A stretch of 63,972 bases of DNA, counting the filler, from Pelomyxa schiedti (taxonomy: Eukaryota > Protista > Evosea), in assembly GCA_020536535.1 (NCBI GenBank). It is 9 parts of 9 records of this genome, joined end to end, with 100 filler letters (N's around TTAATTAATTAA, not from the genome) between each part and the next. Parts side by side here need not be neighbours in the genome. Positions count along the whole stretch, not along the records: positions 5,612 to 15,426 come from JAHLWZ010001284.1; 8 more parts are not named here. The stretch is one strand, 5' to 3'. Below are positions 1 to 63,972 of this stretch, piece after piece. Every line of letters starts with the position of its first letter. Position 1 is the stretch's first letter. Under the pieces are notes generated by a model. It was not told the DNA's origin and did not search any database. It saw only the letters and a list, made by a program, of their open reading frames with translations. Position numbers and translations under genes: made by a program.

Positions 1-670
1 TGTTAGCAGAAATGCCGACGCATGAGAGTTTGCTGTTCTCACTGACTGTATACGCTGTCCTGTCAGTAGAAGATTTAGGCGATGTCGTTCGTCGTTTCGC
101 AATACGATGAAGGTGGAGTCGGCCGGTGGTCGCAGACGAGTACTTACAACACGTAAGGCTAAACGTCGCCTGTCATCGTCTGTGGCTGCGGCAGAACATA
201 GTCGCGAAATAAACGCACTGTATGATGCGTCGTTAAATCTATCACCGTTAGGGACGCAGAAACTCCTATCAAAAACCTGTGCGTGACTTGTAGCCGGAAT
301 ACCATTCTGATTTGCTGCCACAATAGAATACCCCTTTGCGTTTAAGTGTGCTACCGCCGACAATCTCGTATGGAATAGAGTGACTGTTATACGAACTTCC
401 TTTCAAATGGATTTGCAAACAGCTCATGTATGTATCACTCCGCACTGCGGGTAGAATCAACGGAGTACTGTAGTGGGTAGATACTTCCAGCAAATTACAG
501 CTGCAATCCGTGTCCGGGACATACAGAGCGTTCGACAAAGAACATGCTTTCCATGTGTCTACTGCTACAATACGATACTTCGCAGCATTCATGCCCTCTG
601 CCTCATACCGATATCCAACCGTATTGAAGCGATTTATTGATATCGTATGCGTAGCCCTCATTCCACACAC
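1..670 (-). CDS. Unidentified possible coding sequence, frameshifted or spliced, running off the window start
   Basis: ORF 269-670 plus an overlapping stop-free frame from about 403 to base 1 (KEVRITVTLFHTRL...ANSHASAFLLT). No motif recognised. Confidence 0.2.
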
Positions 671-1379
671 ATACTAATGTTACACAGAACACCCTATGGT
701 TAATACGCTACAACAAGAAGTCAACCGAAGTCCTTTTACAACTGGTGTGCGAAATAAATGGCCTGCAGCCACGGTATTAATATCTCGCAGATTCCCGACT
801 GCCAGTATGCCAGTACTAACTAACGCTGTATCAGGCACCAAGCGTCTTGTGTCTCAGCCACAAATTCGAAAATACCATAAACGGAAAAGGAGATACAGAT
901 ACAGATTCGCCGTGGCGGTGCGGCAGTAGTCCCGAAGGCCACCCGCTCTATGACGACACGCAAGGCACGCCGCGGACCACCCCGCGACCTCTCCCGCGGC
1001 GGCTGTCGCAAATCGCTTTCTCCCTCAGAAAGGGCTTATGCCGCTCCAGGTTGCCCGAAAAGTTGTTTCCTTCCGAAAAAACGGAGGAAAAAATTGAATT
1101 ATTTATTATTCAGCACATCCCCCCCTCCCCGGACCTCTTCCCCCCTTTAGGTAGAGTGTCGCTTCGCTCCCATTAACTGGGATCAAACAATTAACACTAC
1201 ATTGACATAAGGAGTGTACTCTGAAATGCTCCTAGATGCATAATCGTACAAATTGGGTGGTTTGTTTATTATCACCATAAGGGCAGTCCCTCAGCACTCT
1301 TTCTGATTCTAACTCTGTTGTGAATAAGGGTTGCATTTTCGCAAATTTTCAAGTGAAAAATATGTTTGCACCCTTGGAA

Positions 1380-1900
1380 AGTTGGCGTTTCCAAAAGTGG
1401 ATGAGATGAAGCAGGTCTGGCAAAGATCATTAATGGAGCATACCTGAAGGAGAATGAGAATTGGGGAGACTTGGGATACTGATACAAGATTCATGGGCCC
1501 CAGCAAACCAGAAAACTTGGCATTTCATTAAGACAGCCCAATACTGTAGTAATGGGAGCCGTCAATCCAAAGAGAACCTTCATAAATGAGAACTGGTGAA
1601 ATGAGAGCATGAGAGTCATACCGGAGGTTCGCCTGCTAGCAAACAATAACTTCAGCAATATCAACCAGCTGGTCCAACATAGTGGTCCTACAGCCGGCAG
1701 TGATAGTGCACCTAGAGTAGAATGAGAGAAGTTGGAGGAAAATTGTGAGTGGGACCAACAGTATTCAAGATTGCTGGAGCCAAGGGGATCAACTCCAAGG
1801 ATTTAGCAGGATCAGGCGGAATGGAGTAGAAATGAATGGCTCCATGTAAGTCCAAGCTGCATGACATGAAGATTTGAACGGAAAAGAGGAAAGAACCTAT
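1380..1900 (-). mobile_element. Degenerate Ty3/Gypsy LTR-retrotransposon pol relic (RT end, connection, RNase H, possible integrase tail)
   Basis: Frameshifted minus-strand motifs in Gypsy order: SIPPDPAK (cf. GIxPDPxK), LTIFLQLLSFYSR (cf. LRSFLGLxxYYRR), LISPVLIY..WIDGSHYYSIG(A)VL (cf. TDASxYGIGAVL), YAPLMIFARP (cf. SPFxLxFGRxP). Confidence 0.6.
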
Positions 1901-4573
1901 GGGACTCTGAGGATTGTGCCTGACAATTCAAAGTTCAGGGACACTGATTTGAAACAAATAGTATGCTGCTTATGATCACAGGGATGCAATAGCATAGAAA
2001 GAAGAATCTTTACCAATAACTACATATGTAGCCGGAATTGGTTGAATGGGAGAAGTAAGAATCGAATTCCTGGCAGAGACACCTGCTAGTGGAGCCAGAG
2101 AAATAAGTTGAATATGGGAGCAGAGTGAGAACAAAATTTCAACAAACCCTCAAGTGCAATCACTAGTATGCTGTGAACAAACAAAGGCTGAAATGAAAAA
2201 AAAAAAAAGATAATAAACAGAGCTCTGTGAGATATCGTCAGATAGGTCGAAACAGGAGGGGGTAAGAAGTCGACACTTACCTCGAGAATCTGTTAGGAAT
2301 ACCTATCTTTTGGCCTGGCTTTTCTGAAGGAGGGGCACAATTCTGCCCGAGATTCTTCAGGAGGGCCTGAGAGAAAGCCTGAGAGTACTCAGGGGACACA
2401 ATTTGTCTTCTTGGGGGAGAGGCAGGGAAAGCCACATGACCTTAGGAGGAGGGGGAATAATAGCCCGAGACTCTCCTGCGGGATAAATGGCATTTTGAGT
2501 AACAGCAACTTAGAGGGTCACATACAAATACATGTTCAAAGTTACTTCAGAAAGAATCCTGAGGAAGAACTTGGATTACCAAGTGACTCAGCAGTGTCAG
2601 ATGACTTCTGGAAGGATAAGAAGTACAGATTGGAGAATGGATCTACCTCAGGGATAAGATAAGATACCACCGTGTTGCACAAGACAAATGGTGGAGAAAT
2701 AAGCAAGATACCACATATTGCACTATTGTGGTATATTTCCTGAAATACTGTCAGAGTGGGAATGGAGAACGATGGCTTACAAGTCCGGCAAAGACTAGGA
2801 ATATTCAAGTCCAAATCGCCAATACTCGTGAGAAGCCGATTAAGGATTTTAAGTTTTGAAGGTCAGGTGGTTTGCTAGAACGATAGAGCTCATATCTCCA
2901 TTGACCAAGAATCGCGAAGTATTCACCACATATGCAGAAGAACTTGGCGAAATGGAATAAACACCATACTGAAAATATGGCTGAGAGAGCTGGAAAAGCA
3001 GCGCATTGCGTGTTTGGCTGTTGACTTCTGTTCCGGTATTGTTCTCCTTGCTTTTTTTATTCTATGGTCACTTATTTATTGACTTTTTTCCCCTTACTTT
3101 GTAAAAACAGTTTGTTTTTTTAATTTCGTTTTGTTCTGTAGTTTGAGGATAATGACGAGAAGAAGCAGCCACAGCGGTATGTTTCCATTTGTGTTTTAAG
3201 TCTCCCTCACTCCAACATAGGGCCTCCATGCAGTGACTCAGGCCAACTTCAATGGACCAAGCCGGAACTACATGTATTTTCTTTTCTTAGCCCGGTACTC
3301 CATGCACTCATCTCCCCTTTGGGTAAGTAATGTTGAATAGGTGGTGGGCCCGGCTGAGATGACAGCCTGTCACGAAAGTGGGGTAAGTCCCCCTCCTTTT
3401 TTTATCATCACCCCACTCAAACATAATAGGTACCCCCAGACTTATAGGCAGGCCTGGGAGAATGTGTGTAGCTCTGACCAACTCAGGGTCTCCCTGCATT
3501 GCCACTGCAGCCCTTTTCTGCATTTCCGGCACGGTATGTGGCTCCTTTTTTTCCAGTAATATATTATTCAGGTGGGACTGGCTGGCTTCGGAGCTGATGT
3601 CTATCATCAAGGTAATTCCCTCTCCCTTTTTATCATCACCCCACTCAACAATAACAAGTTAACAGATGCCAGGAGGTTCCCTTCGTCCATTCCCCTCCCC
3701 TCGCGACAGCGGGGCCTATGCCCACATTACCTGAAGTCGAAAATTGACTTCAGGTGAAAAAAAAAAAATCATTCACTTCCAGAAAGTAGTTGCGCTTTTT
3801 TTGTTTTAGCTCCACTCCAGGAGCCGGCGTTTTTTTTTTCGGACTGCGATCCAGAGGAGGATGTAAGGTGGAAAAGGAAATGCTGGCTGACAAACCAAAA
3901 CAGCTCTGTAGCACCACTGCAGTAACATCGAACCGACGCAGTTTGGATGGCAGATATAGGGTTGTAAGTTTGATTTAAACTTAAAGTTGAAGTACACACC
4001 AGTGTTCCTGGTTGGTGATGGTGTCGATCCTATTGTTCTGGTTCCACCTAAAGAAAGTGAGGTGCTTGGTAGTTCTAGTTACATGCACCTTGAGGCACCA
4101 GTGCTGTGAGTAGGGGAGTGATACAGTGCTCAGGACTAGGCGCATTGGGCTTGTTGCTTGTAAGGGATTGTGAGCATATGTGTACCCTGGCTGTCCAGAG
4201 AGAACCCTCGTAGTATACACAATCACAACATAACACAGGTACTTCCTAAGTGTGCCACATGGCTTGGTTTTTTTTTATTTTAATGGTTTTTTTGTTGTTT
4301 GAAACAAAGACCCCCGCGTCGGTTGGCACCGTTTCTAGAAACCCTGACCAGTGTGTGAGAATGGACCGTTGATTGTTCGCGGAAGGTCTTCTGATTTGGA
4401 TCTCTGGGAAACATACTCAGAGTGTGACTCAGCCTATAACTACACCAACCACCAACATAACAAAGGAGTTAAANNNNNNNNNNNNNNNNNNNNNNNNNNN
4501 NNNNNNNNNNNNNNNNNNNNNNNNNNNNNNNNNNNNNNNNNNNNNNNNNNNNNNNNNNNNNNNNNNNNNNNNN

Positions 4574-4950
4574 CGATAGAGCTCATATCTCCATTGACCA
4601 AGAATCGCGAAGTATTCACCACATATGCAGAAGAACTTGGCGAAATGGAATAAACACCATACTGAAAATATGGCTGAGAGAGCTGGAAAAGCAGGAAGTG
4701 AAAAAGTTGCTTGATACTGGTGCAGCAAGGTGGCGAAAGAGTCCAGAATCGTGATACCTGATTCTTCCAAGATGGAAGCTGTTATGCAGTTTCCAGTCCC
4801 AAAGACAGCTGCCATGGAATGGTTGTGAAAGACTACGGTATCAAAGCAAACAGACTGTAGACTATCAGGAGATTGGTGATGGAATAGAAAGGAAGGAAAC
4901 ATGCCTTTGAGAATCTGAATACCCTGCTAGTGTTGAGATTCAGTCCAAGA
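4574..4950 (+). mobile_element. Degenerate Ty3/Gypsy reverse transcriptase fragment
   Basis: LTKNREVFTTYAEELG resembles the RT N-terminal lead-in. VIPDSSKMEAVMQFPVPKT at 4751 matches the RT C-terminal PDPxKxxAVxxFPxPKT motif, followed by HAFENL. Multiple stops. The first 121 bp are also present at 2881-3001. Confidence 0.65.
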
Positions 4951-5485
4951 AGGACAAGCCACATTCAGGAGTGAACCACAAGCTAGAATATGGCTGCTGC
5001 TTTCGTTTTTCCTGTTCAGTTTTTACTGTGGAAAACGGGGTGGAATAATTAATAAGTATACCAAGTATACAGTATTGGTACCAAGCTCATGCTTACATAC
5101 TGGGGCTTGACTGCAATTGCTTTTTGTGATATGGAAAAGCATGACATTTGTGCACCATTGGGCTTGTAGTACCGGAGATATGAGGAAACCAATGAACAGT
5201 GTATATTTCTGGAGGAAGACTTAGCAAAATGAACAGAAACTCCTCCCTACATACTAATATTTGCAGTGCAGCAGGAATGACCTTACTGCTAGGGAAAGAC
5301 TGAACCAGCATTGTACTGTGGTAGAATGTGACTAGCACCGCTGTAGCAATCCTACCATGAGTAGTTTTTGGCAAAGAACACCTTGACATAATGATTACCG
5401 AACTCCATTCTAGAAGGGAGGCTTTCGGTGATGATGGTAATACTGAAGATTGATTTCGAAGGGCCGTAGATTTTCAATACAGGAC

Positions 5486-5511
5486 AGCCCCTTCGCCGGG
5501 CCGAAGGGGCT
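5486..5511. other. Perfect GC-rich hairpin at scaffold end
   Basis: AGCCCCTTCG-ccgggc-CGAAGGGGCT: 10-bp stem, 6-nt loop, ending on the last base before the linker. Confidence 0.8.
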
Positions 5512-5611
5512 NNNNNNNNNNNNNNNNNNNNNNNNNNNNNNNNNNNNNNNNNNNNTTAATTAATTAANNNNNNNNNNNNNNNNNNNNNNNNNNNNNNNNN
5601 NNNNNNNNNNN
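5512..5611. other. Artificial scaffold linker (also 15427-15526, 41797-41896, 46494-46593, 47787-47886, 51051-51150, 61492-61591, 62871-62970)
   Basis: Identical 100-nt N-TTAATTAATTAA-N spacers carrying stops in all six frames. Confidence 0.98.
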
Positions 5612-5613
5612 AA

Positions 5614-6288
5614 AAGGTCATCTATGCCGCAGCAGATGCGTGGCTCGGCCTCAGGTGCGCCGAGCACATCCACTCCAACCTCTCATCCCCGCTCTCGCTG
5701 TTCAAGTGGTGCTCGCGGAATGTTCCGCGGCTGCAGACGCAAGCCGCTATCCACGAGCTCACTCTGCTGGCCAAAGGCTACACTGAACAATTTCATCCAC
5801 GCATTCCATTGCCGAAGCGGTACCGGCCGTTCCCGGTGTGCTCTGGGACATTCAGCCACACAGTCACGCACCCGCGGCCGCAAGTGAAGCCCAAGACCAA
5901 GGTTGCGGCAGCGAGGAAGGCCAAGCTGGAAGAACACCCAGAGTGGAGCGCCGACTCGAGGCTTGCTGCGCTGTCACACAAACGGAAGTCAATTCAGGAA
6001 CAGAGGGCCGCCATTGCGGACAGTATCAGGAAGCTGAAGGAAGCTCCTCCCCCACCTCCTCCACCACAAACACAAACACAAACAGAAACAGAAACAGCAA
6101 CAGCAACACCAACAACGGAATCACAGCAAGAGCAATCAGCAGCAGCACCACAGGCAAAGAGAACGAGAACTGTACACCAACAACCAGGGATAAGCAAAAA
6201 CAACAACACTGGAAACAGCAGGGTGAGGGTCCAACGACAACAACATCTCGTGCAACTGAACAACCTGCTCCTCCTCAACTTGTCCTGA
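5614..6288 (+). CDS. C-terminal part of a DEDDy 3'-5' exonuclease (WRN-exo/EXD2-like), 5' truncated by the scaffold edge
   Basis: The frame begins KVIYAAADAWLGL (ExoIII YAAxDA motif) and is continuous with ORF 5809-6288, which has a low-complexity P/Q/T tail. Confidence 0.65.
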   Translation, partial: KVIYAAADAWLGLRCAEHIHSNLSSPLSLFKWCSRNVPRLQTQAAIHELTLLAKGYTEQFHPRIPLPKRYRPFPVCSGTFSHTVTHPRPQVKPKTKVAAARKAKLEEHPEWSADSRLAALSHKRKSIQEQRAAIADSIRKLKEAPPPPPPPQTQTQTETETATATPTTESQQEQSAAAPQAKRTRTVHQQPGISKNNNTGNSRVRVQRQQHLVQLNNLLLLNLS

Positions 6289-6497
6289 TGAGACAACAAC
6301 ATTTGAACCTCTTGAGTGAGGATTCTGGCACAAAAAAACGAGAAATCAAACACAACAAAACGGAAACGGAATTTGTCAGGTTACACCATCCAACGCCACC
6401 TCCACCTGCTCAAATAACCAATCAGTGAGTGAATCCAACCGTAGTTGCGTTGGAAACCAACTTTGCTCTGATCACCACAACTTTTTTTTCCGGGATC

Positions 6498-8932
6498 ATG
6501 ATGTACGATCCATCATCGTTCCGCCCACCAACGTTGGTCCCCAGTACCACCACCACGTTCGTCACCAATCGCTTCGACAACCTTGAGGGCGGTTACTACA
6601 CGGGCAGGCTAGTCAACAACCAAATGGACGGTCGCGGCACCTGCAGATACCACACGCCGTTGGATAACTACGACGGCCAGTGGTTCCAGGGAGTAAAGGA
6701 GGGGCGAGGGAAGTACACATGGGCTGATGGTACCACTTATGACGGGCAATGGGCCAAGGGTGAGAAGGAAGGGTGGGGGGTGCTGGCAAAACCAAATGGT
6801 GGAAGGTACGAGGGCATGTGGAAAGCTGGACACTGGAGCAGTGGAACCTACTGGTTTGAAGACGGGGTGACTGTCTATGAAGGTGAGTGGACATGGGACC
6901 AAAACGCAGAGGAAAACCTGAGGCATGGAAGGGGTGTGCTTAGGAGGAGGGTGGTAGCACTTCCAGCAGCAACTCCAGCAACAGTTACTGCAGAAACAGT
7001 TCCTGCAGCAAGAACAACAGCAACAGGAAGCAATGTAGCCATTGGAAGACTGCCTGAGAAAGCACTGCACCATAGGCGGAGTAGTAGCAGTGAGAGCCAT
7101 AGTGGAAGTGAGAGTGAGGGGGAAACACAATGTACCTGCAGTTCTTGTATGGTGACAGTTTACGAGGGAGAGTGGTATAGAGACATGGTGCACGGCACAG
7201 GAACCCTGTACTCACCAACTGGGAATGTGTACATAGGGAAGTTTGAGTGTGACAAGAGAAGTGGGAGGGGTACAATGACTTTTTCTGGAGGTGGATGGTA
7301 TTCAGGTTTGTGGAAAAACGATCTCTTTCACGGCCATGGTGAGCGCGTGTGGTCATGCGGTGACAGGTATGAGGGGCAATGGGAAGAGGGAGTGGAGCAT
7401 GGGGAAGGAACCAAGGTGCTTGCGGCTGATGGCTCGACATTAAGAGGATTCTGGGAGAGGGGTGTATCAATGAGAGGAACCCAAACCTGGCCAAATGGTG
7501 ATCAGTTTGAGGGAAAATTCACACAGCAAAGTGGTGGAAAGGACTGGGATGGGGAAGGCTCCATGACAATCCCCAAACAAGAAAGGACTGCCAAGTTTCA
7601 AGGAATCCTCCAACACAGAGTTTTCAAGGGTTGCAATGGAGTTTCACATACAATGGGGACACAGGAAATGCACTTCGGTCCTCAGATGGAGGTTAGAACT
7701 TAGGAACTCATATTTCTTCCTTGACTGGAAATTAGGAACTGAATATGATGTTTAAATTGGCAGTCCAGTTCCAGTTCCAGATACAAGCTACTGCCTCTGA
7801 GCTTGTTGTACTGGTAGATTCCCTTGCAAAAGTTAAACACTGCCTGCAAGTAACAACTGAACAAAATGCCGCTCTTGAAGAAAAGCTTCAGGCTCTCACA
7901 AAGAAGAAGAACACACTGGCAGCAGCACACGAGGAGTGTGAGGTGCAATGCAACAATGTGCTTGGGAAGTCTCTTACCATTCAGAGCAGTGAATCAGAAA
8001 TACAACAGTGCTCCAGCAACATCTTAGCACTGACCAGAAAATTCTTGAGAACAAAATGTACTGACAGTAAACTGGTTGTGCCATCAAAAGGTACCACTGA
8101 TAATCTTGTCAACTCAGTTTGACAATAAAACCACAGATACCCAGAATTTGCCCTTGTATCCACAGACCTTCACCTTCCCCAACACAGTGAAGTATGGTTC
8201 TGCTTCATATCAAGCACCAGCTCCAGCTCCACCAACCGTCTCCCTGGTGGCACTTACAAGCACCCTGCTGAAGCTCCAAGAATTCCAGCTGACAGAGTGC
8301 AACAGGTTAATTGCGCAGCACGCTGTTATCTCCAAGGAATGCACTGAGCAAAGTGATGTTTGTCACCAGCTGCAACAAGATATTGAGGGAATGAAACTAT
8401 CATGTGGGAAGCTTGATGAAACCTACAAGCACATGTTCATGCTGAAACGTGGCCTTGAAGGAGATGAATCGTTCATGTCTCACCCTGTTGTATGGGCTGA
8501 GCTCTCTGAATTACTTCCAGCATCACAACAAGCACTCATTGCTCTGGTGCTTGAACAAAAAGCTTCCAGTACCTCAACACTGACCACTACTGATGCCCTG
8601 TCGTCATCGACAGCATTGCAATCAGGTACAACCACAGCAACCACACAGTCACAGCAACCAGGGTGCACTGCACCAGTCAGCATTGGACCCCAACAAGTTA
8701 GTTCTGATGCCAACCAAACGTTGCCGTGCATTGTGTGTGATGAAAGGCCACGCAACATTCGCCTCCACCCATGTGGTCATGGTGTACTGTGCACAGAGGT
8801 AACAACTCACACAAACAAACAAAAATTATGTTCACTTACAATTTTTCTCTCCCCAACAAGTGTGCAGCTCTTGTGAGGAAATGCCCTTTCTGTCGGGATC
8901 CAATACAAGAGAAACAAAAGCTCTTCCTTTGA
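6498..8932 (+). CDS. MORN-repeat protein with coiled coil and C-terminal C3HC4 RING (putative E3 ligase), spliced
   Basis: Many YxGxWxxGxxxGxG repeats. Predicted introns 7692-7735, 8091-8136 and 8799-8860 join CIVCDERPRNIRLHPCGHGVLCTE to CAALVRKCPFCRDPIQEKQKLFL*. Confidence 0.88.
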
Positions 8933-9579
8933 AAGTCTTCTAAGGACCTGTTGTGTGATTCTGCGAACACACAGGCAAACTGTGCGCAAGGCGCACTTGC
9001 AAGACTCGAGACTGGACACTCAGAGGCTGAGTCATCACTTACCAAGTTCGGAAATCAAGTTCACAGAAAGATCATCGAGATACCCAAGACCTTTCCCTTG
9101 ACTTTGGAATCCTTTATAAACGCACACCAAGTCACCTCATTTCTATACAAAAAATACCAAGAATCCCAATACAAATATACAAAAACACAAATACAAAATC
9201 CCACACAAATAACCTACACCCAAATGTATCCATCCATTCCAAGATGAATAAAATACTTTGTGCCTCTTTGTTCTCTTTTGGTGCAGTTTCCTTTCCCACT
9301 GAAGGAAACACTGTGGATTGTTAATGCTGCACCAAACAACAATGGAAAGAGATGTTGTGTTATCAAATGCAATTGGCAAGAATCATCAGGGTTGCCGTTG
9401 AAATGGAGAGTAACAAGTGATGTTTCAGACAGAGCAATGAGCGAGACGTAGGGTGAAATGCTCCGTTTGTTGATTACACTTGTTTTTTTAAGAACGAACG
9501 ATGGCGTCACACCCAGAGTGGGTTCCAAGCTGTTCCCAAAGGGTGGTTTCAAAATGTGAAAAAACACTACCCAAGTGGA

Positions 9580-10676
9580 GAAAGTGGAGGTAAAATCACA
9601 ACGGGACTTGGGGTAAAATACAAAAAACACTGGTTTCCTCTGTGACAACAAGAAACATGTGAACAATGTGTGTTGCCCACACTGTCGTGTTGCAGTGATT
9701 TTAGAAGACGTCACACTCCTGAACAGTGGTGGAATTGTCCTGACACCCAAACAAAGCTGCCGCACCCCCGTGATCGAGGCCACACCCTCCCCGTTTTTCT
9801 CCCTCCAACAAGAAAAGCATGGCCACACACGACGTTCAGAACGAAACCCAGCCGCCCCCGATGTTTTTTTTTGATGGGTTTTCGGCGTCTTGTAAAACAA
9901 TCGGTGCCTGACAAAAAAGGACGGCGGGTGCGCGGACGCACCAAAAATTCGATTTTGTGCGTCGTTTTTCTCGGCTAGGGAGCCTTGGTGTGTCCTGGAA
10001 ACACGCTCCCCGGGCAGCCCCATCGACGGTCTGCCTGGGCTGCACACTTCCCGCCAACTTGGAGGCCCCAGTGTGGAGAACCAGGCCCACGCACTTTTCA
10101 CTTTTGGTGCGTCCACGCACCCACCAAAAATCTCTGCGCTTTTCGCACACGCTGGTGCTTTTTTTCACGCACCAGTGCGTCCCGTTTTCCTCAGAAAATT
10201 TTCATCATTTTGTTTTTGCGGCCTTGGAGTGTGGGGGCGGGTGCGGGTGGTTCGACGGTGGTTAATGGCATGGGTGGGTGTGGTTGGTCGGGGTGTTGCT
10301 GGCAACAGCTTGAGAATGAAATGCCAGTGTACATTGACTGTGGACAAAATAACAAGGAGTGTGGTGGGCACACTGTGACCCACCACTTTCAAACTGTGAC
10401 TCCCCACACACAACGGTCGTTTTGGCATTTTACCCCAAGTCCCGGGCTCGATGTGGGACCTCCCAATGTGGACACACAGTGGTCCCCATAGTGCCCCTCT
10501 GCCCCATGTACTTTCAGGCCAGGAATGGAAGCGTGGAGTGCAGGACCCCAGTGGTGTGTGTAGGAGAGAGCAAGTGAGAGAGAGCGAGAGAATGAGAGAG
10601 TGAGAGAGCGAGAGCAAGGGCAAGGGCTGTTAGTGCCGAGGTGAAGTGGGTGGAGGTGGAAGTAAAGCCTGACATT
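9580..10676. repeat. Dispersed ~245-bp repeat, interrupted here by the TIR element
   Basis: 9580-9603 plus 10445-10676 align colinearly with 34406-34649 (GAAAGTGGAGGTAAAA...CTCCCAATGTGGACACACAGTGGTCCCC...GA-rich tract...AAGTAAAGCCTGACATT). Confidence 0.85.
9604..10442 (+). mobile_element. Non-autonomous TIR DNA element (MITE-like), 839 bp, flanked by CG on both sides
   Basis: Perfect 16-bp TIR GGACTTGGGGTAAAAT...ATTTTACCCCAAGTCC, imperfect out to about 23 bp. CG at 9602-9603 and 10443-10444. Empty site near 34427. No transposase ORF. Confidence 0.88.
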
Positions 10677-10789
10677 GCACACCAATTTTTTCAAAAAGTG
10701 GGAATGGAAAGATTATGATCGGTTGACACGTCCTCCCTCTAGCAGGCAGAAGGAGCTCCTCCCAGAAATTCGCCACTGGGTGCTGCCAG

Positions 10790-11475
10790 CGTCAAGCTGT
10801 CGCCTACAACACTGACCAACCACCCCCACCCACGCCAAGGCTTCGTCGTCGAACCACAAGCTCCCGCACGCCAAGGCTGAGCAAAAACAAAATGATGAAA
10901 ATTTTCTGAGGAAAACGGGACGCACTGGTGCGTGGAAAAAAACACCAGCGTGTTCGAAAAAGCGCAGAGATTTTTGGCGGGTGCGTGGACGCACCAAAAG
11001 TGAAAAGTGCGCGGGCCTGGTTCTCCGCACTGGGGCCTCCAAGTTGGCGGGAAGTGCGCAGACCAGGCAGACCGTCGATGGGGCTGCCCGGGGAGCGTGT
11101 TTCCAGGACACACAGAGGCTCCGTAGCCGAGAAAAACGACGCACAAAATCGATTTTTTGGTGCGCCCGCGCACCCGCCGTCCTTTTTTGGCACGCACCGA
11201 TTTTTTCACAATCAAAAAAACTTCGTTTCCGGCTGGGTTTCGTTCTGAACGTGTGACCATGCTTTGGGTGTTGGAGGGAGAAAAACGGGGAGGGAGTGGC
11301 CTCGATCACGGTGGTGCGACAGCCTGGTTTGGGTGTCAGGACAAGTCCACCACAGGTGGGGTGTGACGTCGAGTAAAATCAATGCAACACGACAGTGTGG
11401 GCAACACACAGTGTTCACATGTGTTTCTGGATGTCACTCAGGAAACTGGTCTTTTTGGTATTTTACCCCAAGTCC
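10790..11475 (-). mobile_element. Second, diverged and truncated copy of the TIR element in opposite orientation
   Basis: The reverse complement aligns to about 9604-10313 with many substitutions and indels. The intact TIR ends at 11475 followed by CG. The other TIR is absent. Confidence 0.85.
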
Positions 11476-12480
11476 CGAACAACACGGGCGTGGTTCGCTG
11501 CCATTTCTGGATCAGTTGATGTGAAGCCACAGCTTGTGGGCTGGCAAACTGGAAGGTGATGAACACAACAGGGAGTGGTGAGGTCAGATGAATGGAACAC
11601 TCTCATTCCTTCACTTGTGCCAACGAGGCACAGGTGGTGTGGACCAAGGTTTCTCGGATTGAAGGATGGAAACGAGAACGTGTGCACTGTTTCCTTTGTG
11701 TTGGTGTTGAACACATAAGCCGTTGATTCATCCAAGTGTACTGTGTGGAGTGTGTTGTCAATCCAGATGGCACTTAAAGCTCTAGGTGGTGTGCTGATAA
11801 CCTTGTCAATTACCAGTGTCTTGCTCTCAAATGAGCTCAGCAAGTCTACAAACAGTACCTCAGACGAAACTGCATCACCCCTCCTCAAGATGGCTTTGTT
11901 CAAATCTGGCAACAAGTTCCCACCAAAGAACAACCACACCACCCAGAGGGCTCCCGGTCGATGTCAAGCCTGATACCGTCATTCCTCTCATCATCTGTCA
12001 CGCATCAATCAACAAGCCTCCACAGGTGCACCTGTGAGAAAAAGTAGAAAATGAGCCAGCTTGTGTTCAGGCCAACCAGTTCGAAGTCACCTGCATCAGC
12101 CACATTGGCCAGGGTCCTCACATGCAACCCATTCCTGTCTGCCAAAAACACCATCTGGCCGGCTGAATAATCGTCATCAGAGTGGTATCCTTCCATCAGG
12201 AATGTGTTCCCATCACCAAATGCTCCAATAATGATGCTGTCACAGTCTGGGTTTGGCACGTAAATGAACCACAGTCAACAACACCCAGTGTTGGTGACAC
12301 CAGCACCCATAGGTGTACTATCTCACTTTTACCCTGCGGATAAAAATTTACAGTGCACACCCTCCTTGATTCCACAGACATCACCCATTTTCTACCCCAC
12401 TCAACCAACAATGACGGTATTGATGCCATGTGACAAATAGGTGGTGCTGGTGTCACTCTGTTGATGGACAAAATTACATT
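11476..12480 (-). pseudogene. Disrupted member of the lineage-expanded intronless beta-rich family
   Basis: Three frameshifted ORFs (12196-12471, 12005-12259, 11463-11942). EWGRKWVM and VSPTLGVV resemble the ORFs at 48138 and 49820. The 3' end is cut by the TIR element. Confidence 0.55.
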
Positions 12481-14183
12481 AGACTCATTTATGCCTCACA
12501 TCTATTTTGACGATTATGTTGCGTGTTGTTTGAAAGACCTACCGTCCATCATTAGTAAAGTGAGTTATGGGAGCACATGCGATGGCCACAAACTGGTCCT
12601 TTGCCTTCAACAACGCCGAAACGCTCATTCTTTGATTGTTCTCAGAACTGCCAAAAACCAACATGAGAGGCAACTCAATCAGTGGCCGAGTTTCTGACAA
12701 AATTCCTTTTAAGGGAACTTTGGCACAAAATTATGTTTTCTTCTTCACTTGGGACCTTAATAACTCGGAAAATAGAGCAGACCCTCAGGAAAAAAATCCT
12801 GGAAGTCATTAAACACATAGGAAAGAGTCCATCCCAGAGATAACATCTGTTGGGTGGAACACTCTGCCTAAGGGTCGATTTATCAAATTATCGGAAATTC
12901 CTGAAAATTTAAAAAATGTGAAAATTTTAGTTAGTGTTGCGTGCGGTGGTGTAGCCAAGTGATGTGGTGTTGTTTTACTGTCGGTTTTTGTTGTACCCAC
13001 CGAGCATTGGGTTTTTGGTTGCCGCAAGACGGCCGTCGGTTTTTTTTTTGGTCGGGCTCGGTTTTTTTGTTCGGGATGTGGTGTTGGTTGTACACCACAT
13101 CTTTATTTAAAATTCTACATAGAATTCGGGAGCTACATAGAGGTAGGTCGGCCGCAGAAGCGGGGCGCGAGGGGGAAACATTTTTTTTTTTTTTTGGGCA
13201 ACGTTGCCGAAAGGAGTCGGACCAAAACGTGCGGGTGGTGATGAAACGCTTCGTTGAATATCACTGACTTAGAGGATTTTGTTTTTCTTGCTGTACTTTT
13301 CCTGCAGAAACTCATTTGGTGATTACCTCCCCTGAACTCGGGCCAAATGAGCTGATTTCTCCTCCTATTTGTGGGCTATGTGTTTTACAACGAATTGACC
13401 CTTTGCCGCGGGCTAAGAGGCTTGAAGGTTGGACTACTGACAATCAAAGTATTTTTTTTTCCTTTGGGCCCAAACATCGGAACCACAGGGCCTCCGTGCC
13501 CAGATGTGCGTCCATACGATGTGTCACACCGTGGGTAGGACTGTTGGCGCGAGCAGGGACGTCGAGGGTCACTTGTGGCCGAGAAAACCAATGAGGGAGG
13601 TACAGGAGTTTGTAACTTTAATACCACCCAAATAACACATAATCCACAGTCACCACAGTGTGGATTACTCTCACTCTGCACTGTACTACACTGTCTAGTG
13701 ACGATATTCCTCCTTTTCGAGGTCCGTCCCAGTTCGCTCTATCCCCTCAGTGGTCTATTTTTAGGTTTGTCAGAATTGTCTCTCATCAGTAAGCGAGTTA
13801 CGAGACGTTACAACAACACAATTTTCCGTCTTCCAATACACAGCCAACGACCAACAAGCAATTAGATAAACGAATCATCAGCTGCCACTTCTTCCTCTTC
13901 GTCGTCGCTCAACGCGATGCAGCCCGTGTAGTCGCCGTTCACGGTGCGCAAGGTGGTGGTGCTGGCCAACGACCCCAAGGACAGCCAGGCCGTCGTGGCC
14001 ATGCTGGCACCCGTCGTCGCCGGGGTCACCGCCGCCGTCTACGTCGCCGTCGCACGGGGCGCTCAACGCGAGCGCGGGGGCGCCCAGGACGCCGCTGGTG
14101 GCGAGGGCCCCGTCGTGCGGCGTCGACTTCGTGGCCACAACGCTAAATGACAAGGTGCGTGTGTTGTGTGGTTTTTTCTTTTG

Positions 14184-14277
14184 TTGCTTTTGCTTTTGCT
14201 TTTGCTTTTGTTTTTGCTTTTGCTTTTGCTTTTGCTTTTGCTTTTGCTTTTGCTTTTGCTTTTGCTTTTGTTTTTGC
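14184..14277. repeat. (TTTTGC)n microsatellite
   Basis: About 15 tandem hexamers. Confidence 0.95.
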
Positions 14278-15163
14278 AAGCGGTACTTTTTTCTTCTTTG
14301 CATTGTTATTTGGTCCAAAGGTGCAGTATACACTACATAGGATATTATTACAACGACCCTAAAAAAACACAAACAAAAACGCAACCAAATAACAAGACAG
14401 AAGAAAAAAAGGGATAGTCGAGAAATATCCCCCACAAGCACCGAGATTGCTGGTTCCAAGGTACGAAAGTGAAACAGCACCCTTGGTGACCCAAGACACG
14501 GCTCAGGTGTCTCCCATTCCGTTAATACCTTTATTTTTGTATTTTTCTTGCTTAATACTAAGAAATAATTTTGAGCTCCTCGGATCTGCAAATTACTGAC
14601 TAAATCTATTAATCTTGGTAAAACTTCCGCACTGCACACAACTACCAAAAAAAACCCCTCGTTGACATCTTACAGTTTTGGGGTTGGAGTACAATCCCGC
14701 AGGTATTACTCCGCTTTCTACTTTTCTATCTTGTAAAGCCGCATTCCATTTCACACAAACACCTCAAAAAAAAAAAGCGTGCCCAGTTCACCACAAATGT
14801 GCAAAACGAGCTGAAGAAGAAACCTCATGCTTGTGAAATTAAATTACCCTCCAACTCCAAAGAGTGTCTTGAGGCAAAAACCCAAAATAAAACATTTGTG
14901 TGTTGCATTGGTTTTGCAAGGATCTGTATCCTTGTTTTGCGTTCTTCAGGATGAAACAATCCTGCAGCCTTGGAGTCAGGGTCGGTGTCCGATCAATTGA
15001 ACAATTTGCGGAAGTAACTTTTTCTGGTGTTCTGTGAGACACTTCTTGTAGAATTTTTGGTGCTCCCAAAGACAAGTACGTAGATCGTAGTTTTTTTCTC
15101 GTTTCCAGCAAGAACGACCGACGTCCTTTGTGTTTTTTTTCACAGCCCTTTTCTGCGTGTACG

Positions 15164-15426
15164 ATGTCGGATACGTGCATCGGGACAGTGACGATGGTCG
15201 TGGACGACAACAAAACGTCGCCTGACGGTACGTACACTGGGCGCCTGGTCAACAACAAGCGCGACGGCTGCGGCGCCTACACCTGGCCAGACGGCCGCAC
15301 GTACAACGGCGAGTGGCGGGACGGCAAGATGCACGGCCGCGGCGTGTACGCCTGGCCCAACGGAGACACGCACGAGGGCGAGTTCCACAACGGCACGCAG
15401 GACGGCTGGGGCGTGCGCAGCTACGC
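15164..15426 (+). CDS. MORN-repeat protein, 5' part, truncated by the scaffold end
   Basis: YTGRLVNNKRDGCGAYTWPDGRTYNGEWRDGKMHGRGVYAWPNGDTHEGEF. Shares YTGRLVNN with the 6498 gene. Confidence 0.85.
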
Positions 15427-16465
15427 NNNNNNNNNNNNNNNNNNNNNNNNNNNNNNNNNNNNNNNNNNNNTTAATTAATTAANNNNNNNNNNNNNNNNNN
15501 NNNNNNNNNNNNNNNNNNNNNNNNNNACCATTCATTCTCAACACATTTCTGTCTCCATCCTTGGAGTAAAAAAGTGAATAAAGAAATTTGAAGGTGAAGT
15601 GGATGTAAACCTGAACAAAGCCTTGTTGAGGAAGGGGGATAACGTTGTAAGGGTTGGGACCAGGTACCACCGATGGCATGGATTTCACAGTGTTGTTGAT
15701 CCTATACCGGAAAAGGGATTTCAATGCAAAGTAGTAGCAGGAGTGAGAGACATACACTTGTTGCGCAACAACAATGGAATCATTCTGGTTCCAGTGGGAA
15801 ATTTCCCCCCACGGCGGGAGATAGCACCCCGGCGATATTTCGCTTGAAGGTGTTTGGTTGTTTGCTGCTGGAGCGTTGTGGTTGTTGTATATAATTTGGT
15901 GTTGGTTGTTGGTTTTGAAGTGAATTTTGTGTGGTGGGCAGCTCGTGGTGGTGGCTGTGGGTGCCTCCCATAAGAGTAATGGGGAAGTGGCCGATACGCC
16001 ACGAACAGCACGGGGGTCCATCGACGCTTAAACGTTCAACCGATATTTGGCAGTTGGTGTGGTTTTTTGTTTTTGTTTTCTTGTGTGTTCTTGTGGTTTT
16101 TTTTTTCCCCGATTCTCTTCAGCGTTTCGATCGCCCTGGCGCGCTTTTGGGTTTCCCCAAAACCTTCGAAAGGCAGCGTATACCCATTTGGGTGTAAAAG
16201 TTCGCAAACCTCGAGCGAACCCGTTGCAGCGCGACATCAAACCGAACTTTGTTTCCAAATTGGTCAATGTTCCTGTAAACTGTTTTTGGGTCAGAGATTC
16301 ATTCTGTAGGCTTGTCCGTCAGCAGGCATTTTCCATGGAATGGGACAATTAATTATGTCCAATATTACCAGTAATATTAGAGTGGAAGTTGAGGGAAGCA
16401 CCTTGGCTTAGAAGCGAGGCATTAAAAGCAAAGTTGAACGAAAACACTCGAGTACCGCGAAAAAC

Positions 16466-19400
16466 ATGGGAGACGACAACGACGATGTTTCTCGTGTGAG
16501 TTGCGGCGTGTGTGGTCGCCTCTACGACTGCTGCGAGTCCCCTCTCGCTCTGCCGACACCAACCACATCTCCGAACGCAGCTACACCAACAACAGCAGCA
16601 ACGACGACAACGACTCCAAAAGCCGACGCCCCAACCACCACCGCCTCCTCTGACTTGTTGTTGTTGTCCTCATCATCATCCGGGGTGCCGGTTGTGATGC
16701 CGTGCAGGTGCGGGCACACTGTGTGCGCGGGGTGCGCCGACGCAGGCAGATCCCTCGCCATCCTGTGTGGTGGTTCCGCTGGTGGCAGGCGTGGCACCAG
16801 TGGTACACACCAACAAGAGGAACCAGGGTTTTTGGAAACTGTTGGGCATCATCATCACGCCGGAGCTGGAATGACGTCACCAGCACCACCTTACACCAAC
16901 GTAGTCTGAATTACTTGTTAATACTTAATCACAATTACATATGTAGTTACTACTTATAAAACGAAATGATAAACCATTGCCGTACTTAGTTTAGTATTAT
17001 CAGTTCTAGTATGTTGAATAGAAATTCTATTGAGAGGGCTGTGTTACATAAGTGTAGCGTTAGAGTGCATTCACTGTTGTTTGACAGGTTTGTGCTGCTG
17101 TTGGAACAAGCAAAAATTTCGGGGTTTCTGCTGCTGTGACTGATGATCCAATCAAGTGTCTTCTGTGCGGGGCTGTTGGCGTTGTTCCAAGCTCCCTGAG
17201 GACAATTGAGGCCCTCACTGTCAACGAGTCTCTGTTCCCAGCAATCAACAGTTTCAAATCAGGTGCTCTCCTCCAGAAAATAACTTTAAACACTGAACAA
17301 GCCATTAAACAAACTCATTTAACTTCAGCACCCAAAAGAGTGCTCTGTTCCATGGAATGTGAAAATGAAGCTTCTGTTACCTGTGCTGACTGTGGCTGTT
17401 CAATGTGCTCTATGCATGAGAGGGTGATCCACGTTGGTTTCCTCAAATCACACACCAGAAGCCTGTTGCCTGTTGTCAAGCCGTCCACACCAACAACAAG
17501 TCATCTCTTCCCGCCCATACCACCGCCAACACAAATCATGAAATGCAAGGAGCACAATGAACCACTGAAACTGTTCTGCAAATCGTCGTCATCGTCCTCT
17601 GCATCGAAATCCCCGAGTGAGCAGAACCATCAGCAACAGGAGGAGGCAGAGACATGCCAACGTGCAGTTTGCATTGTGTGTGCACAGTTCGGGTTGCACA
17701 AGGGCCACAACGTTGTTCCAATCAATGATTGGAGTGACGAGTGCCACAAGACACTCTCTGGGTGTGTCCAGGATCTTAAAGAGCGATCAAAGTCTCTCTC
17801 TTTGCTCCACGATGAACTCCGCATCGAGACAAGCGATTACTCCAAGGTTCCATCTCTCCCCCTCTTTCAATGTGACATTCACATAAATCTTCCTGTGACA
17901 AAAAGATTGTGCACAAGTTTGAGAATGATGTCAATGCTCTTTTCACGAGCCTTTTTGAAGCTCTTGACACAAAACGAACTGAGTTGCTTGATGCCAGTGC
18001 AAAGTTGAAGGCTGCCTGTGGTTCGTTAACCTCTTAATCTAATGTCGTCACATTTGCCCACACCCAAAAAAGATTTCCAAGCAGCAGAGAGGCTGAGTCA
18101 CTTGGAGCGCATATCATCACAGATCAAGGTGGCATCACACCGGTTTGAATTGCCTCTTGAAGAAGAAGGCACAACAATGAACTTGCCGTTTCTGGCAGAA
18201 ACAATCCAGCAATGCCGAAACCTTCTGAAGGTCAGTGTGACTGCAGGCCACTTCACATCCTTTTCCCTGACCGTTTGTATGGCAGATTCTCACCACTGGT
18301 TCAATCTCCAAGTGGGACCCTCTGAGGTTTGATGTGAAAGTGGCCAATGCACAGCCAATCCTCTCACTCATTGCCAATATTGGCTCAATATCTCTTGTTG
18401 GTGTGTGTGCACACAAACTCTCATTCATATTCAATGAAACTAATTCTCATTCCCCGACAGGCCCACCAGCAGAAGTGACAGGTGTTGACATCGTTTCTGT
18501 GACTTCCACAACAGTCACTGTGAAGTGGAATCCAGCAATTGAGAGGGGTGCTCCTGTCACAAGATACGAGGTCAATATTGCAGATGTGATGAACAAAGTC
18601 TGTTCCACAAAAACTGTGGTGGCACCAACAACAACGTGCCAGGTGATCATTGATGGGCTGAGGCCAGGAACAGAATACAGTGCTGTTGTTCGTGCAGCAA
18701 CACAAGTAGGGTCATCACCATTCTCCCAACCAACAAAATCAGTGAAGACAAAGTCGACACCTGGTGTGGTTGTGAAGCTGTGGGGTGCTGGTGGTGGAAG
18801 TTGTGGCAACAGTGGAGCTGGAGGAGACGGAAAAATAGCAACATGTGGTGGAGGTGGGGGGTTTGTTCAAGGAATTGTGAGATTGGAACCAGGATCAGGA
18901 GGTATCAGGGTGACTGTTGGTGGCTTTGGTGGGTGTTGGAATGAGGGGTTCTTTGGTGAAGACCCAACTGGTGTGAAGCAGGCTGTTCCCCAACAGCCAC
19001 AGGTGAAAGGTGGCCACATGGGTGGTGGTGGATCTTCCGGTTACAACCCTGATAATCTGCAGGGAGTTGGAGGAACCAAAGGAGGAGGTGGAAGTGGTGG
19101 GTCAAGCAACGCAGGAGGTGGTGGAGGTGGTGCATCGTTCATTGAGGACAATGTGACTGGTGCACTGATAGCAGCAGCCGGTGGAGGTGGAGGGGGCGGC
19201 GGACGCTGCTCCGGGGGTGGCGGTGGCGGAGGAGGGGCAAATGGGAGCAACCTGGGAAGTGGTGGGGCCGGTGGTAGGAACCTGAATGGTGGCCATGAGG
19301 GAGTGAATGGGAATGGAGGTGGAGGTGGAGCTGGTCCTCCACCGACTTCCGGAGGAAGAAGTGACACAGGTGGTGGCAACGGTGGTTTTGTTGGTTGCAA

Positions 19401-19719
19401 TGCAACGAGTGGGCAGTGCGGAGGGGGTGGGGGCGGCCAAAGCCACACTGGAAACCCTGATTATGTTGGTGGGGGAGGGGGAGGAGGGGGTGGGAGCACA
19501 GTTGGGCTCGAGAGCGGCAGCGTCGTCACGCGCGACGCGGTGAGCTGCCAGGTGAATGCTGCCAACGAGGGCGACGCACACTGGGCGTCCCCTGCTGGCC
19601 GTGGCGGCTGCGACTACAAGCACGGGAACACGGGACGCGTTGTGATACTCACTGAGGATGGTGCCACCGTGCTTGCTGTGTTTGACAAGTGTGGATCCTT
19701 CTCCTGGTCGTTGCCTTGA
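16466..19719 (+). CDS. TRIM-like protein: split RING, two B-boxes, coiled coil, FN3, glycine-rich (ALK/LTK-type) domain; spliced
   Basis: RING: CGVC...PCRCGHTVCAGC...IKCLLC. B-boxes: CSMECENEASVTCADC...CSMHERVIH..H and CKEHNEPLKLFC...CQRAVCIVCAQFGLHKGH. FN3: VTVKWNP...LRPGTEYSAVVRA. Gly-rich: VKLWGAGGG...LIAAAGGGGGG. Exon borders approximate. Confidence 0.82.
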
Positions 19720-19967
19720 CAACACGGTACGCAGTCATTGGGATCTTTAACACCCTAACTGACAGTAATGTCAATCTGTTAATTTAAATTCTCCTTCGTT
19801 TCTACTTAATTTGCCACCCAGAGCCGTGGGTACCCCAAACTTGTCGTTGTAAACATGTTTGTTTTTTTTTTTTACAAGTTTGCTCTCTCATCGGCGAAAG
19901 TAGGGAGAGCAGGTTCAGTAAGGTATGTATGTTAGCGTCGCTCAATTGTTCCTGTGAATGGATGTCA

Positions 19968-21496
19968 TTAGAATGTGTTGCTGGCCCGACCAACGACTTG
20001 AAGGATGTCATTTGGTTGGGAGAAGTCCATGTGGAATGGGTTGTTTCCTGTGATGAACCCGGACCGCGCGTTACTGCCGTAGCAGAAATTCTCCACGGAT
20101 TTGTGGATGGCTGCCAGAATAAACAAGTTGCCTGATTGTGATGATGGATGAATTGAGGAATTGGAGACAGGATCTTTACTTGAAATCTTACAGTACTGAA
20201 TAGTAAAGTCAAATGAAGACTGGAAATCACTCAGTGCTTTGAACAGAGGGAGGAAGTTCTCTTCTCGAATTGACATTATGGAAATAAAAACCACCGGCCC
20301 TGTGGTTATTGCGGGAAATTAAAGAAAAAAAGATAAATTAGACCATCAAGAGTGAGCTATAAATTATGAGGATCAGTTAAGTGCACATACTTCGGAATAT
20401 TCGTTCCGGTATTCCGGCAATTGTGGATTGCGGAACTGTGTTCAGGTTAGAGTGTGGTTGTGTTTGTTGTTGAGAGTGCTCATAACACACGCTTTGGAAT
20501 GAACCGGCTGTCCACAATGCATTGCCTGTTTGACGTGGTTTTGAGAGAGACAAACTCTAGTGTGCCTTTAATATGCGCCAGTGCACTCGTGAATTCCTGC
20601 TGGCCTCGTCCGGGTGTGGTTGTGTGATGGCTGTCGGTTTTTGTGTACAGGTGTGAATGTTGTTGCTGTTGTTGTTGTTGCTGTGGTGCATCTGGAGAGG
20701 GTCGCAGCAATCTGAGGGGACCTGATAACCGGAGTTGGTTGCAGTGATTGCGAGCTCTCGAGCACAATGAGATGGAGTTGGATGAGAAAGCACCAATGCC
20801 AGGAATCGTGGTCACGAGGTAAACGATCTTAGACTTGATGTGTGTTCTGCCGGAATGAAAATAAAAGTGTTTGTTGAAACAAAAAATAAGAAATAGTGAG
20901 TTTAGCAACCTGGTGGAAGAACATTTTGGAGTGATGTAAAAAGTAATCACCTCCTGCGAGTGGGAATGAAGGTCAAAGCTAGTTGTGGTTTCTGGCAGAC
21001 TCCACAGTGAAATTTCCGCTGGTTCCCCGTTTTTCCCATTGCACTTTGAGCATGTGGCCTCTATCGAGTTGAGGAATGTGTGAGGCGGAGGAAGTGTGTT
21101 GATTGGTTGGAAAAAAAAAAGGAAAGAATTACTTGAGTTCAAACCCCATTTGACCCACGATCCACCGAGAACGTAGTTCGACAGATCGGTGTGTGAGAAT
21201 CCCGATGATTGTCTCCACATTGTGTTCACGATCAGCCTCATCTGAATTGACCCACCGCCGACATTAATGCCCATTCATAGCTCATAATAACTAACTAATT
21301 GTCTATTTTTTTTTTAAACACACACACACCACAGCACAAAACAAACACACGCAGGCGGAGGAGGTGTGTGTACGACGTAGCACATCAACACCATTCGTAC
21401 AGTGTATTGGTTGTGCATGTACATCACATCACTGTCTGTCCTCAGCTCAAGGTGGTCTGTCGACGAGAGACTCACACTGACACGGCGCTTGATCAT
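19968..21496 (-). CDS. Uncharacterised two-domain family protein, tandem copy 1 (spliced)
   Basis: Exons encode DVMYMHNQYT / MRLIVNTMWRQ..VLGGSWVKWG / CSKC..ISLWSLP..TPKCSSTR / HIKSKIVYLVTTIPG / LEFVSLKTTSNRQCIVDSRFIPKR / GNNPFHMDFSQPN, conserved in copies 2-4. Confidence 0.72.
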
Positions 21497-21730
21497 CCAC
21501 TTTCGCCTAACTACCAGATCCTGATTAATGAGAGTTTTGCAAATCTGGTGAAACTTGTGCCTTTTTGGTTTGTGTCAAGGAAGGCCCTATCTCTATCGAA
21601 CATAACACTCAGAAACAGGACTGAGGCACTTGTCGAGAACAGAAGAAAAACAAGCCTTTGAGAATACAGAGGGTGTTGGGGTCGATTTGTACATGTTTAC
21701 AAAAGGTGCAGTGTGAATGAGTGAGTTGGG

Positions 21731-23311
21731 TCAAAAGAACTGAGTGGTTTGGGAGAATGTGTTGTTGGCCCAGCCGACGAATTTGAGGATTGGGTTTGGT
21801 TGTGAGAAGTCAATGTGGAATGGGTTGTTACCGGAGATGAATCCGGAACGCACTTCACTGCAATAACAGAAATTCTCAACGGAATTATGAATTGCGGCCA
21901 GCAGAAACATGTTGCCTAAAATGAGTGAGAAGTAGTAGGAAATCGGGATTGATACTTGAAATCTTCCCGTGGTGGAAAGTAAAACCCAATGATGACTGTA
22001 ACTCACACAGGGCTTTGAACAGTGTGATGAAGTGCTCTTCTCTTATTGACATTATGGAAACAAAAATCGCCGGTCCTGTGTGTGTTGATTAAAAAAGCTG
22101 ACTACGGAGAAATTGTAATTACTGCGGAGGATCCGTTCTGGAATTCCGGCAATTGTAGATTCGGGAACTGCAAAAGAGAGAGAATACCACTGTGTTAACA
22201 ATGAGTGGATGGGGTGGGTGGTTCTGACCCACCAATACATACGCTTCGGGTTAGAACGGCTATCCACAATGTATTGTCTGCTTGATGTAGTTTTGAGGGA
22301 GACAAGCTCCATCGTGCCTTTGGTGTGATCGGTTGTTGGTGTGATACAATTTTCAGTTTTGTTGTGGTTAAAGTGGAATTCTTCTGGGGTTGCTGTTCTT
22401 TTTAATGAGGGTAACAGCTCCAAATGAAAATGCAGGAGCAGTGGTGATGCCGGTGGTGGTGATGTGCAGGATGCCAAAAGAAATTTGTTGGTGCCTTCTG
22501 AACGCTGGTTGTCGTGGTAGCGGGCTCTTGAACACAACGAGATGGCGTTTGAGGTGAGAGTTCTGATTCCAGGAATGGTAGACACCCGGAACACAATCTT
22601 GGACTTGATGTGTGATCTGCAGAGGTCGTTCAGCAGTTGCGAAAAGGTGTTCCCACTAAAAACCTTGTGGAAGAGCACTTTGGGGTGATGTGGAACGTTA
22701 TCAACTCCTTTGGGTGAATGTTGGAATGCATCCCTACATCAAAACTGGTTGTGAAATCCGGAAGACTCCACAGTGAAATTTCCACTGGTTCTCCATCCTT
22801 TCCATTGCACCTCGAACACACTGCCTCTGTGGCGTGCAACAAATTGTCAAGGAGAAATCGGGAGTGAGTTTCCAGCTTACTTGCGCTGAGGCCCCATTTT
22901 ACCCAAGAGCCACCAAGAACGTGGTTTACCAGCTCAGTGTGCGATATCCCTGTCGCTTGCCTCCACATTGAATCAATACTCAGCCTCAACTATATATATT
23001 ATTACTATTGAATTTAATAGTTACCAAATGAAAACAAACCAAAAAAAAAAAAAAAACGGGAATAAAAAAAACCGTCGTACGTTGTACGTGTTGTGCATGT
23101 ACAATACGTCGCCATCAACCCATAATTTCGCACTCACAGTCGGCGACGTGGCGACATCGAGCCACTTTCTCGGCGTTGCTGTTGATGGTGTGGCCGCTGC
23201 AACCCCAAACGCCCCCCTCGCAGCACCAGCCATCACACCAAAAACAGTAACAAGCCCGTTTGGTTTTATTATGGACTGATTAGCATAAATGTTGGTTTCG
23301 GTGATTCTCAT
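21731..23311 (-). CDS. Uncharacterised two-domain family protein, tandem copy 2 (spliced)
   Basis: Same motif order: DVLYMHNTYN, MWRQ..VLGGSWVKWG, CSRC, TPKCSSTR, HIKSKI, MELVSLKTTSSRQYIVDSRSNPKR, FAVPESTIAGIPE, GNNPFHIDFSQPNPILKFVGW. Confidence 0.72.
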
Positions 23312-23414
23312 TATCTTGCCGCAAAGTGGCACCACTTCTGCGCCCAGAAGAATGAACAGAGTTCCAGGTGAAGAACAACGGCTACAACTGAATGTAGACA
23401 TCAGTCAGACATGG

Positions 23415-23800
23415 TCAACAAGGCACATCAAAACCAACCATAATGGTGAGTAACCATTGAACAAGTGTTGGTGCAGGCTCGACGGAGATCATGTGGGGTG
23501 GTTTCCAGGGGGAAATTGGTGATAACCCACTTGAATGCTTGTGAACTGGATGCAGTCTGCAGAGAAGGACGGCTTGTCGTTCATGGCACAGTTTATTTAA
23601 ATTGTTGACACTCTCTATATCCAATCCAGGCACTTTAAACTCCCTGCCTCGCCGCAGCACTTGAGCGCGAAGTAGCGCGATGTGTGCCGCCTCCCATAAT
23701 CCGCGGCGGTTGCGTGCGGGAGCGTGTGCTCCACGAGCACCCTCGCTGCGTGGACGGCGTGGCAGGGAGACCATTGCTGTCTGGTCTGGAAAGGGAACAC
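23415..23800 (-). pseudogene. Possible protein-kinase N-lobe fragment
   Basis: SRYFALKC resembles the kinase VAxK strand. Frameshifted, with no HRD or DFG seen. Confidence 0.2.
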
Positions 23801-23991
23801 GTGCGGTCTTGAAAGACCAGCATCACTGAAAAACTATCTCAGAGTAGGTTCAGAGAAGCCATCAAAATTTTGTTGATTACTTCTCGAAAGAAGCTTAGTG
23901 GCGCACGACCAAGGATATCTACATCGTTGTGTATAAAAAAAAGGCAGGTGTGCAGTTGTTGTTTGTTGCGTGTGGGAATGTGTGTTAGTTG

Positions 23992-26257
23992 TTAGAAGAT
24001 ATTTTGGGAGAATGTATTGTTGGCCCAGCCAAGGAACCTGAGGATTGGGTTGGGTTGTGTGAGGTCGACGTGGAATGGGTTGTTTCCTGTGATGAACCCG
24101 GACCGCGCGTCTCTCCTGTTGCAGAAATTCTCCACGGATTTGTGGATGGCTGCCAGAACAAACAAGTTACCTGAGTATTATTTGAAAAGGAATATATGAG
24201 AAGAAAGAAAGTGGGAGATTCTTACTTGATATCTTCCCGTACTGAACAGTAAACTCCAACGAACACTCGAAATCACTCAGTGCTTTGAACAGAGTGAGGA
24301 AGTTCTCTTCTTGAATTGACATTATGGAGACAAAAATCGCCGGCCCTGTTTTGTTTTGTTTGTGGAGATTAAAACCATCAAGAGAGAAGAATTAGTAGTT
24401 GGGAGCAAGTACTGTGAAGGAAGGTTCGTCCTGGGATCCCGGCAATGGTGGATTCGGGAACTGTATTAAAGTTAGAGTGCCACAATGCACAACTGGTGTA
24501 TTTGGTTGTTGAAATTGTTCAGAACACACGCTTTGGAATGAACCGGCTATCCACAATGCATTGCCTGTTTGATGTGGTTTTGAGAGATACAAACTCCAGT
24601 GTGCGTGTAATATGTGCCAGTTCACTGGTGCATTCTTGCTCAGCAGGTGCTGGTGTGGTTGTGGAGTCGCTCTCGATTTTTGTGTACAGGTGGTGCGGAT
24701 GTTGTTGTGGTGGTGGTGGTGATGCAGTCAAAAAGGGTCGTGAAAAGAGCATTGACATCATTCTCAAACTTGTGCACAATCTTTTTGTCACAGGAAGATT
24801 TATGTGAATGTCACATTGAAAGAGGGGGAGAGATGGAACCTTGGAGTAATCGCTTGTCNNNNNNNNNNNNNNNNNNNNNNNNNNNNNNNNNNNNNNNNNN
24901 NNNNNNNNNNNNNNNNNNNNNNNNNNNNNNNNNNNNNNNNNNNNNNNNNNNNNNNNNNGTGAGGAAGTTCTCTTCTTGAATTGACATTATGGAGACAAAA
25001 ATCGCCGGCCCTGTTTTGTTTTGTTTGTGGAGATTAAAACCATCAAGAGAGAAGAATTAGTAGTTGGGAGCAAGTACTGCGAAGGAAGGTTCGTCCTGGG
25101 ATCCCGGCAATGGTGGATTCGGGAACTGTATTAAAGTTAGAGTGCAACAATGCACAACTGGTGTATTTGGTTGTTGAAATTGTTCAGAACACACGCTTTG
25201 GAATGAACCGGCTATCCACAATGCATTGCCTGTTTGATGTGGTTTTGAGAGATACAAACTCAAGTGTGTGTGTAATATGTGCCAGTTCACTGGTGCATTC
25301 TTGCTCAGCAGGTGCTGGTGTGGTTGTGGAGTCGCTCTCGATTTTTGTGTATAGGTGGTGCAGATGTTGTTGTTGTGGTGGTGGTGGTGATGCAGTCAAA
25401 AAGGGTCGCAGTAATCTGGGACCTGATAACCGGTGTTGGATGCGGTGGTTGCTAGGTTTAGAGCATAATGAGATGGAATTGGATGAGAAAGCACCAATGC
25501 CAGGAATCGTGGTCACGAGGTACATGATCTTAGACTTGATGTGTGTTCTGCCGGAATGAAAATAAAAGTGTTTGGGTAGTTGTGTCAATATTAATAATGA
25601 TTAAAATATTAATATTATGATTAAAATAATTGCCAAAATCTATTTTTTAATAAGTTTACAATATCAATATAGAATTTCGCGACCTTGTGGAAGAACACTT
25701 TGGAGTGACGTGAAAAGTAATCACCTCCTTCGAGTGAGAATGAACATTAAAGCTGGTTGTGATGATATCAGGAACACTCCACAGAGTAATTTCCGCTAGC
25801 TCCCCTCCGTTTTTCCCATTGCACTTGGAGCATCTCGCCTCTATCGAGGGTGCATCATTGTTTAGTTGAGGAAGAGAATGTGAGTGTGGGAAAAAGGGAA
25901 GGGATTACCTGTGTTCAAGCCCCATCTGACCCACGATCCACCGAGGACGTGGTTCGACAACTCGGTGTGCGATATTCCCGTTGATTGTCTCCACATTGTG
26001 TCCACGATCAGCCTCATCTGAATTGAGGTCAGATTATAATAATAACGAATCTTCGTTGCTCTTTAGATTTTTTAATTAACCACACGACAGCATCAACACT
26101 ACGCAGACGCAGGCGGAGGTGTGGACGTACACATCGACATCATTCATACGGTGTATTTGCTGTGCATGCACATCACATCACTGTCCGTCCTCAGGTCCAC
26201 GTACTGCGACGTCGTGAAACTCACGCTGCTACTACCCGTTGTTGCCGTAGTGATCAT
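23992..26257 (-). CDS. Uncharacterised two-domain family protein, tandem copy 3 (contains an assembly duplication and gap at 24294-24958)
   Basis: Same motifs and intron positions as copies 1-2. 24294-24737 is a near-identical duplicate of 24959-25408. Confidence 0.68.
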
Positions 26258-29200
26258 TATCACCAATTCCGATCAACTTTCTTCACCTAAGGACGAGATT
26301 AAAAAAATTCTTCTCGCGCATTGGAGTCAAGTACGATTACGATTGTTCTAGTCACATTGTTAACAACAAGCTGGGAAGGCTCAACCCCTTTTTTGTTCCC
26401 TTCTCGTGCCCTGCTGCCACTCAGCAGCAACTAGTTGGGCCCAACGTTTGCCTGCAGCTTAGGAAGCACCAGATCTTGTGTCTGGTGTGGTCTGCCCTCA
26501 CATCTTGGCTCCGCTTTCCAGCCAAAGCGCGTCACGGCGGATGGTCCCTTTTCGCTTTCTGCTTATTAGCGACCACCGAAGCCGGATTTCGACCCCGGAG
26601 GACCCTGCCCCGTGGCTCTGCGGAGGGCGCCAGCCGCTGCGTGGTTGACCCACGGTTCCAGCCTGGTCCTGCTGGTTCTTTGCACCTTTGCGTTGTGGTA
26701 TCCATGTCTGCTTGACCTTTGGCGCTTTCCATTTCCCGAGACAGGATGAGACGGGACGGAACACTTGTGCTCCTGTCTTTCACGGAGCTCCTCCACCACC
26801 TCCACCACGCAAGCCAAACGCGGTCTTACATCACTCCAATGCAATGTAGTTGAAACCCATTTGGGGGGAGCCCAGTTTCCTTCTCAGTTTTTATCTTAAG
26901 AACCTCCTTTTTTTTTCCCCACCAGAATTATGGGATGTGAATTGGTATCACAAAGCCAGGTTGTGTAATTTGATTGGAATTGTGTTGGTTGTGGTGCTGG
27001 GTGCAATTGGTTGTAGAGACAGAAAGAACTTGTGTAGAGACAGCACAAGTTATACAGGTTGGAAATCAAATCACCAAGTCAAACATAGGTGGCTCCAAAC
27101 TCGAGCACAGGGACAGGGGCTGTATGTATACTTTGGTAATGTGAAAAGCAAACACACAACACTGCAAAACCCAGCAACAACAAATAGTTCCTTGTGTGGC
27201 CATTGCAATCTGGTCAGCAGTTTAGTAGTGGTAATGGTCGTAGTGAACATACATTCATCAAAGTCATATTGCTTCTCCAACAAGATTTGCCAACAAGGCG
27301 AGTTGGTTTTAAGTACTGTGACTTTGCCATGTTAGTTCTTAAGAAATATTCTCTGGTTGGATACTTACTGGTAGTGCTGGAGAAAGCACAATTTGTGGGT
27401 GTGGTGTGACAAAGTATATTGGGGGCAGAGAGATTTCCTGCTGATAGCAGACACCCTCAAGAAAGGCATTTAATGCACCTCACTCCTCTTCAGCATTATC
27501 AGCGCTATGGTAACATGTTAAAAGACAGTATTTTAAAGACAAGTTTTTGAATAATACTGGAACTTCATAATATTTTCACCCACGAGAACATAAAATCGTT
27601 GCGGAAAGAAAAAAGAACCTAGGTCAATGCTGACTATTCCTTTACAGAGCTTGATAACTTCCAATGCACCATTAACCTGAGACCGCAAGAGAAATTGTAC
27701 AATATAAGTTGTGACCTGTACATAGTCAGGGAACCTCAATTGATGTTAAGCTGTACGAAGTTTCTTGGGGATGAGTGATATACTACTGGCGGGTCATTCT
27801 TTTTATCATTAGATTAGAATCTGAAAAAAAATAGTATACTTTTGGTGGCCCATGCTTTCTGTGCCACTTCGCTGTTGGCTTGGTTCTTAACAGCAGTGGA
27901 AGTTACTGGTTCACTCCCTCTTGAGGTGGAACTCGGGCAAGTGGTTTGCGTGGTAGTTGTGGTTTGTGTGTGCTCAACAACCAACGCCTATAGTTGGTCG
28001 TGCCTCTGTGTTAGCAATCCGAATAGTTTTGAGGTGGAGCAGGTACCTTGGTTTTCTTTGATAGTGCTTTTCGCTTCTGCTTTTTGGCAGTCTCTGCACT
28101 GCCCCAGACACAGGAGAAAAAAAAAAGATTGCGGAGGTGTTAGGGCGACTACTACCCCTTCAGCTAGCGGTTTCTTATGTCGTTCCGACTCCGCTGGAGT
28201 TCCTCGTCACGGACCGATACGATCCGTTGTGGTTCGCTGTGTTGGTCCATTGGTAACACACCCACCAATGACTGGACATTGATCTGTCGGATTTTTATTT
28301 TTTTTATGGGTAGCGGGTGTCGACAAAGGACTGTGGAAGGCACTTTGACTTGGTTTTTTCTTTCGTCTTGAATGTCTTACTTGCAACGTTCCACTTTGCT
28401 CTTTCCGTTCCAGAACGCGTGCTAAATAGCCGGCAACATCCTGGGGGATGGTTATGTACATCGACTTTAATTGTGCTTCGGCTGTACCTTGGCAAGGTCT
28501 TTTTTACTTGGTAACTTATCGCTGTTCTTGTTTTCGTAAAGATTTTTGGCGGAGTCCAGGATAAGTGTGGTCTTTATATTGTAATATGTTAGATGAGAGA
28601 ACAAGTTTGGAGAAGTACTGTGAAAAGGTTCCATACTTGCCCACGATTAGTAAGAACTAATATGGGTAGCAGACTGGGTTGCATGAGAAATCCGGCTATG
28701 GCAAATGTAATGCTGTTCTGCTCATTTGCGTCAGTGGCTATGTAAAATATGTGAGACCAAAATGTATTTTATGAACAGTACTTGAGACTGAGGCTCAGGG
28801 ATGGAAATTGCTCCACTTGCCCGCATGCAATTCAAGTTTAATTACAGTGAATTTGCAAGTGAACTATTGTGACTGGGAGTTGTGCAATTTGTCCTACGGC
28901 ATCTTCTACCTGTCAGATGAGTTAAGCAAGAGTCAAAATATGGGTTGGCAACTTTGATTTGAATTTCATTGTTTGTAAACATCCTCTACTTCCTGTGTCG
29001 CTGGTCAGAAAAGTTAGAAGTCTTGCAACCTTTGGAGGGTCCCTTTCCGCGATTCAGACTTATTTGGGTCGGTCTCTGCTTGACTGTGGACCTATGGGTG
29101 ATGGTTTACAGTGCTTTGCTCGGAAGAAGTTGCTGTTGAGTTGTTCTTTGCGGGCCCCTCGTTTCGTGTATTGTCATTATCCCTGTGAATTTGGCTCGGA

Positions 29201-29989
29201 AGGCTTGGCGTGGATGTTGTAGTTGTTGTGGAATTATTATTGCAGTGTTGCGGTCCCATGCAGGCATCATGGGCACAGTCTGTTGTGCAGTTCTTATGTG
29301 GCGGGAGAGAATTGAGTAAATTTTCGGTGTATTTAGAGCCGGCAACATAAGACAGGACTGTAGCTCTGGTTGAATAATTCTTTGGTCTATCCACATATAA
29401 TGCTTGGTTGCCTCAGCAGCAGCACCTAGAGGAGTTAGTACTGCATTAACGACATAGGGTATTGTACATATTACAGATTCGACAAGGAAAGGCAGCTGCC
29501 TTATGTGCACAGTCGTCTGGATCACGCAGCAGTGACTCAAATGCGGAAAACGCAGAAACAACCATTGGGGGAAGGCTCATCAACGGTTAAACAAGTTTTT
29601 ACTAAAAAAAGTACCTTGTAAAGCTTGGCAATTAATCCCTGGATTCAGAGAACTTGCGACTTTCAACTAACATAGCAAAGTGGGCAGCATCAAAGGAAAT
29701 CCCACTGTCTTCTCAAAATCTGTGAATAATTACATAGGTACATAGTATGACTGACTTTACTTATATAATGTCTCGCTTGTGCAAGCTGTGAATATCATCC
29801 TCTGCTAATTTACAAACACAATGAACAGTTCCGGCGTGGGGCCGGGCCGGCGTAAGTCCTTCTTTCCTTCTTGCTTGCGCCTTCACCACCAGCGCGCGCC
29901 CTTGTCCGTCTTGGACGCCGTTCACGTCACACACAACAACAGCAACAGCAACAACCACGGTGGAGAACGTGGTTGGGCCTGCGGAACCT

Positions 29990-31944
29990 GCTGTTGTGGG
30001 GGCAAGGAGGGCAGGAACGAACGCGGGGAACCGGACAAGCAAACTCCACCACACGGCATGAAGAACACGAATGACTTGTGATTCTTGGCCCACTCCTCAT
30101 AAGCTGGTTGGTCATGAATAAGGTCAAGGAATTCTTGCGGTAAACTTTTTTTGGGTCAGTGGTGAGGGAAAGATGAGGTGGTTGACACACACATACACCT
30201 CGGGATGACGAAGGCACCAAGAGGGTGGATGATGTTCCTGTGATGAGGAATCAACGACAGAGTCTCACACTCGGTCATGTATTTGTTCCTCAGCTGCGTT
30301 TGTGTGGAAATATTCTCCATGTTGAACTGGAGCTTCATGACCATCATCTGCGGGTCTGGGGATGCCTTGCTTCCACGAAATTGCACCTTGAATGCTGCTC
30401 CGTATGAGCCGGTTCCAAGGAGTTCTTTTGCAGCAAACTGGGATATTCCGGCCGGGATCAGTGATGTCATTGTGCTGATTGTTTGCTGGGGTTTTGGTGT
30501 GATTCAAGTTGGTGAGAAAAGAACCCCCCCAAACCTTGAATTGCTCCGACTCCTCCTCCCAATTCTTCTGGGCGGTTCTCAATTTCTGATTGACATTCTC
30601 AATCTCTGCAAGGCGGCCCTGGAGAAAGTTGTTCTCATCAAGCAACTGTGCCCCAGAGATGAGTTTATTTTGTTATGTGGAGACATCATGTGGTTATTAA
30701 GTTAATATTTATTATTGGGAATGTGATGCTCATGTTGTTAATCTTTGGGAGTGAATAACCTTTTGAAAGTGTGCCTTGACGGCTTTCACAACTGTTTCAA
30801 TTTCCTTGTCTTCACTTTGGTTTGTAAAGGAGCCACCGGTAAGGGCATCACCATTGAGACATAAATTACTCTCTGCCCTGAGCAGTGAAAGCACTTGGGT
30901 GAAGTTGAAACTTGGTTGTGGTTGCACTCGCGGTTGCATTTGAAATGGTTGTTGCATTTGCGGTTGCATTTGCAGTTGCATTTGAAATTGTGGTGGCATT
31001 TGAAGTGGTTGTTGCATTTGCGGTTGCATTTTTGGTTGCATTAGCGGTTGCATTTGCGGTTGCATTTGAAATTGTGGTGGCAGCATTTGTAGTTGCGTTT
31101 GAAACAGGGACCTTTGCGAGAAGTGCTCGGCGGAATTACTGGCACCTCACAAAGATCCAAAGTAGTCTCACCTTTTGAGAAAAAAAAAAAGAATTGTGAA
31201 GGTGTTACCTTAATATTCAGATTCATGTCCTTAAGACTCAGCAGAAGGTGTACAATGGCGACATGGTCCCCCTGCATGCAATATACAAAGGTGTCTGTGG
31301 ATATTTATTTTCAAAAAAAAATGTATTATGTTAGTAAAGCGCACATCTCCCTATTTCATTTGTTCCCAGCACCAGATGATGAGAAAGTGATGATAAAGAC
31401 AATGGAAAACCGGACATACTATCTGGGAAGAGAGAAGTTATTAATCGGCATAGCAGGGTGGAAATAGTACTTTCTGAGAAATGAAATAGTTTCCAAGCAC
31501 AATCAAACAGGGGGGAAAAAAAGGTGAGAAATGAAGCATCAAAGGGGAAGGTTGTGTTACCCACGATGGTGCACCAATGCAAAAAGGAGGAAGACCCTCA
31601 GCCTGGAAAAGGAGAGGACATCATGATTGGTAGGAAGGAGAAGATACACATATACTGATATACGTACCTGAATATTCACAGCAGCCCCGCTTTGCACAAG
31701 TCGACCAACGCACGAAGTTCCCTGGATCCACCCAAGGCCGCTGCGTGCAAAGTTCTCTTTTTGTATCAAATCATAAGTGAACACACAAAGGAAGGCATGT
31801 TTTGGGTTGGGTTGGGTTGGGTTGATGCATACATAGCCCCGTGGTTGAGAATTTACATCGCAACAGCCGGTTTAGTGTCGCCACATCGCCGCCATATGCA
31901 GCACCAATCAAAGACTGCCCTGGACCATTGCTAACGGCGAGCAT
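29990..31944 (-). pseudogene. Ankyrin-repeat, Q/P-rich linker and protein-kinase N-lobe; appears truncated or frameshifted
   Basis: LIGAAYGGDVATL, GDHVAIVHLLL, KGETTLDL. Kinase LGTGSYGAAFKV..MVMK..E..HRNII. No HRD or DFG found downstream. Confidence 0.65.
30915..31080 (-). repeat. 12-bp coding minisatellite (QMQP repeats)
   Basis: CGGTTGCATTTG-type units. Absent from the paralog at 35136-36630. Confidence 0.85.
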
Positions 31945-32102
31945 TTGAAAGGGAAAAAATAGAGGGTGAAAGAAAGGGGTTGTTTGGTGCTTTGTTGTGG
32001 TCTGCTGTCTCCTGCCACTACTGCAGCAGTGATACATACGTCCATTGGCCTCAACAAGTTAGTTCTTTTTCTTTCTCCAACCATAGATCACAACAAAAAA
32101 AA

Positions 32103-34331
32103 ATGGGAAACCATGAAAGCAAAACAACATCGACGTCGGATCTTGTTGATGGCCGCGATAAGTTTCAGAGGTCGATAAGGGAGCGTGACGCTTTCTTCGC
32201 GAGGCTGGGGCGGTCGGCCACAGTCGGCGACAACGTGCAAAACACAGCCGAGGGGAGCGTGGTCGTGGCATCAAACTTCAGGCTCGTGAGAGTCATGACC
32301 GCACAAGGGTGCGACGGTGTGTGATTCAACCAACTCATGTCACTATGTGGGGTGGGGAATGCTACGTTTTTTTTTTGTCTGGGACTTTTGCAAACAAACC
32401 AAAACCAAAACCAAAACCAAAACCAAAACCAAAACCAAAACCAAAACCAAAACCAAAACCAAAACAGAGATTGGGTTTGAGGTGAAGTGCATTGGGTTGG
32501 GGCACCCCAAGTTGTTCAAGCATCAGTCATATGTACTCAAGGCCCTTTTCAATTATGGTTTCACTGCCACAGCAACAACAAGTGTTGATAATGACTTTGA
32601 GGCATTGTGTCTTCTTCTGCTTTTTGTTTTTGGGAATTGCTTTCATTTGTTTTTGTCTTGAGCTGCTTTTTATTTATCACCACCACCCTCACCTTTTTTT
32701 TTTCTGTGCCTGTGTGTCCTCCTGACTTCTTTTTCCTCCTCTCTCCATCTCATCAGAATGAGAACATTGTTGCTTCAGTTTCAGATGCACACCAACCAAA
32801 CCGATATCTTTGCCACTTCACAGACCGCATCCCACAAGAGTATTTCAACCACCTTCTGCCAGCCACAAAGGAACTTGCATTTGACCCAGTGCACAACAGG
32901 ACACATGCGTGCATGTGGGTTGTCCTTGAGCATCATCACTCTGAGACATGGGACCAATTTCTAACTCACATTGATCATCCCCAGGACATGCATGACCATG
33001 GGGTGTGTGATGAAAGAGGCAATGGTGTTGACAAGGACATTGATACAGTGTCACTGCCTTGTGAGAGGGCTGCTGATGCTGGTGACACTATCGCAATGCG
33101 CAACCTTGCTGCATGTTATTACAATGGTGATGGTGTTCCCAAAGACATTCAAAAGGCAGTGTCGCTGTGGCAGAGGGCTGCTGGTTCTGGTGATGCCACT
33201 GCAATGCACAACCTTGGTTTGTGTTATTACAGTGGTGATGGTGTTGACAGGGACACCAGCAAGGCAGTGTCGCTGTTCCAGAGGGCTGCTGATGCTGGTG
33301 ATACCAACGCAATGCGCCACCTTGGTTTGTGTTATAAAAATGGCAGTGGTGTTGACAGGGACATCAGCAAGGCAGTGACACTGTATCAGAGGGCTGCTGA
33401 TGCTGGTGATGCCATTGCAATGTGCAACCTTGGAGTGTGTTATCTAAATGGCGATGGTGTTGACAGGGATCTGAGCAAAGCAGTGTTGTTGTATCAGAGG
33501 GCTGCTGATGCTGGTGATGCCAAGGCAATGTGCAACCTTGGTTTGTGTTATAAAAATGGCAAGGGGGTTGACATGGACATTCACAAAGCAGTGTTTTTGT
33601 ATCAGAGGGCTGCTGATGCTGGTAATGCCCCTGCAATGCACAACCTTGGTTTGTGTTATCAAAATGGCGATGGTGTTGACAGGGATCTGAGCAAAGCAGT
33701 GTTGTTGTATCAGAGGGCTGCTGATGCTGGTGATGCCATTGCAATGTGCAACCTTGGTTTGTGTTATAAAAATGGCAAGGGGGTTGCCAAGGACATTCAC
33801 AAGGCGGTGTCACTGTATCAGAGGGCTGCTGATGCTGGTAATGCCACTGCAATGGGCAACCTTGGCTACTGTTATTACAATGGTTATGGTGTTGACAAGG
33901 ACATTCACAAGGCAGTGTCACTGTATCAGAGGGCTGCTGATGCTGGTAATGCCATTGCAATGTGCAACCTTGCCGACTGTTATGAAAATGGTTATGGTGT
34001 TGACAAGGACATTCACAAGGCAGTGTCACTGTATGAGAGGGCTGCTGATGCTGGTGATGCCATTGCGATGTGCGACCTTGGTGACTGTTATGAAAATGGT
34101 GATGGTGTTTCCAAGGACATTCACAAGGCAGTCTCACTGTTCCAGAAGGCCGCTGATGGTGGTTGTGCCCAGGCGCTGCACTACCTTGCATTGCGTTACA
34201 GCCGAGGTGTGGATGGTTTTGCCAAGGACATTCATCAGGCACATAGACTGTGGCTGTGGGCAGCTTCCCTTGGTGATACTCATGCCATTGGCAAACTCAG
34301 AATTCTGAACGTTGGGAAGCAGTTACATTAA
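32103..34331 (+). CDS. Kinase-N-lobe-like region fused to about 12 Sel1-like repeats (possibly an internally deleted kinase-SLR gene)
   Basis: MGNHESK start; QGCDG..FEVKC..YVLKALFN..ENIV..WVVLE. Then 36-aa repeats MCNLGLCYxNGxGVxKDIHKAVSLYQRAADAG (108-bp DNA repeats, 32988-34290). Confidence 0.85.
32396..32465. repeat. (AAAACC)n microsatellite, intronic
   Basis: About 11 perfect hexamers ending just before the AG acceptor at about 32468. Confidence 0.95.
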
Positions 34332-34405
34332 TTTTCATTTACTCCCTTCAAGGTTGTCTTTACACTGGCTAAAGCATAACTGGTTCATGCTGGGGCACTG
34401 TGTAG

Positions 34406-34649
34406 AAAGTGGAGGTAAAAACACAACGGGCTCGATGTGGAGCTCCCAATGTGGACACACAGTGGTCCCCAGGTGGTCCCTGTTGCAGCCCCCTCAGAGG
34501 TGCAGGTTGGGAAGGGAAGTGTGGAGTGTAGGAGCCCAGTGGTGGGGTGCGTAGGAGCAACAGTGAGAGAGCGAGAGAGCGAGAGCGAGAGAGTGAGGGG
34601 TGTTAGTGCCGAGGTGAAGTGGGTGGAGGCAGAAGTAAAGCCTGACATT
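34406..34649. repeat. Uninterrupted copy of the dispersed repeat (empty site of the TIR element)
   Basis: Reads CACAA-CG-GGCTCGATGTGG where the other copy reads CACAA-CG-[839 bp]-CG-GGCTCGATGTGG. Confidence 0.88.
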
Positions 34650-35135
34650 CTGTTTGACAGCCCTTCAGGCATCCAGGGTCCTGTTGTCGTTGAGTGGGGT
34701 GATCCTACAAAGAGAGAGGGGGATTTACCTTGGTGATGACAGGCTTTCATCACATCAGCCAGCAAGTTGCTGCTACACCTGGTCTCAAGTGTGAGAAATC
34801 GAAAAAAAAAACAGAGAAATACCTGCAGTTCAAGTCTGCCTTGCTTGGATGCCACAGAAATTGAAAAAGAAAAAAAGGAGTCACACAAATGCGGGAAAAG
34901 AAAAAAGCCGGGATAGGAGGCGGAGCTGGAATGATTTTAATTGCTCCAGCGTGTGGATGTTGCCAGCCCACATGTTGACCTTCAGCTTGACTGACCTTGC
35001 CACAAAGTCCTCTTCTCCAATGAAAGAACCGAGAANNNNNNNNNNNNNNNNNNNNNNNNNNNNNNNNNNNNNNNNNNNNNNNNNNNNNNNNNNNNNNNNN
35101 NNNNNNNNNNNNNNNNNNNNNNNNNNNNNNNNNNN

Positions 35136-36630
35136 CTCCTCCTCCCAATTCTTCTGGGCGGTTCTCAATTTCTGATTGACATTCTCAATCTCTGCAAGGC
35201 GGCCCTGGAGAAAGTTGTTCTCATCAAGCAACTGTGCCCCAGAGATGAGTTTATTTGTTATGCGGAGATATAAGTTAATTATTAATTAACATTAATATTT
35301 ATTATTGGGAATGTGATGCTCACGTTATTATTTTTGGGAGTAAATCACCTTTTGAAAGTGCGCCTTGACGGTTTTCACAACTGTTTCAATTTCCTTGTCT
35401 TCACTTTGGTTTGTAAAGGAGCCGCCGGTAAGGGCATCACCATTGAGACATAAATCACCGAACTCTGCCCTGAGCAGTGAAAGCACTTTGGTGAAGTTCA
35501 AACTTGGTTGGCTGTTCATCAATTGAGGTTGGGGTTGAGTGTGAGGTTGAAAGTCTGGTTGTGGTTGCGGTTGTGATTCTGGTTGAAATGATGGGGGTGG
35601 CTGCACTTGGTGACGTTTTGGTTTGCTGAATGTCATTTTTTGTTCCGGTTGTGGTGCTTGCAGTTCCAGTTGCGGCTGTGGTGGCAGTATTGTTGTGGTG
35701 GAAGCCTACAAGGCCCAAGCCAAATTAGTCACGCTCAGAGTATAGATTTGACAGTGACCTTTGTGATAAGTGCTCGGCGAATTACTGGAAGTTCACAAAC
35801 ATCCACAACAGTTTCACCTTTTGAATTCTTCATCATACCGTGCTTTTTGTTAAGGGGAAAAAAAACCTTTGAAGGTGTTACCTTAAGATTCAGATTGATG
35901 TCCTTATGACTCAATAGAAGGTTTGCAACGGCGATATGTCCCTTCCTGCATGCAATATGCAAAGGTGTCTGTGAAAAATATTAAAAAACTGGTTATAGAA
36001 GAGAAGCAAGCACACATCTCCCTGTTTCATTCGTGCTCAGCCCCATGTGATGTGAACAAATGAGAAAGACAATGGAAAACCGGACATACTATCTGGGTGA
36101 GAAATGATTAGTCTGCATAGCTGGAGTGGAAATAATACTTCCTAAGACATGGAGTAGTTCCCAAACACCACGATCAACAGGGGGGAAAAAAAAAAGGTGA
36201 GAAATGAAGCATCAAAAGGGAGGTTATGGTCCTACCCACAGTGACCTTCTGCCGGTCTGAGGATTACCATAAGCCTGCAATTTATCAGCAGATTGGTGGA
36301 GGAGAAGCTATAGTGTTTGCCTGAATATTCACGGCAGCCCCGCCTTGCATAAGTACACTAACGCACGAGGTGGATCCATTCCAGGACGCCACGTGCAAAG
36401 CTGTCTTTTTTTTTTTATTCCAAGTCAGAAGAGAAAGATAGTCACAAGTAATAGTCGTAGTAGAGTGGGGGGTGTTGGGTATGTACATAGCCGAGTTGTT
36501 GGCCATTGTATGAGTCCGAATTGACATCGACGCCAATTCGCAACAGCCTGCTTAGATACGCCACGTCATCAGTAAAAGCAGCCTGAATCCATGGACCTGC
36601 CCCTTGGACTGTTGCTGGAATTGCTGACAT
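35136..36630 (-). CDS. Ankyrin-repeat protein, paralog of 29990-31944; 3' end lost in a gap
   Basis: TALHVASWNGSTSCVSVLMQGGAAVN and LHIACRKGHIAVANLLL. Shares LCLNGDALTGGSFTNQSEDKEIE with the paralog. Confidence 0.78.
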
Positions 36631-36751
36631 GTCCGAGTACCGGATGGTGGAACAAAGTGAATAGTAGGGAAAAAACAATAAAATACAGTGGCAGTTGATC
36701 GTTTGATTCGTTGGCTTTGTGATGATGAAAGAGAGCGGAGAGAGGGAGGTT

Positions 36752-38451
36752 TCAGGAAAAAATGGTCTTGTAGTGGGTGAGTAGAAACGTGATGAAGGAG
36801 CAGGCAAGGCCTGTCTCCTGCAGCTGCAATGATACATCCATTGGCCGCAGCAAGTTGGGTCCAAATACTGGCAATCATCAGTGTTGGTTTGAAGTAAACT
36901 AATTAGTGTGGGCAACAACATACCAATGGCAATGTTCTCGGGGGTCATTTTATTTACATCAGAGTGCTCGGTGATTCTTATTAGCAGTTGGAGGATGTAT
37001 TTCAGCACTTGAAATCGTTGTCTTTTTGGGAAATGGTGATGTTCCGTTGGATAAAGCACTCACCTACGGGCTCAAAAATGAGAGTACATGTTTGATCTTT
37101 TGAACTCTCATTTCTTCCTCGGGCAGACCTAGAAATAGTGTTTAAACAGGAAAAAAAAGTAATGCGTGCTTACTGTTAACTGCCAGGAACATGTCATACT
37201 TGAAGGAATGAGAATGCGGAGAATTATACAATTAATAATTGTATTGTATATACCATTTCCATTGTTAGAAGCGGTTCCGGTTGTTCCCGGAAGAAAGCCT
37301 TGAGAAGAGAAGAAACAAGATGCGGGTCCCCAGATGCGGCGAAGTCAAAGGCCTCTCCTTTTGTCAAGAAGGTTATTCAGCGTGCGAAATGGTTGCTAAT
37401 ACCTTTATCAAGTGTATCCTTGGCAGCTTGCATTAACCTCCGGTCAGAAGCAACTCTAAAGCAACCTTCTATCTGCAAATGCAGTTGATTGTCAAAGATG
37501 TGGTGGGTGTTGTGCACAAACTTTCAGCCGACTTTCGTTGGCGTAAAAGTACTCCACAAGTGTCCTGAGAGCATCAGGGATCATTGTCCATTCATCGGTA
37601 TCAGTTACTGCCTGGGTGGTGGTGGCTGGAGGTGTTTCTTTTTCAGGAGCAGGGGAAGGGTGGTTTTCAACTTGTGGCAACTCGGCGGTGTTAGGGACAG
37701 AGTCGCTTTTATTTGAGGGTGTGTCAGTGGGGGTTGGCAGAAGTAAGTCTGCAGCTGTTGATGCCGGAGGGGGAGTAGCCTTTGCTGGGGGCGGGGGAGG
37801 GGGAACAGAGGGTGGAGGATGGTGGGACTGATGTGTGGAAGGTAAGAGTACAGGAGAGACGGGGTGTTGAGTAGTATTGGTTTGGTGTTGTTGGTTAGTT
37901 GGTGATTCAACTGCAGTCGGTGGGGTGCTTTCTGCTGGGATTGATTTACAACTCTCCGCAGTACTTGTATTTGGAGTCGAAACGTGGAGCCTCGGCGTGC
38001 ACTTCAATGTCTCCATTGGCACTCCAAATACTTTTGTGGACTGTTTTTGCTCTGTAGATAGCGGTAAGAATAAATACGCCAACATAAAGGTGGTTAACTT
38101 GATAAAATAAAGATAAAGACCAGATCAGTTACCCTGTGGTTTGTTCTGCTGTGTAGTGCTAGGTTTTTGTTGCTGACGTGCGTTACTGGCACTACTACTG
38201 CCGGTGGTAGTAGTTGTAGATGTCGGCGGCGGCGCCGAAGAGAACGAAAAAAACGACGAGAATGCGGACATCATTGCGCTCAATCCCGACGACGGCTGGG
38301 CGGCCCCGCCACTGCCGCCACCCACCGCCGCCGGTTGCGACGTAGATCTCCCAGTAGTTGACGTCGTCGTAGGAGTAGTAGTAGTAGCCGACTGGCCCCC
38401 CGTCGTAGCCGCTCCTGTTGTCGCAGCCCCAGATCCACCAACACCGCTCAT
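36752..38451 (-). CDS. RhoGAP-domain protein (spliced)
   Basis: VFGVPM..IPDALRTLVEYF, EGCFRVAS (arginine finger), DPHLVSSLLKAFFREQPEPLL, VNKMTPENIAI|VFGPNLLRP. Confidence 0.92.
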
Positions 38452-38717
38452 GTTCGTCTCTTTGTTGCCCAAAGGAAAGATCCAAAGAGTAAAATCGCGG
38501 AAATGCCAGTTCTGGCAACTGGCTGTACAGACCAAAATTCAAGCCTGCAGGGAAGTGGTGTCAGAGTCAAAAGCACTGCGAGTGAGAGGTCTCTTGCTTG
38601 TGCGAATCTTCTGGGTGTGATCAGGGTTCCTGTAAAGGCGAATTTTTTTTTCCCCACCCCTTTTGGTGCTGCGGACACAAGTGCCTGTTCCCTTGTTTTT
38701 TTTTTCCTGGGAGGTAA

Positions 38718-41703
<2,986 letters not shown>

Positions 41704-42013
41704 TAAACAGAATAACAAACAAATTTGTTGCTTTGGGTTGCCGAAACAGTTTTTTGATTACATCAACAGAACAGAAAACTGTGTTCTTTCGGTTTGNNNN
41801 NNNNNNNNNNNNNNNNNNNNNNNNNNNNNNNNNNNNNNNNTTAATTAATTAANNNNNNNNNNNNNNNNNNNNNNNNNNNNNNNNNNNNNNNNNNNNGCAT
41901 CATAGTGCCGATAGAGAAATCCGGCATGGTGGAACCGTGATTGCACCACGAGAGTCATACTGTGGAATCGCGTTCATTTTGGGGGAGATTACCGGCACAG
42001 AAGCGGACATTTC

Positions 42014-43660
42014 CGGCACACTGGCGGCATGCCTCCTGCAACAGGATTAGCGCGGAAATGAACCGGCAATTGTTCTTACAAACGCAGGAATGCTAGATAT
42101 GCAGAATCGAAGCTCGGAAATACAAAGCTATGTAGCCATTAGTACCACTCTATTTATTCATTTCGTTTGTATTTGTCGTTTTATTAATCAGTTAATTCTT
42201 TGGAATTATTGAATTCACTCAATGATTAGAGATTTTCGAAATAGTAATGGTAAACCTTATTTTGAAGAGAGGAATACGTACCTAATGTTTTGGTTGCACT
42301 CTGTCCATGCACACTGATCAGCTACAAGCCACGTACCAATTTCCACTCCCAGTATTGTCATAAAATCGGTTTATGAAGCTTAAATTTTCGAAATAGTCAC
42401 AGTAAACATTGTTTTGAAGTGAGGAATACATACCCAATATTTTGGTTGCACTCTGTCTGTGCACACTGATCAGCTACAAGGCTATGTTTCAATTTCCACT
42501 CTCAGAATTATTACAGAATCGGTTCATCAACCCTAAATGATTTGTCAGTCAATTCGATTTTAAAAATTAAGATTACCTGAATTCATGTTTCCCTTTGGAT
42601 TATGTGACGCATGATCTGAGATATTGTTAGTAACACTGTGTCGACCTTAGGGAAGGGTGCCCTTAGGAACACAGTAGTGGGGCGTGCCTTAATGGAAGCT
42701 TCTTGTGATGTCATAGCTATCATGTAGGATTACCCAGCTGTCTGCATCATCTCATGATGTATGCATAGCCTGCCAGATTTGGAAAACAAGCCAGAACATA
42801 TGAGCCAACATTGATGTAATCTGGAGGGGAACTTCTGGCAAATATGACGCCAAGTCTGCACACAGCATAGGCGCAATGCGCGAGAATGTCACTGCACACA
42901 CAGGAGGCACCTGGAAGCATGGGACATGCGAAAACGCCAGCAAGGNNNNNNNNNNNNNNNNNNNNNNNNNNNNNNNNNNNNNNNNNNNNNNNNNNNNNNN
43001 NNNNNNNNNNNNNNNNNNNNNNNNNNNNNNNNNNNNNNNNNNNNNAGGGGAACTTCTGGCAAATATGACGCCAAGTCTGCACACAGCATAGGCGCAATGC
43101 GCGAGAATGTCACTGCACACACAGGAGGCACCTGGAAGCATGGGACATGCGAAAACGCCAGCAAGGGAACCAAGGCAAGGAAGCCACAATTCACATATGT
43201 TTGCCGGACAAGGCAATTGCTCAGAATTCTATTGCTTTCAAATCGGACCTCTTTCTTTGGAGCCGACAGACAGAATATCTCAGCTGGAAATTCCACATCT
43301 GATAAAAAGTCTGTGAGGCCAAACAAGAAGAAGAAAAAGAAGCAACACAGCAGTGCCACAAGGTGAAAAAGTCCTGGATTGGAGGTAAATATTGGGTGAC
43401 AATTAAGGCAAAAAAAAAACCAGTGGAGCACACACGTTTCTGGGGGACTGGTGTGCACAGTCACCTGTCAGTCTGAATCTGGGAGAGAGACTTCAACATG
43501 CTTTTCAACTGGCACTTTGGCAGCATGCATCTTGCAAAAAGGATTAGCGTGGAAATGATGGACTCCGGTATACGAACGCGGGAATGCCAGATACGAATTT
43601 GAATTCAAAGCATCCCAAAGCTATGTATAACTCTGCTTATTCATTTCGTTTGTATTGATT
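42014..43660. repeat. Diverged ~160-bp direct repeats at about 42014-42175 and about 43510-43660
   Basis: Shared blocks GGCAC..TGGC.GCATGC..C.TGCAA, AGGATTAGCG.GGAAATGA, GGAATGC.AGATA, AAAGCTATGTA, TTATTCATTTCGTTTGTATT. Confidence 0.7.
42233..42525. repeat. Diverged tandem duplication, period about 152 bp
   Basis: Two copies of TTTTCGAAATAGT...TTTTGGTTGCACTCTGTC...GCACACTGATCAGCTACAAG...AATCGGTT. Confidence 0.85.
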
Positions 43661-46593
43661 TATTGTTTTATTGGCTTATACTGGCGTTTCATTAACCACT
43701 TATTGCTGGTTCCACACATAAAATAAGTTGAACAAAAGCGTTGCAATAGTAATAACAGCATAAGCACCGAATTAGTGGAGCCTATGTTTCATTGTGTGGG
43801 AAAGAATGTGCACTCCCAGGGCTTGTGCCATGGTCTCCCCTCGCAGCAGTCATCAATTTATTTACGTTTTGTCAATAACGAAAGATGTAACACCACTGCG
43901 CCCTGCCGCAGCGACACAAAACAAATCCCTACAAAATTTTGTTTTCCGTTTCGGCTCTCGGGCCCACATTCCGAAAAAACAGTTTCGTTCGACACGTAAA
44001 AACGCATCAAAAAAGTTGCCATGTGGTGGTGATGGGGCACAGAAAAGAGAAACAGGGGTTTGTTGTTGTTGTTTTGTTTTTCCTTTAGTTTTTTTTTTTT
44101 TCTTTCCCTCTATTCCTTCCTCTTCGGCTTTGCATGTTGTCCATGTGTTTTTTAGACACTTGCCTTTGGTTTTTATTGTAATTGCTACCAATTTTTACCC
44201 TATTTAGTGTTTTTTGACTTGTTCTCTCATCGCAAATAATAGGTGCCACAACTGCCGAATTGAGCAAACACCAAGGCCAGACTTCAACTCACCTTCATTC
44301 CCGCTTCACTTCCCCCCACGCCTCTCCCTCTATCTCACTCCTGCTCTCCACCACTCTCTTGGTTCCTTCACCACCTACTGCCCGGCAGCATCCCCACTCT
44401 ACTTACAACGTAAAGAGTGCAAAGGCGACATTGGGAGCTACAGAGCGAGGTTTGCTGCAACACAACAATATCGGGAGTGATGACTGGGGATAAGGTGAGG
44501 CTGTGAGCGAGTCAGCAGCGATGTTTTTAGTGAGTCAGCAACATCAGGAACCCTCATGACTGCCAGCTCATTTCCGAAATCATCACCAAGGTCATTGCCT
44601 TCCGTTATAATATAAAGCATTTAAACGCACATAGATCCCAAAAATTGCACTCAGTGGAAGAAAGAGTGGGAGAGGATACTGAGAGAAGCAGCAAGAAAAT
44701 TCCATGGCTTATTTTTTCTTTTCTTTTTTCCACTTTATGTGACCTTGATCAGACTCTGCTTGCTGATATCTGTGCACATTGCGCATTTGCCATGGCTTTG
44801 GCCACCAGCAACGCAAAGTATGATGACGATGATCTGATCTCCACTCACTCACCTTCCCAACCACAAAAAAAAAGGCCAGGTTGTGTGGTGACACTGAACC
44901 AGAAAAAGGGGAAGGAAAGAAAGAGTGTGGGGGGAAGCGGCTTGTGGCGGGGGCTACCGAAACCGCCAGAGATCCGCCAAAAACGAAAAATTTGGATAAG
45001 GAAGGGGACGCTTTCGTGCGCGTACTACTTGTGGTTCACTGTTCCTTCCACTTGCCATCATCCCCTCCTCTCTTCCTCTTCACCTTTTGGAAATTCCCAA
45101 CCCATGGCATTTTTGGGTGCAGACAACAAGGTGAATATTTCCCAACTCACAATTTTATTTATGTTTGCCTCTCACACTCCCTTTCCACACACACATCCAG
45201 GCTTTTTTTTTTATTGTTATTGTCAGTTGCCATGGGGGGTATTTTTTCCCCCCACCTACTCTCAGCCAGCTCAGTGGCTTCTTACAGCACTATCGCTTTG
45301 GGCTTCGGCTTCTCTCAGCCAAGTATCCCCCAAATATGGGTACACTGTATCCTGTTGTGTTCTTCTAATCTGATTTTAGGTGTTGCTCTCTTGTTTTGAA
45401 ATCAATGATCCAACTTCAGCAGTTCTACCTGGGTTCTGCTGGAGCAGCTTCTGCTTCTGCCCATCGGTTGCCAATGATCCAGTTGCAGCTTCTCAAGTGC
45501 CATTGGCTGTTGAGCTGTGTGTTTGGCTTTTCTCTGGTATGTGCAATTGAAAGGAGTATAAATTGGTCTGACTTGTGCATTGGCCAGGGTTGAGAGCGTG
45601 TGCATTACATATGATTGGAAATGATGCCTTGTTCACGCCTCAGTATTCTTGTTTCTGGCTTTCGTAATAACACTACTGCTGGATCGCTCTCACTGCTGAG
45701 CTGAAGGTGCTTGGCAACTGCCAGGTATATTTACTTCCTCAGAGCTTGCCTCGGATTTATTTATTGCAATCAGACGCAAAAGATTGAATGCCTGGTTTTT
45801 GTTTCCGGCTCAGTGGCTATATGTGTAAATATGTTATGTTGCCAGTGGTATGTATTGCTGTGGCGGGTTGCTCTTTATGTTGATGCGGTGGTGCCAATTG
45901 ATGGTCTTTGTGCTCTTCCCAGAACTGTAGTCCTTTTGCCGATGTATCCTGATGTGGATAATGGCTGAAGCTGCCTTGGCACATGAAAGGTGTGACTGTT
46001 GCCCTCACACATTATTTTGATTGATGGAGTCGTAGGCAGTCCTCGTTGTTGCCTTTTGTATCCTTGCTCTTGCCCCACACCAGAGTTTCAAAGTATTGGC
46101 TTGCCCCACATCTCGGTCTGCCCAGATTCCACATCAGATATCATTCCGGCAATTGTACGTCACCTCCACATACTGCTTGATTGACAGCTCTACGTCGTGT
46201 TGTGGTGGGGTGCTGGAGCGCCCAGCCACCTGGTGTGCCTTGGCGCGCATGTGCTGTGACTCACACCAAGGAACAGCCAGGGGGCAGAAAAACGAGGTCG
46301 GGGTAGGGGTGCTTACACTGGTTGTCAGATTGAGTACAAGAAACTAAACTATTCCAGGTTTGTGTGTTCTCAGTGAGATGAAATCTAGCCATGCGGACTC
46401 AATTCCTTCAGCTGTTCAGATGTGCTGAAGAACTACTGGTGCTGATGGAATCAGGGTGATCCTGCACCTCAAAAAGCGATCCCTATCCTCAAGNNNNNNN
46501 NNNNNNNNNNNNNNNNNNNNNNNNNNNNNNNNNNNNNTTAATTAATTAANNNNNNNNNNNNNNNNNNNNNNNNNNNNNNNNNNNNNNNNNNNN

Positions 46594-47348
46594 AAGTGCT
46601 CGGGTTCGTGATGGTTTTACTGTGTGGATGACAGCTTCACCTTGGGCAGAAACCTGGAGTAATTTTAAAGTAGAGTATAGGATAACAAACATACAGTGAA
46701 CTGCAACTGGTGGTCGGTATGGTTTGTAAATGATAGGACTACATGACGTCGCATTGGGTTCCACTTTGCCTTTTCATAAATGAACTGGAATTCCCTCTGT
46801 GCTTCAGTGTCAATAAATGTGCCTCTAATATCTTGGAACGGGTCCACAAGTGCAGCTGTGAGGATAAGGTGCCCCCCCTGAGTTCTCTGTACTGTGAACG
46901 TTGCATCCAATTGCTTCAGAAGGAGATTAGCAAGTCCAAAGGTACATTGATACTACAGCCAAACCCCAACCTCATCATCATGCTTCTCTGGCGCAGCCTG
47001 GTCACGAGCCTCCAGCACTGCAATCTCGTCCAGTATAGACTGCTCCGGGGACTCCCAACCCACACCCCCACTACTCACAGACGTCACTGCTGCTGACGTC
47101 ATTGCGGCACCGTTCTCTGGTCCTGATAGTGGCTCTGCTGTCTCAGCCTCCGGTCTATCATCACCACACTCACCAACACCCTCCCACTGGCCTTTTATGC
47201 CATCCCAAATCATTACCAAATCCTCGTCATCGTCATCGTCATCTCCCACGCCAGACGTCAATGGTGCTGCCGTCGATGGGCGTGAAGTGGAAGTCGATGT
47301 TGTCGCAGTTGTACCTGCCATTGCTCCGTCGTCACTTGTACCACTCAT
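46594..47348 (-). CDS. Hypothetical protein, 5' part (spliced), truncated by the scaffold edge
   Basis: ORFs 46953-47348 and 46665-46910 are separated by a short GT-AG intron. No domain recognised. Confidence 0.5.
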
Positions 47349-48137
47349 GTGTGAAGATCTTTGTTTGTGTGTTGCTTGTGGTTTTTTTTATGCTTGTGGT
47401 GTTGCGACAGAGAGCCGGCAATTTGCTACATTTTTTTTACGTAATGAAACGAAAAGGAAAAATAAAAAACTTTCGTTTCCGAAGCTGTATTCAAACCCAC
47501 TTGTGTAGTACGTCTCGTTGGAGAACGAGGTGGTCCTTTGGAGTGGTGTGTACTTTAGCAAGTACACGAGCTTTAGCTCTATGGACACTATCCAATGCGG
47601 GCTTGATGGAATTACTGGAATAAGGCAGCGACGTCATGTAGTCCTATCATTTACAAACCATACCAACCACCAGTTGCAGTTCACTGTATGTTTGTTATCC
47701 TATACTCTACTTTAAAATTACTCCAGGTTTCTGCCCAAGGTGAAGCTGTCATCCACACAGTAAAACCATCACGAACCCGAGCACTTNNNNNNNNNNNNNN
47801 NNNNNNNNNNNNNNNNNNNNNNNNNNNNNNTTAATTAATTAANNNNNNNNNNNNNNNNNNNNNNNNNNNNNNNNNNNNNNNNNNNNGTTCATCTCTCCAT
47901 TTGCCTGAATCAGGAACACATTTCCTTTTTCTTCTATTTCAGGAAAATCACGAGGGATGGTCTCAACAATGAACACATTTTGGCCTGATTTTTTCTTCAA
48001 AAGAAGAAGAGACTTCACACTGTGGCAGAGAGAGCCATAGACCCGTGTAGAGCCCGGGATGTGGGATTGGATTGGATTGCCAACAGGGAGTGTCATTGCA
48101 GCCCAGATTAAACACCAAAAATCAAGCAAATTGTCGA

Positions 48138-49621
48138 ATGTGGTTTTATCGGCACCCGACCAGCGGCGAGGGCGCAACAGAGCCGGCAACAACTAGCAAC
48201 TGGAGGCAATGGTTCAAAGAGATCACTCTGAGTCGGGGGAATCGAGCCAGGGACCAGTTCGCCGCGTTCCTTTTGGCAACCTCGCAGTCGTCTAGTCGGT
48301 GCGGAATCAACTCACCCGCGAGGGTGTTGGGGCCAGCGCTGGCGAGGCAATTGTGGGACACCTGGGCCATTGGCACCGAGAGGAGAGTCGCCGTCGTGGG
48401 GATGGTCAGCAGGGGAAATTGTGGGTGGACAGTCACCATCAAGTTCGGGGTGTCACACGCCCTTCTTGGTATCACTACTGATGTCCAAATAGTGCGTGAT
48501 ACTGGGTACTGGGTAAGTGGGAATCAGTGTTTGACCCAACAGAGTCCTGGGTTACCTTGGGTGCTTAAGGACCCAACAACTGGGACTGAGAGGAAGCTGG
48601 TGCCGGAGCAGCTGGATTTCACTCAGTCCTTGTGCATGAATGAGAAATGGTGGCTGCAGGTCAGAGACGAAGGCAGCCTGCTCGTCATCACCAATATGCA
48701 GACGCATGATGACCCAGTTCTTGTTCCGATTCCTGATACTTACCATGTTGTTGAGACAATGAGCTTCAACAAGATGGGTTCGTCGCAGGCACTGATTCTG
48801 ATGACCACAGAGAGTGACCGTCAACCAAACACAATGTTGGTTGTTGCTGATGTTGAAGGCACTTTCACAGCGAAAAGTCTGCAGATTGTGAGCTCAACTC
48901 AATGTGCATTTCCCCGACACTATTTCAGGAATAGAAGTGTGAAGTCTCTTCTTTTGAAGAAAAAATCAGGCCAAAATGTGTTCATTGTTGAGACCATCCC
49001 TCGTGATTTTCCTGAAATAGAAGAAAAAGGAAATGTGTTCCTGATTCAGGCAAATGGAGAGATGAACNNNNNNNNNNNNNNNNNNNNNNNNNNNNNNNNN
49101 NNNNNNNNNNNNNNNNNNNNNNNNNNNNNNNNNNNNNNNNNNNNNNNNNNNNNNNNNNNNNNNNNNNTCTTCTTTTGAAGAAAAAATCAGGCCAAAATGT
49201 GTTCATTGTTGAGACCATCCCTCGTGATTTTCCTGAAATAGAAGAAAAAGGAAATGTGTTCCTGATTCAGGCAAATGGAGAGATGAACAAGCTCTTCAGT
49301 GACCAGATCAATGTGGATGGAATGTTTCATCAACAGAGCAGCTCCCTTTTCTCGTATTACCACCACATCCAGAAGAGGCTGGATGTCTGGGACTGCAACG
49401 ACATCGAAGCTTTCAAGCGGCAGACATCACCACCAAGCACATTCAGAGTTTCAAGTGATATCCTTTCAGGGGGTGGGTTGGTCATCTTCGTTGATGCTGG
49501 AAGAATACTTCAAGTTGTTGAAGCAACTTTGGGCATTGTTGTTGCCTCCATTGACATCCTTCAACCTGGATGTAGTCTGCAAGGTCTGTATGTGTACAGG
49601 TCCCGCTCTTTTTTGTGGTGA
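48138..49621 (+). CDS. Intronless lineage-expanded family protein (QFxA..RCG N-terminal motif, beta-rich C-terminus)
   Basis: RARDQFAAFLLA..SRCGINSPARVL, GVSHALLGI, NEKWW, LDVWDCN. The ORF is continuous once the 121-bp gap duplicate is collapsed. Confidence 0.75.
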
Positions 49622-49819
49622 TTGATTGAAAATGCTCTGCCCCTTTTAAATAGGAACTAAAATACCTTCCTTTTTTCATCAAAAACGCCAGACGGCTTTC
49701 GAAAGAGAAGAGAGCAAATGGACGAGGGCCAAAGCACAATGAATAAACGGCAAAAGGTAAAAAAGCAACAACAACCACCACAGCAATCAACGACAACTAA
49801 GTGACACACACAGGGAGTT

Positions 49820-51050
49820 GTGGCCGTTGCGAGCCTTTACTCACAGTTCGTGGCCCTGTGCACGGTCACACACCCAAGGTGCGGTTGTCAATGGAATAGA
49901 ATGCTGCTGATGAGATCCTCGTCTTTATCTGCTGAAAACTTGGGGTTGGTTGTGAGGCTGGTGTGGGGGTGGGTTGTTGGTGGTGGGCCTGTCAGGTTCT
50001 TCAGTGTGAGTGTGTATGGGGGTGTTTTTGCAGCTGTTCAGTCCACTTTGTTCACATTTGGAATGTCAATGCTCACTCTCGGTGTTGTGTCAAAGCACTC
50101 AAGGTGGTGGAAATCGAAGGAAAAACTGAATAGCTGTGTTGAAACCCTTCCTGCAGCAAATCATACATATGTGATTGACAGGACGCTTTATGAGGAGGGG
50201 GAAGGCCTATACTATAGTACGAGGAGTGTTCAATCCCCCAGTGAGAGTAATGGTGGAGTGAGACCAAGCGTCCCCACTGAAGTGTGGTCTGGGTCTTGTT
50301 ACTGTGCTGAGGGTGTGAATCCTAAGTGGCTGGTTATCCGTGATTTTACGATGAATGAATTTGTAGTTGCAAACCTACTCTTGGATCAGGAGAATTCTAC
50401 TAGAGTGCTGCCATCCCCAGCGTTCATCCCTCAGAGAATCTTCATGAATCAGATTAAAGAAGATGAGGCCGTTCTCTTTTCAGTGAACAAGAGAGACCAC
50501 ATGTTCAAAATTGCTATTGTCAATCTTCAGGAAGTCTGGTCTGGAAGAACGTGCAATCCAATCTTTCATGCAGAGTACTGCATTCCATCAAGCATTGCCG
50601 CAACTGACGTTGATTGCCTCCGTATCTCGATGCTGATTCTTCAGGCACACTCGGAACGCTGCTTCATTGTTAAAACTGCAAGCATTCATTTTCACACTTC
50701 ACATAGTGAAGCATCAATTATTCAGTACACTGAGTCTGCAGGCCCACACGAGGTTCGCTCAGCCAACTACCATTCCAGGCCAGCAGCAGGGTGCCTAGCC
50801 CTGACACAGCTGAGTGAGAGGCTCTATTGTGTGACAAGCACTCCAAACACACTCGAGGTATGGGATTGCAACAACCCCACCAATGCCCTCAGGATTGTTG
50901 ACAACCAGTTCTGCTGCAGGATTGTGTATGCCCACTGTGGTCTGCTGTTCCACGTTGGTGGAAATCGAGTCACAGTGACTGATTACTCCTCAGGTTCCAA
51001 GGTTGCCACTCTTCACGTGAACACACTGCGTGAAGGCAACAACCACCCCA
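49820..51050 (+). CDS. Intronless paralog of the same family; start uncertain, 3' end at the scaffold edge
   Basis: SQFVALCTVTHPRCG, GMSMLTLGVV, NPKWL, QLSERLYCV, LEVWDCNNP, GLLFHV. Confidence 0.75.
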
Positions 51051-51340
51051 NNNNNNNNNNNNNNNNNNNNNNNNNNNNNNNNNNNNNNNNNNNNTTAATT
51101 AATTAANNNNNNNNNNNNNNNNNNNNNNNNNNNNNNNNNNNNNNNNNNNNTTAAACGCGTGGCACGCAGGGCAATGCTGTCAACGCCGTTTAGCTTTCCG
51201 CAACTTGGCATTAGATTTAGAATCGCTATTCTAAGCGTCGCTCGATCCAAAGTAGTAGCCGTCAATAACAACTGATCGGTCAAAAAATCCCAAACGCGAG
51301 ATTTGGTTTATTAAAAAATTTTGTTAGAAAATAGAAATAG

Positions 51341-52868
51341 TCAGTGCTGTTGTGGAGGTGTTTGGGTTATGAGGTTTGATGACCATCCAATGAACCTGAT
51401 AAACTTGTTTGGTTGTGTGAGGTCCATGGTAAGTGGGTTCTTCCCCTAAAAATAACAATTAGGAAAGCAGCCAAGGTACTTTGGAATCGTACTGTTGTAA
51501 AATCTCGTAACACAGTGAGTGCTACCAGGAGGTCTTCAATTGATTTATGAATTTGTGTAATAGCATAGACACAACCTTGATTCGAAGGGATGTTACTGTT
51601 TCCACGATAGGTTTTTACATTTTAATACCTGCTAATTGTGTCGGTATTACGTGAACACGGGGACCATATGCAACAAGTAAAGGATTCCAAAGAGTTTGGA
51701 AAGTTTCTTCCGTCATGGCCATGAAGAAAATTAATATTACTGGTCCTGCGGAGTCTTAGAACCAGAAAGAATAAGAACAATAGCTTACGTTGAGTAAATC
51801 TCTCAGGGATCATAGCGATGGTTGCTTCTGGTACTGTAAATGTTTTAGACAGATGTTGAGGTGAGAGCTAAATACATTGCTTGATGTTTCGGCTATCTAC
51901 AAGGGACTGCATTCTTGGGTTCATTGAGAAGGCGATGACCTGGGATTCATTGAAAATTGGTGTATATGCATTTGATGGGACGCGTATGAAGGTGCTGTTG
52001 CAGACATTTACAGATGTTATCGGTTGTATACACATGTCCATATTCGGATATGGTGGGTTGTGGTTAATGATTTGTGTGCAGGTATTTTGTGGAGGCTGCT
52101 CATGGAGTTGTAAGCTCTTAGAGTGTGAGGGGTGTAACTGTGTTGTAGTGTTTGGTTTTGGCTTTTTATGGGTGTTGGTGCTTCTATTGTTGGAGGGAAT
52201 GTGAGTACGTGAGCGTAATGCAACGGGTTCGGAACTACAGGAAGGAATACCAGTGAGGCCATGTACAATCAAAACTACATGAGATCTCAAGTGTTCTCTG
52301 AAAGATGTTAGGAATACCCGGGATATATGTAAACACACCTGCTTGACGTGCAATGCGTCGTTAGCTCAAAAATGAACACCGTAAAATCTCCAGGTAATGC
52401 TGATGCCACTCCAAACGGGTTATCAGGAACGCTAACCGATTTGATTGTCACAGGAGGACTTCCATCGGGGCAACATCGTGAACACTGCGCCACTGCCCCG
52501 CGGTAAAAATACAAAGAAAAGGGGTTGGGGACCTACGATCGAAAGAGCCGTATCTCATCCAGGAACTTCTGGACAAAATGCAGTTTGCTATCTGCGTTGT
52601 AGTCATGCTGCTACTTCTTATCCATTCTGTCAGCACTCGCACTGTCATCTTTTTCAGTTTCAATTAGGAAAAGAAAAAAAGTGGGGCGGTATAAGCTTAG
52701 CATCGTGCATGAACACACCTTGTACTGTCTGAATTTGTACATGACAGGAGATTCTATTTGAATGACCACGGGGTCGGAGTAATCACAATGTTTACTACTA
52801 GTACCGGTGCATGGTTGACCACCACTCCCAATAGCAACCCACTCTCCAACACCCCCACAGATATTCAT
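51341..52868 (-). CDS. Distant fourth paralog of the uncharacterised two-domain family
   Basis: ESPVMYKFRQYK, EWIRSSSMTTTQIANCILSRSSWMRYG, CSRC, HCTSSR, EHLRSHVVL, QSLVDSRNIKQ, FTVPEATIAMIPE, GKNPLTMDLTQPNKFIRFIGW, in the same order as copies 1-3. Confidence 0.72.
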
Positions 52869-53362
52869 TCGGGAATTCCCCCAAAACAAATAACAACACC
52901 CTCTATCCCCTCCAATTACCAGTGACTATTCACAAATATGTCCAAATACTGGCTATTATGTTTCGGTTCTTGGTTTTTGAACGGCAAGCTGAAACTGACT
53001 GAATTGGGTATTTACACCCACAATTGGGTCTCGACGACGGCGAGCGCGACGATTAGTACTACGAGTACTACGGTAGGATTGCACCGGTGATGGTGCAAAC
53101 TGTGGTTAGTTTGATTTGATTGTGATTTCTTTGACTTTGGCGACACCTCGAACCTTCGGCTTACCTGATTTGGAAACAAAAGGACAGAAAAAGACCAAGC
53201 GTCGTTCTTGAAATGTGAGTTGTCTTTTTTCGTTTTCATTTTTGGGCTGGACCACACGGAACAAAAGGTCCGGGACAGCCAAAAATGAAAACGAAGAGCC
53301 TATGTGTTTGTTGTACTGTTTGGTGCTGGATTCTGGTGGATTGTGAGGAAATTTTGCACCGT

Positions 53363-54622
53363 TCAGTCTGTGTTGATGATGTTGGCTACTGCATAGCTTA
53401 CTGAGGAGTCGTTGGTTGTAGTGACTTGTGAGGATTGCGCATAGTGTACAAATTTGGGCCTGAGGTGGGCCCCAGAGGCCCGGTTGAGTGCGTGAATCAT
53501 AATGGATATGGCCCGGCGGCCGCATATAGTGTTGCTGTAGGTCCGCAGGTAGTCGCTGAATGCCCCGGAGTCACAGCTTTCAATGTGGTCCATGGCCAGC
53601 CGGTCCAGGTGTTCTATGGATTTCCATATCTGTCCTTTGCCACCCCACGATTCATCATAGAAGGTGTATCCAAACCTTTTTTTTGGGTTGGAAAATTAGT
53701 GTTAGAATAAGTGTGCAGGAATTACCTTCGGCCCCAGTGACAGAAATCGCTTGAGATCACAAAGAGATTTTGAGGGTTCTCAACATACCGCGAGAGAAGG
53801 GCTCCGAACTGGGCCTCTAGTTGCATAAGAAAGTAGTATGCTCAGGGCGGAGCTTACCTTCGTCCTCTGAAATGCTACCAACCATAATAGGTATGACCTT
53901 TGCTGACGGTGCCTTTCTAGCTATGAATGGGAACTGCATTTCAAGGCTGTGCTCCTCATCGTCTGGGTTGTATACAATAAAAAAATATGTATTAATATGT
54001 ATTTAGAAAATATTGTAAAAAGGATGCGGCTTATACCTACAAATGAATCAAGATAGGACATCATCCTGGATTCCGCAAGTTCACTAACAATTTGGCGGTT
54101 AACAGGTAAAGAACCAAGAGGAGTCTCCAGCGACTCGTATTGCGTCAAACGGCACTAATAATTATGGTCATAAAAAGGTACACTAACTTAAAAGAAAACA
54201 TCGCATACTCCATGAAAGGGAGCATGGTGACTTGGTCCAAGAACAAATATATTGGGTGACGAATTCACAGTCACAGCAGCTTCAAGAGACCTATATGCAT
54301 GTGCTGCCGGCAATCCCGAATACCTTAAATAACCTTAAATACATACACAAAGAAAAGTGAAATGAAAAATAAAAATTAATTAATTAGTGAAAAAGGAATT
54401 ATTTTTTATTTAATTTTTGTGCACCCGTGTCAAAAAAAAAAAACCCTACCTGTAACCAGCGTGGGGGCATATGAATCCTCTTGGCATATGTTCATTATGG
54501 TCCCTACTCGATGCCTCTCGTAACCACCCATCGATTTCATTTGACAGCTGTCCCCGGTTGGCCGAGTACCACGACCCCGCGTGACTCGCTGGGCGCACAA
54601 CAACTCGCTTCGTCGAAGCCAT
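53363..54622 (-). CDS. MEMO1: MEMO1 (AmmeMemoRadiSam protein B family), spliced
   Basis: [59 protein letters not shown]. Confidence 0.95.
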
Positions 54623-54822
54623 CAACGTTGATTTGTTTTACTCTTTCTTCGACGGTTACGATGACAGTGAGGCCTCTGACAACAGATGGACCCCATCACT
54701 GTCCTGGAAGTCCTCATCAACAATAAGGGTAACAGGGTGGTTGTGAACTTTGCAACGTTCGAAGCCGAAAGTGTCCTCTTGAAAACCTTCAAGAATTTGC
54801 CAAAGAAGAAGTGATAGGCACA

Positions 54823-56535
54823 ATGAGCGACAACAACAACAACAACAACAACGGGGTGGAGGATGTTGGTGCCTCAGCCCCCGACGTCGCGTCGTCCACT
54901 TGCAGCGGAAGCGACGTCGGTACCGCGATTATGGGCGAGGCAGAGGCCAGGGAGCTCCTCACGCGCGCACTCACTGCCCTCAGCGCCCTCGCTCATACCA
55001 CAAGCAATCGAAGCGGTGGTGGTCACCCACAGCCGGCGGGTGGTGGCAATTATGGGACCCTGGAGTGCGCCTACATCGCGGCGACGAGGGTGAGGGAGCA
55101 GGGGCCGAGGTGCAGCAGGCCGATGGCGTGCCTCATTCTCGCCTTCTTGTTCATGACTGACTCGAATCTCTTCGAGCCGCTCATGCCGTGCGATGTGTAC
55201 TTGTGGGACAAACTGATGGGCGAGGTTAAATATGGTGACGGATCTCATCACCGATGGACAGTAGCGGTACTGGAAGATATCATCAACAACCATGGCAACA
55301 ACAGCCAGAACGGGAATTGTGGGATGATAACCGGCGGTGACAGTACAAGTAACAGTGGAGATAGGGCTGTGCTGAACTTTGGGAGGTTTTTGTTGAGTAT
55401 GATGCTGGGCAACTTTGAGTTCCCGTTCAGTGATGAGAGAAAAGCCAAAGAGCTCATCGGAATGTCTGCGGATTCTGGTGACCCGAGGGCACAGAGTTGG
55501 TACTGGCAACACTACGAGAAGGTGGACAAGTACTTGCAAGAGGCTGTGGAACAGTGCTACCCTCCTGCGCTCAGCCAACTAGGGATTGCATACTTGGATG
55601 GCACTGATTGCATGGCTCCAAATGTGGAAGAAGGCCTCAGGCTGTTGAGGATGAGTGCGGAATTGGGTGATGTTAATGCCCAGAATTGCTTGGCATCGTT
55701 TCTCCTTCACAGTGCTGACCACGTTGAGCAAACCACAGAGGATGAACAGGAGGCATTCAAGTGGGCACAATTGGCTGCACGAACCGGGATGAAATTTGCT
55801 CAGGAAAAATTGGCTGGCATGTATTTCCGAGGGATCGCAGTTGAACGGAATGTGGAAGAGGCCATGAGGCTGTTCAAGCTATCTGCTGCACAAGGCAACA
55901 CTCTGGCTCAAGTAGAACTGGGCGAAATTTATTTCAGTGGTTATCATGATGGAATTCCACTGGATAGGAAGTTGTCAACAGAGTACTACTCCATGGCTGC
56001 AAACGGAGGTGACGAGGCGGCCCAGCACCACCTGGCGCAGTGCTACATATTCGGGTGGGGTGTGGAAAAAGATGTACTCCATGCCATGAGCCTTCTAGAG
56101 CAGTTATCACATGGAGGATACGCAAAAGCCTACTCGGAATTGGCTGATGTTTATGCCTGTGGTGCAATCTTTGGAATTCCAGAGGATTATTCCAAGGCTG
56201 CCCATCTCTACAAACTGGGTCACAAGTGCGGTGATGCCTACGCAACAACAGCACTGGGGCAGTGCTATCACCAAGGAAAGGGAGTCAAACCAAGTCACAT
56301 AAAGGCCCTGAAGCTGTTCCACAAGGCCGCTTACTCTGGTCACCATGTACACAGTGACATTGGCAGGATTTACCGCGTATCGTTTAGCGACGAGAGGGAG
56401 GCATCAAGGTGGTTCAGGCTGGCTGCTGATGAATACGCCGAGTCGAAGACACCTGACCTCCTGGAATCCATTGACCGATTTGTTGCAGCACACTACAGGG
56501 ACCAAATCAGCGCTTTTTACGCATACGATGACTGA
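54823..56535 (+). CDS. Sel1-like repeat protein, intronless
   Basis: Repeats such as AQEKLAGMYFRGIAVERNVEEAMRLFKLSAAQG and ALGQCYHQGKGV. Confidence 0.9.
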   Translation: MSDNNNNNNNGVEDVGASAPDVASSTCSGSDVGTAIMGEAEARELLTRALTALSALAHTTSNRSGGGHPQPAGGGNYGTLECAYIAATRVREQGPRCSRPMACLILAFLFMTDSNLFEPLMPCDVYLWDKLMGEVKYGDGSHHRWTVAVLEDIINNHGNNSQNGNCGMITGGDSTSNSGDRAVLNFGRFLLSMMLGNFEFPFSDERKAKELIGMSADSGDPRAQSWYWQHYEKVDKYLQEAVEQCYPPALSQLGIAYLDGTDCMAPNVEEGLRLLRMSAELGDVNAQNCLASFLLHSADHVEQTTEDEQEAFKWAQLAARTGMKFAQEKLAGMYFRGIAVERNVEEAMRLFKLSAAQGNTLAQVELGEIYFSGYHDGIPLDRKLSTEYYSMAANGGDEAAQHHLAQCYIFGWGVEKDVLHAMSLLEQLSHGGYAKAYSELADVYACGAIFGIPEDYSKAAHLYKLGHKCGDAYATTALGQCYHQGKGVKPSHIKALKLFHKAAYSGHHVHSDIGRIYRVSFSDEREASRWFRLAADEYAESKTPDLLESIDRFVAAHYRDQISAFYAYDD

Positions 56536-56693
56536 GCAGACCCCAGGCCCAATCAGATGCGATTTAATAGTTTCCCCGAATGAAAAACTGATCAGTTTTG
56601 CGGTGGTCAGTAACGCAACCAATGTTTTTAATGCTTCTTTCTTCATCATGCATTTTACCACCCATAAGTCTTGGACGTGTCAACCACTGCTGC

Positions 56694-58891
56694 TTAAGTG
56701 AGTGTTCCTGACATGGCCAATAATGCAACGAGGAACAACAGTAACGACGAGGTCACGTGCGACGGTGAACCAGCTGATGTTGACTCTGACACGGTAATTG
56801 TGCTTGACTGCGACGATTCATCACCCTGTGTGTATGATATATATAATATAACAGAGTAATGTAATGTATAGGTATTATTAGTTCTAATAATATTAGACAC
56901 ACAGAAGAGGGACCAGAGCCATCATGGTGGTGACTTGTTGATGTGCTGGTACTTGTACTTGCGCTTGTGCTGTGGCTCACTGAATGTGATGTGGAGGCTG
57001 ACCTGGAATTGGATGGAGATAATGAATGCGATGCGGAAGTGGATGGTGACATAGATGCCGAGAGTGAATGTGAGTGGGATTGGGATGTGGATTGGGACAT
57101 GGACTGTGATGCTGATTGTGATTGCGATTGTGATATGGAGTTCGACTGCGACGTGGAGTGTGAAGTAGATCGTGACTGTGAAGCTGAGTGTGATATAGAA
57201 TCGGACTTGGAAGTTGAGTGGGAGCTTGACGATGCAGAAGAAGAGGAGAGAGAATCAGAAGAAGAGGACTGAGAGCTTGAGGATGTAGATAGGGAGGATG
57301 AAGATGATAGAGATGATGAGTGCGAGGAACTTGAGGAGGATGACCTGGAGGATGATACAGAGTACTGGCTCAACGGATCAGTAACATGTGGTTGGTCAAG
57401 TAGACCAGTTCCATGCTTCCGCAGACAATTACATCAGCCCAGCCATCACCTGTTGTGGGGTTAGGAATTAATTGAAGTCATGCGAATTCATCAACCAGAT
57501 ATGTCCGCAGCCTTGATATCCTTTACCCCAGACACATTTGCAATACTGAAGTTGTGCCAGCCGGAGCCATCTCCATTGTAGTTCGAGAACCACTGAACAG
57601 TATTTACTGCCCCCGAAGCCATGTCTGTGGTTGAATCCTGAAGAAGAGATGAGACTATTCCTATAGTTGAAATCTTACGTGGTTGAAATCAGCCCACGCT
57701 GCGAAGCGGTACCCAGTGATGGGTACAATGGGGTATGCAACCCATGTTCCACTGTTGTGAAGTCACAAAACTGATAGCATTATAGATTCGTACCTGTGAC
57801 CTGGGTTCTTGTGCCAATAAGCACCGGTCAGACTGAAACCCATTTGTACAACATCCAACCAGCTGTACGCCGGTGAGTATGAATCAAAACAAAAACGACA
57901 TACCCATCGCCATCAATATCTACAGTGTATACCTCAGTAGCTGGAGCAAGGGCCGAAATGGAAGTGGGTGACCAGCACTCTGATGTAGAATCGCAATTGG
58001 AATGGAAGTATCTGAGTGGTCCGGCTGTGCTATTCTGCAGTCCGGCGGCAAAATCTCCAAGTTTTCCAGTTTTCTTAACCTTTTTTAGAGACCAAGTGGA
58101 AACGAATTGGAAACATTACCGTGATGTTGCCTACGGCCAAACCCCTTAAATCTCTCTCGGGAGACGAAACTGTGTGCTGTACAAAACCGGGGTTTTCAAA
58201 CCACCATAGTCCTCCAACAATGGCCGGGTTTGACGCAAGGTAGTTGCCCCCAACTACTACATCCATTGTTCCATCTAAACTGCGGATTAGTTCCACCGGG
58301 AAAAAGAGAGTCAAGGAGGTTTTACCTCCATTCACATCCCAGTGCTCCACTTGCTGAATTGTTGCCGTGACTGTTGCTATGGAAGTAGCCGATGACCATG
58401 AGTCAGTTCCGTGTGTGTAAGTGACTTTGTACAGTGTTTGCGATGCTCCAACAACAACATCCTTGAAGCCATCACCGTCCACATCATAAACAGTTCCCTA
58501 TTTGCCTACATTAGACGATTCCGACCGTTCCTCAGAAGTACCTGTCTCATTGAACCCAGTGAAGTAGTGGCAGGTACAATAACAGTCTTTTTCCAGGACG
58601 GGTTCTTATACCAAGAAATGTTACCAGAACCACCGCCGTCCACAAACTGCATACTGATTAGATTCTTAAAGGTAACCAACCAACTGTTGGTCATACCATA
58701 ACAACATCTACAAGCCCATCATTGTCCATATCAGCCAACTCAAGGCTCCTACTACAAAAGGGTTAGTTTGCTGAACAGATAGTATCGTCGACGATAACAG
58801 AAGCCCAGTCACATCGCACCTCCTCCCACAATCCTGTTAGCATTACGCCAACGACGAAGAAGAGCAGCACGCCGCGTTGCTTGTTGTACAT
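56694..58891 (-). CDS. Secreted/surface FG-GAP (VCBS-like) repeat protein with Ser/Thr stalk and probable GPI signal; spliced
   Basis: Hydrophobic N-terminus. DxDxDG loops (ADMDNDGLVDVV, DVDGDGFKDVVVG, DIDGDG). Ser-rich 56900-57370. Hydrophobic C-terminus. One in-frame TAA near 58763 is not cleanly resolved by splicing. Confidence 0.78.
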
Positions 58892-59068
58892 CGGTTACGT
58901 CGCTTGCTTTTTTTTGGGTTGTGTGCGAATTGGAATAAGCCAAGAAAGAAGGGTGTTCCATGAATCGGAACCTAATCTGCACATCTGAGATCCAAGCCAC
59001 TACGATGGACACACGGGGAAGAAGAATTCTTGTACATGATGTACGTCAAAACGCGAGAACTCATCAAA

Positions 59069-60766
59069 ATGAACGGGGCAGATGATCAATCACCACCTGC
59101 CGTCGTACCATCGGCGAGCATACAGAACATAAACTACGCGATTATGGGTGAGGCAGAGGCCATGGAGCTCCTCACACGCGCCCTCAGCGCCCTCGCTCAT
59201 ACCACCCACAACAGATGTGAAGATGGTGGTGGTCCACCACAGTCAGCGGGTGGTGGCAATTATGGGACCCTGGAGTGCGCCTACAGCGCGGCGACGAGGG
59301 TGAGGGAGCAGGGGCCGAGGTGCAGCAGGCCGATGGCGTGCCTCATCCTTGCCTTCTTGTTCATGACTGACTCGAATCTCTTCGAGCCGCTCATGCCGTG
59401 CGACGTGTACTTGTGGGACACACTGTGGGGCGATATTGCCAAAAGTGAGGCCCCCGACAACAGATGGACCATCACTGTCCTGGAAGACATCATCAACAAC
59501 GACAATAACATCGGCAATAACCACATGAGAAGAAGTAACGAGGAATATGTGGTGGAGAGTAATAGGGTTGTTGTGAACTTTGCAACGTTCCTGTTGGGTG
59601 TGATGCTGGGCTACAGTGGGTTCCCGTTCACTGACGAGATAAAAGGCAAGGAGCTCATCAGAATGTCTGCGGATTCTGGTGACCCGAGGGCGCAGACTTG
59701 GTACTGGCAACACTACGACGAGGTGGACAGGTACCTACGAGAGGCTGCGGAACAGTGCTACCCTCCTGCACTCCGTGAATTAGGTATTGCCTACTTGGAT
59801 GGCACTGATTGCATGGCTCCAAATGTGAGGGAAGGCCTCAGGCTGTTGAGGACGAGTGCCGAAATGGGCGATGTTAATGCCCAGAACCGCCTTACCTCGT
59901 TTCTCATTGACAGGTATTACGACGTTGGGCAAACCAAAGAGAATGCACACGAGGTATTCAAGTGGGCACAATTGGCTGCACGGTCTGGGCTGCCTTTTGC
60001 CCAGGAAAAACTGGCCGGCATGTATTACTACGGCGTCGGAGACCTTTTCGGAATCGCACCGGAATCAGTTCCGGAGGCCGAGAGGCTGCTCAAGCTATCT
60101 GCCGCACAAGGAAACGCCGCGGCTCAGGTAAAACTGGGGAGAATGTACTCTAGCATGGCGTTTCTCAAACCCGATGACAAGCTGGCGGCAGAGTACTTCT
60201 CCATGGCGGCCAATGCAGGTGATGAGGAGGCACAATTCCGCCTTGCGACCTGCTACCTATCCGGCTGCGGTGTGGAGCAAGATGCACTTCGCGCCGTGGG
60301 CATTCTCGAGAAGTTGATACAGCGTGGATCCGCAGAGGCCTACGATACATTGGCTCTTGTGTACACCCATGGTGAGAGCTACGGAATTCCATCTGATCCT
60401 GTAAAAGCTGCCCATCTCTGCAAACTGGGCCACAAATGTGGTAATTTAAACGCAACAGAGCAACTGGCCCGATGCTATCGTAATGGCACTGGAGTGGAGA
60501 GAAGTGACAGAAAGGCCCTGAAGCTGTTCCACAAGGCCGCTTACTCTGGTCACCATGTACACAGTGACATTGGCTGGATTTACCGCGTATCGTTTTGCGA
60601 TGAGAGGGAGGCATCAAGGTGGTTCAGGCTGGATGCTTATGCACACTTCGAGTCGACAACACCTGACCTCCTGGAATCCATTGACCCTTCTCTTGCCACA
60701 CACTACCGAACTGAAAGCCCGGATCCTCTGCCTTGGCCACCTGATTCAGAGGGTGGTCTCCCATAG
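59069..60766 (+). CDS. Sel1-like repeat protein, intronless paralog of 54823-56535
   Basis: Blocks of near identity with the paralog (e.g. NYGTLECAY..FEPLMPCDVYLWD, KALKLFHKAAYSGHHVHSDIG). Confidence 0.9.
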   Translation: MNGADDQSPPAVVPSASIQNINYAIMGEAEAMELLTRALSALAHTTHNRCEDGGGPPQSAGGGNYGTLECAYSAATRVREQGPRCSRPMACLILAFLFMTDSNLFEPLMPCDVYLWDTLWGDIAKSEAPDNRWTITVLEDIINNDNNIGNNHMRRSNEEYVVESNRVVVNFATFLLGVMLGYSGFPFTDEIKGKELIRMSADSGDPRAQTWYWQHYDEVDRYLREAAEQCYPPALRELGIAYLDGTDCMAPNVREGLRLLRTSAEMGDVNAQNRLTSFLIDRYYDVGQTKENAHEVFKWAQLAARSGLPFAQEKLAGMYYYGVGDLFGIAPESVPEAERLLKLSAAQGNAAAQVKLGRMYSSMAFLKPDDKLAAEYFSMAANAGDEEAQFRLATCYLSGCGVEQDALRAVGILEKLIQRGSAEAYDTLALVYTHGESYGIPSDPVKAAHLCKLGHKCGNLNATEQLARCYRNGTGVERSDRKALKLFHKAAYSGHHVHSDIGWIYRVSFCDEREASRWFRLDAYAHFESTTPDLLESIDPSLATHYRTESPDPLPWPPDSEGGLP

Positions 60767-61712
60767 AAAAAAATTTTTACCAGTTTCTCTGAAGGGGCTA
60801 TTGTGTTTGAACACAATGAGGAATATTGTAGAGCATTATTGGTTGTGTGTAACTGGGTTCTGAGGATTGTTCAATTTGGGGAGTTAGTTCCGCAATCTCC
60901 GTTGGAAGACAAAAAAAAAAAATCAGGTCCAGGGGAAAAAAAAATACCGAAAGACTGAGTACCAAGTGGCTGAATAGGAAAAACACCAGACCGCCGATCC
61001 TGAGCGACGATAACGAAAAGTACAGCGTTCCGGTCTGTTGATTATTTTATTCAGCCAGTGTTGTCTGTATAAAATATAGATAGAATTAAATTTGGGCAAA
61101 AAACCATCCTTTCTCCCTTCAGGGCCCAGAGACTGCTGCAGACCAAGCACATATGTGTTCCACTCTTTGGGCCAGCTAAATCCACAAGAGCAGCTTTTTC
61201 CATCCTCCCACGACTGAGAACAACACACTGATTCATCAAAACGAATTCTAAGTGCGAGTCCCAAACATTATTTTCCGCGTTGACAGTTCAACAGAGGTGG
61301 GGGCATGTCGTTCCAAGACAGTACGCAAGCGCGGGGGTGGACGTTCAAGACGCCCGAGGCACTCGCTGCCGCGCGGCGCCGTGCTCCCGCGCGCCCGGCG
61401 TCGCCGGCGACGACGCCCGCGGCCGCTACGGCGGAGGAGGACGAGGAGGCGCGGAGGGTGAGGCGCCACGAGCGCAGGCTGACGTGGCTGTNNNNNNNNN
61501 NNNNNNNNNNNNNNNNNNNNNNNNNNNNNNNNNNNTTAATTAATTAANNNNNNNNNNNNNNNNNNNNNNNNNNNNNNNNNNNNNNNNNNNNCTTCGTTAT
61601 TCACAAACTTAGAGACCCCAACGGCGGCATTCAATGAAACAGGTTGTTGTGAAACAACCAAACGTGAAATCGCTGCGGTTGTCACTCAGATCCGGCAAGC
61701 CCTGCGTCTGCA

Positions 61713-62479
61713 TGTTGTTGTTGAATGATGCTAAGTGGGTGAAAATAATCAACAGACCAGCAATTTTTTTTTTCCCTCCTTGAAGAATTAAATTTCAAAT
61801 TAATTAATTCACCCAAGTGCTTAGCTCTTGTTTTGGTAAATCAACTCAAAAAAAAATATGTCCAACAAACAACGAAACAATGCACCGTGTCTTCTTCGTC
61901 GTTTTCCACGGTGGCTGTGGTTGTGGTGGTATCATCATTCCTGTTACAACAACTACTACTAGTGGTGGTGGGAGTTGTTGTTGTTGTACTCGTCGTCCGC
62001 GAATCAGCGTTTCGTTGTTTGTTGGACATATTTTTTTTTGAGTTGATTTACCAAAACAAGAGCTAAGCACTGTTTTATCCATCCCGCTCTAACGGTTAGA
62101 AACAAGCAAGATGAATAATGTTTTTCTATTCGACTTTGGCCACAATTAAACAATTTTGGTTCGGCTTAAGAGCGCGCGACTTTTCTCGTGCGGTGGTGCG
62201 GTGTTCTGCGGCTAACGTCGTTCGGTGACGCCGTCGTGGATTTCGCTGCTGTCTCGGCGCGATCCTTGATGTCGGTGCCGACGTGATCAAGTTGTGGATT
62301 CCATTCCCGCGCATTAGCTTCGCGGCCATCATGTTGATCATCTAAAGTTCTATTTCTATCCATACCGCTAACAACTGGGTGAATTAATTAATTTGAAATT
62401 TAATTCTTGAAGGAGGGAAAAAAAATTGCTGGTCTGTTGATTATTTTATTCACCCACTTAGCATCATTCAACAACAACA
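61713..62479. repeat. Nested inverted repeats
   Basis: Outer arms 61713-61815 / 62376-62479 (a few differences). Inner perfect 63-bp arms 61816-61878 / 62009-62071. Confidence 0.9.
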
Positions 62480-62970
62480 AGTTGTTTGTTGGTTGGTGAT
62501 AGGACTCTCGTTCCCATTTGAGTTGTGTGTGTGATAGTGTCTATCAAGAAGAATTATTTTTGTTATTATTCCTTTAATTAAGTTTCCCGATGATTCTTGG
62601 AACTTGCTCTCTGACATTGGTGGTTGGTGGGTGGGGTGGGTGGTGTTAGTGTTGGTTGTTGTGGCACTTCTCCACAGCTTTTTTTTTTGTTTGGTTTGTT
62701 GTTGTTGGTTTGGTTGTTTGGTTTAGGAGTAATTGAAAACGTGGGACCACACACACTCACACACTTAGTTGTTGTTACCACAACAACAAGGGAGTGGTGC
62801 CTTTGGTGGTGGAATGCACGCCACACAGCACATCTATAGTCGTAATGTGAATGTTGTGTGTTGAGTGAATNNNNNNNNNNNNNNNNNNNNNNNNNNNNNN
62901 NNNNNNNNNNNNNNTTAATTAATTAANNNNNNNNNNNNNNNNNNNNNNNNNNNNNNNNNNNNNNNNNNNN

Positions 62971-63460
62971 GATAGTTCGTAGATGCTAGTTGTGCAATTC
63001 TTGTATATGATATCACGGACAGGGATTCATTTGACAGGGTACATAACTGGGTCCAGGAACTGCGCAAAATGGCAAATACCCGACCTGGTGTACCCCCAAT
63101 ATTAATTGTTATTGCCGGTAACAAAAGTGACATGGAACGAAACCGGGTTGTATCACTTGATGAAGCAGAGAAGTGTGCATGCTCTTTCCGTACTTATGTT
63201 TTAACTCTACAAGATACGCATCCACGGTTGGTGCAACCCATTTCTCTACATCTGCCAAAATGAACAAGAATGTAAGAGAGCTCTTTGACTACATTGCAAG
63301 AAGTGTGTCACTACAAATCATCAAATGATTTTAACCAAACATATACATAGACCTCACGGCGAAGCCACAACCAGACACAGGGGGTAAAGGCTCTGACGAC
63401 GACGAACCCATCAGAATAGGAGAACCTCGCACTGATACTAACGATGGTGGATGTTGCTAA
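62971..63460 (+). CDS. RAB21: Rab GTPase, Rab21-like, 3' part (spliced)
   Basis: VYDITDRDSFDRVHNWVQELRKM, IAGNKSDME, YASTVGATHFSTSAK, C-terminal GGCC* prenylation motif. Confidence 0.82.
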
Positions 63461-63694
63461 TGTATAATAAAAACATTTCTGGCAAATAGCATGAAGTTTT
63501 ACTTTTGGCAAATCTAATGAGAAAGAATTAATCCGTGGAGACACAGTTGTGGTAACATGGGACCTGGAATGATTTTTCTACAAATCATGAACCAAACCAA
63601 TAAAAAGAAAGACGTTTCACAACTTCAACTCACTTGAGATTCCATATTCAACAATAACAAAATTAGGGAATGAGAACGTTACGAGAGGTACTGG

Positions 63695-63972
63695 TCAGTC
63701 TGTGAAGGCAATGACCTCAAGGGACATGCACTCGAATTGCTCATTGCCTGTTCCATCAAGGGGTTCATTTTCAAATGTGTCACAGTTGGTGGTGAACCCG
63801 AAATGCAACTCCTCGTCAATCTGGAGCCCAAAACCCTTTCCACCTCTTTTGGGGATTTTGTGTTAATGAATGTTCGTAGTAGGGAATAAGTAGAATAACA
63901 CACCCGCCACCAAAGGCCAATTGAGCCTGTTCCACACACATGAAGTAGCGGTTGTCACGAGTCCAGTTCCAT
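63695..63972 (-). CDS. TLDc-domain protein (OXR1/NCOA7-like), 3' end; missed by the ORF track
   Basis: Spliced translation WTRDNRYFMCVEQAQLAFGGG|GGKGFGLQIDEELHFGFTTNCDTFENEPL..FECMSLEVIAF. Confidence 0.9.

Follow-up and report, generated by a model that had tools for sequence, protein, structure and literature searches.

A small family of non-coding inverted-repeat DNA transposons flanked by CG dinucleotides in the protist Pelomyxa schiedti

Introduction

The length and the sequence of the target-site duplication are among the main characters by which eukaryotic DNA transposons are sorted into superfamilies, and duplications of 2 bp are also known from the Mirage elements. The fixed dinucleotide targets that are known, or that we found described, consist of A and T only: the duplication is TA in the Tc1/mariner/IS630 elements (PMC10045372) and apparently also in PHISTA, and AT in ISL2EU (PMC4122938). 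PlavakaA has a 2-bp duplication combined with TGT..ACA termini. In full-text searches with partial coverage of the literature, no eukaryotic transposon was reported to duplicate CG. In the groups that make up the PHIS assemblage (PIF/Harbinger-ISL2EU-Spy), the termini are GG or GGG and the targets are AT, TWA, ANT, CWG or C|TNA|G, or else the insertion leaves no duplication (PMC4482050, PMC4122938, PMC10045372). The survey of Han et al. recorded ISL2EU and NuwaI from animals alone; NuwaII was recorded from animals, fungi and plants but from no protist (PMC4482050).

Here we describe a family of elements from Pelomyxa schiedti (GCA_020536535.1) that show the PHIS-type combination of a GG start with a short palindromic target of which 0-4 bp are duplicated, in this case a GGAC terminus and a 2-bp CG (ranges from PMC4482050, PMC10045372). 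They share with ISL2EU the 2-bp duplication and the terminal repeats, which in that group usually begin with GG (PMC4482050, PMC4122938); unlike ISL2EU, whose duplication is typically AT and whose targets are AT-rich, they are flanked by CG. Autonomous ISL2EU copies further code for a THAP transposase and a YqaJ exonuclease, and the P. schiedti assembly yields no YqaJ match (PF09588), so that membership in ISL2EU is rejected on both the sequence of the duplication (CG versus AT) and the missing gene. NuwaI and NuwaII resemble the family in their C...G-bracketed targets (CWG; C|TNA|G) and GG/GGG termini, and their targets were set via paralogous empty sites, a method common to the present analysis (PMC4482050); they differ in having 3-bp duplications (CWG or TNA) as against the bare CG, and no Nuwa transposase was linked to the family. 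Spy elements insert at the center of a short palindrome, exactly as our family would do if its insertions were blunt (C|G); their target, unlike that of our family, is AAATTT, they duplicate nothing and they are reported from invertebrates (PMC4122938). Finally, the Stowaway-type MITEs of the Tc1/mariner superfamily are likewise short non-coding elements with terminal inverted repeats (TIRs) and a fixed palindromic 2-bp duplication, differing in that this duplication is TA and in having other termini.

Results and discussion

Anatomy of the two copies in the window

The window is the whole analyzed stretch of 63,972 nucleotides, joined from parts of the genome with filler between them; the piece that holds the element is contig C1284 (JAHLWZ010001284.1) of a 52.4-Mb assembly of 5337 contigs. 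The public sequencing runs containing this piece come from one sample of one study, with the RNA library labelled single-cell, 'protist metagenome'. In the piece, the exact 16-mer GGACTTGGGGTAAAAT is found three times, at 9604-9619 on the plus strand and at 10427-10442 and 11460-11475 on the minus strand, where 200 dinucleotide-preserving shuffles give an expectation of 0 matches. The first two occurrences are the left and right TIRs, perfect over 16/16 positions and running on imperfectly to about 25 nt, of a complete non-autonomous element of 839 bp (copy 1; 9604-10442, plus strand), whose left terminus we call end A and the right one end B. It is bracketed by one CG at 9602-9603 and a second at 10443-10444, the two copies of the target dinucleotide that paralogues lacking the element have as a single CG. 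Outside these flanks lie the two halves of a multi-copy host repeat into which copy 1 has been inserted, namely 9507-9603 on the left, inclusive of the left CG, and 10445-10680 on the right, the latter with GA-rich tandem units (both on the plus strand).

The third occurrence of the 16-mer is the TIR (end A) of copy 2, which lies inverted at 10792-11475 on the minus strand, is truncated so as to be without end B and matches positions 1-710 of copy 1 at 85% identity; its CG flank, at 11476-11477, stands in DNA that bears no relation to what surrounds copy 1. Contigs from the source runs part ways with the window sequence at 10791/10792, the inner limit of copy 2. An internal pair of 24-nt inverted repeats in copy 1 (9923-9946 and 10102-10125, spanning 9923-10125) recurs in copy 2 at 10976-10999 and 11155-11178. 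These results bear out the preliminary description of this DNA, which had reported an 839-bp segment with perfect 16-bp TIRs and a CG on each side, together with a second copy whose intact end, at 11475, abuts a CG in unrelated DNA. An open reading frame (ORF) overlapping copy 1 (9214-10116, minus strand) has no Pfam match, copy 1 itself has no Rfam match, and contigs assembled from the single-cell RNA leave the interior of the element uncovered.

A dispersed family with conserved ends

Across the assembly, GGACTTGGGGTAAAAT has 53 exact matches as opposed to 0 for a control pattern, and with up to 2 mismatches it has 138 matches as opposed to 27 for the control. A DNA search with the whole element recovered 57 matches on about 45 contigs, at 75-100% identity, and we put the size of the family in this assembly at roughly 40-50 whole or partial copies. 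Both exact ends are kept in 12 copies, which measure 105, 255, 391, 476, 754 and 800-839 bp; those of 105, 255, 391 and 476 bp are internal-deletion derivatives with both ends. The retention of both ends with loss of the interior is what usually results when the repair of an excision gap is interrupted. Two subfamilies can be told apart among eight long copies, with identities of 95-97% and 91-94% within them and about 90% between them; copy 1 belongs to the former, along with members on contigs C698, C731 and C310. The 16-bp ends are exact even in copies whose identity to the query is only 75-86% (75-90% internally). Such exact ends in divergent copies, together with the existence of two subfamilies, indicate a functional constraint on the ends, and the pattern of sequence conservation points to selection on them for mobilization, as opposed to plain decay of dead copies.

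The flanks of the 12 complete copies are mutually unrelated, by which the possibility that these copies are segmental duplicates with shared extended flanks is ruled out, and no recognizable coding domain was found in any copy. The family is thus a small, dispersed group of non-coding, MITE-like TIR DNA transposons. Outside this genome, no match with homology was found in metagenome, viral and prokaryote genome collections, where the 16-mer or an 18-mer gave single chance matches devoid of homology at the ends, and a phage collection likewise contained no match to the family. A match to a described family, which the preliminary description had named as evidence against its proposal, turned up neither in these collections and Rfam nor in the part of the literature that was searched. 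None of the 57 matches within the assembly is longer than the 839-bp query, all copies that we read being full-length or shorter, and the longer copies with the same TIRs coding for a DDE transposase or a Ser/Tyr recombinase, for which the preliminary description had suggested a search, were not found in the assembly. Absences are weak evidence in an assembly that, like this one, was built from an amplified single cell and is broken into 5337 contigs.

CG dinucleotides at the ends

The two bases immediately outside the element are CG at 40 of 52 distinct ends, TG at 7, CA at 2 and other dinucleotides at 3; TG and CA are what CpG turns into by deamination. The share of CG among the dinucleotides of an 83 kb sample of the genome is 3.9%, and the probability of at least 40 CG flanks among 52 is about 5e-46. 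As a control, 120 chance occurrences of GGACTTGGGGTAAAAT in metagenome contigs displayed neither a CG bias in their flanks nor homology beyond the 16-mer. Among the complete copies, 11 of 12 are flanked by CG on both sides and the remaining one by TG and CG; a direct repeat going beyond the CG is absent from all 12, and a duplication extending past the dinucleotide is accordingly rejected. At position -3 there is a weak preference for a pyrimidine (35/52 ends) and nothing is conserved further out, making the insertion context weakly Y-CG-R. We also considered whether the elements target sequences that resemble their own ends: the insertion sites in the window and on contig C211 are both near a GGTAAAAT motif, but across the 52 flanks this is unenriched, a TIR-like motif lying beside the target in 2/52 cases versus 1.7% in controls.

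The same 83 kb sample, made up of regions L070-L079 and the window piece, has an observed/expected ratio of 0.66 for CpG and of about 1.3 for TG and CA, and TA is depleted as well (0.52). The depletion of CpG with an excess of TG and CA is a hint that cytosines are methylated and deaminated in P. schiedti.

Empty sites identify the CG as target DNA

Whether the dinucleotide belongs to the target or to the repeat can be told from empty sites alone, CG being identical to its reverse complement. Two comparisons of filled with empty sites, independent of each other, are available. Firstly, the repeat that hosts copy 1 has at least 10 paralogues that lack the insert and read ...AAAATCACAA-CG-GGCTCGAT..., with the dinucleotide being CG in 6 and TG in 4 and always single; on six contigs, the matches to the left and right flanks overlap by exactly 2 bp. 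Secondly, contig C211 has one member of the family nested within a second: the inner copy, flanked by CG to its left and right, interrupts end B of the outer one at CACAAAA-CG-GTCGTTTTGG. In seven uninterrupted copies the corresponding position has CG (4 copies of subfamily 1) or CA (3 copies of subfamily 2), never doubled. The filled site thus has two CGs and the empty site one, and therefore one CG belongs to the target; an element with an 18-bp repeat that includes the CG and makes no duplication is excluded, given that the empty sites retain one CG. The preliminary description had proposed a CG-targeting non-autonomous TIR family and had set this against variable or longer duplications on the one hand, and a CG belonging to the TIR on the other; the census of ends, the flanks and the empty sites, which hold a single CG (in some, TG or CA), all support its proposal.

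Contigs from the source runs also join 9602 directly to 10444, skipping 841 bp, at a high depth. This joint probably stems from the host-repeat paralogues and is no proof of an allelic empty site; being probably paralogue-derived, it lends no independent support.

The repeat that hosts copy 1 is an element present in many copies in its own right, and its internal GA-rich tandem units vary. Elsewhere in the assembly it extends both ways, with CACTGTGATTCC before and TCTGTTCATCAGCCC after it, and the copy in the window is therefore a fragment. Within this DNA, single-cell RNA contigs give marked coverage to its region at 10567-10717 alone.

Search for the mobilizing enzyme

For an autonomous copy we turned to ten regions of up to 10 kb each on the inner side of solo ends. 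Neither the ten long ORFs of these regions nor the 97 ORFs of at least 130 aa lying within 6 kb inside the ten ends have a Pfam domain of a transposase or recombinase; the domains present are of host type only (ankyrin, RING, DnaJ, COR and glycine-rich), and the ten regions have no internal sequence in common. Searches with degenerate ends (the 16-mer with at most 2 mismatches; YGGGACTTGGGG) yielded extra matches that are mostly old, TG-flanked ends or chance occurrences. As to the transposases of this genome, fragments of DDE_3 (Tc1/IS630-type) are the most numerous, with matches in 22 places, and those of DDE_Tnp_4 (Harbinger-type) are found in 10 places. The five DDE_Tnp_4 loci that we read, of these 10, have no GGACTTGGGG-like terminus, and none of the contigs with DDE_Tnp_4 carries an end-like match. 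A DDE_3 match and an end-like match are together on four contigs, where they are either at least 7.5 kb apart or the gene is outside the element. In all, the assembly has no transposase match within reach of a GGACTTGGGG end, and an autonomous partner with the same termini was found neither among the solo ends nor in the degenerate-end searches nor among the transposase matches of this incomplete assembly. Mariner transposases (PF01359) are likewise without a match in it.

Two look-alikes met in these searches were rejected. A pair of inverted ends 4 kb apart on contig C945 is no element: it belongs to a perfect palindrome, an inverted duplication of 2003 nt with a spacer of 341 nt (C945:17700-22050, L080), which is probably a chimera of whole-genome amplification, and the case cautions against taking every inverted pair in this assembly as genuine, since some can be artefacts. 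The terminus GGACTTGTAAAAC does not define a family, because it is found in only 6 places, 4 of them within that one palindrome.

Mode of transposition and affinities

We propose that these elements, ranging from 105 to 839 bp, are probably a non-autonomous, MITE-like cut-and-paste family that is mobilized in trans and integrates at CG with duplication of the dinucleotide. Going by their organization, the most likely agent is a DDE transposase acting in trans with a 2-bp stagger: such an enzyme would bind the 16-bp ends and excise the element, integration at CG would proceed through cuts staggered by 2 bp, and repair of the resulting gaps would duplicate the CG, with the deletion derivatives that retain both ends arising by gap repair after excision. 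As an autonomous copy and a linked transposase were not found, the DDE mechanism and the stagger are deduced from the anatomy of the elements. Indeed, a 2-bp duplication, a blunt insertion between C and G (C|G) and recombination at a CG core are identical in their sequence outcome.

The likeliest source of the mobilizing enzyme would be the PHIS assemblage, to which we assign somewhat less than an even chance. It is favored by the GG/GGG starts of its members, their diversification into short palindromic targets and the presence of such transposases in this genome; the case is circumstantial and describes a resemblance, not membership. If so, CG would be a further case in the run of short palindromic targets of the PHIS groups. 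It is possible, though we consider it doubtful, that the mover is instead an undescribed clade of transposases, conceivably a new superfamily, with a strictly CpG target. Were this true, the family would be the first case of cut-and-paste transposition in which CG is the canonical duplication or, on the blunt reading, is split at C|G; in this CpG-depleted genome, its enzyme could read or avoid cytosine methylation in choosing its targets.

Of the other modes of insertion, the one that survives best is a blunt integration between C and G that duplicates nothing, with the element then reading GGGACTT...AAGTCCC (17-bp repeats) and being moved by a Spy-like DDE transposase. Since CG is palindromic, the G adjoining the left end and the C adjoining the right one extend the inverted repeat, and both the filled and the empty sites fit; moreover, there is a precedent in the Spy elements of the PHIS assemblage, which leave no duplication when they insert between AAA and TTT (PMC4122938). 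We nevertheless regard it as unlikely: integration with zero stagger is rare among eukaryotic DDE transposons, and the data give it no preference over a 2-bp stagger. Nor do the TG (7) and CA (2) flanks discriminate between the two, as they are accounted for by ordinary CpG decay.

The typical ends of the Tc1/IS630-like (ITm) elements start with CAGT or ACGG, whereas the termini of our family begin with GG. This is one of several observations that make it quite unlikely that the family is a Stowaway-type MITE duplicating CG in place of TA, under an ITm transposase with altered target choice. Such an origin would draw on the 2-bp duplications made by ITm elements (PMC10045372) and on the prevalence of DDE_3 among the transposase fragments of this genome; yet no DDE_3 match is inside or beside an end of the family, and the defining TA target is at 0/52 ends, on which count membership in Tc1/mariner is rejected.

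Serine recombinases leave their core dinucleotide at both junctions upon integration, in keeping with the attP/attB geometry, and Tn4451 and Tn5397 integrate at GA dinucleotides. A serine recombinase with a 2-bp CG core, acting through a circular intermediate with abutted ends and one CG and dispensing with DNA synthesis, would leave the signature seen here, i.e., inverted-repeat ends and a fixed dinucleotide that marks each junction and is single in the empty site, as in the Tn4451/Tn5397 and IS607 group, but it is very improbable: that group is bacterial or viral and has a GA core; PF00239 (Resolvase) has no match in the incomplete assembly as against matches in 12 of 14 control genomes; no abutted end-CG-end junction is present among the 53 exact ends; the target flanks, unlike att sites, have only the CG in common and are unenriched in the TIR-like motif; the internal-deletion derivatives suggest double-strand-break repair over conservative recombination; and the IS607 group, eukaryotic IS607-like elements included, is described by Bao and Jurka as being without TIRs and target-site duplications (PMC3627910), whereas our family has TIRs.

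A strict CG target, as proposed for the cut-and-paste family, widens the known range of target recognition and makes one ask if integration is influenced by CpG methylation. A CpG-specific transposase would provide a useful comparison for the way in which transposases read 2 bp of target, as well as an insertion tool with a GC-type target. Programs that find elements by their TIRs and duplications, and that expect TA or longer duplications, would probably miss or misclassify the family.

Neighboring features

Upstream of copy 1, the window has a separate repeat of 363 bp at 8952-9314, with the ends TGTGTGATT...GGAAACAC. Its copy number is very high (summed contig depth of 3500-5000 versus about 30-70 for neighboring unique DNA), and three copies have an apparent 3-bp duplication (TGT, TGC and TAT). 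A homologue on contig C251 is about 1 kb from a DDE_Tnp_4 fragment, on account of which the 363-bp repeat may be a Harbinger-derived MITE.

On contig C276 (L070:7540-9609), an open frame of 690 aa with a recurring hydrophobic motif (for example AKWV, AEWF, ANWL, AEWL) adjoins an ankyrin-repeat ORF and has no Pfam match; it is probably a lineage-specific repeat protein and not a transposase. Of two further ORFs in the window, near copy 1, the one at 6429-7703 codes for a protein with MORN repeats (Pfam E 4e-33) and the one at 8076-8876 for a protein that has a RING finger at its C terminus, with CAG/CAA-rich stretches between and within them. A hexanucleotide array, about 20 units of TTTTGC, occupies 14160-14307.
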